Shown here: positions 1-64,000 of the stretch, in pieces | Layout of the letters: each line of letters begins with the position of its first letter | Numbering within the stretch: the first letter of the stretch is position 1 | Notes under the pieces: generated by a model | The model's database searches: none | What the model was told of the DNA's origin: nothing | The model's input: only the letters and a program-made list of their open reading frames with translations | DNA from: Escherichia phage APCEc01 | Length of the DNA stretch: 64,000 nt | Reading direction: 5' to 3' (one strand) | Sequence record: NC_029091.1 | Made by a program: the position numbers and the translations under genes

Positions 1-1130
1 ACTTTCTCTTGGTCTTCTTTCTTTAATTTGTTCCCAGTAGTTTCTTGGAATCCTTCTAAAGCACGTCCTTCTATTTCGTCCGCGGTATCACCAAAACCTA
101 TAGCACGCAATATAGACGCGGAGAGTTTAGCCATTCCTAATTGAATTAGTTCACCTAAGTTCATTAATGCTGTTCCTACACCTTTGACAATAGCAACGGT
201 TAAACCACCCCAGTCTCCAGCTTCCCACAATTGTTTTATAGAGTCAATAGAAGTGAATATATCACTTAAGAATTTACCCCACTCTTTAGCTTCATCGGAG
301 AATTTAGTAAAGTTTTCATCAAATAAATCCCAGGCAGAAGTGAACTTGTCTGTCCAATATTTGAAATGGACTATCAATAAATCAATACCGATAACAATAC
401 CAAGAATAAGTGCGGCCATTTTTGCTGCTTCAATAGCAGCCGTTATAGTGTATTTGAAAAGCATTCCAGCAATTCTGTCTGAAATTGATATTGATTTATT
501 AAACCCGGTTTGAACTGTTTTGGTGAGCATTGCAATTTTATCGCTCAATTTAAAGCTAATTCCGCCTTTAGAATCGGAAGTAGAATTAGCACTTTCTTGA
601 ACCGGTGCTGGGAAGAAATCTTCGTCTGGCTTATTATCAATCTTTTCAGGTGTAGGGAATGCTTTAAACAACTCATCAGAAGTTTCATTCTCAACCACTT
701 TAACAGGTATTGCGTTCTCAATTACTTCAAGAGAGGTGCCTCCTGTATTTTGAATAGCGGTAGATGTTTGTAATTTTTGCTCTAATAATGTAGCTAATCG
801 GTCTAACTTAGAGCTTATTGCACTAGAAACTTCGTTTATACCTTTAGTGACTTCAGTTTGTTTTTCAATAACTTCTGCGATAAGCTCTGTGCCTTCAGCA
901 GTATTATCTGTCGAATTCTTTAAGTCTCCAATTGATTCAATAATTCCATTGCCTTTATCTTCTACACTTTGTGATGTGAGTTCAGACGCGGCTTGGACAT
1001 CGTCTAGTTTTGATGAAATGTTATTCAATGCTTCTAATGAATCGGTAGCTGCATCAGCAGCTACTTTTTGTGGTTTATTATCGGCAATGACCTTATTTCT
1101 ACGCATGGATTTCATTTCTTCAGGTTTCAT
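1..1130 (-). CDS. 29: gp29 baseplate hub / tail-length determinator, partial (N-terminal ~376 aa; C-terminus lies beyond window start)
   Basis: Minus-strand frame opens with ATG at 1130 overlapping gp28 stop (ATGA); translation [21 protein letters not shown]... matches T4 gp29 as recalled; synteny 51-27-28-29. Plus-strand ORFs 184-1346 are shadows. Confidence 0.7.
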   Translation of the reverse strand, partial: MKPEEMKSMRRNKVIADNKPQKVAADAATDSLEALNNISSKLDDVQAASELTSQSVEDKGNGIIESIGDLKNSTDNTAEGTELIAEVIEKQTEVTKGINEVSSAISSKLDRLATLLEQKLQTSTAIQNTGGTSLEVIENAIPVKVVENETSDELFKAFPTPEKIDNKPDEDFFPAPVQESANSTSDSKGGISFKLSDKIAMLTKTVQTGFNKSISISDRIAGMLFKYTITAAIEAAKMAALILGIVIGIDLLIVHFKYWTDKFTSAWDLFDENFTKFSDEAKEWGKFLSDIFTSIDSIKQLWEAGDWGGLTVAIVKGVGTALMNLGELIQLGMAKLSASILRAIGFGDTADEIEGRALEGFQETTGNKLKKEDQEK

Positions 1131-1660
1131 TCAAGCAATCCAATAATTTCTGCTATACCCTTAATAGGACCATTAGGGCCTGGAATAGCAATAGTTGTCG
1201 AAAGGTCTTCTGCCCATTTGATTACAAAAGCAGGCATCTCAAGGAAAGAAATTTCTTTCTCTTCGTCATTAACTTTTATTAAGCAATTTGATAGCATTTC
1301 ACTGATTGTAGCGAATTGTTCAAATTTGCCTGGGGGTCTAAAATAAAAAGTATTACCTTGAAATTGGAATTCTGTTCGTTGGCATACATAGACGTCATCT
1401 AGTTTATAAGTGAATCCATCTTTTTCAACTTCAGACTTAAGTTTGTTATTAAATTCCAATATGTGTAGACATGCAAAATCAAAATCTGCGGGACTCATAT
1501 TTTTACAAATAGAATCAGCTAAGATTTTCATGTTTTCATCAGGGCCTTTAACGTCCTTTAAAAGATTATAATGTTTGAGCCCTAATTTGGGAATCATTAC
1601 CTTTTTATTAGACTGTGGTAGAATTATTTTCTTTAGAGGTAGAATCAGATTTAAGTTCAT
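1127..1660 (-). CDS. 28: gp28 baseplate hub distal subunit
   Basis: 177 aa, size and position identical to T4 gp28 between 27 and 29. Confidence 0.8.
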
Positions 1661-2780
1661 TTTTAACCTTAACTGGGTTAACAGGTTCTAACACCATTGA
1701 GTTGGTAAACATGTACAGATGAGTTTGTGAGTTGTTATTTGATAACTCATGAATAACTTCATCTACGTAAAATTCGGATTTGAATTGGTTCTTTTGGTCA
1801 ACAAATATAATTTTAGTAGCAGGCGTTATGTTAAAATTGCCTGTAGTAGTGCATTTAGCATATCCGTCATATTGAGCCATTGTCTGAAGACGACTTGCTT
1901 CTTCAAATCCATTACGATAGGTCATTTCGGAATATCCACCGGATCTTGACACAAGAATAGCATTATCACCATCGCCTGTAACAATAACCGGAATAGATGT
2001 ATCTAAAAATGAATGAGCGAATATCGTGGCGTTTTTAATAGGGTCTCTTGTAAATTGGTTAGCTTTAGTCATCCAGGTGAAATCCCATACTAATGGATAC
2101 TCAAGCTCTTGAATATACTGACCTACAGTATTTGGCTCACCTACAATCATCTTAATGCCTTCCTGACCAATAAGAGTATCGTAGTCAATCATGTTTACGC
2201 CTAAAATATCTTGCCATACGAATACGAACTTATCACTCGCTGTAGCAAGTCCTAATTCTCTGACATATGCCAAATAATCATCAAATGTGCTTGTCCAAGG
2301 GATATCAGGAACATAAGCATTAATAGTGTTTATTGGCGGAGTAATTAACGCACGGTCTTTGTATATGACACCTAACATTTCACGTATAGATTCGCCTGCG
2401 TCCCGGAAGAATGGACGCCCAAATTTAAGGTTCTCTATAGAATGTATTGTTCCAAGCTCAATTGCAATAATATTGTCACCTTTTGAGTCCACAGACACAG
2501 AATAATGTCTACATCCATAAATTCGAGTTCTAACTTGGAGAGGTGTGTTTGAATTTGAAACAGAGATTTGAACTATCTGTCTACCGTCCATTTTAGTGTG
2601 GATGTTTTTAGTGTCATAAAATTGAAGAATCCCTTCATTTCTTCCATATAGCGAATCTCGCATGGTTAAAGTTGTTATTGTTGCCGCGAGTTCAACGTAT
2701 CTATTTTCTTGCCAAGCCGAATAATCTTGGTATAATTTAACGCTTAAGTTAGGATATCCTGGACGTTGGAATACTTTCAT
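1608..2780 (-). CDS. 27: gp27 baseplate hub subunit
   Basis: 390 aa; [16 protein letters not shown]...[21 protein letters not shown] closely matches T4 gp27 as recalled. Confidence 0.9.
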
Positions 2781-3529
2781 TTTTTATGGTCCTTTTCTAC
2801 TAATGTTAAAGCAATACCACGTTCAACAGGAATCATTTGCATAATAGAATCCAATGTGTATTGACTCTTTACTAGTGAATGGTTTATCTGATAGAATGTA
2901 AAAATCTCATCAGGGTTAACTAACAATTTAAAAACCTCTAAGATATCAGTATATGTTTTAACATGTCGTTCACAACAACCTAATCTAAGGGTCAAATTAA
3001 TAGGGTTCATAGAAGCAATAACCTTCTCGAGCGAGTCAATGTCTATTGCTTCTATTACTTGGATTTGGTTCTCTTCAGTCAAATCATTCCATGGGTACCA
3101 TTCGTCATTATAATATATTTCTTTTATGTTTTCACTTATCATTAATGCCTTGTTGTCATAAAACTTTTCAGGGAAAGAAAAACGTATTTTTATACCAGCA
3201 ACATCAAGTTCAGGTTCGACTAGTTCTTTTTGATATATCTCAAATGGTGCAGTTTTTTCTTTAGAGCATTTAGGGCAAGTGAAAATAACGGGAACTTTTG
3301 TTTTGCCTATAGAGCCTGCAAAAACTTGCAGGAATATAAATGGTTGCCATGTTTTAGGATACTCGCCAAAATAATCATCAATCAGATCGGCAATTATTTC
3401 TTTTTGTTCTTGTGGCGAACGATGTTCGATATCATTTCTAACTAGTAAAAAGTCTCTATAATCCGCTACGGTGAACGGCTTGAAACGATGAACACCATCC
3501 GGTAATTTACAACGAATTATATTAGCCAT
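2777..3529 (-). CDS. 51: gp51 baseplate hub assembly catalyst
   Basis: 250 aa, position upstream of 27, size as T4 gp51. Confidence 0.8.
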
Positions 3530-3546
3530 AATTACTCCTTTTCTAT

Positions 3547-3558
3547 TATTTATAAATA
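3547..3558. promoter_or_regulatory. palindromic late promoter element TATTTATAAATA serving divergent genes 51 and 26
   Basis: T4 late promoter consensus TATAAATA readable on both strands between divergent late genes. Confidence 0.5.
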
Positions 3559-3576
3559 CACAATAAAGGAGTTAAC

Positions 3577-4203
3577 ATGTACAAATATACGTTTACAGTA
3601 CGTTTAGGCGATAAAGAAGTGAATTGTAGAGCCTTTACTTTAAAAGAATATTTAGGACTCATAGGTGCGCGGGCTACCGGTACTATTGAATCCGCAGTGA
3701 ACAATATTATCACTAATTGCTCTAATGCTAAAAACTTGACTAAACAAGAAGCCGAGTTATTGTTGGTAAATCTGTGGGCCCATTCATTAGGTGAAGTGAA
3801 TCAAGAACACACCTGGAATTGTTCCTGTGGGCATTCATTTCAAGTCTATATGAATTTATTGCACACTCAATTAGATGAACAGGCCGATCCCTGGTATTCG
3901 TTCAGCGGTATTAAAATTAAGTTCCGTCAACCTAAATTATTTGACGATAAAAATATCGCATTAATGATTGCTTCATGTATTGAGGCCGTTTTTGTCAATG
4001 GAGAGTCCATCCCTGTTGAAGATTTAACTGAAGCAGAAATAAACGACCTTTATGGCCTTATAACGGAAGATGACATGATCAATATTAAAAATCTTTTAGT
4101 ATCACCATCAATTTATCTAGCAACCCCTATTAAATGTCCCAAATGTGGGGCGTCACACGTTCACACAATACGAGGCCTCAAAGAATTCTTTGAGTTACTA
4201 TAA
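3577..4203 (+). CDS. 26: gp26 baseplate hub subunit
   Basis: 208 aa, size and synteny as T4 gp26. Confidence 0.8.
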   Translation: MYKYTFTVRLGDKEVNCRAFTLKEYLGLIGARATGTIESAVNNIITNCSNAKNLTKQEAELLLVNLWAHSLGEVNQEHTWNCSCGHSFQVYMNLLHTQLDEQADPWYSFSGIKIKFRQPKLFDDKNIALMIASCIEAVFVNGESIPVEDLTEAEINDLYGLITEDDMINIKNLLVSPSIYLATPIKCPKCGASHVHTIRGLKEFFELL

Positions 4204-4601
4204 TGTCTAATATCAATAAACTTTATTCAGATATCGACCCAGAAATGCGTATGGATTGGAACAAGGACGTTGCTCGTTCTGTAGGACTTCGTTCTATTAA
4301 AAATAGTCTTCTTGGCATAGTGACAACTAGAAAAGGCTCACGCCCCTTCGACCCTGAATTTGGATGTGATTTGGTCGATGAACTTTTCGAGAACATGACA
4401 CCACTTACAGCCGATACGATTGAGCGTAATATCCAGGCAGCTGTTCGTAACTATGAGCCACGCATCGACAAACTTTCTGTAAGTGTAACGCCAGTATATG
4501 ATGACTATATGGTTATAGTAGAGATTAGATTTTCGGTCGTAGACAACCCTGACGATATTGAACAAATTAAACTTCAGTTAGCGTCAAGCAATAGAGTGTA
4601 A
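4203..4601 (+). CDS. 25: gp25 baseplate wedge subunit
   Basis: 132 aa, size and synteny as T4 gp25; ATGA-type overlap with gene 26. Confidence 0.8.
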   Translation: MSNINKLYSDIDPEMRMDWNKDVARSVGLRSIKNSLLGIVTTRKGSRPFDPEFGCDLVDELFENMTPLTADTIERNIQAAVRNYEPRIDKLSVSVTPVYDDYMVIVEIRFSVVDNPDDIEQIKLQLASSNRV

Positions 4602-4626
4602 TGCTTCAAGGCAACCTATGTATAAT
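4599..4626 (+). promoter_or_regulatory. T4 middle promoter (MotA box aTGCTTCA, 12 nt spacer, TATAAT) upstream of uvsY
   Basis: MotA box consensus TGCTTtA about 12 nt upstream of sigma70 -10 TATAAT. Confidence 0.5.
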
Positions 4627-4680
4627 GGTTTTAGGTCCTTCCGATACAGCCGGGAGATTATTAGTTAAAGAGAGAATATT

Positions 4681-5094
4681 ATGAAGCTGGAAGATTTACA
4701 GGAAGAGTTAGACGCAGACTTAGCTATTGATATGACAAAGTTGCAATATGAGACGGCGAATAATGTTAAGTTATACAGCAAATGGCTACGTAAGCACTCA
4801 TTTATTCGTAAAGAAATGTTGCGTATAGAGACTCAGAAGAAAACTGCTCTAAAAGCAAGATTAGACTACTACTCGGGACGAGGTGACGGTGATGAATTCA
4901 GTATGGACCGATACGAGAAATCTGAAATGAAAACTGTCCTGGCCGCAGATAAAGATGTGCTTAAAATAGAGACTACTTTACAATACTGGGGAATTTTACT
5001 TGAGTTCTGTAGTGGTGCACTTGACGCAGTTAAGTCTCGTAGTTTTGCACTTAAACATATCCAGGATATGCGAGAATTTGAAGCGGGGCAATAA
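4681..5094 (+). CDS. uvsY: UvsY recombination mediator
   Basis: 137 aa, size and position as T4 UvsY between gene 25 and uvsW. Confidence 0.85.
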   Translation: MKLEDLQEELDADLAIDMTKLQYETANNVKLYSKWLRKHSFIRKEMLRIETQKKTALKARLDYYSGRGDGDEFSMDRYEKSEMKTVLAADKDVLKIETTLQYWGILLEFCSGALDAVKSRSFALKHIQDMREFEAGQ

Positions 5095-5318
5095 TGCGTT
5101 ATTCAATTGAAGATGCCTTTAATAATGACGAAGAATTTGAAACTGAAATTAAATTCTTAATGGAAAAGTATCGTCTACGTCGTCAGGATATTCGTATCCT
5201 GGCAGACCACCCGTGTGGTGAAGACGTCCTTTATATTAAAGGAAAATTTGCCGGATATCTTGATGAATATTTTTATTCTAAAGATATGGGCATTGATATG
5301 CATATGAGAGTTGTATAA
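5094..5318 (+). CDS. hypothetical protein (uvsY.-1 position)
   Basis: 74 aa ORF with ATGA overlap to uvsY. Confidence 0.6.
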   Translation: MRYSIEDAFNNDEEFETEIKFLMEKYRLRRQDIRILADHPCGEDVLYIKGKFAGYLDEYFYSKDMGIDMHMRVV

Positions 5319-5321
5319 ATA
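5314..5321 (+). promoter_or_regulatory. late promoter TATAAATA
   Basis: exact TATAAATA about 30 nt upstream of ATG at 5351. Confidence 0.45.
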
Positions 5322-5350
5322 GATATGTAATTTCAACTTAGGAGGCAATC

Positions 5351-5518
5351 ATGTCAGATAAGATTTGTGTTGTCTGTAAAACTCCAATCGATTCTGCATT
5401 GGTTGTTGAAACAGACAAAGGACCAGCACATCCTGGTCCTTGTTATAATTATGTCCAACAATTGCCGGTTTCAGAAAGTTCAGAAGAGCAATTGAACGAA
5501 ACCCAACTTTTACTATAG
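5351..5518 (+). CDS. small Cys-containing protein (55 aa; uvsY.-2 position), not in ORF track because under 60 aa
   Basis: SD GGAGG 6 nt upstream of ATG; CVVC...C motif suggests zinc ribbon. Confidence 0.5.
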   Translation: MSDKICVVCKTPIDSALVVETDKGPAHPGPCYNYVQQLPVSESSEEQLNETQLLL

Positions 5519-5545
5519 TGTTACCTTTTTTGCCTATGGTTTTTG

Positions 5546-5572
5546 GCCCTTCCAAAAAGGTTGGGCCTTTTT
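5546..5572. terminator. bidirectional rho-independent terminator between convergent genes
   Basis: GGCCC...GGGCC hairpin flanked by T-runs on both sides. Confidence 0.6.
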
Positions 5573-5577
5573 TTTAA

Positions 5578-5808
5578 TTAGAAGTCTTCTTCCACATCCT
5601 CATCATCGCCTTCAAGTTCGGCACGCTTACCTGCTAAGGCATCCCTGACAGAAATATCATCTGTATCTTTTAATTCCGTTTCTTTTATACGTTTCTTATA
5701 ATAAGCTTCCAATTCTTCAAGCCCTTCTAGGGTATGACAACTAGCAATTTTACCCATGAATTCGTCAATAGATGCTTCGTATAAAAATTGTTTAAATTCA
5801 AGTACCAT
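5578..5808 (-). CDS. uvsW.1: UvsW.1 small acidic protein
   Basis: 76 aa immediately downstream of uvsW as in T4. Confidence 0.7.
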   Translation of the reverse strand: MVLEFKQFLYEASIDEFMGKIASCHTLEGLEELEAYYKKRIKETELKDTDDISVRDALAGKRAELEGDDEDVEEDF

Positions 5809-5833
5809 TTTTATCTCCTAAGGGCCGAAGCCC

Positions 5834-7348
5834 TTATAAATTAATTGTTTTCATTACATAGTTAAATTTCTCATCAGCGTAACGTTGGATACGATCAATA
5901 CCGTGTTTTAACAAGTAATTAAGATGAGTATACTTCTTTTTAGTATTTAATGATTTAGGTTTTACACCTGCATCGTCGATGAGATCCCAAACTGTAGCAA
6001 CAGATTTAGAACCATGCTTGCGAAGCACGCGACCTACGGTTTGAAGTACGATAATTTTTGATTTAACACCATGGGCAAAAATAACATGATGAAGATTCTT
6101 GACTGAAATACCAGTAGAGAATACTCCATATGATGCGACAATAATAATGCCTTTACCATTTTCTGCCATGACTTTAAGCGCGTTACGTGTTTCAGTATCA
6201 ACTTCACCTGATACGTAATAAACTTTTTCGTATCCAAGCTCTTTAATAGCTTCAAATATTTCTTTACCGTGTGTAACGTGTTTAAACATTACAAAGGCGT
6301 TCTCGTCTTTCTTAGCCAATTTGACTGAAAGTTGAGCAATCCACTTTGTACGTCGTTTTAGTCCGGTAATAATTTTAACTTCTTCTTGGTATGTTTTACC
6401 TTTTAATTTGGTGGCGAATTCGTCCGGATAACGAAGGAAAATACTATTAATCTTAAGCTCAGTTACCTGTCCATCTTCCATTAATTTAGACGTGCTAACA
6501 GGACGGAAGATTTCGCCGAACATACCTACGTACTGCATTACATTGGCTTTTCCGTCTCTTAATGAGCCAGATAAACCGAATTTAAACATACAATTATTTA
6601 ATCCTGCGATGATTGAAGAAATACTTTTGCCTGTTGCTAAGTGGCATTCATCGTTCATCATCATACCGAACTGAGAGAACCATTCTTTAGGCTGCTTAAC
6701 TACCGTTTGCCATGTGCCAACAATAATTGGAGCGTCGTTTTTAGATTTGTCTGCTTTATCAGCACCACCGCCAATTTTCTTAATCATCGAATGACTAAAC
6801 AAGCGATAATCAACAAAATCATTAGCCATCTGGGTTGTCAATGCTGTTGTAGGGACGATAATGAGAATTTTACCTTCATAGTTCTCTAGATAATATCGAG
6901 CTAAAAGTGCTTGGATTAGTGATTTACCTGCTGATGTCGGAAGGTTTAAAATTCGACGACGATTAACTAGTCCTTCATATACTGCATCTTTTTGATACCA
7001 ATGTGGTTCGATTTTGGCGTTGCCCGAATAAATTTCTTGTTTAGAAAGCCATGCGTCAAAATCTTCTCTGGTAAGGTCTTCGGTCTCAAAGATTTTAGGG
7101 TCAATCCATACAGAATAACTCATATTGCTACAGAACTTTTTTATTTGTCCTACAAGTCCATATGGTAACAAACGGTTGTAATCTAAAAGTCGAATTCTAC
7201 CATCCCATTGCCCATAGCGATATTTTGGGTTAAATTTATACCCGTCAGCTTCAAAGCTAAAAAAGTCACGAAGTTCGTAAAACGTACTTTCGTCGCATTC
7301 AATGCGCACGTGACTAAAATCATAAAAATGTACTTTAATGTCAGTCAT
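5834..7348 (-). CDS. uvsW: UvsW DNA helicase (SF2)
   Basis: 504 aa; MTDIKVHFYDFSHVRIECDESTFYELRDFFSFEADGYKF..., Walker A LPTSAGKS, DECH box; near identical to T4 UvsW as recalled. Confidence 0.92.
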   Translation of the reverse strand: MTDIKVHFYDFSHVRIECDESTFYELRDFFSFEADGYKFNPKYRYGQWDGRIRLLDYNRLLPYGLVGQIKKFCSNMSYSVWIDPKIFETEDLTREDFDAWLSKQEIYSGNAKIEPHWYQKDAVYEGLVNRRRILNLPTSAGKSLIQALLARYYLENYEGKILIIVPTTALTTQMANDFVDYRLFSHSMIKKIGGGADKADKSKNDAPIIVGTWQTVVKQPKEWFSQFGMMMNDECHLATGKSISSIIAGLNNCMFKFGLSGSLRDGKANVMQYVGMFGEIFRPVSTSKLMEDGQVTELKINSIFLRYPDEFATKLKGKTYQEEVKIITGLKRRTKWIAQLSVKLAKKDENAFVMFKHVTHGKEIFEAIKELGYEKVYYVSGEVDTETRNALKVMAENGKGIIIVASYGVFSTGISVKNLHHVIFAHGVKSKIIVLQTVGRVLRKHGSKSVATVWDLIDDAGVKPKSLNTKKKYTHLNYLLKHGIDRIQRYADEKFNYVMKTINL

Positions 7349-7375
7349 GTCAAATTACCATGTAATAAATATAGT

Positions 7376-7383
7376 TATATTTA
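7376..7383 (-). promoter_or_regulatory. late promoter (TATAAATA on minus strand) upstream of uvsW
   Basis: plus-strand TATTTATA; the same ATAGTTATATTTATA context recurs upstream of gene 20. Confidence 0.4.
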
Positions 7384-7398
7384 TAATGAGGAAATACC

Positions 7399-8067
7399 AT
7401 GATCGATAAAGACTATATTGAAGAGTTACGTGCTCTTTCCGATAAAAAGGAAGCCAAAGCTAAACTGTTTGAATATGCGAAACAATTTGGCATTAGTGTT
7501 AAGAAAACAAAATCATTCGATAATATTGTTATTGATATCGAAGAAGCTCTTAACGCACTGGCTGATGAACCATTACCTGAAACCGATGGATTATCTATCA
7601 CCGATTTAATTACTGCCGCAGATGATGTGGACGGTGTTAATTTCACCAACGAAGAAGTTAAAGAAGAAGCTATTCTGTTGTTTGATTCTCCAACAGAACA
7701 AGTTGAAGTATTAGAAGTTGTCGAACAAGAAAAAGAATTCGACCATGATAAATTCGAAGAAGCAATTACTCAGGTTGTTGAATCTGAAAAAGAGCCTGAG
7801 ACAGAGGTAAATAAAGAAGTAAAATTTGTTCTGCCTGAAAATTTTAGTCCTACACTCATTAAATTAGGCAAAGCCCCAGGATATGTTACTGTTCCTTGGT
7901 GGATTTATCAATGGATAGCCGAAACCCCAGATTGGAAATCTCGTCCAACCAGTTTTGTGCACGCTTCTGCTCACCAAACATTATTTAGCTTAATTTATTA
8001 TATTAATCGCGATGGATCAGTTCTAATTCGTGAAACTCGTAATTCTTCTTTCGTAACATTAAAATAA
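7399..8067 (+). CDS. inh: putative Inh (inhibitor of prohead protease), acidic protein
   Basis: 222 aa between uvsW and hoc, same position and similar size as T4 inh; identity by synteny only. Confidence 0.45.
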   Translation: MIDKDYIEELRALSDKKEAKAKLFEYAKQFGISVKKTKSFDNIVIDIEEALNALADEPLPETDGLSITDLITAADDVDGVNFTNEEVKEEAILLFDSPTEQVEVLEVVEQEKEFDHDKFEEAITQVVESEKEPETEVNKEVKFVLPENFSPTLIKLGKAPGYVTVPWWIYQWIAETPDWKSRPTSFVHASAHQTLFSLIYYINRDGSVLIRETRNSSFVTLK

Positions 8068-8076
8068 GGATAGCTT

Positions 8077-9207
8077 ATGGCTTTTACAGTTGATATAACT
8101 CCTAAAACACCTACTGGAGTTATAGATGAGACTAAGCAGTTTACTGCTGCACCCAGTGGTCAAACTGAAGGTGGAACTATTACCTATGCATGGAGTGTAG
8201 ACGATGCTCCCCAAGAAGGATCAGCAGAAACTTTTGATTATGTGTTAAAAGGACCTGCCGGAACAAAAACAATTAAAGTTGTTGCAACAAATACTATTCC
8301 TGATACTGACGCTGAAACAGCAGAAGCTACTACAACTATCACAGTTCAAAATAAGACACAGACGACTACCTTAGCCGTAACTCCTGCTAGTCCTTCAGCT
8401 GGAGTAATTGGAACCCCAGTTCAATTTACTGCTGCCTTAGCTTCTCAACCAGCTGGAGCGTCTGCTACGTATCAGTGGTATGTAGATGATTCACAGGTTG
8501 GTGGAGAAACTAACTCTACATTTAGCTATACTCCAACTACAAGTGGAGTAAAAAGAATTAAATGTGTAGCCCAAGTAACTGCGACAGATTATGATGCAAA
8601 GGAAGTTACTTCGAATGAAGTATCATTAACGGTTAATAAGAAGACAATGAATCCACAGGTTACATTGACTCCTCCTTCTATTAACGTTCAGCAAGATGCT
8701 TCGGCTACATTTACGGCTAATGTTACGGATGCTCCAGAAGAAGCGCAAATTGCGTATTCATGGAAGAAAGATTCTTCTCCTGTAGAAGGGTCAACTAATG
8801 TATATACCGTTGATACCTCGTCTATTGGAAGTCAAACTATTGAAGTTACTGCAACTATTACTGCAACTGATTACGATAGCAAAACTATTACAGCAGAAGG
8901 TCAAGTTCAGGTAACTGATAAAGTTGCTCCGGAACCAGAAGGTGAATTACCTTATGTTCATCCTCTTCCACATCGTACTTCAGCTTACATCTGGTGCGGT
9001 TGGTGGGTTATGGATGAAATACAAAAAATGACTGAAGAAGGTAAAGATTGGAAAACTGAAGATCCAGATAGTAAATACTACCTGCATCGTTACACTCTTC
9101 AGAAGATGATGAAAGACTATCCGGAAGTTGATGTTCAAGAATCACGTAATGGATACATCATCCATAAAACTGCTTTGGAAACTGGTATCATCTATACATA
9201 TCCATAA
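8077..9207 (+). CDS. hoc: Hoc highly immunogenic outer capsid protein with tandem Ig-like domains
   Basis: 376 aa (same as T4 Hoc); repeated T-rich Ig-like segments ...TYAWSVDD..., ...TYQWYVDD..., ...AYSWKKD... Confidence 0.8.
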   Translation: MAFTVDITPKTPTGVIDETKQFTAAPSGQTEGGTITYAWSVDDAPQEGSAETFDYVLKGPAGTKTIKVVATNTIPDTDAETAEATTTITVQNKTQTTTLAVTPASPSAGVIGTPVQFTAALASQPAGASATYQWYVDDSQVGGETNSTFSYTPTTSGVKRIKCVAQVTATDYDAKEVTSNEVSLTVNKKTMNPQVTLTPPSINVQQDASATFTANVTDAPEEAQIAYSWKKDSSPVEGSTNVYTVDTSSIGSQTIEVTATITATDYDSKTITAEGQVQVTDKVAPEPEGELPYVHPLPHRTSAYIWCGWWVMDEIQKMTEEGKDWKTEDPDSKYYLHRYTLQKMMKDYPEVDVQESRNGYIIHKTALETGIIYTYP

Positions 9208-9211
9208 TCGT

Positions 9212-9240
9212 AAGGGGCTTCAGCCCCTTTCTTCGTTTTT
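9212..9240 (+). terminator. rho-independent terminator after hoc
   Basis: AGGGGC-ttca-GCCCCT hairpin followed by T-run. Confidence 0.6.
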
Positions 9241-9308
9241 AAAGCATACAAAACACAACTTGAGATTGATGTATATAATGGCACAAACCAAATAGTACGG
9301 GATTGATT

Positions 9309-9494
9309 ATGAGAGCTGAAGTTGAAGTTTATACATTACATGAGGCGGGATTTTCATTCGTAGAAATTGCTCAAAAAATTGGTTTACAACCTAAAGAAGT
9401 TGGATTACTATGGACTAAAGCCGAGATAGCTCGGTCAAAGTTTAAAGCAAAAGAAAAAGTTGTATACCGTAAACGTTTGATTAACAAAAGGTGA
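9309..9494 (+). CDS. hypothetical small protein (24.3 position)
   Basis: ORF between hoc and rnlB; first ATG at 9309 (track start is TTG). Confidence 0.45.
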   Translation: MRAEVEVYTLHEAGFSFVEIAQKIGLQPKEVGLLWTKAEIARSKFKAKEKVVYRKRLINKR

Positions 9495-9498
9495 AGAA

Positions 9499-9750
9499 AT
9501 GAGTTTTGCACAGGAATTAAGAGAAAGGGCGCTGGCCACTAAAGCTAATTTGTTGAGTGATTTTATTACTAACTTCTCTGTGATGGCAGAGAAAGCCGCT
9601 GATAAAGGCCAGACACAATTCACGTACTACCCGTCAAAGAACGATTTAACTATAACTGAACAAGTCGGTCAATGGCTTCGTGATAACGGCTTTCAGTACA
9701 AAATTAATCACGACCAGCGTGATGGTCATTGGATAGAAATCAAGTTCTAA
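9499..9750 (+). CDS. hypothetical protein (24.2 position)
   Basis: 83 aa ORF, SD GGTGAAG upstream. Confidence 0.5.
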   Translation: MSFAQELRERALATKANLLSDFITNFSVMAEKAADKGQTQFTYYPSKNDLTITEQVGQWLRDNGFQYKINHDQRDGHWIEIKF

Positions 9751-9778
9751 TATGCTTTACAATTTTTGATGGTATAAT
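9751..9778 (+). promoter_or_regulatory. middle promoter (MotA box TGCTTTA, 13 nt, TATAAT) upstream of rnlB
   Basis: sequence atatGCTTTAcaatttttgatggTATAAT. Confidence 0.5.
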
Positions 9779-9869
9779 GAATCTAGGTTCTATCCATTCA
9801 AATTAAACATCCGGTCAGAGATAGAGTCTCTGCTAATTATTTTGATATTATTATTTATAATGGTGATTT

Positions 9870-10868
9870 ATGTTTAAGAAATACAGCAGTCTTGAAAACC
9901 ACTACAACTCTAAGTTTATTGAAAAACTCTACACTAATGGTTTGACTACTGGTGTTTGGGTAGCACGTGAGAAAATCCATGGGACTAACTTCTCGTTAAT
10001 AATTGAACGTGACAACGTCACATGCGCCAAGCGCACAGGCCCTATTCTTCCGGCAGAAGATTTTTATGGTTATGAAATCGTACTCAAGAAGTATGATAAG
10101 GCTATTAAAAACGTTCAAGAAGTAATGGGTAGTTCTCGAGCCGTATCATATCAAGTATTCGGTGAATTCGCTGGTGGTGGAATCCAGAAAGGTGTTGACT
10201 ACGGTGAAAAAGATTTTTATGTGTTCGATATCCTTATCAATACAGAAAGTGGTGATAATACGTATTTGACCGATTACGAAATGCAAGATTTCTGTAATGA
10301 ATTCGGTTTTAAAATGGCACCAATGCTTGGACGTGGCACATTTGATGCTCTTATCATGATTCCAAACGATCTTGATTCTGTCTTAGCCGCTTATAACGCC
10401 ACGGCATCGGAAGACCTTGTCGAAGCAAATAATTGCGTATTTGATGCTAATGTTATTGGCGATAATACGGCAGAAGGTTATGTTCTGAAGCCTTGTTTCC
10501 CTAAATGGCTGCCAAACGGTACTCGTGTAGCTATTAAGTGCAAGAACTCTAAATTCAGTGAAAAGAAAAAGTCTGATAAGCCTATTAAAACTCAGGTTCC
10601 ATTAACCGAAACTGACAAAAACTTGCTTGATGTTCTAGCTTGTTATGTTACATTAAATCGTATTAATAATGTGATTTCTAAGATTGGTGCTGTAACGCCA
10701 AAAGATTTTGGCAAAGTGATGGGATTGACTGTTCAAGATATTCTGGAAGAAACTTCTCGCGAAGGTATTGTATTAACATCATCTGATAATCCGAATCTTG
10801 TTAAGAAAGAATTAGTCCGAATGGTGCAAGATGTTCTGCGTCCTGCATGGATTGAATTAGTATCATAA
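9870..10868 (+). CDS. rnlB: RNA ligase 2 (Rnl2)
   Basis: 332 aa; nucleotidyltransferase motif I KIHGTN at residues 35-40; size and position as T4 rnlB. Confidence 0.85.
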
Positions 10869-10870
10869 CG

Positions 10871-10898
10871 AAAAAAGGGACCGTAAGGTCCCTTTGTT
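10871..10898. terminator. bidirectional terminator between rnlB and gene 24
   Basis: AAAGGGACC-gtaa-GGTCCCTTT hairpin with A-run and T-run flanks. Confidence 0.65.
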
Positions 10899-12182
10899 TT
10901 ATTCATCAATGATAATTTTTGGTAGCTTAACACCTAATAAAACAGACAAGTCTGAACGTCCTGCCATTTTATCCATGTCCCCGCCATCAATTATTCTCGC
11001 TTCTTTTTCGTCTTTTGCTACTGTGTAAGGATTTGCTGATAAAGCATATCTAACCAATAATCCGATAGACGGTTGCAAACTTTCCGGATCAACTACAACT
11101 TTAAATGCACCGACATGTTCCGGGTCATCTAAATCTACTCCTTCAGTGTATGGAGCATAAAAGATGGACCCTACAATTTCTTTTTCGCCGATATTTTCTA
11201 CAACACCCACAATAACATAATCTAACGGACTGTTGGTATCGCAGTAAAGAGGTAATCCATTTGCCAAGAATCCATAAGCATTTTGTGAAAGATACTTGTC
11301 ATCTTCTGGCTTATGTTTTAACCAACCAGAAGCAGCAAGAATAGCAGCTGCACGAGCTGAGGCTACACAAAACGTTGCAGTATAAGTTGTCTCTTTTTGA
11401 ATGTGTGATACCATTTCACACACCATTCGATATAATGAACGACCTGCTTCTGGAGCGGATGCATAGCTCAAGTCAATAAATCCGGTGTCAGTAATTCCAG
11501 TAACTTTATAACGTTTCGATACAGTAATTAAAGACTGAAGAATATCTTTATTAATTTCATCAGCCATTTCAGTAGCAAGCAAATCTTCTAAGAAGTTAGG
11601 GGCATCAAATCCATTCGCTTCCAAATCTTGCGCTAATTCAACCGTGAGGCCAGTTTTAAGTTTACGAGATTTGACTGAAGTTTGCCATTTATTAATCTGG
11701 AATCTTGCATCAGAAATTTCGCTACCAGAGCTTTCAAATTTGCTTGTTACCGCTGCATCTGAAAATAACCGTACCTTTAAATGAACGACTGCAATCTGAA
11801 GAGCTAATTCTAGATCACTTTCTTGAATATCTGCAAATGGTGTATCTTCTAACACTTTATAGACGATATTATTATATTTGAAAAAATCACCTTTATTTAG
11901 TGTGACTTTTGATTCTTCTGTGAGCTCAGTAATTTTTTCTCGGTCTACATATCCAACTTCGCCAGCATAAGTAGCACCGGTTTTAAATGTGAATTCGTTA
12001 TCTGGGTTAAGATATTTGATACCATAAAAAGCAGCAACAGGTTGATTAGTTCTTTGTGTTGCTACAATGTCAGAATATATTAATTTAGTCGTAGCGCGAG
12101 TCAAAGCAACGAGATTTGGGCGACCAATTGAGTTGCTAGTAGACGTTGTAGATTCACGCAATAATTTTTGGATTTTACTCAT
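10899..12182 (-). CDS. 24: gp24 head vertex protein
   Basis: 427 aa, gp23 paralogue, size equals T4 gp24. Confidence 0.9.
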   Translation of the reverse strand: MSKIQKLLRESTTSTSNSIGRPNLVALTRATTKLIYSDIVATQRTNQPVAAFYGIKYLNPDNEFTFKTGATYAGEVGYVDREKITELTEESKVTLNKGDFFKYNNIVYKVLEDTPFADIQESDLELALQIAVVHLKVRLFSDAAVTSKFESSGSEISDARFQINKWQTSVKSRKLKTGLTVELAQDLEANGFDAPNFLEDLLATEMADEINKDILQSLITVSKRYKVTGITDTGFIDLSYASAPEAGRSLYRMVCEMVSHIQKETTYTATFCVASARAAAILAASGWLKHKPEDDKYLSQNAYGFLANGLPLYCDTNSPLDYVIVGVVENIGEKEIVGSIFYAPYTEGVDLDDPEHVGAFKVVVDPESLQPSIGLLVRYALSANPYTVAKDEKEARIIDGGDMDKMAGRSDLSVLLGVKLPKIIIDE

Positions 12183-12209
12183 TGCATTTTTTCCTTATGT
12201 GATATAGAT

Positions 12210-12217
12210 TATTTATA
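12210..12217 (-). promoter_or_regulatory. late promoter TATAAATA (minus strand) for gene 24
   Basis: plus-strand TATTTATA about 30 nt upstream of gp24 start. Confidence 0.5.
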
Positions 12218-12223
12218 AAGATT

Positions 12224-12253
12224 GTTTACAACGTATTTGGTATGTGATACTAT
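12224..12253 (+). promoter_or_regulatory. T4-type early promoter (GTTTAC -35, 18 nt, TACTAT -10)
   Basis: matches T4 early promoter architecture; the -10 and leader are identical to the copy at 48560. Confidence 0.55.
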
Positions 12254-12289
12254 AGACTTATCAACTACAGAGGAGTAAACAAAATGACT
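12248..12289 (+). repeat. 42-bp promoter/leader/start cassette, identical copy at 48560-48601
   Basis: tactatagacttatcaactacagaggagtaaacaaaatgact read at both loci. Confidence 0.8.
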
Positions 12290-12553
12290 AAAGCACGTTT
12301 CTTACGAGATACTTTAAAAGTTCTGGAAGCTGAAGCAGTTAAGTTAGTAGAAAAATATGGTGCAAAAGTTAATGGTAATGCCTTCAACAAAGTATGGATG
12401 AAAGTTGATTCTGAAGCTCGAGCTAAAGGTTATTGGGCCACTGATAAACTTGCATCATTCAAAAACAAAGACGGTTCTCCGGCATATGTCCAAGAAGGTA
12501 TGCCTAATTGGCAAAATATTTTGAAAACTTACATCGAAATTGCACAGAAATAA
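12284..12553 (+). CDS. hypothetical early protein (89 aa) inserted between late genes 24 and 23
   Basis: ORF with SD GAGGAG and early promoter; opposite strand to flanking late genes. Confidence 0.6.
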   Translation: MTKARFLRDTLKVLEAEAVKLVEKYGAKVNGNAFNKVWMKVDSEARAKGYWATDKLASFKNKDGSPAYVQEGMPNWQNILKTYIEIAQK

Positions 12554-12557
12554 AACC

Positions 12558-12588
12558 AAAAATGGGAGACCGAAGTCTCCCAAAATAA
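12558..12588. terminator. bidirectional terminator between small ORF and gene 23
   Basis: GGGAGAC-cgaa-GTCTCCC hairpin flanked by A/T runs. Confidence 0.65.
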
Positions 12589-12605
12589 GATTTAATCAAT
12601 TAAGA

Positions 12606-14174
12606 TTAGATGCCTTTTACATATACACGGCGGAAGTAAGCGTTCTTACCAAGGCTGTTCAGGATAGATGGCATACCGGACTGGATGCGAGCACCTGGAG
12701 CCTGCAGGGAACTTTCAGCAAACGGGTTAACACCGATACCGTAACGAGTTTTAAAGCCCATTACCGGCTGGAAGTTCTTAGGATCGGAACCACGCAGCGG
12801 GGTAAGTGCAACGTAAGGAGCATAGTAAATACCTGCATCCATTTCGTTAGCGCCTTTGTAACCAACGGTGAAGTAATCCTGTTTAGCATACTGGTCGATG
12901 TATACGCGGTATTTACCACCAAGTACACCGGCAAATACAGACTTAGTAGTGTCGGTATTAAAACCAGAAGCCAGACCCTGTGCAGCGTAAGAAATACCAG
13001 TATCAACTGAAGCCAGTACGTTAACTACGTTACGGGAAGCGATAATGAAGTTACCTTCACCGCGACCGGTTTGACGAGCAATTTCAACTGCTTCTTTATC
13101 AATCTGGAACAACAGAGATTTAAAGCTTTCACCGGCCCAACGAGCACCACGGATATCAATCGGGTCCTGGAAGTCAAATACACCAGCTTTAGAACCCGGA
13201 GTCAGGGTCATACCAGATTTACCAACCTGTGCAGAGTAGTTAATCCAATCAACAACTTCACGGTTGATTTCTAGCATAATTTCTGTAGCCAGAATACCGC
13301 TCAATTCAGCATCAGCATCCATACCGTGTACTGCACGGAGGTCTTGTGCTAATTCGATAGAGTAAGCAGCTTTCAGCTGGCGAGATTTAGCTTCGATAAC
13401 TTGTTTATCGATACGGAAGCCCATTTCATTCCATGGGTTATCGGTAGAACCGTTGAAACCTTCCTGGAGTTCAGCGATAGAAGTAGCCATACCTTCAGCG
13501 ATTTCTACCAGTGCACCAGCTTCCATTTGTTTCTTAACTTCTGCATCTAATTTAGCTGCATCAGTTGCACCAGAATCAAGTGTTACGACAGCAGAAGCTT
13601 GCAGATATACAGTACCAGTTTCTTGGAAGAAGTGAGTATAGATATCACCTACAACAGTAGTAGTGCCAGCAGCCAGAGCTGGGAATTTCTTAGCAGCACC
13701 CTGACCAGAGAACATCGCATCTGGAGCATACATCGGATGGAAAGCTTCTTTAGCGCCAGCAGCGATAGGGTCTTTACCATATACTGCACGGAGAGCAAAT
13801 ACCTGACCGGTCGGGCTGTTCATAGGCTGAACACCACAAATATCAAAAGCGATCAGATTAGGAATAGCACGACGAACCATACCCATAACTGCCGGCCCAA
13901 TTTGGGTTACTGCACCAGAGGTTTGACCCGCTGCGATGTTCTGAGCATTATAACCATGGTCACCACCAATTTCAGCTTCGGTCAAGAAAGAACCAAATGC
14001 CTGAGCGATTTTCTCGTCTTTATATTCAGGGGATACTTCGAAATCTTTTTCCTGGTTTTCGAAGATTTTAGCGATAATAGCCTGCTTGCTGTTAGCGATT
14101 TCCGGCAGGCCTTCACCTTCCAGCAGTTCTTTCCATTTGTCTACGAGCTGAGCTTTAGTTTTGATAGTAGTCAT
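12606..14174 (-). CDS. 23: gp23 major capsid protein
   Basis: 522 aa; near identical to T4 gp23 as recalled over almost the whole length. Confidence 0.97.
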   Translation of the reverse strand: MTTIKTKAQLVDKWKELLEGEGLPEIANSKQAIIAKIFENQEKDFEVSPEYKDEKIAQAFGSFLTEAEIGGDHGYNAQNIAAGQTSGAVTQIGPAVMGMVRRAIPNLIAFDICGVQPMNSPTGQVFALRAVYGKDPIAAGAKEAFHPMYAPDAMFSGQGAAKKFPALAAGTTTVVGDIYTHFFQETGTVYLQASAVVTLDSGATDAAKLDAEVKKQMEAGALVEIAEGMATSIAELQEGFNGSTDNPWNEMGFRIDKQVIEAKSRQLKAAYSIELAQDLRAVHGMDADAELSGILATEIMLEINREVVDWINYSAQVGKSGMTLTPGSKAGVFDFQDPIDIRGARWAGESFKSLLFQIDKEAVEIARQTGRGEGNFIIASRNVVNVLASVDTGISYAAQGLASGFNTDTTKSVFAGVLGGKYRVYIDQYAKQDYFTVGYKGANEMDAGIYYAPYVALTPLRGSDPKNFQPVMGFKTRYGIGVNPFAESSLQAPGARIQSGMPSILNSLGKNAYFRRVYVKGI

Positions 14175-14191
14175 TTGTGTTAACCTTTAAA

Positions 14192-15004
14192 TTAGAAACG
14201 AGATGCGACTTTCGCATATAAACTTACATTAGAATTCTGTTCTACCTGAGTTGTGGTAGTGTCAACTGCTTCGGCAACAAAATTAAGACCGGCAGCGTCA
14301 TTGTCAACTGTATTTATACTTTCGGTAATAGCGGCTTCTTCTTTAGTAGAACCTTTAACCATTTCTACAATAGCAGTTAACTTAGTACCAAATGCGTCAG
14401 AATAATCCATACCTTCAACCAGGCCAATAACTTTTTCTTTCTGAGATTCAGTCAGGTCTTTTACGCTTTCATTAATAGCGGTTTCACGCTGAACGTAATT
14501 GATATATGCATCACGTTTGGTAACTTCTTCGAACAAACGAGCGGTTTCTTCTTTATGTTCGGCCAGCTCTTCTTCCATTTCTGCTACAACATCTACAGAT
14601 TCTTCTGGAACAACAACGTTATGTTCAACAAACAGTTCTTTCAGACCACCAAGCATGGATTCGAACAAATCAGCTTTAATGCCTTTATCAACTGCGATTT
14701 GGTTTTCTGCGAGCCATTCTTTTGCAAGATGGTCTAGGAATTTAGAAGCTTGTTCAGCCAATTTTTTATCAGCTTTCTCTTCAGCATCTTCTTTAGCCTT
14801 TTCAACTTCTTCTTCGGCCTTTTCGGCGATGGCTTTGATATGAGATTCAGCAAGTTTGACTGCTTCCTGCTTAACGGTGGCTTCGAATACAGTGCTGAAA
14901 TTAGCTTTAACGTCCGGAGACAGTTCTACTGATTCGAAAACACTATTAAGAGCAACTGAAGTCTCGATGTTCTGAGCTTCTTTCAAAAGTTGTTCTTTGA
15001 TCAT
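14192..15004 (-). CDS. 22: gp22 prohead core scaffold protein
   Basis: 270 aa, acidic coiled-coil-rich, size and position as T4 gp22. Confidence 0.85.
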   Translation of the reverse strand: MIKEQLLKEAQNIETSVALNSVFESVELSPDVKANFSTVFEATVKQEAVKLAESHIKAIAEKAEEEVEKAKEDAEEKADKKLAEQASKFLDHLAKEWLAENQIAVDKGIKADLFESMLGGLKELFVEHNVVVPEESVDVVAEMEEELAEHKEETARLFEEVTKRDAYINYVQRETAINESVKDLTESQKEKVIGLVEGMDYSDAFGTKLTAIVEMVKGSTKEEAAITESINTVDNDAAGLNFVAEAVDTTTTQVEQNSNVSLYAKVASRF

Positions 15005-15034
15005 TTTAGTGTCCTGTGGTTTAGATTACATTAT

Positions 15035-15042
15035 TATTTATA
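15035..15042 (-). promoter_or_regulatory. late promoter TATAAATA (minus strand) for gene 22
   Basis: plus-strand TATTTATA just upstream of gp22 start. Confidence 0.45.
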
Positions 15043-15679
15043 ATGCTTTTAAACTCTCTGCGAGAGCTTTAAATGCTTCGTCAGCACTGTTTTTGGTGAT
15101 TTCCACCGAATTTTCTGATTCTGATATTTGTTTAGGAGTAACCCAAGCATCTGGAGCAGAAGGTCCCCATACGGCATCTACGCCGACGGTTAATTTAAAT
15201 CCTTCGTTCACGATACGGTACCCTTTATTGGTGTCGGTTAAAGAACCAAGACCACGAGAGGAAACACCTGGAATCCAACCAGCTCGTATATTAGCAGCTA
15301 ATTTATCGCCGGGACCATGGTCGCCTTCAATAATTCTAGCACGTCCATATACATCGTTTCCTTTCCACCACATATCTTCGATAATGATAGCGGCTTGCAT
15401 AGGGTCAACATTTGCACGAGGTGGATGGTTTAATTCTCCAAGGGCTTGTTTGGTTGCGACTTGTTCTTTAATATAGTCACTTACTGCTTTTTCCAAAACG
15501 CGTTTAGGATATAAACGTTTATTTCGGTTAACAACCTCTGCCTGAAGAAAAATACCTTCTATATAAAGCCCTGGTTTTAAGCCAGAATCTTTTCCATCAT
15601 GAGATTCCAACATTGGAACGCCATCAATAATCTCACCGGGTTGACCCCAAGTTTCAATAAGTAACTCGGGTTTATTCAT
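15038..15679 (-). CDS. 21: gp21 prohead core protease
   Basis: 213 aa; [20 protein letters not shown]... matches T4 gp21 as recalled. Confidence 0.9.
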   Translation of the reverse strand: MNKPELLIETWGQPGEIIDGVPMLESHDGKDSGLKPGLYIEGIFLQAEVVNRNKRLYPKRVLEKAVSDYIKEQVATKQALGELNHPPRANVDPMQAAIIIEDMWWKGNDVYGRARIIEGDHGPGDKLAANIRAGWIPGVSSRGLGSLTDTNKGYRIVNEGFKLTVGVDAVWGPSAPDAWVTPKQISESENSVEITKNSADEAFKALAESLKAL

Positions 15680-16104
15680 TAGCTTAATCCTAATGCTTTA
15701 CGACGTTTAAGAGCCTTTTTACGCTTACGCAAGCCTTTAACTTGGCCTGAAGGGTTAGCTTTTTTAGCTTTAACGACCTTACGAGCGATTTGTCTACGTT
15801 TTGCTTTAGAAAGACCAGTGGTTTGGAACGCGTTACGTTCACGAGTTTTACGGTCTTTAGTGCGGGTGACTTCACCACGAGAAGAAACATGTTTAACGAT
15901 AAACTCATTTAACTGTTCTTCATTAATAATGGAAGCCATTGCAACAGCTAAATCCGTTTCAGTTTCAAGCATGTTCTCGATAATAGTATTTATATCGTCA
16001 ATATCGAGAGCAGAAGACAATGCATCGATTCGGCCCTGTGCTTCAGGAATAAGTGCTTCGACATTTTCGAGTACCAATTCATAAGATTCAGGGATAAGAT
16101 ACAT
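15679..16104 (-). CDS. 68: gp68 prohead core protein
   Basis: 141 aa, basic C-terminus, position between 67 and 21. Confidence 0.7.
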
Positions 16105-16343
16105 TATTCATCGTCCTCATCATCTTCGTCTTCGTCGTCATCGCCTTCATCAGCGTCGTCTTCCGAAGCTTTAGCTTTCTTTTCTTCTTCTTCAGGTTCT
16201 TCGCCTTCAATCAAAAATTGAGAAGCGATTTCTGCTTTGCGTGCTTCAATCAAACGAACCGTTTTTTCTGCCATTGCACTTTCAAAAAACTTTCGAGTAG
16301 CAACGAGGTCGTTTGATTTAATAGCTTGAATTAAATCGTCCAT
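16104..16343 (-). CDS. 67: gp67 prohead core protein
   Basis: 79 aa, highly acidic C-terminal tail, position after gene 20. Confidence 0.7.
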
Positions 16344-17914
16344 TAAAAATCCTCTTGTTCTTGGTCGGGGTCTTGGAAACGAGCCTCTTTCGACTCTTCT
16401 TCAATTTGCTTAGCCTCTTGTTCAATTTCCTCGTCAGACATCTGAAGAATATCTTTCATAGCTGTTCTGTGAGAAATATATTTACCAATAAATGGTTCGG
16501 CCATCTGAAGCATATTAATGCGACGCTCCAGAATCTCAGCATCCTTTAATTCCGAGAAATAACTATCCCGATGAAATTTTATCTTAATATTATTTATTTC
16601 ATCATTCCACTCATCTTCTGTAATAATTCCTTTAAGAATTAAATTAGTTTTAAGCGGGTCTAGGAATATCTCTTCAAATTTATGTTGCAGCTCACGAATA
16701 AATTTACCAAATGACAATTCATCTCGTGTAATAGAAGTACCAGCATCAAACTGTATACCACCTTGGTCACTTGGAATACGGGTAATAGGAATACGTAAAG
16801 CCATATAAAGCGCATTACGGAACCAACGTACATCTTCCATATTTCCGGTATTATCTGCACCTGGTAATGTATCAACTTCTGTTACTGCTTTACCATCACG
16901 TCGTTGTAACCAATAATCTTCGGTCATCGACATAATATGCTGTTGGTTTTTAATCTTGCCTGTAGTAGCATCATATGCAATACGGTTTTTCATCGTATTC
17001 ATAACATGTTGCATATGTTCTGCTGCTTTTCTTGAAGGCATATTACCTGTATCAACGTACCATACACGACGATCGGGAGCACGAGTAATACGATAAATTA
17101 CGACAGCATCTTCAAGAAGTTTTAATTGGTTCGCTGGCTTAATAGCCCGATGCAAATAACCGATGATATTTTTACCACAACAATCAACTAAACCAGAATG
17201 GGCGTAAACAATCGCGGCTTTAGGGATTTTTATTTTTGTGCCCGCTTCATATATGCGACCATCACAAGCATAAGATTCGTGTGATGTGTCATAAATGAAA
17301 TATTCTTTATAACCCTTGACTATTTTAACACCGGCTTCAGTGGTTGTAATAACTTCACGGACATATTGAACTTGACGTGGGTCTAAACGACGAAGCTCTT
17401 TAATACCTTCTTTAGGGCGTTTAGGGTCAATAATTTTATGGAAGAAAATTCGAGAATCTACATACCAACGTCTAAAATGATCTGAACCTTTACGTTGGAA
17501 AGATAAATGATTCAACACTTCGTTAAATTCATCCAACATCATTGATTTGATATTTGGGCTAAATTTTGTGTTGTCTAAATTTATAGAAACGACTTCTGTA
17601 TCGTCTTCATACACGATAGCATCGGAAACTATTTCAGAGACTGCATTATCCACTTCATAGTTCGTCATCAAATTTCGATACGTATCGATTAATTCACGGG
17701 TTGATTTGAGCCCTGGTTCTTGACTACCGAACATTCTCTGAAACATAGCATTATATGTTTGCTGTGCTTCATTTTCAGATACTTCGTATTCTTTAGCGCC
17801 GTCGTCCAATTTTGGTGCGGTGATAGATTCTAAATTTTCTTTTTCTTGGTCTTTGTAATCACGTTCGTCCATTTTTGCCCATGGAGCAAACAAACTTAAG
17901 ATATTAAATTTCAT
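16343..17914 (-). CDS. 20: gp20 portal vertex protein
   Basis: 523 aa, size and sequence consistent with T4 gp20. Confidence 0.9.
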
Positions 17915-17942
17915 TGTATTCTCCGAATGGGAATTATAGTTA

Positions 17943-17950
17943 TATTTATA
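17943..17950 (-). promoter_or_regulatory. late promoter TATAAATA (minus strand) for gene 20
   Basis: plus-strand TATTTATA about 30 nt upstream of gp20 start. Confidence 0.5.
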
Positions 17951-17998
17951 TGGACTTCTCCGTCATCACGGGAAGCTGGGGATTTCTCCCCAACCAGA

Positions 17999-18490
17999 TT
18001 ATTCCCACCAATCAAGAGCAAGAGTTACTTCGAACGTTTCAATCTCGTTATTGCTGTCCCAGTCAAGAGATACTTCGCCAACGTTAGTAGGCCACAAGCC
18101 GACAATTTCAACTTCTTTAGTGACCGTTTTAGCATCACGGGCAAATTGACGAACGATAGCAGACTTTTTATATTCAGCAGGTTTACCACCGGTAATTTCA
18201 TTACCTTGTCCTGCTGCAATACCTTGCCAATCAACAAATTTCTGACGAATGCTATGAGCATCATCGTTCATTACTGTAATAGTCCAATCATCGAATGTAC
18301 GATCACCGGCCACGTTAATTTTACGGTTCATATAAGAAACAGGAACCTTTTCAACAATCGCAGCAGGAAGAGCCGTAGCACGACACTGGAAGCTAAAGTT
18401 TTGCCCAAGATAAGAGATTTCTACTTCGAACAGGTTAGGGCGAGCGAAATCACCTGATTCGAAGGCACGAGTTACGTCATCTACAAACAT
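17999..18490 (-). CDS. 19: gp19 tail tube protein
   Basis: 163 aa, as T4 gp19. Confidence 0.9.
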   Translation of the reverse strand: MFVDDVTRAFESGDFARPNLFEVEISYLGQNFSFQCRATALPAAIVEKVPVSYMNRKINVAGDRTFDDWTITVMNDDAHSIRQKFVDWQGIAAGQGNEITGGKPAEYKKSAIVRQFARDAKTVTKEVEIVGLWPTNVGEVSLDWDSNNEIETFEVTLALDWWE

Positions 18491-18562
18491 ATTAGCCTCT
18501 GTAGTAATATGGGCTTAGGATTAACCTGATGCCCATAGAATTAATTTTTAAACGATATAGTA

Positions 18563-18591
18563 TATTTATATGGGCTACCGAAATAGCCCAT
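18563..18591 (-). promoter_or_regulatory. late promoter TATAAATA plus 8-bp stem hairpin between genes 18 and 19
   Basis: plus-strand TATTTATA followed by ATGGGCTA-ccgaaa-TAGCCCAT inverted repeat. Confidence 0.45.
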
Positions 18592-18602
18592 CAGGCGTCT
18601 TA

Positions 18603-20582
18603 TTAACCACCTACAGCACCAATCAGTTCGTCGAAATCGGCACCAGTTGCTGTTGCTACAAAGTTCAACGTAATATAATTTATCGAGCGGGCAGGTTGTA
18701 AGTAGAAAGTAGCTACAAATTCATTACGGTCGATAACTGCTGGGGTGTTATTGGTAGTATCACAAACAACTTTAAAGTTATATACACCACCGAGAGCTTT
18801 AATACCCTGTAGATATTGAGAAGTCTCTGTACGGAAAGAAGAACGGGTAAATGCGTTGTTCAATTCAAACAGGCGATATTTGGATGCTGAACCAATGTTC
18901 GTTTTAACCATATTGAACAAACGACGAACGTTAATACGGTCAAATGGTGAAGGAACAGAAGTGACAGTTTTATCACCGTACAGAACATACCCATCACCAC
19001 CGGTACCAGTAACAGGGTTAATAGCTTCCTGATACAAACGATCACGCTGTGGTTGACGAGTTTCAATTGCAAGCTTAATAACGTTAAGAATTTGTCCACG
19101 ATTATAACCAGCAGGAGACATCCAAGGCTGAGAAATATTGTCTGTGCGAGCACAAAGACCCGCGATATCAGCAGCTAACGGAACCCAACGATTCACATCA
19201 TTATATTTATCATATTGATATTTATAGTTACCGTCAATAGCGGCATAAGTAGAACTTACATTAAAGTTATTATCAGTGTAAGTTCCTGACGCAGTACGCC
19301 AATCAACCAGATTATCAACTGCACGATTAACAGGAATACCGACTATAGTTGCACGTGGCGGTGAGCAAAGAACCAAGCAATCTTGACGAGAATCACCAAT
19401 TGCTACAACATGTTTCTGAACTGTAGAAGCAACTTCTAAAGATTCACCTGCACAAGAACCGGCAATAAACAACTGCGCATTAACAGATTCGCGGTCAGCA
19501 AACAAATCCCAAGCTTCCATTAAATCACCAGCGTCAACCGTTTCATTAGATGATAAGCCGCCACCCAGTTTGATTACGCCAGAGAAACCTTTTGGCCAAC
19601 CTTGTGCAGTAGCGAAAATATAATTGCTTGCGCCTTTAGCAAAGAAATCATCAATAAAGATATTACTACCATAAATATCGCGTTCACCGCGTTTAGTAGA
19701 AAGAACTACACTCTGGACTACAGCATCGTTACGACGAACGATAATTGCATATTGGTCATCAGTTTGTGGGCCATACCCAAATATTGCTTTAGCAGTAGAT
19801 GCGCGAGTACCACCATCAGGATAAATTTTTAACTGGGCTGAAGCACCTTTGTCGTAGTCTGCTTTAGATACGATTTCAATTTCGAGCTGGTCACCAAGTT
19901 CACCAGGATAAAGAGCAACTACGCCTGGGACACCATATTTTTTAATAGATTCTTGGAAAGTTAGAGAAGTAATAGCTTCTTCAGAAGTTTCAACTTCAGT
20001 TAACAGAATACCCGAATCGGTTACGATAGAACCAATTGTAATAACGCCAGAAAGTCCAGAAGAACTGGCAACTTCGGCGGTCCAGTTAGAACCCAATGCC
20101 GGATATTCATTAATTTCTTTTGCACGAGCAATAATTTTACCGGTTGGGATGTAAATGTTAAGAATTTTACCATCGACATCAACTGAAGTGACATAACCAT
20201 CTGCTTCAACAGTTTCGGTCAAATACTTAACGATAATTTTATCACCAACTGCATAGTTACTACCAGCAGCAGAAATTGTGAATTCAATATTGCCTGCTAC
20301 AGGAGATGAGTTCTTAGCAGTATCACGGTCAACTGCGCGTACAACACGAAGGTCATTACCATATTGAAGGAAGTTCATAGCAGACATGAAATAATCTGCT
20401 GTATCCGTATTAGGAGTACCAAACATATCAACTAATGCAACTTCATCAGTGATTTGTTTAATCTGGAATGCAGGTCCCCATTGGAATTTTCCAGCCAGGG
20501 CAGCAGTACCAGTGGAGTTATTAACTACAGTACTCTGTACGGTAGTTTCTTTGAGCTCAACGCCCGGAGAGAGAAGTGACAT
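18603..20582 (-). CDS. 18: gp18 contractile tail sheath protein
   Basis: 659 aa, identical size to T4 gp18. Confidence 0.9.
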   Translation of the reverse strand: MSLLSPGVELKETTVQSTVVNNSTGTAALAGKFQWGPAFQIKQITDEVALVDMFGTPNTDTADYFMSAMNFLQYGNDLRVVRAVDRDTAKNSSPVAGNIEFTISAAGSNYAVGDKIIVKYLTETVEADGYVTSVDVDGKILNIYIPTGKIIARAKEINEYPALGSNWTAEVASSSGLSGVITIGSIVTDSGILLTEVETSEEAITSLTFQESIKKYGVPGVVALYPGELGDQLEIEIVSKADYDKGASAQLKIYPDGGTRASTAKAIFGYGPQTDDQYAIIVRRNDAVVQSVVLSTKRGERDIYGSNIFIDDFFAKGASNYIFATAQGWPKGFSGVIKLGGGLSSNETVDAGDLMEAWDLFADRESVNAQLFIAGSCAGESLEVASTVQKHVVAIGDSRQDCLVLCSPPRATIVGIPVNRAVDNLVDWRTASGTYTDNNFNVSSTYAAIDGNYKYQYDKYNDVNRWVPLAADIAGLCARTDNISQPWMSPAGYNRGQILNVIKLAIETRQPQRDRLYQEAINPVTGTGGDGYVLYGDKTVTSVPSPFDRINVRRLFNMVKTNIGSASKYRLFELNNAFTRSSFRTETSQYLQGIKALGGVYNFKVVCDTTNNTPAVIDRNEFVATFYLQPARSINYITLNFVATATGADFDELIGAVGG

Positions 20583-20609
20583 TTTAATTCCTCTTAATTT
20601 GCTTTATTT

Positions 20610-22926
<2,317 letters not shown>

Positions 22927-22935
22927 ATTTACCTC

Positions 22936-23760
22936 TTATTGTTTTCTAGGACCAGGAGGGGTTGGTGGAGTCGGGATTGGAATATCATGAGTATAAGTTT
23001 GTTCAACTTCACCATTCCAATCTTGTGCTTCAACGTCTCTCGGTTTAATTTCTGTATCAACTGATTCAAAAACACTGGCGGCTGTTTGAAGGTCTCGTTC
23101 ATTAGCATGAAAATCAAGATAAGTCGTTTTAATAAGGCCTTCAGCTGCGCCTACCGGAGGATACATCCATCCATTTACTTCAAATGTTAATGACCACTCT
23201 AAACGTCGTCGAGATAAATTATCACCGTCTATTTGTTCATCCATTGCTGCTGCCATCCATACGACTTTAATATCCCTTTCAAATGGAATATCCTGCCCAT
23301 ATTGCTCAATCATAGTCGTATTAAAATGCGGCTGAAAATATGGAATAATTTGCTCAACGATTTGGAACATATCATCTTCATAACGAGTAAAGATGCTCAG
23401 TTCAAAAATCATTTTAATTGGTGATGGGTTGTATTGGTCTACAATATCCTTAGTCGATTTACTCAAAAGAGAGTTATTCAATATATTCGTTTTAAACGTT
23501 GGGTTATAAACGAAATCTACCATTTGGAGATTTATACGTGGTAGAATAGTTTCGACTTTAGCCACATCTTCTTGTGAGTTTATAGAGGTCCATTTATTAA
23601 GTTTCATCATAAAGTGCTCTTTAGATGCATACGTAATAGGAACTCTAATTAATTTATTGCCTGTAGACAATTGACGGTTAACTTGGATATTTGAAAACAA
23701 ATCGCCCATCATTGTGATATATCGCCTGAACGACGAGTTGTAAAAATAACCAAACATCAT
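22936..23760 (-). CDS. 15: gp15 tail sheath stabiliser / tail completion
   Basis: 274 aa (true start may be second Met), position and size as T4 gp15. Confidence 0.8.
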   Translation of the reverse strand: MMFGYFYNSSFRRYITMMGDLFSNIQVNRQLSTGNKLIRVPITYASKEHFMMKLNKWTSINSQEDVAKVETILPRINLQMVDFVYNPTFKTNILNNSLLSKSTKDIVDQYNPSPIKMIFELSIFTRYEDDMFQIVEQIIPYFQPHFNTTMIEQYGQDIPFERDIKVVWMAAAMDEQIDGDNLSRRRLEWSLTFEVNGWMYPPVGAAEGLIKTTYLDFHANERDLQTAASVFESVDTEIKPRDVEAQDWNGEVEQTYTHDIPIPTPPTPPGPRKQ

Positions 23761-23809
23761 TTCTCCTAACCGGCCTTTCGACCGGTGTTTGCTTTATCTT
23801 ATCTATTTA

Positions 23810-24574
23810 TTAATTCATAAACCCATCGTCAAATGGTGAATTTTGTCTACCACGGTTGTTAACTACTACATACGGCTCAACGTATTCACTTGCCTCTGAA
23901 TTGATTTGCTCAACTTCAGAATATTCATCGATATTAATGTCATGGATACCGTCAAGATTTCTAACAGGGTTAAGTTCCAAGTCACTAAATTCAGGTATAT
24001 TGATACCTTCATTTTTCTGAAGCACCGGATTGATTTCTTCGCCAGAGTAAATAAACTTGCCTGCAGTAATTTTACGAATCGCATTTTTACCTACTTGATA
24101 GAATGGGTCATATGGTTCAACCCAGTTAATCTCAAACAAACTGTTGTCCATTGGGAAGTATATTAAATCACCTTCCTTAGGCTCCTGATTGTTGACCTGG
24201 TGTTTGAAAAGGCCCGGGTTAATAGATAATGTAACCTCGTCTTGAACTTGCATTCCGAAGTTGCTGAAGAACGATTTCGCTCCTTCATAACCTTCAAAAG
24301 AGTTCAGATATGCAGCAAATTTCCATGCTTTAGTAAATTTATTTTTAAGGTCCTCACCAAAGATAAGGTCCACGGCAACATATTCACGTGGAACATAAAA
24401 ACATTCAATACCGCGCATCTGTATGCTTTCTGCCACTAGAACATCGGCTAATGTCTGACTATTCTCATAATTATTAAAATTGACAAATGGATTGAGGATT
24501 TCGGTCTCATTTGTCTGAGAATACCCACCACGATTTTCTAGCTTGGCGAAAAGATTTTTATCATAAGTTGCCAT
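23810..24574 (-). CDS. 14: gp14 neck protein
   Basis: 254 aa, synteny. Confidence 0.8.
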
Positions 24575-24575
24575 A

Positions 24576-25502
24576 TTAACCTACCAAAATACCTGCAGGA
24601 GGGTCCAGTAAATATAACTCTTCTCGTAAAGCTTCTTTCTCTAAACGAGCTTCTTCAATTAATCGAACACCATCAACAGTGACGCCACCAGGTAACATCA
24701 TACCTTGATGTTTAGCAAGAATTTGTCCATTAAGCTCTTTAGCTAATGCAGTTGCATAATCTTTAACCCAGCGGTTGTTATATGCGCCTTGTTTAGTTGC
24801 AGGATCTTCACCAACTCGACGTCCTACCAAATTATGGTCTGGATTATCATAACGTTCAGAAATAGACCATGAATCACGAGGACCAACCTGACCGTACCCT
24901 ACTGTATTTCCTACCATCTTATGGGCCTCGATATAAGAGCGAACATACGATTCAACGATAATGACATCTTTCTGTCTAAAGTTACCCATTACTTTTAATT
25001 GCTCGTTTGCAGAGTTAAACCAAAAATCTGGAAGAGGAGCAATCATATCTTGAAGCATACCCATATAAGATACTAATTGAGAATAATACCCGAGGTCAGC
25101 GCCAAAAGCGTTTGGGCCGTAGAATTTACCACAATTACTACCCATACCACCTGAAACACCAGCCATTCCTAAAAGGAAATCGGTGAACCATGGATAAGTT
25201 GCATTACCATCCATTGAAGTAATAGAGCCAACATTTGTTCTTATAATTCTTGTTACGGCAAATACGTTAGAACCACGCATATCAAATACGCCGTGACGGT
25301 ATTTTTCTTCGTCATCAACAAAAAATACATGGAAACCTTTATTCAACCCGTCAAAATGGTATTCGCCATAAAGTTCTAACGCTCGTGAAATACAATCATA
25401 AATTTGGTCCGTAGTTAATTCAACATTTACAATAGGAGCGCCTAAACGACGTAATATTACATCCTTTAATTCTTTAGGGTTTTGTGCATTATAACCTGAC
25501 AT
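24576..25502 (-). CDS. 13: gp13 neck protein
   Basis: 308 aa, synteny. Confidence 0.8.
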
Positions 25503-25534
25503 ATAAATCCTTTAGGGCCCGAAGGCCCTTTTCA

Positions 25535-26983
25535 TTAAGCTGTAGGAAGTTCAACCCATGCGCCATCTTTGCGAACATAGAATTTACCGTCTGAAGGAGC
25601 ATCTTCAATATATCCAGCGTCCTTAAGAGTCTGGATTTCAGCTTCTGCAGCGGCCAAATCAGTTTCAAGAGTAGCAATTCTAGAAGTTAAACCATTAATT
25701 GTCATATCATGACTTTTAACTGTAGGCAATATACCGCGTTCTTCAACAGTCGAACAATTTGGGTTGGTGCCATTTATAAGAGTATTTAATGTGTTTACAG
25801 AACCCTTAATTCCTGTGCTATTAGTCCCAACATCAGTTTGAATGCTCTGAATGTCATTACTCATCCCACTGATAGTTCCTTCAAGCTCTCGAGTACGATA
25901 AAGCAAAGAGCCGTCTGGTTCCGGTTTCCCACCTGAAGCGTCAACACCAACTACGTTATTTAACCATGACACATTAAAACGCAGTCCTGACGAAGAATCA
26001 GAGCCGACAACAGTGTTCAATGCTCCGATAGCATCAGTATTGAGTTTAATACGTCCTTGGATTGTAGTAGGCAAATCATCAGCGCCAATGGCAGTTTCTA
26101 CCGTAGTCAAACGAGGTTTAATACCACCTGATTGATTGAGCTCAAGATTAATGTCGTTTATTGCTGAACTATTCGCATTAGTTGTAGTAATAATAGAAGT
26201 CGTATTAGGATACCCAATAGACTGTTTAATGCCATCCAAGTCAGCATTTTGACGCGACAAAGTTAAATCAATACCGGAAAGACGACTAAACACTGGAGTA
26301 GTGAAAGAAGTACGAGGCCCCATTTCTTCGCGCAAGTGTTCGACTTCAATAGTTAAAGAGCCGACGTCAGAATCAGCAAATTTAGTTTCTAAATCAGTTA
26401 ATCGAACACCATGGTCAACAATTACGGAGCTATTAGTCATAATACGGCGTTTCATACCAGTGCTATCATTTCCTGGAGTAGGAACCCCATTAATATCTTG
26501 ACCAGTATATTGTCCTAATTCATTTTTAATCCAAAGCAGGTCATTACGAACCGTTCTATAAACTGAATCTGTTTCCTGATTATAAACACCAATATCATCA
26601 GTATTCGCATCAATATGTTCATTCAAATCATTCAATTCACTAGCATGGGTTTGAACTGTGACTTTAATGACATCAATATCTTGGGTGTTCTGGCCTATCT
26701 GTGCAAGAGCATCAACATCCCCAGAAACATCTAAAATACCTTGAATAACTTTGATATCTTCATTGGCCGTATTCAAAGAAGATGCTATAGTTTTAATATT
26801 AACATCTAACGCTTCTACGTTACGTTGAACTTCAACAATAGGGCGGTTCATTACACCTTCAGAACCGTATTTTGTGTCAGCACCTGTTATTTCTTCATCG
26901 TTTTTAATCCATTCAATACGACTCTGACCCGCGTCTGGCGGGCCGTCAACATATGGTAAATCTACCAGAGTTATATCAGACAT
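25535..26983 (-). CDS. wac: fibritin (whisker antigen control) with C-terminal foldon
   Basis: 482 aa coiled-coil protein ending GYIEDAPSDGKFYVRKDGAWVELPTA, a foldon-like motif. Confidence 0.85.
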   Translation of the reverse strand: MSDITLVDLPYVDGPPDAGQSRIEWIKNDEEITGADTKYGSEGVMNRPIVEVQRNVEALDVNIKTIASSLNTANEDIKVIQGILDVSGDVDALAQIGQNTQDIDVIKVTVQTHASELNDLNEHIDANTDDIGVYNQETDSVYRTVRNDLLWIKNELGQYTGQDINGVPTPGNDSTGMKRRIMTNSSVIVDHGVRLTDLETKFADSDVGSLTIEVEHLREEMGPRTSFTTPVFSRLSGIDLTLSRQNADLDGIKQSIGYPNTTSIITTTNANSSAINDINLELNQSGGIKPRLTTVETAIGADDLPTTIQGRIKLNTDAIGALNTVVGSDSSSGLRFNVSWLNNVVGVDASGGKPEPDGSLLYRTRELEGTISGMSNDIQSIQTDVGTNSTGIKGSVNTLNTLINGTNPNCSTVEERGILPTVKSHDMTINGLTSRIATLETDLAAAEAEIQTLKDAGYIEDAPSDGKFYVRKDGAWVELPTA

Positions 26984-28566
26984 TATTTTACCTTAATGAT
27001 ATAGTTTAAAGAAATATTCCATGGACGAGTTTCATTTCCAATTAATTCTGGACGATTCATGGTATATTTAGAGTTACGCTGAGACGCTGGATCAATTTCA
27101 TATCCTTCGTTAGTAAAATATGAACGGTTATCCCAGTCAAGTCCTTTACGAGTACCAACAAAGTTTGAACGACGAGTATTACCAAATGCACCGGAATCGT
27201 CACGTTCGCCAAAACCACCAGCGTGCTTATGATACGACATCTGTTGTTTTTGCACTTCACCGACATATCCACCGGTACAACCTTCCGCCAGACGAGGCTT
27301 ACCGAATTGGTCATTACCATTAACATTAGGGTTAGTTAAATGGTTACCACGACCTGAGCCGCGAACAAATAATCCACGCATATCAGGCAAGCCTGGGTTA
27401 GAAGAGCTACCACCATATCGTGTCCCAATTCTGGAAGCATATACAGGACATTCTGAAGCAGAAACGGTCCCACCATGACAGAAGCGCCAGTCAGAACTCG
27501 GTAAACTATCTGCAGCCCACATTGTAATAGCGCCAACTGGAAGAATTCGGTCCAATTCATTTTGAGTCACAATACGATTGCCTTGAATATAACCACCGGT
27601 CATATTGACATTACCCGTTATATTAGCGCCACCAGAACCAACCGTCAACGTATTATTAATGCGAAGCGTGCCATTAATAGTTTGTCCGCCTCGTTGGTGG
27701 ATAACATCAGCATTCCAAGCAAGGGCAGAAGAACCATCACCACCTGATTGGCTACCCGCTTGTGTAGTTAAACGAACAACTCCACGTAAAGAAGTTGTAG
27801 CCCCACGCCCGTTTAATGTTGCGCCGGTCACTACAACTGAAGAGTTGTTACTATTTACTTCAGTCTGTGTCCCTAGTTTAACGACACCTTTATTAGTTTC
27901 TGATGCTACTGAATTCATAAAGGTATAAGGTGAAATTGCATAGCCTTCACGCAGGGTGCCTTGTTGTGCTTGAGCAACTGTAGCCAAACGAACAACACCG
28001 GTAATAGATTCGGTGGCGTCACCATTATTTGGAGCAATTTGTGAAATAAGTTTAATTGCTAATTGTTGTGTTTTTAACGGGGTCATTGCCGTTGTATCGT
28101 CAGAACCAGCTAATGCCGCAGCAGAAGTTGAAATTTTAATTACACCATTTGTTGCTTCTGTTGACACTTTTGTCTGAAATACATTGTCTATTTTTTGATT
28201 CAATTTAAGCGGAGTAATTGATGCATCGTCAATAGCTCCAGTTACTGCTTCATCTCCAGTAGCATAACGAGTTAAGCCATATTGAGTTTCAGTTGCATTA
28301 GGATATTGTAGACGAGCATTCAGTGTTGCCGGAGTAACAGCTTTACTATTATCTAATCCATCAATAACTTCTTGTGGAGTAGCTATTTGAATAATTCCAG
28401 GTGTAGTAGTTGTTGCTTCCGGTACGCCATTAACACCTGAAGGAGAAATGGCAGCTAATGCGGCTTGGACATTAGTGACTGTGTCTGGAAAATTCGACCC
28501 CGTAGGGTCGAATTCAACGTAAATGGATTCGTTTGAAACGTGTTGGTATGTATTGTTATTACTCAT
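26983..28566 (-). CDS. 12: gp12 short tail fibre
   Basis: 527 aa, equal to T4 gp12; repetitive Gly/Thr-rich N-terminal region. Confidence 0.85.
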
Positions 28567-29240
28567 GAGGCTCTCACAAAGTGGTAGAAAACGGTAGGAG
28601 TATCATGGTTATCAAGAGTAACCGTTTGGGCACCCAATAAATTCCATGTTCCGTATCCGGATTTTGCTTCAGACAAAATTTCTTGCGAAATTGTTACACC
28701 AAACGAAGCATATGTTGGCAACACATGACGTTGGTTATCTAAATATGTCACCTGAAGTTTATTACCTTCAGACGGATGGTCTTTATAAGAAGAAATAGCG
28801 ATTTGATTAGCAATGGCTTCTTGTAAAGCTATACGAACTTGTGCCGTTAATTCGTTATCAGTCATACCAATTGTTGCTTTAACAGCAAGTCCAAATACGT
28901 TAATAACGACCGGCGTTCCAGGGGCCAAAGTATCGTCGAGAACATCACCAGAAAAAGTCCAATAATCAACTTGTGCTGTACCTTCAGGCGATACGCCTGA
29001 AGTGTTTGTGACAACAGTACCAATATCAGCTCGTGCCATATTATGGACATCATTTATTGCAGATTCTACGTTAGCGTCATAAAAACCGCGAGCTAACTGA
29101 GAAATAGTCACAGAACCTACAGCTTGGTTGTTTAAAACATCAATTTGAGCTGGATTTTTTCTGTAATTCAAAAAATCAGCATGGCGGGAAATAACTCCCG
29201 CCTTTGTATTAAGTACAGTCATTATGCAATCCTTACCCAA
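28563..29240 (-). CDS. 11: gp11 baseplate wedge / short-fibre attachment
   Basis: 225 aa, synteny. Confidence 0.8.
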
Positions 29241-31027
29241 CGGTATACAGTTATAGATGGCTGAATATTAGTTATAGAACGCGCTGGAACATGAGATTCA
29301 TTAGTCTTTGCATGGTCTTCACGATATTTAGTGTAAATAGGACCTTCTTCATCCGGGTCGTATTGGCAACCGCCTATAATTACTGTACCATTATCATCAG
29401 AAATAAGAACCTTTTCATCGGTTTGTGTAGCTGGTAAATCAGCATTTTCTAATGTGATGGTTGTTACACCAACGGTACCACCTGCAGTATGAGTAGGGTT
29501 ACCATTGACGTCAAGGTCATTATTATTTAATGCAAAATTAGGATCCGACGCGTCATCATTCCAACCTGCTAATACTTTGCCTTGTCCCCAAATTTTCCAC
29601 GAACCAAAACCTAAATAAGTGGCCGGATTATTAGGGTTAACCGCATTTTCGTAAATAGTCCCGACAGGATAAATTGTATCAAATATTGCTGAGATAGTCG
29701 AGAATTCACGTTCATACTTAGGAACAGGTTCTACATTAGGCCATCCAATTTTATCGAAATCGGTTAATGCAACGTCACCAGTAATTTCAATGTTAGACCC
29801 TTGAGAAACATATTTCTCATCAGCGACATCAAGAATTTCTTCCATTTCAAGAAGAGTTCCTAAATCGTTATTAAACCATGTGATGGTAATAATGTCTTGG
29901 TCTTCAAATTGACGGTCAAACAGAATTGCGCTAGGGATATTATCAGTATATTCAATCGCATAATCTGTATACGATTGAGTCCATGTCCCACCGAGATTAG
30001 CGCATGACTCTTCAGAATCAGCATCCACACCTTCACAACGGAAAATAGGAGTTCCAACAGTACCCGCTAATTCTTGGAGAATACCATTGAAGCGAACTTC
30101 TAATGAATTCGGGTTAGGTGGTTCTGTAGGATTAATACCAAATGCTGTAAATGGAATAGACCTGAATGTACTCAAATCAGTGACGTAAATACTTCCGTCA
30201 ATAGACTTTTTAGCAGTCAATTTACTATCTAAAATGCGAACTTGGCGACGAGTATATGAACTACGCCACTGAGAAACACCGTCTAGGAATGTCTCAATTT
30301 GTACAGTGTCCCCAACATTACATGGTTGGCGTAATCTAATATTAAATCCATCAAGTGCAACCAGTTCACCAGGATTAGCGCCTGGAGAACCAAAATCACT
30401 ATTATCACTGAATACATCACCATAATACAATTCGTTGCCACGATGTTTTACGCGAATGTTGTTAACGTTATAAGAGGTCCCGTTAAAAACATCCATGAAA
30501 TCGGTCTGACCTTGGGTTTCAACCAGATATTCTCTACGAGCAACATTACTAATGTCAGAGCTAACTATTTTATCAATTTGTTTGTTCTTGATGTATTCCC
30601 AACGACCAGGAGCACAATAAACTAATTCTAAATCAGAGAACTGAACGTTAATTTCTACCGGAGATGAAGAACCTTTAATCGTGTCCCCGTTTGCCGGAAT
30701 TAAAGTAACAGGGTTAATGTTCCAAGTTGCAAATACGTCACGAGCACGAATAACTTTATTATAGTCTGCAATTGTACCTTTAGGAAGATTTACCGAAACT
30801 CGCCCAGAAGTAGTATTAATTGCATAAGATTTACCCCAAGCGGCCTTAAGATTAAGACCATCAGCCGCATCATAAGTCTTCCATGCGCCAGCGGCATAAG
30901 GAACTTCACCATCACCTAATTCATAATAGATTTCGTCAAAGTTCTCATTTATTTTTTCACCACCTCGACGAAGGTAATCGCCTTGTCCGTCATCAACGAC
31001 GTTACCAATTTTAATATTTTGTTTCAT
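29222..31027 (-). CDS. 10: gp10 baseplate wedge subunit and tail pin
   Basis: 601 aa, synteny. Confidence 0.85.
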
Positions 31028-31899
31028 TATTGAGCGACCCCAATTTTCTGAGTTGAGATAATTTTAACTGCTGAACGTAATCCAATAATATCGGATGTAA
31101 TCGTCATAGTAGCAAAGTTGTTAATAATACTAAAGCTAATATTAGCAATCTCGTCGGTTTCATCTACATTACCAACTCGCATTACTGCAAATTCGGTAGA
31201 AAGAACTTCTGAGTTAATTGTATCTATTAGAATATTTATTTCGCATGTTTTTATTTTTCTACCGTCAGCGGATTGGCATGTAACAAGCAATTTAGCCATA
31301 TTATAATCTGTGCGATAAAACAGAGGAATAGAAACTGAGTTTCCTGTAAGACTCCAAGTCCCATCGACAGGAGATTCTTTCTGCCCAAACATGCTATCAG
31401 TAGAATAATTCCATACTGAAGTTGGCCCGTTAAGTTCAACACAACGAAGAACAACATGGGTATAAGGGGTGGAAATAACAAGATTATTAAGAACACCTTT
31501 AATTGAACCATCGGTTACTTGGATACTTAAAGGATTGTTAACAGAAATAGACCCATTAGAGTTTATGAATTCTACAGAATCACCTAATTCAGGACGGTCA
31601 ATAATAACAATCACACCGCCATCAGAAGCATCAATATCATGCATGGTGCCGGGTTTAATAGGAGTTTGATAATCGATCGCCTTTCCTTTTTGATAATAAC
31701 CTGTGGCATGAATAGTTTGACCTGTAGGTCCGGTTCCATCTGCTACGGCCATTTTACGTTGATCGCCAAATGCATTGTAAATAGCGTTGATATCGTCATT
31801 TATTTTATTACCACCGTCGAATAAGATATCACCTGTTGAGGCATTACCAATTTCGCCGGTATCGATTAATTGTTTAGGAGTTTGCTTAAAAAATGCCAT
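31027..31899 (-). CDS. 9: gp9 baseplate wedge, long-tail-fibre socket
   Basis: 290 aa, synteny. Confidence 0.85.
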   Translation of the reverse strand: MAFFKQTPKQLIDTGEIGNASTGDILFDGGNKINDDINAIYNAFGDQRKMAVADGTGPTGQTIHATGYYQKGKAIDYQTPIKPGTMHDIDASDGGVIVIIDRPELGDSVEFINSNGSISVNNPLSIQVTDGSIKGVLNNLVISTPYTHVVLRCVELNGPTSVWNYSTDSMFGQKESPVDGTWSLTGNSVSIPLFYRTDYNMAKLLVTCQSADGRKIKTCEINILIDTINSEVLSTEFAVMRVGNVDETDEIANISFSIINNFATMTITSDIIGLRSAVKIISTQKIGVAQ

Positions 31900-31931
31900 A
31901 ATTCTGCCTTTTGTTGTCCGATATTATATTC

Positions 31932-31970
31932 TATTTATAGATACAAAAATGGGAGCCCGAAGGCTCCCTA
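31932..31970 (-). promoter_or_regulatory. late promoter TATAAATA (minus strand) for gene 9 plus GGGAGCC-cgaa-GGCTCCC hairpin after gene 8
   Basis: plus-strand TATTTATA and adjacent perfect hairpin in the 8/9 intergenic region. Confidence 0.5.
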
Positions 31971-31971
31971 A

Positions 31972-32976
31972 TTAAAACATAAACAAAATGTTAATTTCTT
32001 CTGTTTGGTCCATTGCCATAATAACAGGTGGTCGGTTTTCCATATAAATCATTTCACCGGAATGATGTTGCAGGTCTCTAGGGTCGTAATAATCCTTTTC
32101 TGCTTTAACATTAGGGTCATTTGGATTTTTCTTAGCTTCTAACGGGTTTGCGATAATTGATATCTGTCTAAAACCCTTGTTACCAGGCAAAGCTGCCTCA
32201 GGGAAATAAACAGAATCAAAATATGCTTTAAACCGCATCGTATTAGCTTTAACACGGTAAATCAAACCGTAGTCATCTTGTTGCCAAGTTAAGTTATTTT
32301 CATATCCCCAACGGGTGGGGTCTTCTTTAATTTCTTCCGGCCATGGAACTACAAGATATTCGTTAGTGCAACGGTTAATTGACACATCGGCAGGAATCTC
32401 ATAAAGATATTCCCAAATATATCCATCACCGGTTTCGATAACCCCATTAGCATCGCCTCTGCCTTCAGGAGGAGACATAGAACGAACAGACGGAGTCCAT
32501 TTACCACCCAATTTAAGACATTCATCTTTATTATCTAAAGATTCTATTGAACAGAGCCCTACGTCAGGGACATCTAAACAACGGTAAATTAACCAACCAG
32601 CTCCAACTTCTGTCGCGTTGTACGGAGCAGTATTACATGCGACTATATCGTTAATTCTAAACGTGTAAGGGTCTGGATATCGCACATCTCCCCAATCACG
32701 TCTAGGAATAACAGAATCTAACATTGAAGGTAAAACTTTAACGGTGCCCATCATATGGGTCCACATATCAGTAACACCAAGAACAGAATCTGTAGGATAA
32801 GGTGGGGCGAAGCCCACCTCATTTTCATTTGACGCCCAAGGCTCTGAACGTCCAAACGTAATATAAATGGAGTTCTTATCATCTCCATCCCCAACTGAAT
32901 TATAAAAATTCAGCATTTTCTCTGTTCTAAATTTTGATGTAACTATTGCACGATAGATAACACTTGAATCATTCAT
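31972..32976 (-). CDS. 8: gp8 baseplate wedge subunit
   Basis: 334 aa, equal to T4 gp8. Confidence 0.85.
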   Translation of the reverse strand: MNDSSVIYRAIVTSKFRTEKMLNFYNSVGDGDDKNSIYITFGRSEPWASNENEVGFAPPYPTDSVLGVTDMWTHMMGTVKVLPSMLDSVIPRRDWGDVRYPDPYTFRINDIVACNTAPYNATEVGAGWLIYRCLDVPDVGLCSIESLDNKDECLKLGGKWTPSVRSMSPPEGRGDANGVIETGDGYIWEYLYEIPADVSINRCTNEYLVVPWPEEIKEDPTRWGYENNLTWQQDDYGLIYRVKANTMRFKAYFDSVYFPEAALPGNKGFRQISIIANPLEAKKNPNDPNVKAEKDYYDPRDLQHHSGEMIYMENRPPVIMAMDQTEEINILFMF

Positions 32977-35900
32977 CTAATTTAACCTGTGGTGGATTCA
33001 CGGGGTCTCTTGGATTTCCTACATTATCGATTAACCGTTGTTCAACCAAATCTCTAAATCTAGAGAATGTTGTTCCGGACGCATCAAATAATGGGCTCAT
33101 CAGTTTACGTCGTTCCGATGGAAGTTGACCTTGAAATATGGAGTTATTGTTTTCAGCGTTATAATCTTCAGGTAATGGATAATCTTGACCAGCCATAGGG
33201 CCTATTTCATATATCGCTTTACCTGTAATAGGGTCAAACTCAACATTTCCTTGTGGGTCTAATTTAGCCACTCGGTCTGCATATTTAGTCGGTAATCCAG
33301 AATCCCACTTATAGTTTTTGTATTTATTAATAATGGTTTCAACATGTTTAAGTGTTAATCCGGTGTTAATAAACATTGTGAGAAGGGTAATTGCGATAAA
33401 TCCAAATCCAACCGGATGAACAAAACGTAATACGTCTGATTTCCAACGAGATGATGGAAGTTTAGATTTAATCTTCATTACGTAGTATGCTCTACCACGA
33501 TTTATGTAATCGATGTTGTTCTGAGAAAGCTCTTTACCTTTAATACCACGAACAATTTCGCCTTCAAAACCAGGGAGTCTTTCAGCTTTAACTTCCTGTC
33601 CTTGGATTAAACGACCTAAGAGGTTGTGAATTGTTACAGTCCATTGTAATTTACCTTTAGAGTAACTTCTCTCGATATACGTCACATTACAACGTCCTGT
33701 AGCGGTGTATATGGTTTGTCCGACCAAATCTTCTGTCAACGAATCAGATTCAATGATGATATCATATTCGGTCCCGGAACTAGATTCAATTTCAATTTCA
33801 ACATCTTCGTTATAAAGCACTTTAAACAAGAATTTATACGATGCTTCAGTTCCTTTAGTTGAATAGAAGTCATAACTTCTTGATTCAAAGAAACGAGACA
33901 CTAAATCGCGTTTTTCGGCGTTTAAGTAAATGTTTCGTTTATAAATCTCAGACCATAAATATTCCCACGCATGTTCTTCGCGCGGATATTGATTTTTAAT
34001 AAGATTTAAAAGGTTGTTATAATGGGTCCCATAACCGTCAGAAAGATACTGAATATAAGCCTCGCAGAATGCTTCAAAGTTTGTATTATCTAAAAGATAA
34101 GACTCCGGCATCATTGTAGTGAGCAATGGTCGTAAATCCGGGTCTGCAATACCGTCCTCTTCTACAGGAGTCCATGTGGTATCTTTTTCTTGGTTTTGTA
34201 ACGATGCTGTTAAGAATATATTAGTAGGCTTCCAAATTATAGAAACATTATCTCTAACACGATAACTAAAATCATAATAAGAAATAATCTCACCTGATGA
34301 TTTATAGAAAATCATGCCGGATGCATATTTTTTAAATCCGGCGAAATCTACGTTAGGCATCACTATTGTACAGTCACCGTCCTTCCAATATTCATGAACT
34401 TCACGGTCTGAAGAACTAAGTGGATGATTCTCAATAACCTTAGTGTAAAGTAAATCAGAATAAATTACAACAGCCTTGTCTGAGTTATTAATCCAACATC
34501 GAGTACCGGACTTTCTAGAATAACTAAAGAATGGCTCAGCATAGTATTCCATCGGTTGAGGAGTGAACGATTCCCATTGAGAGTCTTCAGTTGAAATAAA
34601 TGCCATCATATGATAATGTTTATCAGCCAACCATTCGCGAGGATACTCATATTTAACAGCACCGATTAAACCGTACTTGATTTGTGTTTTTGGGTCATCA
34701 ACAATATCCGATTCTAGAAATTTAAAATTACTAGATGAAATAGATAACTCAACACCATCAGTAGACATACTGGTGTACCCAGGTTCAATACGACGGCGTT
34801 CTTCTTCAGTATTACCAAACACACGTTTAAATGTGCCAGCATCATGGTCTAGAACGTAAACGCCCTTATCAGCAGAATCAACAATAGGAGTAGTCCTCGG
34901 GTCGTCATTAAGATTAACAACTTCACCGATAATCAGTGCAAATATTTTACCGCCGACAGAATCCATTTTATAGCAAACTGCCTTAGGGTTACCTGTGATG
35001 TTAAATGTTTCTTGTTCAAACAAACGTTCGGAATACGTCGGAGATAACGGGTCTGAATCAATAGGGGCATTACTAGTTTTAATAAAACGAACTTTATCTC
35101 GAGCAGCAACGTATACATAATCGTCATTGCAAACGATAGCTTCTGCAATACGTGACACGTTAGCAGGTAATGATGCGTAGTTACCAAATATTTCTACATC
35201 AAATCCTAAATTTAACTGGTCACCAATTTTAGCAAATGTTATATCTTGAGAACTAAATCTCACATCACCAGCAGACCAACGAACGTCAGTTGATTTACGG
35301 CCGTAAAATAATTTATCATACCCAAGAACATACGTGGTATAACCTGTCTGGTAATACACTGTTCTTGATACAGGGTACCCTACACGGTCATTAAACAATT
35401 TAACCGATTTCCAGGTTTGTCCCTTATCATTAGAGACTTTAACCACAGGCTGATACCGTTCAAACAAATAAAGAATTCCTTCGGATTCCATCAAATAAAC
35501 ACGGTTTATATCATGACACACCTGTTGAATCGAACCTTGAATTTCATGATACTCATTTTCGCCAATAATGAAATTTTTAATAGATGAAATATCCGCATAA
35601 GCAGGGCTAAATTGGAACGATTCATTCATTAGAGCTGCCATTATAGTGTCGTTATTAAAATCGACATAAGACATGTTGTTATTTGTAAATTTTTCTCTAA
35701 TAAAAGTGTTAGCCAATTGCATTTCAATCATATGTTGAAATGTATACGCGTTAGTCTGAAATGATTCAAATATTTCGGTATATACCCAATCAGATCTCTC
35801 GAAGCCTTCGGCGGCAGTTGATACACGAATAATATAAGAAGTTAATGGGTCTAAGCTACTTTCGAACCAGTTGCTATTAGGAGTATATCCTAAATTTATC

Positions 35901-36067
35901 CATCTGTAGCTGGCAGGGGGAATTATTTCCCCGTCTGCCGTTTTAGTCTCAGCGATTTCTACGAAATAGTAGAAATTAGCACCAACGTCATCCCAGCGTA
36001 TTTGAACTTGGTTAGCGGACAACTTGGATATTCTGAGACTTGTGACTGCTGGCGCTTTTACTGTCAT
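32969..36067 (-). CDS. 7: gp7 baseplate wedge initiator
   Basis: 1032 aa, equal to T4 gp7. Confidence 0.85.
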   Translation of the reverse strand: MTVKAPAVTSLRISKLSANQVQIRWDDVGANFYYFVEIAETKTADGEIIPPASYRWINLGYTPNSNWFESSLDPLTSYIIRVSTAAEGFERSDWVYTEIFESFQTNAYTFQHMIEMQLANTFIREKFTNNNMSYVDFNNDTIMAALMNESFQFSPAYADISSIKNFIIGENEYHEIQGSIQQVCHDINRVYLMESEGILYLFERYQPVVKVSNDKGQTWKSVKLFNDRVGYPVSRTVYYQTGYTTYVLGYDKLFYGRKSTDVRWSAGDVRFSSQDITFAKIGDQLNLGFDVEIFGNYASLPANVSRIAEAIVCNDDYVYVAARDKVRFIKTSNAPIDSDPLSPTYSERLFEQETFNITGNPKAVCYKMDSVGGKIFALIIGEVVNLNDDPRTTPIVDSADKGVYVLDHDAGTFKRVFGNTEEERRRIEPGYTSMSTDGVELSISSSNFKFLESDIVDDPKTQIKYGLIGAVKYEYPREWLADKHYHMMAFISTEDSQWESFTPQPMEYYAEPFFSYSRKSGTRCWINNSDKAVVIYSDLLYTKVIENHPLSSSDREVHEYWKDGDCTIVMPNVDFAGFKKYASGMIFYKSSGEIISYYDFSYRVRDNVSIIWKPTNIFLTASLQNQEKDTTWTPVEEDGIADPDLRPLLTTMMPESYLLDNTNFEAFCEAYIQYLSDGYGTHYNNLLNLIKNQYPREEHAWEYLWSEIYKRNIYLNAEKRDLVSRFFESRSYDFYSTKGTEASYKFLFKVLYNEDVEIEIESSSGTEYDIIIESDSLTEDLVGQTIYTATGRCNVTYIERSYSKGKLQWTVTIHNLLGRLIQGQEVKAERLPGFEGEIVRGIKGKELSQNNIDYINRGRAYYVMKIKSKLPSSRWKSDVLRFVHPVGFGFIAITLLTMFINTGLTLKHVETIINKYKNYKWDSGLPTKYADRVAKLDPQGNVEFDPITGKAIYEIGPMAGQDYPLPEDYNAENNNSIFQGQLPSERRKLMSPLFDASGTTFSRFRDLVEQRLIDNVGNPRDPVNPPQVKLDE

Positions 36068-38037
36068 TGTGAAATAGGCTCCAAATCTATAGTTAAGTAC
36101 TGAGGACGTAAGTCATTTTCGAATACGATTAAAGAACCATCCTTTGTAAAAATAATATCATCTGCAGGGTCGGAATAAAGTTCAATTGTTTGAACTTCAA
36201 AACGGTCTGAAGTGAGGTCAATTTTAGCAATGTTCCAATAAATCGAATCGGCAGGATAATTCACTTCACCAATTGAATAGTATTTGTTTCGTCCGTCAGT
36301 AACAGTAAGTTTATTAAAATCATTACCTGTATAAGGTTGTATATTTTCGTTTTCAACAACATCACCGTCCGCAAATGGACCAATAATAACTTGACCTATG
36401 CCACGGTCATTACGGTCAGAAGATACTATGCGAACACCATATTTAATAGTTTCGTTTGCATTTTCTGGATTAGGTCTGTGCGAATCAAACGAGAATATAT
36501 TAGATTCCATCGATCTATCTTTAATCTGATTATTGTATTTAATACCGGCCTCAGGCGTTTTATAGAAGTTTTGTACTTCGCGAACCATTTGAATAGTAGC
36601 TGAAGAACCAATAATAGAAATATCTGCATCATCGACATAAGTTAGCATTTTAGATTTTGCAAACGATGAGTTAAAAATTTCTACATCTTCAATATAATAT
36701 CGGTCAATTTTATTAATAATTTGCCCTTCAAGATATTGCTCTGATTCTTGAAGTTTATTCAACGCGTATGTAACTTTGATATTCATTTTGATAAACAAAT
36801 AATCAGGCGAAATAACAACAGGTGTAATAGTCCCTAAGTTATAATCATTCAAATAGTTTTTGATATCATCACGTTGGACAGAAGTCAAATACAATCCAGA
36901 TTTAGGCTTAGCAGCAATATATGCGTACCCTGGTTTAGATGAATCTGTGAATGTTTGAACCGCCTGAATAATAGAACCAAACCGCTCAGAAACGAATGTG
37001 TCATAGTCGGGAGCGGTTACACAACGTTGTTGAGTTTCGCGTTTAATTGTGCCTAATTCGCGGATACGTTCAATATCTTCAGGGTCACCACCGCCGTCGG
37101 CCCCAACAAAGTCTGGGTTATTGCTAGGGTTCTCATTAATATCTATTACCGTGATATTAGCTAATGTATCAGCATAAGAAAATCCTACAGCACCGTTAGC
37201 ATCTGCGCCATTAGTAGAAATATACTCAATTACGATTTTAGAACCCTGAACAGGTTTAAGGCCACCAATATAGTTAGATGTTAACGCACCTTCTGACGTG
37301 TTAATAGAGATTTCGCCTTCACCAAAATAAAATTCGGTGTTCCCATCAACTGTTTCACGCATATAATAGATTGTTGACGTAGAACCAGCGTGAACCATCG
37401 ACTTACGAGTCCAGTTAATCCATTCTGCTCCGTCAACATACAACTTAACCAAATTACGGTCAATATTCTTATCACGAATAATGATAGGTTTTAATCTATC
37501 AAATGTTAATTCAGTGCGAACAATACGTCCTTGAGCTAATCGAAGACGTGGAAAATATTGGTTATTTTTGTCTTTAACTACAATGACATCTTCAGTAGAA
37601 ACAAAGTTATACGGGTTAACAGAAGTATCTTTAGCGTATGCTAAGAAACGAGTGCCACGTGGAATGGTGATATAGTTTCTATTTAATGCATCTGTACATG
37701 TGAGCATAATTTCTGTTTGTGCTGCTGATTTAGATGAAGGCAGATATCCGTTATCTTGAGCCGCTTGTACAACAGAACTACGCAAGTTTGCAGTACGCAT
37801 AAAACTTTCATACACTGCACTATTACTGAACTGTTGGATGTAAAGAGTGTTATATGCTAAAAGGTCGCACAATACGTTTAAGCGTGAACCTTCAAAATCA
37901 TAATCAAGAAATTCATTCTGTCCATTGAGCCATTCGATAATGTTCTGTTTGATTTCGGCAAATGTGCCCCCGATAAAAATCTCGGGAATAGCATTCGCTG
38001 TTCGGGTTAATTGATAATTTACAGGAGTGTTTGCCAT
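36064..38037 (-). CDS. 6: gp6 baseplate wedge subunit
   Basis: T4 gp6 begins MANTPVNYQLTRTANAIPEIF; this is residue 20 of the track ORF, so start set at 38037 instead of 38094. Confidence 0.85.
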   Translation of the reverse strand: MANTPVNYQLTRTANAIPEIFIGGTFAEIKQNIIEWLNGQNEFLDYDFEGSRLNVLCDLLAYNTLYIQQFSNSAVYESFMRTANLRSSVVQAAQDNGYLPSSKSAAQTEIMLTCTDALNRNYITIPRGTRFLAYAKDTSVNPYNFVSTEDVIVVKDKNNQYFPRLRLAQGRIVRTELTFDRLKPIIIRDKNIDRNLVKLYVDGAEWINWTRKSMVHAGSTSTIYYMRETVDGNTEFYFGEGEISINTSEGALTSNYIGGLKPVQGSKIVIEYISTNGADANGAVGFSYADTLANITVIDINENPSNNPDFVGADGGGDPEDIERIRELGTIKRETQQRCVTAPDYDTFVSERFGSIIQAVQTFTDSSKPGYAYIAAKPKSGLYLTSVQRDDIKNYLNDYNLGTITPVVISPDYLFIKMNIKVTYALNKLQESEQYLEGQIINKIDRYYIEDVEIFNSSFAKSKMLTYVDDADISIIGSSATIQMVREVQNFYKTPEAGIKYNNQIKDRSMESNIFSFDSHRPNPENANETIKYGVRIVSSDRNDRGIGQVIIGPFADGDVVENENIQPYTGNDFNKLTVTDGRNKYYSIGEVNYPADSIYWNIAKIDLTSDRFEVQTIELYSDPADDIIFTKDGSLIVFENDLRPQYLTIDLEPISQ

Positions 38038-38045
38038 TTTAATTC

Positions 38046-38339
38046 CTATTTTATAAAGACTTTTGACGAGGCCTGAGAAACAGTATCCCCGCATGAAATT
38101 GGGTCAGCCATTTGAACGGCCTTTTTACCGGTGACGTATACTTTAGATGTACGAGGTTCAGTAACACCTCCATGAGTCTCGTATGGTTTTTTAATTTCTG
38201 TATGAGGTGTTATTTGGTCTCCTGCCACAAGAACAGGAATACCACCGGTGAACACTTTAGATTGGGAAGCATTTATTACAGTAGGAGGCCATGCTTCATG
38301 ACCTGTTGTAACACACTTGTCGTAACTTAAGCCAGACAT
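38046..38339 (-). CDS. 5.4: gp5.4 PAAR-repeat spike tip protein
   Basis: 97 aa from [11 protein letters not shown]...; matches T4 gp5.4 as recalled; the track ORF N-terminal extension is in frame but not used. Confidence 0.8.
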
Positions 38340-38341
38340 TT

Positions 38342-38857
38342 TCACGGCCTCACATAAACATAGTTTCGTAATTGATGAGCCCATTTGCTCCAATTTCCTA
38401 CTATAGTTTTTGTATAAACCTTAGTAAGAGTTTTTTGTACTGGAGCCGGTGGAGGTTCTGTACCAGAGTCACTTCTAGAACCGCCTGATGAACTTTCTTC
38501 TTGGTAGTTATAAATCATTTCAACCGTATAACTAAACACTTTACGAAGATTCTGAGGAGCTCTCCACAAATATAACTGTGTGGACTCATCTTTTGGTAAA
38601 TCATCCCATGAAGATGCGGTTTCAAAATCATCATTTAATCGGTATTTCAATGCGTCCGAAGAAAAGCTAAACACACTTTCATATGTTCCATATAAACGAT
38701 TACCATCTACCGTAATGCCTTGTGTCGGTTCATAATCTGTTATATTTATTGACACTAAAGTTTCGGTTGTTTCTAACTGTGGAGTAAAAAGGGCGTCTAT
38801 TGACGCCCCTTCCATGTCTTCTCCTAAGTCGGTATTTAAAGGAAGTATTTGTGCCAT
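38342..38857 (-). CDS. hypothetical protein (gp5.1 position)
   Basis: 171 aa between gene 5 and 5.4. Confidence 0.55.
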
Positions 38858-38860
38858 ATA

Positions 38861-40594
38861 TTACCCAATATCAATACGAGATCCGTCAACAGTGTATTGT
38901 CCTGAAGCTACTGAGCTCATTGTAGACATTGTTTCTGCCCAATCCCCGGCAACAGTCATATCAACATTACCATTAACAGTCCATTTAACGTTTCCGTTGA
39001 CGGTGTAATCATGATTCCCTTCGACCTGAGTTTTTGCATCACCTTTAACAAGAATATCTGCATTTCCGTCAACAACTATTTTGATATTACCCTTAACGTA
39101 AAGAGTTCCATCGCCTTCAACAGTTTTAGATTGATTACCACGAATAAAGATTGTGTCATTGCCGTCTATTTGATGGAGGCGGTCTGCCATGTTATAATAT
39201 ATTTCATTAGCACCAACGTTAACAAGCTTATCGCCAGAAATCAAAAAGTTCCCATCGCCATTAGTGATGTCAAAAAGGTCTTCTACAGTTTTACGAGTAC
39301 GACGCCCAGACGGAGAAACTTCCTCATATGACCCTGTTGGATGAACTAAGCGATAACGTTCATTACCTGGAGTATCGTCAAATTCTTGGATATGACCGCT
39401 TTCTGTTTCCATAGCATGAACGTATGGATACTCACCACGATAACTTGATTCCGGTTCTTTAAAAAGGATGCGTGAATCTAATGGAACAGGAGGACCAGCT
39501 GGGTCTTCTGGATCGGTATTTCTAGTAACTAAATCGGCACCAACTCCTGGTGAAGGCGGCGTTTTAACAGGAACACCATATGATTCCATGTTACCGGTTA
39601 AAATAATTGTTGTTACACGTGAAGCGCGTCCTTTAGTCTGTTGGAACCATAATGAATCGCGTCCAGATTTGTATGCAGTTTTCCAATCGCCTGCGGCCAT
39701 TGCTTTAAGCATAGTATTGAATTTTGCTACACCACCAACGCCCATTTGGAAACACATGTTTTCTAATGCCATTTGACGAGACCTGTTCATTTTAGCATAA
39801 ACAGGACCTACTTTAGAATTAGAACGAATGTCTTTCTGCATCTTAGCAAGGTCTTTCTCAAATAACGCTGTTGCTTCTTCTAATGTAATAGTTCCCGGAT
39901 TTCCTGTTACTTCACGCCCTACTTGATCGGATAACAATTTATTAATTCGAGACATATCTCGGGTCTTTTCCATTACGATAAGGTGTCCAATACCTACGGT
40001 AGGATATCCGAGATGGTCCCAATACACTTTATCACGAAGACCTTCGTCACGACGTAACATTTCTGTTATTGTAAAATTAGGGTCATCATCTTCTGGAATA
40101 TTTGCTAAATCTGTATCATCTGGGTTTATACCATAATCCAAGTTGTTATCTTGAATTACGTTAGAGTTTGAATAATAACCAGCTTCACCACCTTGGTTTA
40201 ATACGTTCGTATCATTACCTAAACGTCGTGGATACTGGCCTGTCGGGTCTGAAAAACCTTCAAGTCTATTAGGCTTTTCACGTACGATTCCACCGTATGT
40301 ACCAAGTACAATCCCGTTTGTTTTCCATTTGTCTAAGAAATGACCATATACTCGAGTTCCTTCAACAGGACCTGTAACAGAACCACCAATACCTGACATT
40401 GATGCAGACGTAATAGGTTGAATAACAGTCATCCATGGAAGTTTTTCTGTAGGAATACCTTGTACATCACCTTGTGCTCTCTGTGCTGGATGAAGACCAA
40501 CGACTCGAACTCGAACTCGCCCTTGTTTTAATGGGTCCATTCTGTCCTCGACAACACCCACGAACCAATTAAGGCTACTGCTAATCATTTCCAT
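38861..40594 (-). CDS. 5: gp5 baseplate hub subunit with tail lysozyme and C-terminal beta-helix
   Basis: 577 aa; lysozyme-like middle domain; C-terminal V-x-G-N/D octapeptide repeats (VKGDAKTQVEGNHDYTVNGNVKWTVNGNVDMTVAGDW). Confidence 0.9.
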   Translation of the reverse strand: MEMISSSLNWFVGVVEDRMDPLKQGRVRVRVVGLHPAQRAQGDVQGIPTEKLPWMTVIQPITSASMSGIGGSVTGPVEGTRVYGHFLDKWKTNGIVLGTYGGIVREKPNRLEGFSDPTGQYPRRLGNDTNVLNQGGEAGYYSNSNVIQDNNLDYGINPDDTDLANIPEDDDPNFTITEMLRRDEGLRDKVYWDHLGYPTVGIGHLIVMEKTRDMSRINKLLSDQVGREVTGNPGTITLEEATALFEKDLAKMQKDIRSNSKVGPVYAKMNRSRQMALENMCFQMGVGGVAKFNTMLKAMAAGDWKTAYKSGRDSLWFQQTKGRASRVTTIILTGNMESYGVPVKTPPSPGVGADLVTRNTDPEDPAGPPVPLDSRILFKEPESSYRGEYPYVHAMETESGHIQEFDDTPGNERYRLVHPTGSYEEVSPSGRRTRKTVEDLFDITNGDGNFLISGDKLVNVGANEIYYNMADRLHQIDGNDTIFIRGNQSKTVEGDGTLYVKGNIKIVVDGNADILVKGDAKTQVEGNHDYTVNGNVKWTVNGNVDMTVAGDWAETMSTMSSVASGQYTVDGSRIDIG

Positions 40595-41169
40595 TATGCA
40601 ATCTCCATCTCACGAATCAAATCAGTAATAAACGAGTTTATATCTTCTTTTGCAACAATTTTTATTTTACGAAGTTTTTCGTTATCTAATACAGCCGCTT
40701 CATAAATATCTACTGCAGCTAAAGGTCCTTTATATTGCGGATACTTACGAGCTTCATCACCTTTATCGTACCACACTAAAGGCTCGTCAGGATATGAAAC
40801 TAAATTGTAAAATTTCTCACGGTTCTCGTTAATATGATAAAGAATTTGGTCGCCGCCTGCATTAGCATATTTCTGAATAGAAGCTTGATACGCTGCTTCC
40901 TGAGATGTAATCCAACCATAATACGGGTCGTAGTTGTCATTACACATCAAAAGGACCCAGTATAATTGAGGGTTGCCATAAATGATATTCGCTAGTTCTT
41001 CAGGACGCGGAGAGCCTTTAATATAATAAGAACGTAATCTATAATTGGCAGCAACACGCTTAAAGTACTCTTTATAGTTACGAAATATGTCTGTCATAGG
41101 AATAGTAGGTGCATTCTTATCAACTGTTTTAGCACTATATCCTATTGGGTCGAAGAATGTAAATAACAA
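40594..41169 (-). CDS. 53: gp53 baseplate wedge subunit
   Basis: 191 aa, synteny next to gene 5. Confidence 0.8.
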   Translation of the reverse strand: MLFTFFDPIGYSAKTVDKNAPTIPMTDIFRNYKEYFKRVAANYRLRSYYIKGSPRPEELANIIYGNPQLYWVLLMCNDNYDPYYGWITSQEAAYQASIQKYANAGGDQILYHINENREKFYNLVSYPDEPLVWYDKGDEARKYPQYKGPLAAVDIYEAAVLDNEKLRKIKIVAKEDINSFITDLIREMEIA

Positions 41170-41196
41170 GATAGTCTCCTTCCAATATGAAATTGG

Positions 41197-41219
41197 TATA
41201 AATAATAATACTATTTATA
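41197..41219. promoter_or_regulatory. divergent late promoters (TATAAATA on plus for gene 4, on minus for gene 53)
   Basis: plus-strand TATAAATA at 41197-41204 and TATTTATA at 41212-41219. Confidence 0.5.
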
Positions 41220-41230
41220 AGGAGGACAAC

Positions 41231-41680
41231 ATGGCCTACTCTGGTAAATGGGTCCCAAAAAATTTAAAAAAATACCGTGGAGACCATACCAAAATAACGT
41301 ATCGTTCAAACTGGGAAAAATTCTTTTTCGAATGGTTGGATAAAAATCCAGAAATTATTGCATGGGGTAGTGAAACAGCAGTAATTCCATATTTTTGTAA
41401 TGCTGAAGGTAAGAAACGTCGATACTATATGGACATATGGATGAAAGATGCATCAGGTCAAGAGTTCTTTGTAGAAATAAAACCAAAGAAAGAAACTCAG
41501 CCACCTATTAAACCGGTGAATCTTACAACTGCGGCTAAGAAACGTTATATGAATGAAATCTACACGTGGTCTGTGAACTGTGACAAATGGAAAGCTGCCT
41601 CAGCTGTTGCTGAAAAGAGAAATATAAAATTTCGAGTTCTAACCGAAGATGGTCTTAGAAAACTCGGATACAAGGGGTAA
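41231..41680 (+). CDS. 4: gp4 head completion protein
   Basis: 149 aa from [18 protein letters not shown]...; matches T4 gp4 as recalled; SD AGGAGG. Confidence 0.85.
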
Positions 41681-41682
41681 TT

Positions 41683-42504
41683 ATGAGCATATTCCAAATT
41701 ATATCTGAAGGCGTACAAGCCCCTAAGATTGCTCAGTCTATGAATGAAAGAAAATGGATTGAGATAGGATTAGAATACAAGAAAGCTAAAGAGAAAGGAA
41801 TCACTGCAAAAGCATTTGCAGAATCAAAAGGAATAAAATACTCGTCGTTTACATCTGCAATGTCTAGATATGCATCATCTATTAAGACTGCACAGAAAAT
41901 TGAAACGCTTGAATCTAAACCTAAAAATAAACTCAATAAGCAAGAACGTCAACTTCTGATGATAAACTCGTTTCGCAGTTCAATACGAGAAAAGATTAGA
42001 AATGAAGGCGCAGCAGTAAACAACAAATCATCTAAGTGGTTTGTTGAAACAATTAAAAAAAGTGTAAAAGGTCATAAAGTAGTCAAGCCTACGCCAGGCA
42101 AAATTTATACTTACGTGTATGATGCTAAACATAAAGATACTCTGCCATACTGGGACCGATATCCTTTGATTATTTATTTAGGATTAGGTAAACATAATTT
42201 GATGTATGGGTTAAACTTGCACTATATCCCACCTAAAGCACGTCAACAGTTTCTTGAAGAATTGCTGAAGCAATATGCTAGCACAACTACTATTACTAAT
42301 AACACAAAGTTGAAGATAGACTGGAGCAAGGTGAAAGGATTTCAAGGTGCTGACAAAATGATTAAAGCATACCTGCCAGGCCACATTAGAGGAACAATAA
42401 CAGAAATAGCTCCTAAAGACTGGGCTAACATAATCATGTTACCTACTCAGCAGTTTATGTCAAAAGGAAAACGTTTCTCTGCGAATACTGTTTGGAAATC
42501 TTAA
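41683..42504 (+). CDS. 2: gp2 DNA end protector
   Basis: 273 aa, size and position as T4 gp2. Confidence 0.8.
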
Positions 42505-42606
42505 TTCTATTCTCTTCCGTTCTTCTGATATTCTGTTGAACCGGATTAATGGAAGAGACCTAAAACCATTATACTGCATTTTTATTAAAGCGTTTTTGAG
42601 GTGCTT

Positions 42607-43191
42607 ATGACTCGTCCAACGAGACAGATTTTTAACCAAACAAATATAACAAACTTTGTTGTGGATATCCCAGATAGTACACGAACTTCAGGTTTTGTGC
42701 TCAATGCCCAAACAGCTCCATTGCCAGGTGTGAGAATTCCTGTTGTTGAAACTGTGACAGGCACAATGGGGTTAGGACGTGCAATGCGTGCAGGCACCAC
42801 ATTTGAATACGACCCTTTTGTTGTACGATTTATAGTTGATGAAGACATGACGTCCTGGATGAACATGTATAAATGGATGCTCAGCACTAATAACTATATA
42901 ACCGGACATAATACGGCCCACTCCGATGGTCCTGAGTTTGTTACTTTGCACATTTTAAACAACAATAAGACTGAAGTAGTTTTGACGGCGAATTTCTATA
43001 AACCATGGATTTCTGATTTGAGTGAAATTGAATTTAGTTACACCGAAGACTCTGACCCTGCCGTTACGTGCGTAGCAACTATTCACTATGCGTACATGAC
43101 GATAGAAAAGGATGGTGAAGTCATTGTATCTCAACAACCACGTCAAGCAGTCGAATCTAAATCCATTTCTAGACACCCTTCCTTGCGTTAA
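42607..43191 (+). CDS. 3: gp3 tail completion / sheath stabiliser
   Basis: first ATG at 42607 (MTRPTRQIF...); track start 42601 is a GTG. Confidence 0.75.
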   Translation: MTRPTRQIFNQTNITNFVVDIPDSTRTSGFVLNAQTAPLPGVRIPVVETVTGTMGLGRAMRAGTTFEYDPFVVRFIVDEDMTSWMNMYKWMLSTNNYITGHNTAHSDGPEFVTLHILNNNKTEVVLTANFYKPWISDLSEIEFSYTEDSDPAVTCVATIHYAYMTIEKDGEVIVSQQPRQAVESKSISRHPSLR

Positions 43192-43244
43192 TCGCTTCTA
43201 GCTCCGTATGTTATAATCACTCATAAATTATATGAGGAAAACCT

Positions 43245-43979
43245 ATGGAGCTAATCTTTTTAAGTGGCATCAAACGTAGTGGTAAAGACACCACTGCTGA
43301 TTACATCAATTCAAACTTTAAATCCGTAAAATACCAATTAGCATATCCAATTAAAGACGCTCTAGCAATAGCCTGGGGACGTAGGCATGCTGAAAATCCT
43401 GATGTATTCACAGAGTTGAAATACGAATACTTTGAAGGCATTGGATACGACCGTGAAACACCATTAAATCTCAATAAGTTGGATGTTATTGAATTATTGG
43501 AAGAAGCGCTAATTTATTTGCAAAGTCAATATTTACCGATTAATAATGTTAAAGTATTATCATCGTTAGAAGGTGGATATTCGTATCTAGATATTAAACC
43601 ATATGAAGCCCTGCGTGAAGCTATAAATAATATCAACGACACATGGTCAATCCGCCGTCTTATGCAAGCCCTCGGTACGGATGTTGTCGTTAATTTATTT
43701 GACCGTATGTATTGGGTTAAACTTTTTGCATTAAACTATATGGATTATATTGGAAGTGATTTCGATTACTATGTTGTGACCGATACACGCCAAGTCCATG
43801 AAATGGAAACCGCTAGAGCGATGGGTGCTACAGTTATTCATGTGGTTCGCTCTGGTACGGAATCCACCGATAAACATATTACAGAAGCTGGGTTGCCTAT
43901 TGAAGAAGGCGATTTAGTTATTACAAACGACGGCTCTTTAGAAGAGCTTTATTCTAAAATTGAAACAATCTTAAGGTAA
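43245..43979 (+). CDS. 1: gp1 deoxynucleoside monophosphate kinase
   Basis: 244 aa; P-loop GIKRSGKDT; size and position as T4 gp1. Confidence 0.85.
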   Translation: MELIFLSGIKRSGKDTTADYINSNFKSVKYQLAYPIKDALAIAWGRRHAENPDVFTELKYEYFEGIGYDRETPLNLNKLDVIELLEEALIYLQSQYLPINNVKVLSSLEGGYSYLDIKPYEALREAINNINDTWSIRRLMQALGTDVVVNLFDRMYWVKLFALNYMDYIGSDFDYYVVTDTRQVHEMETARAMGATVIHVVRSGTESTDKHITEAGLPIEEGDLVITNDGSLEELYSKIETILR

Positions 43980-43983
43980 TAAA

Positions 43984-44669
<686 letters not shown>

Positions 44670-44682
44670 TTTTCACAAAACA

Positions 44683-44712
44683 GTTTACATAAAGATGATG
44701 GTGTGTTACTAT
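44683..44712 (+). promoter_or_regulatory. early promoter (GTTTAC, 18 nt, TACTAT); upstream 26 bp identical to 53125-53150
   Basis: aaataattttcacaaaacagtttaca shared with the promoter at 53143. Confidence 0.55.
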
Positions 44713-44746
44713 CATCCTATCAAATAAACAGCCTCAAGGAAATAAA

Positions 44747-45034
44747 ATGAAATCCTATAAAGAATTTATATCACCTTTTGCTAACGTTTCTACTCTGACC
44801 GAAGCAACCCTTACTTCCGAAGTTATTAAAGCAAATAAAGGACGTGAGGGTAAACCAATGATTAGCCTGGTTGACGGCGAAGAAGTAAAAGGTACTGTTT
44901 ACTTAGGGGATGGATGGTCTGCTAAGAAAGACGGCGCTACTATTGTTATCTCTCCGGCCGAAGAGACTGCACTGTTTAAAGCTAAGCATATTTCTGTAGC
45001 TCAGCTTAAAATTATTGCAAAAACTCTTCTGTAA
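44747..45034 (+). CDS. ipI: internal protein I-like, capsid targeting sequence MKSYKEFI
   Basis: 95 aa (T4 IpI size), N-terminal CTS resembling T4 consensus MKTYQEFIAE, position next to 57B. Confidence 0.6.
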   Translation: MKSYKEFISPFANVSTLTEATLTSEVIKANKGREGKPMISLVDGEEVKGTVYLGDGWSAKKDGATIVISPAEETALFKAKHISVAQLKIIAKTLL

Positions 45035-45037
45035 GTA

Positions 45038-45086
45038 GTTTACATGCTGATAGGACTATGTTATAGTAGTCCTATCAAAACAAATG
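45038..45086 (+). promoter_or_regulatory. early promoter embedded in stem-loop (PeSL-like cassette, copy A)
   Basis: GTTTAC, 17 nt, TTATAG inside 9-bp inverted repeat ATAGGACTA/TAGTCCTAT; near-identical copies at 51859 and 53423. Confidence 0.6.
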
Positions 45087-45104
45087 AGTAAATGGAGAAA
45101 TAAA

Positions 45105-45290
45105 ATGAAACGCGCTGAACTGATTCGTAATGTTGCTGTAGTAATTGCTTCAATGGCTTTTAGTTTTTCGATGTTTGTAGGATTCATTTGCGGACTACTG
45201 ACAACAACTGAAAATTCTATCTCATTGGTAGTAGCATTTCTAATCGGTTTAATCGCTATCGTTATGGATAAAATTGCAAAAGGTGAGTAA
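45105..45290 (+). CDS. small membrane protein (61 aa, two predicted TM helices)
   Basis: start chosen at ATG with SD GGAG; hydrophobic stretches VAVVIASMAFSFSMFVGFICGLL and LVVAFLIGLIAIVM. Confidence 0.5.
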   Translation: MKRAELIRNVAVVIASMAFSFSMFVGFICGLLTTTENSISLVVAFLIGLIAIVMDKIAKGE

Positions 45291-45291
45291 A

Positions 45292-45654
45292 ATGAAATAT
45301 CACGTATATGCGGATTTTGAAGCAAATCCTTCTAAAGACCCTGATTGTCGTTTGATACGCAAACCATTTGATTCAGCAGCTCAAGCATGGACTTGGATTA
45401 AATCTAAATCGCCTGGTTATATGTTCTTTGAAGTAGTCGATGACAATGGTACACTGCATCCAGAACCTACAGAAACTATTAATTTCCTTCTGTTTGCTGG
45501 TTACGACTGTTATCCTCTTGGTGGTATTGATGATCTTGTTGCTACAGGAAAAACTGTTGAGGCTCTTCGCGAAATTTATAAAAACGCAGAAGAAAATTTT
45601 GACTGGTACCAGATTGTCAGTGCACATACTTTTGAAGTGGTGGAACACTCATGA
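45292..45654 (+). CDS. hypothetical protein (120 aa)
   Basis: ORF with SD GGTGAG upstream of MKYHVYADF. Confidence 0.5.
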   Translation: MKYHVYADFEANPSKDPDCRLIRKPFDSAAQAWTWIKSKSPGYMFFEVVDDNGTLHPEPTETINFLLFAGYDCYPLGGIDDLVATGKTVEALREIYKNAEENFDWYQIVSAHTFEVVEHS

Positions 45655-45941
45655 TTCTTTACGCTAAAGTAAAATCTGTCGAGAACGGATATGAAAGCGA
45701 TCAACGTGCAGCTAAAGCACTAGTCGATGACTATGGTATTTTGACTAATTTTGAAGTTGAAAAGGTTTATATCGACCGTTCATCTTCGCAAGTTAAATTA
45801 CTCTGTGAAGATGATAAATTTAACACAGTTAACTTTGATTTCTTTATTGAAACAGAAAAAGGCCCTCTTGAATATGATATTTTCAAGAATCCTTTGAAAT
45901 TACGTTGCATTGAATATAATTACATTAATATGGTACGGTGA
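45651..45941 (+). CDS. hypothetical protein (96 aa)
   Basis: ORF with ATGA overlap to upstream gene. Confidence 0.5.
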   Translation: MILYAKVKSVENGYESDQRAAKALVDDYGILTNFEVEKVYIDRSSSQVKLLCEDDKFNTVNFDFFIETEKGPLEYDIFKNPLKLRCIEYNYINMVR

Positions 45942-45945
45942 GTAA

Positions 45946-46461
45946 ATGAATATTTGTTTAGGCAGTACAATTCCTAAGGGTTACGTAATTGATGTCACTA
46001 CTTGGGAAAATGACGGCGACAACTATAAAACTAAAACGTTGTTTGGTGTAGAAGAGCATGAGCTCCAACAGTTTAAATATCTCTTGAAGAAATTTAAGAG
46101 TCGTCATTCCAGCACTAAAGCTGAACGTTACTGTGGTAATACACCATTCAGTGATTGCTCGCTTTTAATCTATGAATACTTGGTTGAAGGACTGTTCTCA
46201 GACCAGCTTTATCCAGAATTCATTAAAAAGGTCTTTGGTATTGAAGTCGACCTTGGTAATAAATCTGAAGAAGACGAATCGCGTGTATTTGACCTGTTCC
46301 ATGAGAATGGATATTTAGTATCAGAAGGTCTCATTGATATTCTTGGCCATGCTTCTGAATATTATGATTATGATTTCTTGCGTGTAGTTGAATGTGTTGA
46401 ATTTGCTTATATTGAAGAAGAAATCGTTTTGCCGACTGTTAAAATGATTGATTTGCTTTAA
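45946..46461 (+). CDS. hypothetical protein (171 aa)
   Basis: ORF in early operon. Confidence 0.5.
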   Translation: MNICLGSTIPKGYVIDVTTWENDGDNYKTKTLFGVEEHELQQFKYLLKKFKSRHSSTKAERYCGNTPFSDCSLLIYEYLVEGLFSDQLYPEFIKKVFGIEVDLGNKSEEDESRVFDLFHENGYLVSEGLIDILGHASEYYDYDFLRVVECVEFAYIEEEIVLPTVKMIDLL

Positions 46462-46540
46462 GAATTATGTGTTATTATTAATTCATACCCTCTATTACCA
46501 AAGGTGCTCTAAAGTGCCTTTCATAATAGAAAGTTATTTA

Positions 46541-46614
46541 GGCCCTGTAGCTCAATGGTTAGCAGCAGTCCCCTCATAAGGGAAAGGTTACCAGTTCGAA
46601 TCTGGTCTGGGTCA
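46541..46614 (+). tRNA. tRNA with CAU anticodon (Met or lysidine-modified Ile)
   Basis: cloverleaf: acceptor GGCCCTG/CTGGGTC, anticodon loop CTCATAA, T-arm ACCAG-TTCGAAT-CTGGT; D-stem imperfect. Confidence 0.6.
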
Positions 46615-46620
46615 TATATT

Positions 46621-46697
<77 letters not shown>

Positions 46698-46715
46698 ACT
46701 TTAAGTGAGGAAAAT

Positions 46716-47060
46716 ATGAAAGGTAATATTTATCTGGTAGTTCATGATTTAACGTTTTATTTTAATGAACAGGATACAGTTATTTCCGACCGGTTGATTA
46801 ATTCGTTATATCAACACGCTGATTACGTTTATTTCCAAAATGAATTTGGCCATTGGAAGTTTCTTAAAAACCGTTCCGGGTTAACTAGTTTTGAATACTT
46901 TGACCGTAAAGACCTTTTAAACGAAATTCCATTACAACATCGGTTCCAGAAACGCGAATCACTATACTATTGTCGTCATATACCAAATGCTGAATGTGTT
47001 TATGAAGCGATTAATCTATGGCGTCGGCGTCGAGAGCAAATTGATGATATGCCAAAATAA
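46716..47060 (+). CDS. hypothetical protein (114 aa)
   Basis: start at ATG with SD GAGGA downstream of the tRNAs; the track ORF start lies inside the tRNA. Confidence 0.5.
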   Translation: MKGNIYLVVHDLTFYFNEQDTVISDRLINSLYQHADYVYFQNEFGHWKFLKNRSGLTSFEYFDRKDLLNEIPLQHRFQKRESLYYCRHIPNAECVYEAINLWRRRREQIDDMPK

Positions 47061-47064
47061 GAAG

Positions 47065-47372
47065 CCGGGTCGCTACCGGCAAGTCGTCGGACTGATGTTC
47101 CCTGAGTAAGGACTGGTCTTAATAAATCTTTACGATTTGTTAATATCCCCTTACATCACAGCAGAAACGGCGCACAGAATTATCGATTCGAGGAAATATC
47201 TTTGTCGTAAGCCGAGTAGCGTTTTTGACGGAACGTTCGGATATGGTCGAGATATGGCCTTTTAAAAATATTGAGTAGCGTCAACTGCTTAATAACCGGG
47301 TTCGAATCCCGGCGTTTCGTACAAACACTTGCCTTAGCAGGTGGAACCCCGACAAGGTTGCCGCAAGGCTTA
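47065..47372 (+). ncRNA. putative small stable RNA region (position of T4 rnaC/rnaD species 1 and 2 RNAs)
   Basis: about 300 nt with no plausible plus-strand ORF, tRNA-like T-arm CCGGG-TTCGAAT-CCCGG at about 47287, ends at a terminator. Confidence 0.3.
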
Positions 47373-47400
47373 GCCCCTTCCGAAAGGTCGGGGCTTTTTG
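47373..47400 (+). terminator. rho-independent terminator
   Basis: GCCCCttccgaaaggtcGGGGC followed by TTTTTGG; same motif family as 47916 and 63611. Confidence 0.6.
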
Positions 47401-47444
47401 GCATAATAATAAATAGATAAGTTAATTAACTTAGGAAAAGCAAC

Positions 47445-47909
47445 ATGAAATCATACGCTGAATTTTTGACTGAACAATCTAGTTCAGATGTAAAAGCCGC
47501 TGCGATTGCAGCAATTCAAGCAGGTAAATATTCTTACAAAGACGCCTCTGATGAAGAACGTTTCCGTTTTATTAGAGATTTTAAAGCCGAAGGTTTTACT
47601 AATGCTAATACTGTTAGCCGAGTTTTTAAAAGCCTAGCTGCATCAGGTGAATTGTTCCAGAAAGCTACAGGTAAAGCACCTGCGCCAAAAACAGACCCTA
47701 AAGCAGCTCAAGAAAAAAATATCGCCAAAGGAATTATTTCTAAGTATGAAGCAATTCTTAAAGAGCTTTTAGTAATCAAAACAGAAGGCCAGAAACTGGC
47801 ACGAGCACATAGCTTCAAAGATAATCCTCACGCTCATAGCCTTGAGTATGTTGAAGATATCCAAAAACTTATTAAAGACCGTATCTGGTCTGCTAAACAA
47901 ATTAAATAA
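47445..47909 (+). CDS. internal-protein-like protein with capsid targeting sequence MKSYAEFLTE (154 aa)
   Basis: N-terminal CTS motif, lysine/alanine-rich. Confidence 0.55.
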   Translation: MKSYAEFLTEQSSSDVKAAAIAAIQAGKYSYKDASDEERFRFIRDFKAEGFTNANTVSRVFKSLAASGELFQKATGKAPAPKTDPKAAQEKNIAKGIISKYEAILKELLVIKTEGQKLARAHSFKDNPHAHSLEYVEDIQKLIKDRIWSAKQIK

Positions 47910-47915
47910 TAGAAT

Positions 47916-47944
47916 GCCCCTTCCTTATGGTTGGGGCCTTTTGG
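47916..47944 (+). terminator. rho-independent terminator
   Basis: GCCCCttccttatggttGGGGC then CTTTTGG. Confidence 0.6.
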
Positions 47945-47975
47945 TATCTAGGGCATAAAAATATTTCATAAAGAT

Positions 47976-48004
47976 GTTTACTTCTTCTAAGGACATGATA
48001 CTAT
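47976..48004 (+). promoter_or_regulatory. early promoter (GTTTAC, 17 nt, TACTAT)
   Basis: consensus spacing; leader tagacttatcaacc...gagga resembles other cassettes. Confidence 0.55.
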
Positions 48005-48032
48005 AGACTTATCAACCATAGAGGAAAATGTT

Positions 48033-48536
48033 ATGAGTCTTTACACTGAACTGAATAAAAAATCTGAAGAATCTGCTGAAACTATTTTTAAAAACGTGCA
48101 AAAGCGTATTTTGGAAAAGATGTACGATGCAGCATCTAAAGGTGAAAAATCTTGCCGGTTTCCGATGAGGTGTTCTTCTGATTTATGCGCAAATACTATT
48201 GAATGGCTGGAAAGTGAAGGTCTTACGGTAGAGAAAAACCCGGCGACTTCTATTGACGGCGAATCATATATTAGTATTTCTTGGGATAAATCAAGGGTAG
48301 AAGAGAAAGATGGTGATTGGGTTGTAGATGTTAAAACTTCTGATGGTGGACGTTCTGTTGAAGTTTCAGCTGTAGTTAAAGGCACCCACGAACAAAGGAC
48401 TTGGGGTTGGGGTGGTGAAGAAAAAGAAATTGTTCTTAGTGTGATTGCCAGGTCAACTAGTAATAAAATTGCACAAAGCATCATTGACGCTGCAATTGCT
48501 GAAGCAGAAAAAATTTGCAAAATTAAAAATAAATGA
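48033..48536 (+). CDS. hypothetical protein (167 aa)
   Basis: ORF with promoter and SD; the overlapping minus-strand ORF is a shadow. Confidence 0.55.
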   Translation: MSLYTELNKKSEESAETIFKNVQKRILEKMYDAASKGEKSCRFPMRCSSDLCANTIEWLESEGLTVEKNPATSIDGESYISISWDKSRVEEKDGDWVVDVKTSDGGRSVEVSAVVKGTHEQRTWGWGGEEKEIVLSVIARSTSNKIAQSIIDAAIAEAEKICKIKNK

Positions 48537-48537
48537 T

Positions 48538-48565
48538 GTACAAACGCCAAGGATGGTGGTACTAT
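48538..48565 (+). promoter_or_regulatory. early promoter (TGTACA -35-like, TACTAT -10)
   Basis: -10 and leader identical to cassette at 12248. Confidence 0.5.
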
Positions 48566-48601
48566 AGACTTATCAACTACAGAGGAGTAAACAAAATGAC
48601 T
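48560..48601 (+). repeat. 42-bp promoter/leader/start cassette, second copy
   Basis: identical to 12248-12289. Confidence 0.8.
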
Positions 48602-48760
48602 ACTTTAATTATTTGGTTCGATGAAAATGAAGAAACATACTGTGTGAATATTGGTGAAAGTCCAATGCCTGAATTTGAATCCTCGGATAAAAACTCTGTT
48701 GTATCTTGGGCTGAAGGTTATAAAGCAGCTAAAGGTGACGTTGAAATAATTTACATCTAA
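48596..48760 (+). CDS. hypothetical small protein (54 aa), not in ORF track
   Basis: ATG preceded by SD GAGGAG from the cassette; MTTLIIWFDENEETYCVNIG... Confidence 0.45.
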   Translation: MTTLIIWFDENEETYCVNIGESPMPEFESSDKNSVVSWAEGYKAAKGDVEIIYI

Positions 48761-48778
48761 GTAAGTTTATGTTATAGT
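48750..48778 (+). promoter_or_regulatory. early promoter (TTTACA, 17 nt, TATAGT)
   Basis: sigma70-like hexamers with 17 nt spacer. Confidence 0.5.
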
Positions 48779-48806
48779 AATCACATCAAATCAAGAGGAA
48801 AATAAA

Positions 48807-49034
48807 ATGGCTAAAGTTAGTATTGATGTCGTTGATTATGAATACACCGAAGAAGTTATTCGCAACCGACACCCTGAAGTTCGTATCGATTCAGTCCAAG
48901 ATTCCAAGTTCTGGACAACTGAGCTTAATCTGAGTGGTCCTTATGAAGCTGTTAAGAAGTTCATGGTTGAAGAATACTGCGAAGGCATGCACCCCGAAGA
49001 CGCCAAGTTTTATGTCAATTTGATTAAAAAATAA
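48807..49034 (+). CDS. hypothetical protein (75 aa)
   Basis: ORF with SD AGAGGAA. Confidence 0.5.
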   Translation: MAKVSIDVVDYEYTEEVIRNRHPEVRIDSVQDSKFWTTELNLSGPYEAVKKFMVEEYCEGMHPEDAKFYVNLIKK

Positions 49035-49069
49035 TTTACAAACTCTTGAGAGCAGAGTATAATGCTCTC
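49035..49069 (+). promoter_or_regulatory. early promoter (TTTACA, 17 nt, TATAAT) with -10 inside inverted repeat GAGAGCA/TGCTCTC
   Basis: consensus hexamers and 7-bp inverted repeat flanking the -10. Confidence 0.55.
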
Positions 49070-49104
49070 ATCGGATAACAAACCACCAATTGAAAGGTAA
49101 TAAT

Positions 49105-49698
49105 ATGAACACACTGAAGAAACTTGTTGAATTCATCCGCACTAAACTTGGTACTGCTATGGCTAAAAATCTGACTGTCGAAGAACAGTATAACGCAGCT
49201 GCAGATAAGTTGATTACCCAAATCAAAGAACTAAAAACGGCTTCTGTTAAATCTATTAATGAAGAAAAACGTATTCGCGAACTTGTTAATGAAAAGAACA
49301 AACAAGCCGCTTCTAAGGAACGTGAAATTCGTAAGCTCTTGGCTGAAGGACAAGATGTTACCATGCATGCTAAGCTTGGTCTTCTGTATCGTCGAACTGC
49401 CGAACAACTTAATACAAAGGCTGACGGGTATGCCGCTATGCGAATTGAAATTGCTCGTAAGGTGGTTGAACTTGATGATGCTCGTCAGAATCTGGCAATC
49501 AAACTCGAATACATTCGTGAAACTCGAGCAGCCAATGCCCTTGGTATCTCTACGGCTGATGATGTAATTGAAATCGCTGCACTGACTAAGGTTGATATCG
49601 AAGACACTCTGACTCGTGTTGAAACGTTCAATGGCACTCCAGCCGGTGTCGAAACCACTTCTGCTGATGTACAAGAATATATTAACTCTTTGAAATAA
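49105..49698 (+). CDS. hypothetical coiled-coil protein (197 aa)
   Basis: ORF, predicted mostly helical; the minus-strand ORF 49231-49749 is a shadow. Confidence 0.5.
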
Positions 49699-49705
49699 AA
49701 TAATA

Positions 49706-49730
49706 CGGAGGACTCCGGTCCTCCTTTTGG
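49706..49730 (+). terminator. rho-independent terminator
   Basis: GGAGGACtccgGTCCTCC followed by TTTTGG. Confidence 0.6.
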
Positions 49731-49747
49731 ATAATAAAGGAGTTAAC

Positions 49748-50350
49748 ATGCGAAACCAAAATAATGATATTGACTCAATGTTCGAAGAGTTCCGAGATAA
49801 GGTAAATCCACCTACGTCTTTAGTTGATTCATTACGATATGTTGCAACCGGACGTAAATGGTACTGGTCGTCTTCTTATGAGACTACTGAGAAAACGGCT
49901 AGCCATAGCAGAAAATCTTTATTAGCCCCAGGTATTATGATTCATGATATCGGAGCTATTGCTAAACTAGTTGCAGACCATGATATTAGATTCACCGATT
50001 TCGTTGCTCCTACATGGTCTGTTTGTTGTTTAAACACTGAATGGGAATATATCAGCGAACGCTCTAAAGATTATTATGGTTTTAGAGATAAGCTTCTGAG
50101 GTCTAACATGTTTTATATTGATACAGAAGTTCTGGTCAATAATAAAAAATACTACTTCACTTTAATCGTCGATTCTGAAACTATGTATGAAGGCGGGCCT
50201 TTGCTTAAGAGAGTTGATGCTTTAAGTGCTATTGATGCGCTTTATGAAACTATGGTTGTTAGTCCTAATTTCACTAACAATTTAATCCTTGAGCAATTTA
50301 TTATGGAATGTAGAGAATATGTCAAAGCCAACCCTGTACATGCCAATTAA
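49748..50350 (+). CDS. hypothetical protein ending in F-I-M-E-C-R motif (200 aa)
   Basis: ATG with SD AAGGAG; C-terminal ...LEQFIMECREY. Confidence 0.5.
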   Translation: MRNQNNDIDSMFEEFRDKVNPPTSLVDSLRYVATGRKWYWSSSYETTEKTASHSRKSLLAPGIMIHDIGAIAKLVADHDIRFTDFVAPTWSVCCLNTEWEYISERSKDYYGFRDKLLRSNMFYIDTEVLVNNKKYYFTLIVDSETMYEGGPLLKRVDALSAIDALYETMVVSPNFTNNLILEQFIMECREYVKANPVHAN

Positions 50351-50714
50351 GCCCTGGGCATACGAATACAAGCGTAAATTAATCCCAAATGAAGTACTAT
50401 TTGGCCCTATTTTAGCTTTAGCATTTTTAATCTTTATGATTATAGGAGCTGTTTTAGATTCCAATAAAGTTATATCGTCTGATGCAGCATTTTCATTAAT
50501 GTTCGTCGCACCACTTATTGTACCGTTTTTATTAATGCCTATTAATTGGGTAGGATATTGGCACCAAGGCCGTCATCACAGAGCTCGAGTAAGAGAATGG
50601 AAAGTTCAGTGCGCAAAAGCCCAAGCTCAGTATGATGAAGCTGTTAAAAAGTATGAATATGAAGAAGCTATGGAATTCGTTAAGGAAATAAGATGCAAAA
50701 GCCTCAACTCTTAA
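50319..50714 (+). CDS. membrane protein, F-x-K-E-x-R-C C-terminal family (131 aa)
   Basis: two predicted TM helices; ends ...AMEFVKEIRCK; start uncertain (50289, 50319 or 50340). Confidence 0.45.
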   Translation: MSKPTLYMPIKPWAYEYKRKLIPNEVLFGPILALAFLIFMIIGAVLDSNKVISSDAAFSLMFVAPLIVPFLLMPINWVGYWHQGRHHRARVREWKVQCAKAQAQYDEAVKKYEYEEAMEFVKEIRCKSLNS

Positions 50715-51052
50715 CCGTATGGCCTTCTCTTGGTGAGAACATTCTAATTTTTATTATGAGTATTGGCATGGGATTTGCCTTTGGATTAGTTGGATTTCTT
50801 ATTGACGGCGTTGTGTTAGGATTTATAGGGAACACTGGTGGATTCACAGACCAATGGCAGGACTTACGGTATACCCAAGCCTTTGCATCCATCGCATCAT
50901 TTTGTACTGTAGTCTATTTTTACTACGATTTTATAAACCACAACAAGAAAAATAAAAAGGTTTACGCTTCTCAAATGATTAGTTATAATGAACTCCTAGC
51001 TAGACGTGAAAATGAAACAATCGAAAACTTTATTAAGGAATGTAGAAAATGA
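50693..51052 (+). CDS. membrane protein, NFIKECR C-terminal family (119 aa)
   Basis: 2-3 predicted TM helices; ends ...ETIENFIKECRK. Confidence 0.5.
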   Translation: MQKPQLLTVWPSLGENILIFIMSIGMGFAFGLVGFLIDGVVLGFIGNTGGFTDQWQDLRYTQAFASIASFCTVVYFYYDFINHNKKNKKVYASQMISYNELLARRENETIENFIKECRK

Positions 51053-51354
51053 GTAAGATTATTGAAATTAAAGTACCAGAGTTTAATGATGCCAAATCCG
51101 CTTCAGATGCAATTTATAAACTTCTGAATCAAGCTGAACGTATCGAAGAAGAAGCAACAAAGATCGCAGACCAATATGCCGTATCATTTTCTGTAGGTGA
51201 TTATGGTAGCGGTCGTACTTATTATCCTAAGGGTGAAATCGTATCCCAGTGGATGAAAGATGAAATTGAAAATAATGGCGGCGATGTTAAGCGTGAAGGT
51301 AATGGATACGTTATTACTGAAGGTGCTTGGGTTTCGTCTTCTGCGTTGTGCTAA
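51049..51354 (+). CDS. hypothetical protein, GWVSSS-x-x-C C-terminal family, member 1 (101 aa)
   Basis: ends ...EGAWVSSSALC; ATGA overlap with upstream gene. Confidence 0.5.
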   Translation: MSKIIEIKVPEFNDAKSASDAIYKLLNQAERIEEEATKIADQYAVSFSVGDYGSGRTYYPKGEIVSQWMKDEIENNGGDVKREGNGYVITEGAWVSSSALC

Positions 51355-51363
51355 GGAATCATT

Positions 51364-51636
51364 ATGTCTAAAGAACAAACCGAACTGGCTGAAGCTGTAG
51401 CAAAAATCTATGCAGCTATTGAGGCTGCCAAAGAAATTGCTGATAAACAAAACACAACATTCAACTTGTACCCAGCTTATGGTATGGGTGGAACCTATCA
51501 TTCACCCGGACATCTTAAAGCCGATCTTGAACGTTGTACAAAAAACGGCTATGCTGAATGGGCTGACGTTTACCAATACGACTACAACCTGAGCCTCGAA
51601 ACTGGTGGTTGGGTCGCATCTTCTCACACTTGCTAA
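51364..51636 (+). CDS. hypothetical protein, GWV-x-SS-x-x-C family, member 2 (90 aa)
   Basis: ends ...GGWVASSHTC; SD AAGGAA. Confidence 0.5.
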   Translation: MSKEQTELAEAVAKIYAAIEAAKEIADKQNTTFNLYPAYGMGGTYHSPGHLKADLERCTKNGYAEWADVYQYDYNLSLETGGWVASSHTC

Positions 51637-51645
51637 GGAAACAAT

Positions 51646-51843
51646 ATGTCTCGTGAATTAGATTGTGCTGTACGTACGGCAGTAGCTGCTCTGGAAAACC
51701 TGTTCCAAATTGCAACAGAAGAACGCGAAGAAGTTACATTATGGATTGAAGATAACGCAGGTCTGAATCTCCAGGACGCGATCTCATTATCCCACAATAG
51801 TATCACTGTTCAAGGCTGGGTATCATCTAGTTATTCTTGCTAA
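51646..51843 (+). CDS. hypothetical protein, GWVSSS-x-x-C family, member 3 (65 aa)
   Basis: ends ...QGWVSSSYSC; SD AAGGAA. Confidence 0.5.
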   Translation: MSRELDCAVRTAVAALENLFQIATEEREEVTLWIEDNAGLNLQDAISLSHNSITVQGWVSSSYSC

Positions 51844-51847
51844 AACA

Positions 51848-51896
51848 GTTTACAACAAGATAGGGCTATGTTATAGTAGTCCTATCAAAACAAATG
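51848..51896 (+). promoter_or_regulatory. early promoter in stem-loop (PeSL-like cassette, copy B)
   Basis: GTTTAC, 17 nt, TTATAG; gatagggctatgttatagtagtcctatcaaaacaaatg. Confidence 0.6.
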
Positions 51897-51905
51897 GAGT
51901 CCACA

Positions 51906-52145
51906 ATGATTTATTACGAAAGTATCGGAACCAAAGTGGTTAGTAAAACCATTACTCGTGAAAAGTTTGCAAAGATATTCGATATGCGTTATAAAAAATC
52001 TGAACACAAAGGCATCCGATTCGAAGATGCGCACTGTACAATTTGCCCTTATAATGAAGACATAAACGGTACAATCGTTCCATTGGTAGAGGCTTCACAT
52101 GATGACCTCTGGGATGAATATAATATCGCATGTCGTGAAATTTAA
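51906..52145 (+). CDS. hypothetical protein (79 aa)
   Basis: start at ATG after SD GGAG (the track start ATG is part of the SD). Confidence 0.45.
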   Translation: MIYYESIGTKVVSKTITREKFAKIFDMRYKKSEHKGIRFEDAHCTICPYNEDINGTIVPLVEASHDDLWDEYNIACREI

Positions 52146-52173
52146 GTTAATGAATTAATCCGAGGAAAATATT

Positions 52174-53130
52174 ATGATGTTAGTTATTGGTTCTCGTGCA
52201 CTTCACTATCACGGTCTTATTGATTCTAGCGCTATTAAAAATAGTGATTGGGACTTTATTGCGGACCAAGGTTCTTGGAATGCATTCAAAAATCAAATGA
52301 TGGGTGTATATGTTCACCAAGATAACCCTGATGTCCAAGTTTTCAAATGCTTCCATAATGGACGCGAAACTCATTTTGAAGCATATATTGTTCCGGCAAT
52401 CACTAATGTCCGTGAATTAGTCGGTGAACTCACTCCTGAAGATTTCACGTCTTCTTATGACCTTTTAAAATACGCCAAGAAAAATTTGACTAAAGACCGT
52501 TTGAACGGGTTTTACTGGGCAACTCCTGAGATATGTCTTGCAATTAAGATGTCTCATCGTTTCAAGAAAAATAATCCATTCTTTTTAAAGACTATGAACC
52601 ATATTCAGTATCTTCGTGGTAAAGGTGTTACACTGAACGATGAACTTACTGAAATTATGCTGAAACGCCAGAAAGAAACCTTGAATTATGCTCACCCAGT
52701 TCTTGACACTTCTAAAAGTGCGTTCTTTAAAGATGACATCTATACATATGACCATGATACTATTCATGAAGCCATTGCACTAACAGACCGTCCAGCGTAT
52801 ACATTTTATATGAAAGATGGTTCTGAAGTCATGACCTCACGCGAGAAGTTCGAATCATTACCAGAAATGGTCAAATTGGCCGGCGTATACGAAGAATCAT
52901 GTGTACTAGCGTTAGAACGTTCTCAGATTCCTAATAACTTTGAAATCCATCCACGTGATAGTTTTATGATGGCCCTTGAAAAGGTCTGTACATCAATCAC
53001 ATCAGGATGGTTCCGTGAGTTCGCTTGGGAAAATTATAGCAAAGTAGTAAGTATGTACCAAAGCTTAGGACACGACGATTACGTCAAGCGTTTCAAACAA
53101 AACTTTCATATGGTAAAACCTTTCAAATAA
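52174..53130 (+). CDS. hypothetical protein (318 aa), possible nucleotidyltransferase-like N-terminus
   Basis: largest ORF of the accessory region; N-terminal IGSRAL...SDWDF weakly resembles the G-S...D-x-D signature. Confidence 0.5.
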   Translation: MMLVIGSRALHYHGLIDSSAIKNSDWDFIADQGSWNAFKNQMMGVYVHQDNPDVQVFKCFHNGRETHFEAYIVPAITNVRELVGELTPEDFTSSYDLLKYAKKNLTKDRLNGFYWATPEICLAIKMSHRFKKNNPFFLKTMNHIQYLRGKGVTLNDELTEIMLKRQKETLNYAHPVLDTSKSAFFKDDIYTYDHDTIHEAIALTDRPAYTFYMKDGSEVMTSREKFESLPEMVKLAGVYEESCVLALERSQIPNNFEIHPRDSFMMALEKVCTSITSGWFREFAWENYSKVVSMYQSLGHDDYVKRFKQNFHMVKPFK

Positions 53131-53142
53131 TTTCACAAAACA

Positions 53143-53172
53143 GTTTACAAGGTCTGTAGTTGTTGATACTAT
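53143..53172 (+). promoter_or_regulatory. early promoter (GTTTAC, 18 nt, TACTAT); upstream 26 bp identical to 44665-44690
   Basis: shared aaataatttcacaaaacagtttaca. Confidence 0.55.
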
Positions 53173-53210
53173 AGACCTATCAAAACAAATGAGTGAATGG
53201 AGATATAAAA

Positions 53211-53411
53211 ATGACTACTTTGAATAAACGTTTCGGTAAAGCTAAACCTGGTTGTGCAGCAGAACGTCGTTATGTTTTCGCTCAGTTAGAAGATGTAGAG
53301 TATCAGATTAATCAAGTTCACATTACTGGCATCGAGCCTATGTGTGGCCTTGAAGCTCTTCGTGAAGTTCGTGATGGGTATCGTCGTGACATCGAAGAAA
53401 TGTCAAAATAA
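53211..53411 (+). CDS. hypothetical small protein (66 aa)
   Basis: ATG after SD GGAG; MTTLNKRFGKAKPGCAAERRY... Confidence 0.45.
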   Translation: MTTLNKRFGKAKPGCAAERRYVFAQLEDVEYQINQVHITGIEPMCGLEALREVRDGYRRDIEEMSK

Positions 53412-53412
53412 G

Positions 53413-53455
53413 TGTACAAACTGATAGGACTATGTTATAGTAGTCCTATTAAAAC
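53413..53455 (+). promoter_or_regulatory. early promoter in stem-loop (PeSL-like cassette, copy C)
   Basis: gataggactatgttatagtagtcctattaaaac, nearly identical to copies A and B. Confidence 0.55.
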
Positions 53456-53469
53456 ATGAGGAGAATATT

Positions 53470-53775
53470 ATGAAATTAGGCGAAACCAACCGAATTGGTC
53501 TTTTAACAATATTTGTATCACTTTTTTACGCAGCTCTTTCTGTTGCAGTATTACAAAAGGCTTACAGTATGGATGGTGTTCCTGGTTTTGTATTCTTATC
53601 GCCGTTTTTGCTATTCGTTGGAGCATTGTTATTATATGCCACGACTAGTTTCGACCATAACGTCTGGGTCAATTATAAATGTAAATTGTCTGAAGAAGAA
53701 CACGCAGAAGCTCGTAAAAAAGCTATTGAATCTACCAATCTAGAAAATTTCATTAAAGAATGTCGAGGAAAATAA
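53470..53775 (+). CDS. membrane protein, NFIKECR C-terminal family (101 aa)
   Basis: two predicted TM helices; ends ...NLENFIKECRGK. Confidence 0.5.
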   Translation: MKLGETNRIGLLTIFVSLFYAALSVAVLQKAYSMDGVPGFVFLSPFLLFVGALLLYATTSFDHNVWVNYKCKLSEEEHAEARKKAIESTNLENFIKECRGK

Positions 53776-53776
53776 T

Positions 53777-54463
53777 ATGAATAGTTCTAAAGTGTTTAAT
53801 AGTCAAGCTCGTGCAGTAGGTGGTTTTGCTCATGCGATTAAAAATGACCAGATTAAAAACGAGCCTATGTTCTTTAATTGCGATTTGAATTTTGCTTTTG
53901 ATAACGGCGGTCCAATTACTCGTAGCTTTATCCAAAATCTCCCTGACGATTGGAAAGACTCGGATGTAGTATTTGATTCACGAGTCCATATGCTGATGCC
54001 TGGTTGGTATCCTGCTATTCCTGGTTATCACCATGATGACGTACCACGCCCGGATATTCCGGTTGGTCAACATTTTATTACTGCAGGACAACCTGACTAT
54101 GACAATCCTCGCTATTTGTCTGAACATATTCTTGGTCTTGTTAACGCTGATGTGTGTCCTACTCATTTTGCAACAGGAACTGCAGAGTTCAGTCAGATTC
54201 CTGATGGCGAACTTATCTATCGCCAGTGGCACAAAGAAGTCCTCGAAAAAATCGAAAAAGGCGAACTAGAGAAATGGGAAGCTCCAGATCGTACTCTTCT
54301 TCAGTTTGATTGGCAAACATGGCACACTGGTTCTCGTGCAATTAGTAACGGATGGCGTTGGTTCGGACGTGTATCTCGTAATACAGACCGAGTTAAAAAG
54401 ATTACCAATGAAATTCGTGTCAATGCCCAAGTTTATCTGGAATTCCCTATGGAAGGATGGTAA
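53777..54463 (+). CDS. hypothetical protein (228 aa), His/Asp-rich, possible metal-binding fold
   Basis: ORF with SD GAGGAAA; contains YHHDD and WHTGSR segments. Confidence 0.5.
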   Translation: MNSSKVFNSQARAVGGFAHAIKNDQIKNEPMFFNCDLNFAFDNGGPITRSFIQNLPDDWKDSDVVFDSRVHMLMPGWYPAIPGYHHDDVPRPDIPVGQHFITAGQPDYDNPRYLSEHILGLVNADVCPTHFATGTAEFSQIPDGELIYRQWHKEVLEKIEKGELEKWEAPDRTLLQFDWQTWHTGSRAISNGWRWFGRVSRNTDRVKKITNEIRVNAQVYLEFPMEGW

Positions 54464-54954
54464 TGATTAACAAAACATATTGGTCTAATATAGACGATGG
54501 CAACGAAGGTATTTCATACTATTCAGTAGATTGGACAGGATGTCCATCCTACTTAGTGAAACATATTTGCCAAGAATTTAAAATCGACCAGCCAGCAGGT
54601 ATTATCGTGAACAGATACATTAATGGATATCAACCTATCGATGAAGTAATACGAACAACTCAAGCTGAGCTTGAAAAGTTTTTCAATAAGTGCCAATGGA
54701 TAACAGGATGGATTATATTTGTACCGTCGGTATGGTTTTTTAGTACTAAGGTGAGTTCTTTCGGTTTTGTTGATATTATTGCTATCTTATTAGCATCTGC
54801 TATCGTAAGTATAATTGGCGGTATAATTGGTGGAGGTACTGTAGGCATCATTATTAATCTTGTTAAAAGTAGTTTACAAGAACGTAAAGACAAGATAAAG
54901 GCCAAGAATAATGAAGTTGAACGTTTTATTACCGAATGCAGGAATTTGAGATGA
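54457..54954 (+). CDS. membrane protein, F-I-T-E-C-R C-terminal family (165 aa)
   Basis: C-terminal half hydrophobic (two TM helices, GxxxG-rich); ends ...VERFITECRNLR. Confidence 0.5.
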   Translation: MVMINKTYWSNIDDGNEGISYYSVDWTGCPSYLVKHICQEFKIDQPAGIIVNRYINGYQPIDEVIRTTQAELEKFFNKCQWITGWIIFVPSVWFFSTKVSSFGFVDIIAILLASAIVSIIGGIIGGGTVGIIINLVKSSLQERKDKIKAKNNEVERFITECRNLR

Positions 54955-55187
54955 GTATAGCAATTTACATTAAATCAGAATCATGTGATAGTTATCTGTA
55001 CACATATGATAAAGATGTGTCAGAAGAAAAAATCAAAGACGACCTTAATATGGACCTTGATATGTTCTGTCCTATTGCAGATTACAAACTTGCGGTCTCT
55101 AATAGTGAAAGTCCATCTAAAGAAACGCGCATTGAAGAATTTATGTCCGAATTAATGGCCAAATCATGGGACCGAGATGATGAGTAA
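54951..55187 (+). CDS. hypothetical acidic protein (78 aa)
   Basis: ATGA overlap with upstream gene, SD AGGAA. Confidence 0.45.
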   Translation: MSIAIYIKSESCDSYLYTYDKDVSEEKIKDDLNMDLDMFCPIADYKLAVSNSESPSKETRIEEFMSELMAKSWDRDDE

Positions 55188-55635
55188 GAAAAATAAAGTG
55201 AAAGAACTATCAGCCGGTATTATTTTCCTTACCGAAGATAAAGAATTATTCATGGGGCGTGTAACTGGTTCTCGTCCTAAAGGTGCATTAGCTCATCGGT
55301 GGGATATTCCTAAAGGCCGTGTCGAACCTGGCGAATCTCCTATTGAAGCCGCTATTCGTGAATGCGAAGAAGAAACTGGGTTTACACAATATGACCCTGC
55401 CTTCCTGAAAGACCTAGGTGAACATCATTACTCAGACAATAAGAATATTCATCTGTTCCTATATACCATCCCTGTAGAGCACGAGCAATTCAGAAACAGT
55501 GTTTGTAATTCCTATCATACATTCCCAGACGGACGACAGATTCCTGAATTTGATGCATTCGCTTTAATTAAACCTTCTCAATGGGAATATGTAATGGGTA
55601 AATCATTATATAAGGTGCTCACTACACTCCTATAA
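55177..55635 (+). CDS. nudE: Nudix hydrolase NudE
   Basis: 152 aa; Nudix box GRVEPGESPIEAAIRECEEETGF; immediately upstream of e as T4 e.1. Confidence 0.8.
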   Translation: MMSKKNKVKELSAGIIFLTEDKELFMGRVTGSRPKGALAHRWDIPKGRVEPGESPIEAAIRECEEETGFTQYDPAFLKDLGEHHYSDNKNIHLFLYTIPVEHEQFRNSVCNSYHTFPDGRQIPEFDAFALIKPSQWEYVMGKSLYKVLTTLL

Positions 55636-55642
55636 GTAATAA

Positions 55643-55668
55643 ATACCTCCTATAAACGTGGGAGGTAT
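55643..55668 (+). promoter_or_regulatory. stem-loop sequestering the lysozyme RBS, with late-promoter-like TATAAACG in the loop
   Basis: 8-bp inverted repeat ATACCTCC/GGAGGTAT; 3' arm contains SD GGAGG two nt before ATG. Confidence 0.55.
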
Positions 55669-55669
55669 T

Positions 55670-56158
55670 ATGAATATATTTGAAATGCTTCGTAATGACG
55701 AAGGTCTTAGACTGACTTTATACAAAGACACTGAAGGCTTTTGGACGATTGGCATAGGCCATTTAGTAACAAAGAACCCGTCTTTAGCCGTAGCTAAAGC
55801 TGAACTTGACAGAATGATCGGTCGTAAATGCAACGGTACAATTACCCTTGATGAGGCTGAAAAGCTATTTAATGAAGACGTTGATAAAGCCGTCCGCGGA
55901 ATCTTGGGTAATGCTAAACTTAAACCGGTATATGATTCTTTAGACGCAGTTCGTCGGTGTGCATTGGTCAATATGGTCTTCCAAATGGGTGTAGCAGGAG
56001 TCGCCGGTTTTACTAATTCTCTTCGTATGCTTCAACAGAAACGTTGGGATGAAGCGGCAGTAAATCTAGCCCAATCTAAATGGTATCGTCAGACACCTAA
56101 TCGCGCGAAACGCGTAATCTCAACATTTAAAACAGGAACTTGGAAAGCGTATATATGA
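55670..56158 (+). CDS. e: endolysin (T4 lysozyme)
   Basis: start at [15 protein letters not shown]...; catalytic-site context [12 protein letters not shown]; matches T4 lysozyme as recalled; track ORF starts 4 codons upstream. Confidence 0.92.
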
Positions 56159-56436
56159 AAACATATAGTGAATTTTTATCAGAATCTATTCTTAACGAAG
56201 CTACTGACACATTTGCAACTAAGCTAGGTGCAGCTTTGGTTGAAGCTGAAAGTCTATTAGCACGTATTTCTGAACTTGCTAGTAAGATAGATACTCGCAA
56301 ATTTGAACGTACCAGCGATATCGCTAAGCTTGAAGCCTTGTTGCGTATGTGCGATAAACCAGAAGAAATCGCTAAGAACGGCTCGCTGATGAAACAACGT
56401 CTTGAAAAATATATTTCAGGCGCTTCAGAAAAATAG
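56155..56436 (+). CDS. internal-protein-like protein with [13 protein letters not shown] (93 aa)
   Basis: CTS motif; ATGA overlap with e stop; IpIII/IpII locus position. Confidence 0.55.
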
Positions 56437-56437
56437 T

Positions 56438-56489
56438 GTTTACTTCCTCCAAGGGTTTTGATACTATACATTCATCAACTACTTGGAGG
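56438..56489 (+). promoter_or_regulatory. early promoter (GTTTAC...TACTAT) inside 8-bp inverted repeat CCTCCAAG/CTTGGAGG containing the SD
   Basis: promoter hexamers and inverted repeat read directly. Confidence 0.5.
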
Positions 56490-56494
56490 AAATT

Positions 56495-56908
56495 ATGACT
56501 CGTATCAATTTAACACTTGTTTCTGAACTGTCCGACCAACATCTTATGGCTGAGTATCGTGAATTACCACGCGTATTTGGTGCAGTCCGTAAACATGTTC
56601 AAAACGGTAAACGTGTAAAGGATTTTAAAATCTCTCCAACATTTATCTTAGGCACAGGTCACGTAACATTCTTTTACGACAAACTCGAATTTTTACGTTT
56701 ACGTCAAATCGAGCTAATCGCTGAATGCTTGAAACGTGGTTTCAAAATCAAGGACACGACTGTCCAGGATATTTCCGACATTCCTGTAGAATTTCGTAAT
56801 AATTACGTCCCGTCCGAAGCGTCCATTGCGATAAGTCAAGCACGCTTAGATGAAAAAATTGCTCAACGTCCGACTTGGTACAAATACTATGGTAAATCAA
56901 TTTACTAA
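56495..56908 (+). CDS. denV: endonuclease V (pyrimidine dimer DNA glycosylase / AP lyase)
   Basis: 137 aa from [35 protein letters not shown]...; near identical to T4 DenV as recalled. Confidence 0.92.
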
Positions 56909-56915
56909 GGAAAAA

Positions 56916-57176
56916 ATGAAAATGTATCAAGAATTTATCATTGAAGTAGATGCCAAAGACCCCAAATTTAAAGTTAAAGCTTTCATTGGTGATGCGGAAG
57001 ACTTTGGCTCATTAAAACGTAATGGGTATTCTTTCTTGGGTGGCGATGGTAAAGAAATCAACACCTATGCAAAACGTAGTGAAATTGCTTATGTTGTAGT
57101 AAGTCCTAAAGTAGATGTTGACGATATTGGATACGATTTTAACAACTTCGGAATTATTTCTGGCGGTAAAGCTTAA
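56916..57176 (+). CDS. internal-protein-like protein with CTS MKMYQEFIIE (86 aa)
   Basis: CTS motif, SD AAGGAAA. Confidence 0.55.
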   Translation: MKMYQEFIIEVDAKDPKFKVKAFIGDAEDFGSLKRNGYSFLGGDGKEINTYAKRSEIAYVVVSPKVDVDDIGYDFNNFGIISGGKA

Positions 57177-57182
57177 ATTGTT

Positions 57183-57212
57183 TACGCTTAAGTATTAATA
57201 TGGTATAATTAC
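57183..57212 (+). promoter_or_regulatory. early promoter (GTTTAC, 18 nt, TATAAT)
   Basis: consensus hexamers. Confidence 0.55.
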
Positions 57213-57239
57213 TCTATCAAAACAAACAAGGAAACAAAA

Positions 57240-57554
57240 ATGAAAACGTATAAAGAATTTATTGCAGAATCCGCCAACCAACGCGTTGAAGGTGGTTATA
57301 TTTGGATTGAACAAGTTGAGCCACCGAGCCGCACTTCTACAGGTAAATGGAAAATTACTGTTGACGGTCCTGGCGGTAAACGTAGGACTCTTAAAGAAAT
57401 TAACGGGTACTATGAAGAAGCTCTTTCGGATGCAGGAACTTACATGATGCAAATCATGATTAAAAACCCTGAAAACCGTTTTGCAGCTAAAGTCTTCCGT
57501 CGTATTGGTAATAAACTTTATGATGCATACTCTAAAAACTTCCCTAAAGAATAA
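57240..57554 (+). CDS. internal-protein-like protein with CTS MKTYKEFIAE (104 aa)
   Basis: N-terminus almost identical to T4 CTS consensus. Confidence 0.6.
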   Translation: MKTYKEFIAESANQRVEGGYIWIEQVEPPSRTSTGKWKITVDGPGGKRRTLKEINGYYEEALSDAGTYMMQIMIKNPENRFAAKVFRRIGNKLYDAYSKNFPKE

Positions 57555-57579
57555 CATAAATTAAAACAATAGGAACAAA

Positions 57580-57909
57580 ATGAAAACATATCAGGAGTTT
57601 ATCACTGAAGTTACATTATCTGCGGAACAGAAAGCTGCTATCGAAGAAGGTAAAAATCCCAAAGTAACATACAAAGTAAATAGTAAAGGCGTTTTTGATG
57701 GCTTGGTTCAAGACCCTGAATTGAAAAAAGCTCTTTCTAAAACTAATGCGTACTTTGCTCCTAAATTTAACACAGCCGGTGTACTTATTGGATTGGACGT
57801 ATTCAACTCTAAAGGTGTTCTATCTAATGCCTTTGGTTATGCCGCTAACAAAATTACCAAAGCAGCATGGGAATCCAATACCAAACAAGCTCAAAAGCCT
57901 AGAGTATAA
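57580..57909 (+). CDS. internal-protein-like protein with CTS MKTYQEFITE (109 aa)
   Basis: N-terminus matches T4 CTS consensus. Confidence 0.6.
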   Translation: MKTYQEFITEVTLSAEQKAAIEEGKNPKVTYKVNSKGVFDGLVQDPELKKALSKTNAYFAPKFNTAGVLIGLDVFNSKGVLSNAFGYAANKITKAAWESNTKQAQKPRV

Positions 57910-58082
57910 TTCTTGCCTAATAAAGGGAAACGCAACCTCTCCTCATGAACGTCGAGTCCTCTGAGTGATGTACCTTTTCCAACCTGTAATAAGGTCGAGC
58001 CCAAGTGCGGTAATGGGTTTACATAGCGAGTCGAAGGACCTAACATGTGCCACGGAATGGCCCAAACCTTAAGAGAAATAAT

Positions 58083-58622
58083 ATGAGAACATTTTTAACT
58101 GGACCTTATCTATCCCTGATGAATGCTTTTACACACCATTCTGATGCTAGAGTAGAAGAAATTTGTAAGAACGGTTATGTCCCACCATTTGAAGACGTAC
58201 TCAAGCAGTACTGTACACTTCGTTTAGACGGCGGCCGACAATCAGGTAAATCAATTGCTGTGACTAACTTTGCTGCTAATTGGCTGTATGATGGCGGAAC
58301 AGTTATTGTTCTTTCTAATACTTCAGCTTATGCTAAAATTTCTGCTGGCAACATTGAAAAAGAATTTTCGCGTTATTCTAGCGACGATATTCGATTCCGT
58401 TTATTTACTGATTCTGTTCGTAGTTTTATTGGCAATGAAGGTTCTAAATTCCGTGGATTAACGCTTTCTCGTATTCTGTATATAATTGACGAGCCTATTA
58501 AAGCTCCTGATATGGATAAGATTTACAATGTACATATTAAAACAGTCCAACACTGTTGCAAAAGCAAATATTGCATCGGCGGTAATGCTCGTCCTCAATT
58601 TTTTGTGATTGGAATGCAATGA
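58083..58622 (+). CDS. P-loop NTPase of unknown function (179 aa)
   Basis: Walker A GGRQSGKS and Walker B-like ILYIIDEP; first ATG at 58083 (track start is GTG). Confidence 0.5.
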   Translation: MRTFLTGPYLSLMNAFTHHSDARVEEICKNGYVPPFEDVLKQYCTLRLDGGRQSGKSIAVTNFAANWLYDGGTVIVLSNTSAYAKISAGNIEKEFSRYSSDDIRFRLFTDSVRSFIGNEGSKFRGLTLSRILYIIDEPIKAPDMDKIYNVHIKTVQHCCKSKYCIGGNARPQFFVIGMQ

Positions 58623-58927
58623 TGACCACTATTGAAGTTTTTGAATATTGTTATAACAGCCCAGTATGCAATAAAAGGGCCCTTGTAGAAAATTACGAGA
58701 TTTACCATTTTAAACCTAAACGATACCGTTTGACTAAAGGTCCGTTCGCAGGGCAGCAGGTTCTTTGTACTGCTCCTAATGCACGGTTGATGACTAGTAT
58801 TCCACATTTCAAAATGGAATTTATTGACGGGCCATTTAAGGGATTAATCACTCAAAGTTTAATGGCGTTTAATTCCGACCCATTTTTGATTAAAGAAAAA
58901 ACTTGGATAAATTTATTTTCTAATTGA
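58619..58927 (+). CDS. hypothetical protein (102 aa)
   Basis: ATGA overlap with upstream gene. Confidence 0.45.
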   Translation: MMTTIEVFEYCYNSPVCNKRALVENYEIYHFKPKRYRLTKGPFAGQQVLCTAPNARLMTSIPHFKMEFIDGPFKGLITQSLMAFNSDPFLIKEKTWINLFSN

Positions 58928-58933
58928 GGTTAT

Positions 58934-59296
58934 ATGAAAGCATATCAAATTCTTGAAGGCACACACAAAGGCACTATTTATTTTGAAGACGGTACTCAAG
59001 CCCGGATTATTGTCTCTAAGACTTTTAAAGAAGACGCTATTGTAGACCCGGAAATTTTCTACGGTTTGCATGCCCGTGAAATTGAAATTGAACATCACCC
59101 TAAAGTTAAAATTGAAGGTGGTCAACATCTGAACGTTAACGTTCTGCGTCGTGAAACTCTAGAAGATGCAGTTAAGCATCCAGAAAAATATCCGCAGCTG
59201 ACCATCCGTGTATCTGGTTATGCAGTTCGCTTTAACTCTCTGACTCCGGAACAGCAGCGCGACGTTATCGCTCGCACCTTTACTGAGAGTCTATAA
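58934..59296 (+). CDS. grcA: autonomous glycyl radical cofactor (GrcA/YfiD-like; T4 Y06I-type)
   Basis: 120 aa; C-terminal glycyl radical motif [27 protein letters not shown]; C-terminal ~57 aa match E. coli GrcA as recalled; host-like codon usage in 3' half. Confidence 0.8.
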
Positions 59297-59520
59297 TGGC
59301 TAAATTGATTATAGAAGGGTCTGAAGATGTTTTAAAATGTTTTGCCGCCTGGTTTAGTTGCTCAGGCGAGCAATCATTCACTGAAGCATTTAGAATGGGT
59401 GATATTACCGGAAACTATCCGGCAACTGATATCACTGTACGTGGATATGGTATTAATGAGCCTATCCAATTGGTCGAATATGACCTTGCCACTGATGAGG
59501 AAATTCCTTATGTCGATTGA
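59296..59520 (+). CDS. hypothetical protein (74 aa)
   Basis: overlapping stop/start with grcA-like gene. Confidence 0.45.
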   Translation: MAKLIIEGSEDVLKCFAAWFSCSGEQSFTEAFRMGDITGNYPATDITVRGYGINEPIQLVEYDLATDEEIPYVD

Positions 59521-59776
59521 AGACATCAAAGGCTACAAGCCGCATACCGATGATAAAATCGGTAAAGTGAACGCTATTAAAGATGCAGAAGTCCGTCTTG
59601 GATTGTTGTTTGATGCTCTGATTGAAGAAGCATATATCTTGAAAGAAAATGAAACAGAGCAACAAACCAAAGAAGATATGGATGCAGTGCAGGCTCTTAA
59701 GTATGCTAAGCAACATCTAAAAGAAGCCAGCATGTGGGCGTGTCGTGCAGTATTTCGACCTGAGGAAAAATACTAA
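59511..59776 (+). CDS. hypothetical protein (88 aa)
   Basis: ATG at 59511; longer track ORF from 59342 overlaps the upstream gene and is less likely. Confidence 0.4.
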
Positions 59777-59991
59777 TGGCTTCTACTATTACTGGGTTAT
59801 TGGACTTTCAAGAAAAGGTCAACAAAATTTGTAGTGAATACTTAAAGTATCTTGAAGAAGACCTTGAAGATTGTAAGGAAGAAGGCGAAGAAGACTATGC
59901 TGACCAGCGTCGACGCCAAATCGAAGAGATGAGGCATTTCGCCAATATGGTATCTAAAGAATCTTGGGCTTTAACTCCATTTTATCAATAA
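59776..59991 (+). CDS. hypothetical acidic protein (71 aa)
   Basis: ATGA-type overlap, SD AGGAAA. Confidence 0.45.
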   Translation: MASTITGLLDFQEKVNKICSEYLKYLEEDLEDCKEEGEEDYADQRRRQIEEMRHFANMVSKESWALTPFYQ

Positions 59992-59995
59992 AGTA

Positions 59996-60044
59996 GTTTA
60001 CTTCTCCTCTAGTTGTGTTACTATAGACCTGTCAACTAGAGGAG
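59996..60044 (+). promoter_or_regulatory. early promoter (GTTTAC, 17 nt, TACTAT) inside perfect 12-bp inverted repeat that includes the SD
   Basis: CTCCTCTAGTTG at 60004-60015 and CAACTAGAGGAG at 60033-60044. Confidence 0.6.
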
Positions 60045-60052
60045 AAATCAAA

Positions 60053-60511
60053 ATGACTATCAATTCAGACGTTTTTATCCGCCGTAATAAACTCCGTCGA
60101 ATCTTTGAAACGGAGTTCCGCAAAATAAATGCCGGTATAAAAGATGCTGCAAAGTCTCTTGGACTACCAGGCTTTCATATCAAGTATTCTCAACATCTCT
60201 TAGATCGTGCCATCCAGAGAGAAATAGATGAGAATTACGTTTTTGAATTATTTCATAAAGTAAAAAATCATGTTAAAGAAGTTGCAGAATTTTTATCAAT
60301 GCCGGCACGTCCAGATGTTGATGAAGATTTTGTCGAAGGTGTCGAATATCGCCCAGGCCGTTTAGAAATAACTGATGGAAATCTTTGGTTAGGACTTACA
60401 GTTTGTCGCGAAAATCCGGCATTCAAAATGAAGACTCTTCAATGCAGAATGGCTATTATTAACAATAAACGACTACCAGGAAAAGCTTCTAAAGCAGTGA
60501 TTAAAATCTAG
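60053..60511 (+). CDS. regB: RegB site-specific endoribonuclease
   Basis: 152 aa; MTINSDVFIRRNKLRR...KYSQHLLDRAIQREIDE...LQCRMAIINNKRLPGKASKAVIK matches T4 RegB as recalled. Confidence 0.9.
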   Translation: MTINSDVFIRRNKLRRIFETEFRKINAGIKDAAKSLGLPGFHIKYSQHLLDRAIQREIDENYVFELFHKVKNHVKEVAEFLSMPARPDVDEDFVEGVEYRPGRLEITDGNLWLGLTVCRENPAFKMKTLQCRMAIINNKRLPGKASKAVIKI

Positions 60512-60519
60512 AGGTAAAC

Positions 60520-61062
60520 ATGAGAAAAGCACTACTCGCTGGTCTATTTGCTCTTTCATTATCAGCACATAGCTCCGAGCATACTTTTAGTAATGTCCAA
60601 CTCGATAACTTGAATTATGCTTATCAGTTTGGGGAACAGTTTTCTAAGGATGGAAAATTTAAAACGCATGAAAATATGCATAAGAAAGGACTTGGATACA
60701 TAATGGCCGCAATACTATGGCAGGAATCATCTGCCGGTATTAATCTTAAAGATAAGAAAGGTCACCATGCGTATGGAATGTTCCAAAATTATCTACCGAC
60801 AATGAGGGCAAGAATTAACCAGCTTGGTTATAATATGACTGATGCCCAAATTAAGAAAATGCTATCTAAGCGGTCTAATTCAGCCAGATGGGCTTATATC
60901 GAATTTTCTTATTGGTTAAATATACATAACGGGGATATAAGAAAAGCTATATCCTCATATAATGCGGGATGGAAGACAAGTGCCGGAAGTAAATATGCTT
61001 CTGAAGTCCTAGAAAAGGCTAATTACCTTAAATCAAATAAACTACTGGAAATAAAAGAATGA
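60520..61062 (+). CDS. secreted lytic transglycosylase-like protein (SLT domain)
   Basis: signal peptide MRKALLAGLFALSLSAHS; SLT motifs E-S (WQESSAG), AYGMFQ, YNAG. Confidence 0.6.
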   Translation: MRKALLAGLFALSLSAHSSEHTFSNVQLDNLNYAYQFGEQFSKDGKFKTHENMHKKGLGYIMAAILWQESSAGINLKDKKGHHAYGMFQNYLPTMRARINQLGYNMTDAQIKKMLSKRSNSARWAYIEFSYWLNIHNGDIRKAISSYNAGWKTSAGSKYASEVLEKANYLKSNKLLEIKE

Positions 61063-61406
61063 CCAAAATGTTGGCTTTAATAGTTGGCTTGGTTTCATTT
61101 AACGCTCTTGCTAATACTACATATACTGATGTAACGGAGTATACAAACAGAACGGCGTCTGATTACTGTGGTAAAAGTCAAGAGTGTAAAGTAGATTTTT
61201 CACAAAAATTGTTATATGCGTATAAAGACGGAGAAAAAGACGGGGCGTCTAGTAGGTTCAAGGCGTCTACCTTAATTAAAAGATACTATAAAAAATGGCA
61301 AATATTAGAATGCTCGGTGGCGGAACCTAAAGATAAGGCAGCATGCAATTCTATGGTGGACCGTCTAGTTGACTCTTATAATAGAGGACTTGCAGCAAGT
61401 GATTAA
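61059..61406 (+). CDS. secreted small Cys-containing protein (115 aa)
   Basis: signal peptide MTKMLALIVGLVSFNALA; four Cys residues. Confidence 0.5.
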   Translation: MTKMLALIVGLVSFNALANTTYTDVTEYTNRTASDYCGKSQECKVDFSQKLLYAYKDGEKDGASSRFKASTLIKRYYKKWQILECSVAEPKDKAACNSMVDRLVDSYNRGLAASD

Positions 61407-61866
61407 AAACTATATCAAGGGCGATATTGTCGCCCTGTTTTCTAAAGGTAATAATATTGCTCATGGGTGTAATTGTTTTCATACAATGGGCGCGGGTGTG
61501 GCAGGACAATTAGCAAAGGCTTATCCAAAAATTCTGGAAGCCGATAAACTTCAAACCGAATTCGGAGACGAGTCTAAACTCGGGACTTATTCGGTTTATG
61601 AAAAATATTTTAAGACCCATAAAGCTTATTGCTTTAATCTTTATACACAGTTTGAGCCGGGACCTAATTTTGAGTACTCTGCTTTAATGAATTGTATAAT
61701 AGAATTAAATGAATTCGGAAAGAATAAGATAATAAAGCCTGTAATTTATATGCCAAGAATTGGTGCAGGTATTGGTGGTGGAAACTGGGATGTCATCGAA
61801 GAGATTTTAGATACGTATTCTACTAAACTAGAAATTGTGATTGTTGATTGGGAACCGTTATTATGA
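61399..61866 (+). CDS. macrodomain-like protein (ADP-ribose binding/processing fold), probable GTG start
   Basis: motifs GNNIAHGCNCFHTMGAGVAGQL and PRIGAGIGGGNWDVIEEIL resemble macrodomain N-x(6)-GGGV and P-x-I-S-T-G-x-x-G signatures; no in-frame ATG before the first motif. Confidence 0.5.
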   Translation: MIKNYIKGDIVALFSKGNNIAHGCNCFHTMGAGVAGQLAKAYPKILEADKLQTEFGDESKLGTYSVYEKYFKTHKAYCFNLYTQFEPGPNFEYSALMNCIIELNEFGKNKIIKPVIYMPRIGAGIGGGNWDVIEEILDTYSTKLEIVIVDWEPLL

Positions 61867-62075
61867 ATATACATTATCCACATCCATATGACCCAAAGAA
61901 TAAGGCAGTAATTATTCGTCAATGGGAACGCATTTGTCGTACCAAATGTCCAATTAATAGTCCACATGATGTAGATAAAGACTACATCGGAACATTCGTT
62001 GAATATACCTTTATTGATAAGAAAGGCCGTAAACAACATGTAGAAGAATATTGCTTAAAGGTGACATGGCTATGA
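61863..62075 (+). CDS. hypothetical protein (70 aa)
   Basis: ATG overlapping upstream stop (ATGA). Confidence 0.45.
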   Translation: MNIHYPHPYDPKNKAVIIRQWERICRTKCPINSPHDVDKDYIGTFVEYTFIDKKGRKQHVEEYCLKVTWL

Positions 62076-62278
62076 GTCAAACAAAAATTCTTACAGGTGC
62101 TAAATGCGAAAAATGCGAATGGCCTGTAGTTTTTGCTTTATGCAATGACGAAATGGCTTGTGATTTTGATTATTGGTGTTACTGTTCGAACAAAGGTTGT
62201 AGCAATCATAAAGGTGAAGGGTTTTACTCAGGATTTTACCCTTACCCAGATTTCGTTAAAGAAGGTGAACCTAAATGA
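62066..62278 (+). CDS. Cys-rich small protein, putative zinc ribbon (70 aa)
   Basis: C-x2-C (CEKCEW) and further Cys pairs; start 62066 or 62072. Confidence 0.45.
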   Translation: MAMSQTKILTGAKCEKCEWPVVFALCNDEMACDFDYWCYCSNKGCSNHKGEGFYSGFYPYPDFVKEGEPK

Positions 62279-62457
62279 AATTGACTAAAGAAGAGAAAAC
62301 TAAACTGTTCGAACTTATCCATGACCTATTGGATGAGCAAGCAGCCACCAATGCGTACGATGAATATGCTCCTTTGACGGACGAAGAATATCAAGCATTG
62401 TTGGAATCATTTGACAGGAAAGAACAAGAACTCATTGACTATGTGAATTCACTATAA
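62275..62457 (+). CDS. hypothetical acidic protein (60 aa)
   Basis: ATGA overlap. Confidence 0.45.
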   Translation: MKLTKEEKTKLFELIHDLLDEQAATNAYDEYAPLTDEEYQALLESFDRKEQELIDYVNSL

Positions 62458-62466
62458 GGGACTCTT

Positions 62467-63048
62467 ATGGCTAGTTTAATTTTTACCTATGCCGCTATGA
62501 ACGCTGGTAAGTCTGCTTCATTACTTACTGCTGCACATAACTATAAAGAACGTGGCATGGGTGTATTAGTTCTTAAACCGGCTATTGATACTCGCGATTC
62601 AAAAGGTGAAATAGTCTCTCGTATTGGTATTCGTCAGGATGCCAATATAATTACAAAAGACATGGATATCTTTGAATTTTATAAATGGGCTGCAGCACAA
62701 AAGGATATTCATTGTGTATTTGTTGACGAAGCTCAGTTCTTAACTACTGAAAAGGTGTATCAACTTAGTCGTATTGTTGACGTGTACAATGTGCCGGTAA
62801 TGGCATATGGACTACGAACAGATTTTAAAGGTAATCTATTTGAAGGTTCTCAAGCATTAATGGCTATTGCCGATAAGCTTGTTGAACTTAAAGGTGTCTG
62901 TCATTGTGGTAAAAAGGCCACAATGGTAGCTAGAGTCACGGAAGACGGACTTCCAATTACAGATGGCAGTCAAATTGAAATTGGTGATACCGATAGATAT
63001 GTGTCATTATGCCGGAAGCATTGGAATGATTTGACAGGGTTGTTATAA
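62467..63048 (+). CDS. tk: thymidine kinase
   Basis: 193 aa; P-loop AAMNAGKS, Walker B FVDEAQF, C-terminal zinc ribbon CHCGKK...C; matches T4 Tk as recalled. Confidence 0.92.
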   Translation: MASLIFTYAAMNAGKSASLLTAAHNYKERGMGVLVLKPAIDTRDSKGEIVSRIGIRQDANIITKDMDIFEFYKWAAAQKDIHCVFVDEAQFLTTEKVYQLSRIVDVYNVPVMAYGLRTDFKGNLFEGSQALMAIADKLVELKGVCHCGKKATMVARVTEDGLPITDGSQIEIGDTDRYVSLCRKHWNDLTGLL

Positions 63049-63075
63049 ATACTAATATCTAACCAAGAGGTATAT

Positions 63076-63288
63076 ATGCAGCAATTAAACGAAAGACAAC
63101 TTCGTAATCTTACTGTAACCCAATTAGATGAAATCCGAAGAGAATTAGGACATTCTATTTCTCATTTAAACGAGGATATCCGTCAAACTGGTTCTAAAGC
63201 TGATTATACACGCAAGCGCAAGCTGGAAAAATACCTCACAGATGTTAAGGCCGTCCAAAGGCGAAAAATAAATACTGGCCAAAATTAA
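63076..63288 (+). CDS. hypothetical protein (rI.-1 position)
   Basis: 70 aa between tk and rI. Confidence 0.5.
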
Positions 63289-63300
63289 CAGGAGGCCTAT

Positions 63301-63603
63301 ATGGCCTTAAGAGCGATAGCTGTCATAGCGATGCTGGGGTTTTTTGCAGCAACAACTCCTATCGTTGGTACTGCACATATCGACCCATATTTTGATAACT
63401 TTATGGAATCAGGGATTAAAAACGTATATACTTTGTTTGAAATTCAAAATGTCGAGAATTCTGAAAAATTCTATAAGTATATGGCAAAGCATTACAAAAA
63501 TAGCCCCTGTGATGATGCATTTGAATGTCATGAACAAGGCATAAAAACTGCCAGACAATTTGCCGAGTTCATGAAAATAAAATTAGAGCCTACATCTATC
63601 TAA
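63301..63603 (+). CDS. rI: RI lysis inhibition regulator (antiholin), secreted
   Basis: 100 aa; N-terminal signal/SAR segment; DPYFDNFMESGIK...CHEQGIKTARQF resembles T4 RI as recalled; position next to tk. Confidence 0.7.
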   Translation: MALRAIAVIAMLGFFAATTPIVGTAHIDPYFDNFMESGIKNVYTLFEIQNVENSEKFYKYMAKHYKNSPCDDAFECHEQGIKTARQFAEFMKIKLEPTSI

Positions 63604-63610
63604 TTTACTA

Positions 63611-63638
63611 GCCCCTTCCGAAAGGTTGGGGCTTTTTG
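63611..63638 (+). terminator. rho-independent terminator after rI
   Basis: GCCCCttccgaaaggttGGGGC followed by TTTTTGG. Confidence 0.6.
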
Positions 63639-63648
63639 GCATCTATCA

Positions 63649-63677
63649 GTTTACTTCTCCTCAGGTTGTGTTATAGT
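63649..63677 (+). promoter_or_regulatory. early promoter (GTTTAC, 17 nt, TATAGT) with CTCCTC...GAGGAG inverted repeat
   Basis: consensus hexamers; partial inverted repeat includes the SD. Confidence 0.55.
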
Positions 63678-63704
63678 AAACCTTACTTACTAGAGGAGAA
63701 CGTT

Positions 63705-63884
63705 ATGTCACGTAAAGAAAAAATTTCTAAGTTAATGTTTTTGATTGAAGAGTACGCTAATGCGGTATCTGATTGGGAAAATGCTCATGGTTGCGAAGAT
63801 GGAGACATCGACATTAACAGAGCTATGAAAAAGATGGCTGAAGCCCACACCGAATTGCAAATGTATGTTAACGAGATTATGTGA
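63705..63884 (+). CDS. hypothetical protein (59 aa)
   Basis: ATG with SD GAGGAG; the track ORF N-terminal extension overlaps the promoter. Confidence 0.45.
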   Translation: MSRKEKISKLMFLIEEYANAVSDWENAHGCEDGDIDINRAMKKMAEAHTELQMYVNEIM

Positions 63885-63891
63885 GGATATT

Positions 63892-64000
63892 ATGCTTTAC
63901 GATTATACTGGAAAATCTGAAGACGGTGTACTTGAACTTTTACCTGAAAGCGCTGAAGATGATGATACGGTGGTGATGTTTTGTAAAAATGGCCCTGGGG
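63892..64000 (+). CDS. hypothetical protein, partial (3' end beyond window)
   Basis: ATG with SD GAGGA; MLYDYTGKSEDGVLELL... Confidence 0.35.
   Translation, partial: MLYDYTGKSEDGVLELLPESAEDDDTVVMFCKNGPG

Follow-up and report, generated by a model that had tools for sequence, protein, structure and literature searches.

What does the open reading frame (ORF) at 61399-61866 on the plus strand of Escherichia phage APCEc01 (record NC_029091.1) encode, and which ADP-ribose bond, if any, would its product cleave? DarTG systems block phages through ADP-ribosylation of their DNA, and phage-encoded erasers decide the outcome. The original prediction, made for the 64,000-nucleotide stretch analyzed here (the window), proposed that this ORF encodes a macrodomain-like protein that could reverse ADP-ribosylation or process NAD-derived signals.

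A Macrodomain Gene Orthologous to T4 tk.4

The ORF encodes a single-domain macrodomain protein of 155 amino acids (17.4 kDa, pI 5.6; translation VIKNYIKGDIVALFSKGNNIAHGCNCFHTMGAGVAGQL...PRIGAGIGGGNWDVIEEIL...EPLL and stop), and the motif and profile signal in it is far beyond chance. The Pfam Macro profile (PF01661) matches at 28.4 bits (gathering cut-off 22; E = 1.7e-6), and the alignment is near-full-length, pairing residues 22-136 with profile positions 2-117 of 118. The product also matches phrog_335 (E = 1.3e-66), and homologs are encoded in 2,798 phage records. The AF2 model (pLDDT 95.6) is a three-layer alpha/beta/alpha sandwich in which the central sheet is mixed and the ADP-ribose cleft is lined by two glycine-rich loops. 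In both structure and sequence the protein is nearer to the ALC1-like class (TARG1, DarG, SCO6735-BT1257 and Poa1p) than to MacroD-, viral nsP3-, PARG- or macroH2A-type domains, and its top Foldseek matches are TARG1/OARD1 (E = 3e-10) and Poa1p (E = 1e-9). Profile, fold and homology thus all agree with the predicted macrodomain, and none assigns a different fold.

GenBank annotations of near-identical phages, JK45 among them, give gene bounds identical to 61399-61866. Judged by its sequence, the gene is the Mosigvirus (RB69-group) ortholog of T4 tk.4, which has been renamed adfM. T4 Tk.4 shares 85.2% amino acid identity with the window protein across all 155 residues; every family-invariant residue is identical, and none of the 23 substitutions falls at an invariant position. 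In both phages the gene is flanked by vs and tk.3 within the regB-tk early cluster. The novelty that the prediction implied does not hold, as identical genes already carry the annotation "macro domain protein" and the function is largely known via T4.

Start Codon and Gene Neighborhood

The frame begins at 61369, just past a stop codon, and offers only TTG 61369, TTG 61390 and GTG 61399 as in-frame start candidates before the first motif; the earliest in-frame ATG (61486) lies within that motif. This is as the prediction had it when a GTG or TTG start was proposed. In T4-type (T4_ev151) and teqdroes-type orthologs an ATG is exactly aligned to the GTG (61399..61401, plus strand), and in T4 an in-frame TAG lies immediately 5' of the aligned ATG. 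Tequatrovirus megablast alignments start from query base 2, as would be expected if base 1 differs (A versus G). A putative Shine-Dalgarno-like AGAGGA (61383..61388, plus strand) stands 10 nt before the GTG, and the matching site in T4 reads GAGGA. TTG 61369 is ruled out by the T4 stop codon, TTG 61390 by the same stop codon and by its distance of just 1 nt from AGAGGA, and ATG 61486 by the loss of strands 1-2 and half of the first motif that it would entail. On the evidence of these aligned sequences, GTG 61399 is the start codon of tk.4.

The upstream gene (61059..61406, plus strand) is vs, of the valyl-tRNA synthetase modifier family (phrog_1256, E = 1.8e-35; annotated as such in JK45, T4 and teqdroes). 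It had been described as a secreted protein gene overlapping the ORF: the overlap and a signal-peptide-like N-terminus are indeed present, but the identity was mistaken. The overlap is 8 nt (GTGATTAA; vs stop TAA at 61404-61406), compared with 4 nt in T4, where the start is ATG instead of GTG. Because the vs stop overlaps the tk.4 start, translational coupling is likely. Downstream, tk.3 (61863..62075, plus strand; Pfam DUF7202, E = 1.6e-38) overlaps the tk.4 stop with its ATG (ATGA) and is the next in a run of overlapping early genes extending to tk.1. The gene order, regB (60053-60511), vs.1, vs, tk.4, tk.3, tk.2, tk.1 and tk (62467-63048), places the ORF in the regB-tk early region, as its original title had it, and is identical around tk.4 in JK45, T4, teqdroes, UP19 and JSE. 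Synteny with regB, vs.1 and tk is kept at 42 of 80 IMG/VR loci, to identities as low as 46%. These 80 loci were retrieved using the family motifs themselves, so their residue conservation is not independent evidence, and the conservation reported below is based on 121 HMMER-retrieved homologs.

A terminator-like scan identified an 8-bp GC-rich hairpin (AGGGCGAT-ATT-GTCGCCCT; 61418..61436, plus strand) followed by GUUUUCU, 19 nt into the tk.4 coding region (dG -13 kcal/mol). T4, Dhakavirus and Krischvirus retain the hairpin, whereas a Klebsiella phage has lost it. Folds around it are modestly better than shuffled controls, with z-scores for the surrounding 71 nt of -1.2 to -2.4 among the phages retaining it, and in the predicted structure AGAGGA (61383..61388) is base-paired to UUUUCU at 61438-61443. 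As a terminator the hairpin is a weak candidate, given its poor U-tract and its location within conserved coding sequence (KGDIVAL); it may serve in translational coupling or stability.

A Glutamine at the Catalytic Position

Both motifs on which the prediction rested were found. Motif 1 (GNNIAHGCNCFHTMGAGVAGQL, aa 17-38; 61447..61512, plus strand), predicted from homolog conservation and alignments to form the strand-loop-helix of the ADP-ribose pocket, contains H22 (61462-61464), N25 (61471-61473) and a GxG loop. H22 is conserved in 118 of the 121 homologs, N25 in 119, C26 in 120 and G33 in all. N25 aligns with Taq DarG N22, PhiKZ AdfM (gp104) N23 and SCO6735 N27, and H22 with Poa1p H23 and SCO6735 H24. 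Motif 2 (PRIGAGIGGGNWDVIEEIL, aa 119-137; 61753..61809, plus strand) would provide the second glycine-rich, diphosphate-binding loop and the next helix. Its P119, I121, G122 and G124 are each present in 119/121 homologs (the remaining two being alignment gaps) and invariant across a 58-sequence alignment, and it aligns with PRIGCGL of TARG1, SCO6735 and BT1257 and with PPLGAGNGG of DarG.

The residue equivalences with DarG and SCO6735 were derived from profile alignments. At the decisive position, Gln84 (codon 61648..61650, plus strand; in NLYTQ) aligns with the catalytic Lys of TARG1 (K84), DarG (K80) and PhiKZ AdfM (K78), and family-profile alignments pair it with Gln85 of SCO6735 and the Gln of BT1257. 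All 121 homologs have Gln here. Because position 84 is an invariant Gln, Lys catalysis of the DarG/TARG1 type is ruled out. An inactive "reader" domain was rejected as the default reading of this Lys-to-Gln change, since the Gln-type SCO6735 is highly active and the Gln-bearing Adpp of Vibrio phage Gary is catalytic. SCO6735, with Gln85 at the Lys position, removes dT-ADPr efficiently and rescues DarT toxicity, and its Q85A/E mutants are inactive, showing that Gln85 is essential (PMC9411070).

tk.4 and Defense against DarTG2

T4 lacking adfA and adfN is still resistant to DarTG2 (PMC11825919), and a further anti-DarTG2 factor was thereby predicted. Transposon sequencing (HIDEN-SEQ) under DarTG2 returned T4 tk.4 as the sole significant hit, and a clean tk.4 knock-out sensitizes T4 to DarTG2; the new name adfM stands for "anti-DarT factor, macrodomain". 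This evidence for protection, reported in a preprint (bioRxiv 10.1101/2025.11.20.689424), is genetic. The Tk.4 protein has been found in the T2 proteome (10.64898/2026.06.19.733364). The reversal of host-defense ADP-ribosylation that had been proposed for the window protein matches the need of T4 for tk.4 under DarTG2 (10.1101/2025.11.20.689424).

Taken with the Gln-type active site, these results suggest that the window protein is probably an ALC1-like macrodomain that removes DarT2 adducts from phage DNA and so counters DarTG2; its catalytic activity, its DNA-linked ADP-ribose substrate and its T4-like behavior at 85% identity are what we infer. In such a scheme tk.4 would be expressed early, as part of the series regB, vs.1, vs, tk.4, tk.3, tk.2 and tk.1, whose members overlap and are probably coupled in translation. 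DarT2, the toxin of the host toxin-antitoxin system DarTG2, ADP-ribosylates thymidines of TNTC motifs in single-stranded phage DNA and blocks replication. The ADP-ribose moiety would be held in the cleft between the two glycine-rich loops of motifs 1 and 2, and the macrodomain would cut at the C1'' position of the distal ribose, take off the adduct and restore the normal base. The most likely mechanism is the water-mediated one put forward for SCO6735, in which Gln85 and Val25 position the water; Q84 would take the Gln role here, and N25 and H22 would line the site.

The known DNA de-ADP-ribosylases differ from the window protein in several respects. DarG (PDB 5M31/5M3E/5M3I) and PhiKZ gp104 have the catalytic Lys (FPTK; K80 in Taq/Mtb DarG) where the window protein has Gln, and DarG carries a C-terminal DarT-binding domain whereas the window protein ends after the macrodomain. 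In favor of the anti-DarT reading, DarG models are its sole matches in the PADLOC and NCBIfam libraries. Both matches are partial: the PADLOC one (36 bits, E = 1.2e-9) covers profile positions 4-145 of 329, and the NCBIfam model NF048014 scores 33.3 bits (cut-off 250) over profile positions 4-146 of 338, short of a full-length DarG. PhiKZ gp104, likewise named "AdfM" (Cell Rep 2026, PMC13309987), is genuinely DarG-like (E = 9e-25 with Mtb DarG) and matches the window protein over 23 residues only (E = 6e-4), which shows that the name AdfM covers two distinct macrodomain lineages.

SCO6735 (PDB 5E3B) and BT1257 (PDB 2FG1/2AFC) are Gln-type thymidine-ADPr hydrolases that share with the window protein, at 23-29% identity, the Gln at the TARG1/DarG Lys position. 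Both have a 5-6-residue insertion after this Gln that the window protein is without; it belongs to a "mobile loop", five residues longer than its TARG1/DarG counterpart, which the SCO6735 authors tied to DNA clamping. The window protein also lacks a strongly basic surface, in contrast to the strongly electropositive DNA groove of SCO6735 (net charge -3 and pI 5.6 versus +7 and 9.9); SCO6735 K34 corresponds to A32, and SCO6735 K89 falls in the absent loop. Similarly, its mildly acidic pI of 5.6 compares with 8.5-9.9 for SCO6735, DarG and TARG1, and with 8.9-9.9 for the SCO6735/BT1257 pair. When net charge was compared between macrodomains acting on DNA and on small molecules, however, the proven DNA hydrolase PhiKZ gp104 was as acidic as Tk.4. 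In TARG1/OARD1 (PDB 4J5R) the loop from T-K/Q to the next Tyr has the same length as in the window protein, but where TARG1 has its K84/D125 dyad the window protein has Q84 and G126. Yeast Poa1p (PDB 6LFQ) has H-x-C-N-C in common with the window protein and Ser at the Q84 position. Human TARG1 and yeast Poa1p are eukaryotic and belong to a different biology from the phage protein.

Relationship to the Phosphatase Adpp

The closest biochemically characterized relative of the window protein, at about 37% identity, is not a DNA hydrolase. It is Adpp, a phosphatase acting on ADPR-1''-phosphate that Vibrio phage Gary encodes in its NARP1-AP operon (bioRxiv 10.64898/2026.01.28.702374). Kronos gp179, used as a proxy that is 94% identical to Adpp, matches the window protein (37% identity, E = 6e-23) much more strongly than do SCO6735 (E = 7e-11) and DarG (E = 3e-9). 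Adpp and the window protein are both single-domain proteins of ~155-160 aa, retrieve the same ~2,700-2,800 phage records as members of one phage macrodomain family, and share the signature H-x-C-N-C, D49, K-L-G, N-x-Y-x-Q and IGxGxxGGxW. The window protein has the H-x-C-N-C of Adpp and Poa1p as H22, C24, N25 and C26, and its T29, aligned to Poa1p S30, is Thr in 74/121 homologs.

It is also evident that the two proteins differ. Adpp has a 7-residue insertion following the Gln, its demonstrated substrate is a small molecule and not DNA, and its gene sits between Adps (Prs-like) and Namat (Nampt-like), whereas the window gene has no NARP1 neighbors. A tblastn search of the 64-kb window found no Prs-like or Nampt-like gene (best E = 2.8-5.0), and no NARP1 genes were seen beside tk.4 at 42 T-even-type loci. 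A macro gene occurs in only 15% of 859 NARP1 operons, a count made on an earlier phage set of smaller size (10.64898/2026.01.28.702374); a rough comparison with the 2,798 family records suggests that the role of most members is independent of NARP1. Lys or Arg at position 32 (SCO6735 K34) was discarded as a marker of the NARP1 link: Kronos has R and AbaM_P1 has K, but the sole Nampt-linked IMG/VR locus has G.

The processing of NAD-derived molecules, put forward originally as an alternative, is plausible given that the ~37%-identical Adpp is an ADPR-1''-phosphate phosphatase. In its strong form, the window protein would be mainly such a phosphatase, like Adpp and Poa1p, converting ADPR-1''P from RES-type NAD+ phosphorylase defenses (aRES) or RNA 2'-phosphotransferase reactions to ADPR, and the T4 DarTG2 phenotype would be a side activity or indirect. 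This agrees with the database label, which reads "phosphatase"; however, ADPR benefits the phage only with NARP1 (Adps and Namat), of which the window has no genes, Poa1p carries Ser and not Gln at the Q84 position, and the sensitivity of tk.4-less T4 to a DNA-modifying toxin is left unaccounted for. We consider it improbable as the main role. Since both activities break the C1'' bond, phosphatase and de-ADP-ribosylase roles are not mutually exclusive, and a tentative possibility, somewhat better placed but still doubtful, is that T-even Tk.4 and NARP1-linked Adpp form one bifunctional family for DarT2-mark removal and ADPR-1''P dephosphorylation. If so, a single lysine-free Gln-type site would cleave any C1'' substituent of ADP-ribose, the location of the gene, in the T-even early cluster or in a NARP1 operon, would set which activity is selected, and the independently named anti-defense factors AdfM (November 2025) and Adpp (January 2026) would be united. 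The family would then include a short-loop, acidic Gln-type DNA de-ADP-ribosylase mechanistically unlike DarG, TARG1 and SCO6735.

Other Explanations

The removal of ADP-ribose from proteins or RNA, whether adducts of the phage's own Alt, ModA and ModB or protein and mRNA adducts of other host defenses, is unlikely. T-even phages encode ADP-ribosyltransferases, alt among them, and the structural relatives TARG1 and SCO6735 also hydrolyze Glu/Asp-linked protein ADP-ribose. But Alt and Mod modify arginine, whereas the tested ALC1-like relatives are reported to act on Glu/Asp-protein and dT-DNA ADPr; TARG1 activity on proteins requires the K84/D125 dyad, which is Q84 and G126 here; and in the reported T4 screens tk.4 was conditionally required only under DarTG2. 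The suggestion that the enzyme undoes the phage's own ADP-ribosyltransferases accordingly finds no support.

Non-catalytic neutralization of DarT2, by toxin binding or inhibition or by sequestration of product or substrate (a stoichiometric inhibitor or ADP-ribose reader), is very unlikely. In its favor, the catalytically dead SCO6735 Q85A, DarG K80A and TARG1 K84A still inhibit DarT in vitro, SCO6735 most strongly (PMC9411070), and the canonical catalytic Lys is absent here. But the related Adpp is catalytic, a DarT-binding domain is lacking (the NCBIfam DarG model, with its 250-bit cut-off, gives 33 bits), and the active-site residues are invariant although the hosts of the family have very different DarT proteins, a pattern expected of an enzyme and not of a toxin-specific binder.

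Implications

The removal of DarT2 adducts from phage DNA is therefore the preferred reading for the window protein. A Tk.4/AdfM eraser in RB69-type phages would aid host-range prediction on DarTG2-positive E. coli, which is relevant to phage-therapy cocktails. These results also clarify the naming, with T-even "AdfM" being Gln-type and PhiKZ "AdfM" Lys-type, from separate macrodomain lineages, and bring together in the literature T-even Tk.4 and the NARP1-associated phosphatase Adpp as members of one family.

Gene Context, Start Codon, and Upstream Sequence

The tk.4 orthologue at window 61399-61866 (+) is a 468-nt ORF encoding a 155-aa protein (17.4 kDa, pI 5.6). Profile searches show a T4-type early gene cluster around it, all on the + strand: regB (60053-60511; Pfam REGB_T4, E 3.5e-69), vs.1 (60520-61062; weak SLT-like match) and vs (61059-61406; phrog_1256) precede it, and tk.3 (61863-62075; DUF7202), tk.2 (62072-62278; phage zinc-binding domain), tk.1 (62275-62457; DUF7438) and tk (62467-63048; thymidine kinase) follow. 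Because adjacent genes from vs.1 through tk.1 overlap by 4-8 nt, their translational coupling is suggested. Minus-strand ORFs of the regB-tk stretch are short, lie inside the + strand genes and have no annotation in related phages. Across window 60000-63100, identity to Shigella phage JK45, a Mosigvirus of the RB69 group (NCBI taxonomy), is 99.8%, and JK45 has a gene with identical bounds annotated "macro domain-containing protein". A "macro domain protein" gene of Escherichia phage vB_EcoM_G53 shows 100% DNA identity with the ORF, other records label the gene "phosphatase" or "Poa1p-like family protein", and tk.4 of T4-type phages occupies the equivalent slot at 81% nucleotide and 85% amino acid identity. 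Outside the cluster, a 120-aa ORF (58934-59296, +), for which JK45 gives the name "pyruvate formate-lyase", has the glycyl-radical-type motif RVSGYAV at its end; it resembles the autonomous glycyl-radical protein of T-even phages, the "spare part" kin to E. coli GrcA/YfiD.

The reading frame opens at 61369, and the candidate starts before the first macrodomain-like motif are TTG 61369, TTG 61390 and GTG 61399; the earliest in-frame ATG (61486) lies within that motif. GTG 61399 is the start codon, because the window (...AGCAA GTG ATT AAA AAC TAT ATC AAG GGC...) aligns there with an ATG in T4_ev151 and teqdroes (...ACTAG ATG ATT GTA AAA TAT ATC AAG GGC...) that in T4 directly follows a TAG codon, megablast alignments with Tequatrovirus genes start at query base 2, and the first strand of the AlphaFold2 model begins at residue 2. 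AGAGGA (61383-61388) lies upstream, and the GTG overlaps the vs stop codon within GTGATTAA, so that the GTG or TTG start overlapping the upstream gene, as originally predicted, is borne out. The same prediction called the upstream product a secreted protein; a signal-like N-terminus explains that label, and the annotated gene is vs, the valyl-tRNA synthetase modifier. Vs has four Cys and a classic Sec-type signal-like start (MTKMLALIVGLVSFNALA, then N), T4 vs (L002:1163-1504) has a comparable N-terminus (MTKILVLCIGLISFSALA, then D), and the SLT-like Vs.1 is signal-like too; an export signal is unexpected on a factor whose reported target is a synthetase of the cytoplasm.

Two further elements were seen inside tk.4. 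An 8-bp GC-rich hairpin, AGGGCGAT-ATT-GTCGCCCT (61418-61436, +; about -13 kcal/mol), lies 19 nt inside the coding sequence; it is kept in T4, Dhakavirus UP19 and Krischvirus JSE, with a T.G pair becoming T-A in that comparison, and is missing in a Klebsiella phage. The U-rich run 3' of it (61437-61444) is predicted to pair with the Shine-Dalgarno region (61382-61389), enclosing the start codon (z = -2.4 in the window and -1.8 in T4). A tentative role for the structure would be in translational coupling or RNA stability. At 61680-61705 (+), a MotA-box-like TGCTTTA (61680-61686) is followed after 13 nt by TAGAAT (61700-61705), a site that the annotation of phage SA79RD gives as a middle promoter of T4 type; from it, tk.3 and the genes after it would be transcribed independently of tk.4.

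A Macrodomain with Glutamine at the Catalytic Lysine Position

Both macrodomain-like motifs of the original prediction are present in the translation (aa 17-38 and 119-137), and profile search and structure prediction agree with its assignment. Pfam Macro matches along almost its entire profile with 28.4 bits, above the curated cut-off of 22, and the AlphaFold2 model from a 58-sequence alignment has a mean pLDDT of 95.6 and a pTM of 0.91. Because its best Foldseek matches in the PDB are the macrodomains TARG1 (E 3e-10), Poa1p (TMq 0.80), BT1257 and DarG, the protein belongs to the class named ALC1-like in the SCO6735 paper (PMC9411070).

A family profile was aligned to references from PDB alignments and the PhiKZ paper. 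The catalytic lysine is replaced by Gln, because Q84 of N80-L-Y-T-Q84 aligns with the lysine of TARG1 (L-I-T-K84), Taq/Mtb DarG (F-P-T-K80) and PhiKZ gp104 (F-P-T-K78); the second catalytic residue of TARG1, D125, corresponds to G126. Gln84 is found in all 121 homologues, down to about 40% identity, as are G33, D49, G62, N80 and Y82, while C26, N25 and H22 occur in 120, 119 and 118 of the 121. Mutating the catalytic lysine abolishes DarT rescue (PMC8501950). Inactivity was nevertheless rejected as the default reading of the Lys-to-Gln change, since the Gln-type SCO6735 is active. That enzyme, 54% identical to BT1257, the best PDB match of the window protein, has Gln85 at the lysine position, strips ADP-ribose from thymidine at a higher rate than DarG or TARG1 does and rescues DarT toxicity; Q85A or Q85E kills its activity, and a water-mediated mechanism in which Gln positions the substrate has been proposed (PMC9411070). 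Q84, N25 and H22 align with its Q85, N27 and H24. SCO6735 and BT1257 are strongly basic with a "mobile loop" 5-6 residues longer, whereas the window protein is mildly acidic and lacks that extension.

Relatives of Known Activity

In a T4 transposon library grown on a DarTG2-expressing host (preprint, November 2025), tk.4 was the single significant hit, and a clean knock-out sensitised T4 to DarTG2; the gene was renamed adfM, its similarity to the DarG macrodomain was pointed out, and enzymatic removal of ADP-ribose from DNA was proposed as what "seems likely" (10.1101/2025.11.20.689424). This fills a gap left by T4 lacking adfA and adfN, which keeps full DarTG2 resistance (PMC11825919). With a named orthologue of known phenotype, the gene is already known. 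In T2, Hfq RIL-seq recovered tk.4 mRNA together with sRNAs, among them ArcZ of the host, and the protein was detected in the proteome, with no change in its level in delta-arcZ cells; the study wrongly calls tk.4 a "putative thymidine kinase" (10.64898/2026.06.19.733364). Among laboratory T4 records (OL964745.1, H34, and MZ375356.1, H125; 152-160 kb), one splits its tk.4 match in two, with a macro-domain CDS annotated on each part, probably because of a frameshift; this and a Ser36Gly polymorphism in a 1972 T4 subline (PMC8573959) are consistent with a gene that T4 does not need on laboratory hosts free of such defences.

Family members at 36-37% identity lie in NARP1-type clusters of two unrelated phages, Acinetobacter phage vB_AbaM_P1 (L008:950-4474) and Vibrio phage Kronos (L009:3129-6135), wedged between Prs-like and Nampt-like genes; the genes there overlap by 1 or 4 nt, and RNA ligase genes are close by. 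A Poa1p-like macrodomain in 15% of NARP1 operons was named Adpp in a January 2026 preprint; as shown with purified protein of Vibrio phage Gary, it converts ADPR-1''-phosphate, which the RES-type NAD+ phosphorylase defence aRES produces, to ADPR, letting NARP1 rebuild NAD+ (10.64898/2026.01.28.702374). Because the NARP1-linked members carry this name, T-even AdfM and Adpp are a single family, whose Gln-type site has no lysine. Kronos gp179 (94% identity to Gary Adpp) aligns with the window protein at 37% identity (E 6e-23), shares its signature, Gln included, and as a tblastn query returns essentially the same ~2,700-2,800 phage records; Adpp is thus the closest characterised relative after T4 Tk.4, closer than any proven DNA hydrolase.

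The PhiKZ protein gp104, also named AdfM (2026, Cell Reports), strips DarT2-installed ADP-ribose off DNA in vitro, and its N23A mutant is impaired (PMC13309987). With its Lys present and E 9e-25 against Mtb DarG, it is a genuine DarG-type macrodomain. It matches the window protein over 23 residues only (E 6e-4) and is the lowest-scoring reference against the Tk.4 profile (31.6 bits), so its biochemical proof is not simply transferable to Tk.4.

Predicted Function

The reversal of defence ADP-ribosylation suggested by the original prediction is supported by the T4 phenotype, and reversal of DarT2 modification is probably the selected function. The window gene and T4 tk.4 are direct orthologues at syntenic positions, a Gln-type relative cleaves dT-ADPr, and NARP1 partners are missing: tblastn found none within the 64-kb window, and among the best 80 IMG/VR loci regB/vs.1/tk synteny holds in 42, whereas a Nampt-like neighbour occurs in only one. 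Full confidence is tempered because the evidence from T4 is genetic and comes from an unreviewed preprint, and because the closest relative with known biochemistry is a phosphatase. Both reactions may occur in one family as a bifunctional enzyme, which we hold only tentatively; a single promiscuous site is plausible, because in both the distal ribose loses its C1'' bond. That the protein is mainly a phosphatase, like Adpp, seems unlikely, since ADPR without NARP1 gives the phage no obvious benefit, a point that favours DarT2 reversal. The remaining alternatives are very improbable. The name AdfM now spans two unrelated macrodomain lineages, and this sharing, together with the kinship of Tk.4/AdfM with Adpp, suggests simple and decisive enzyme assays.
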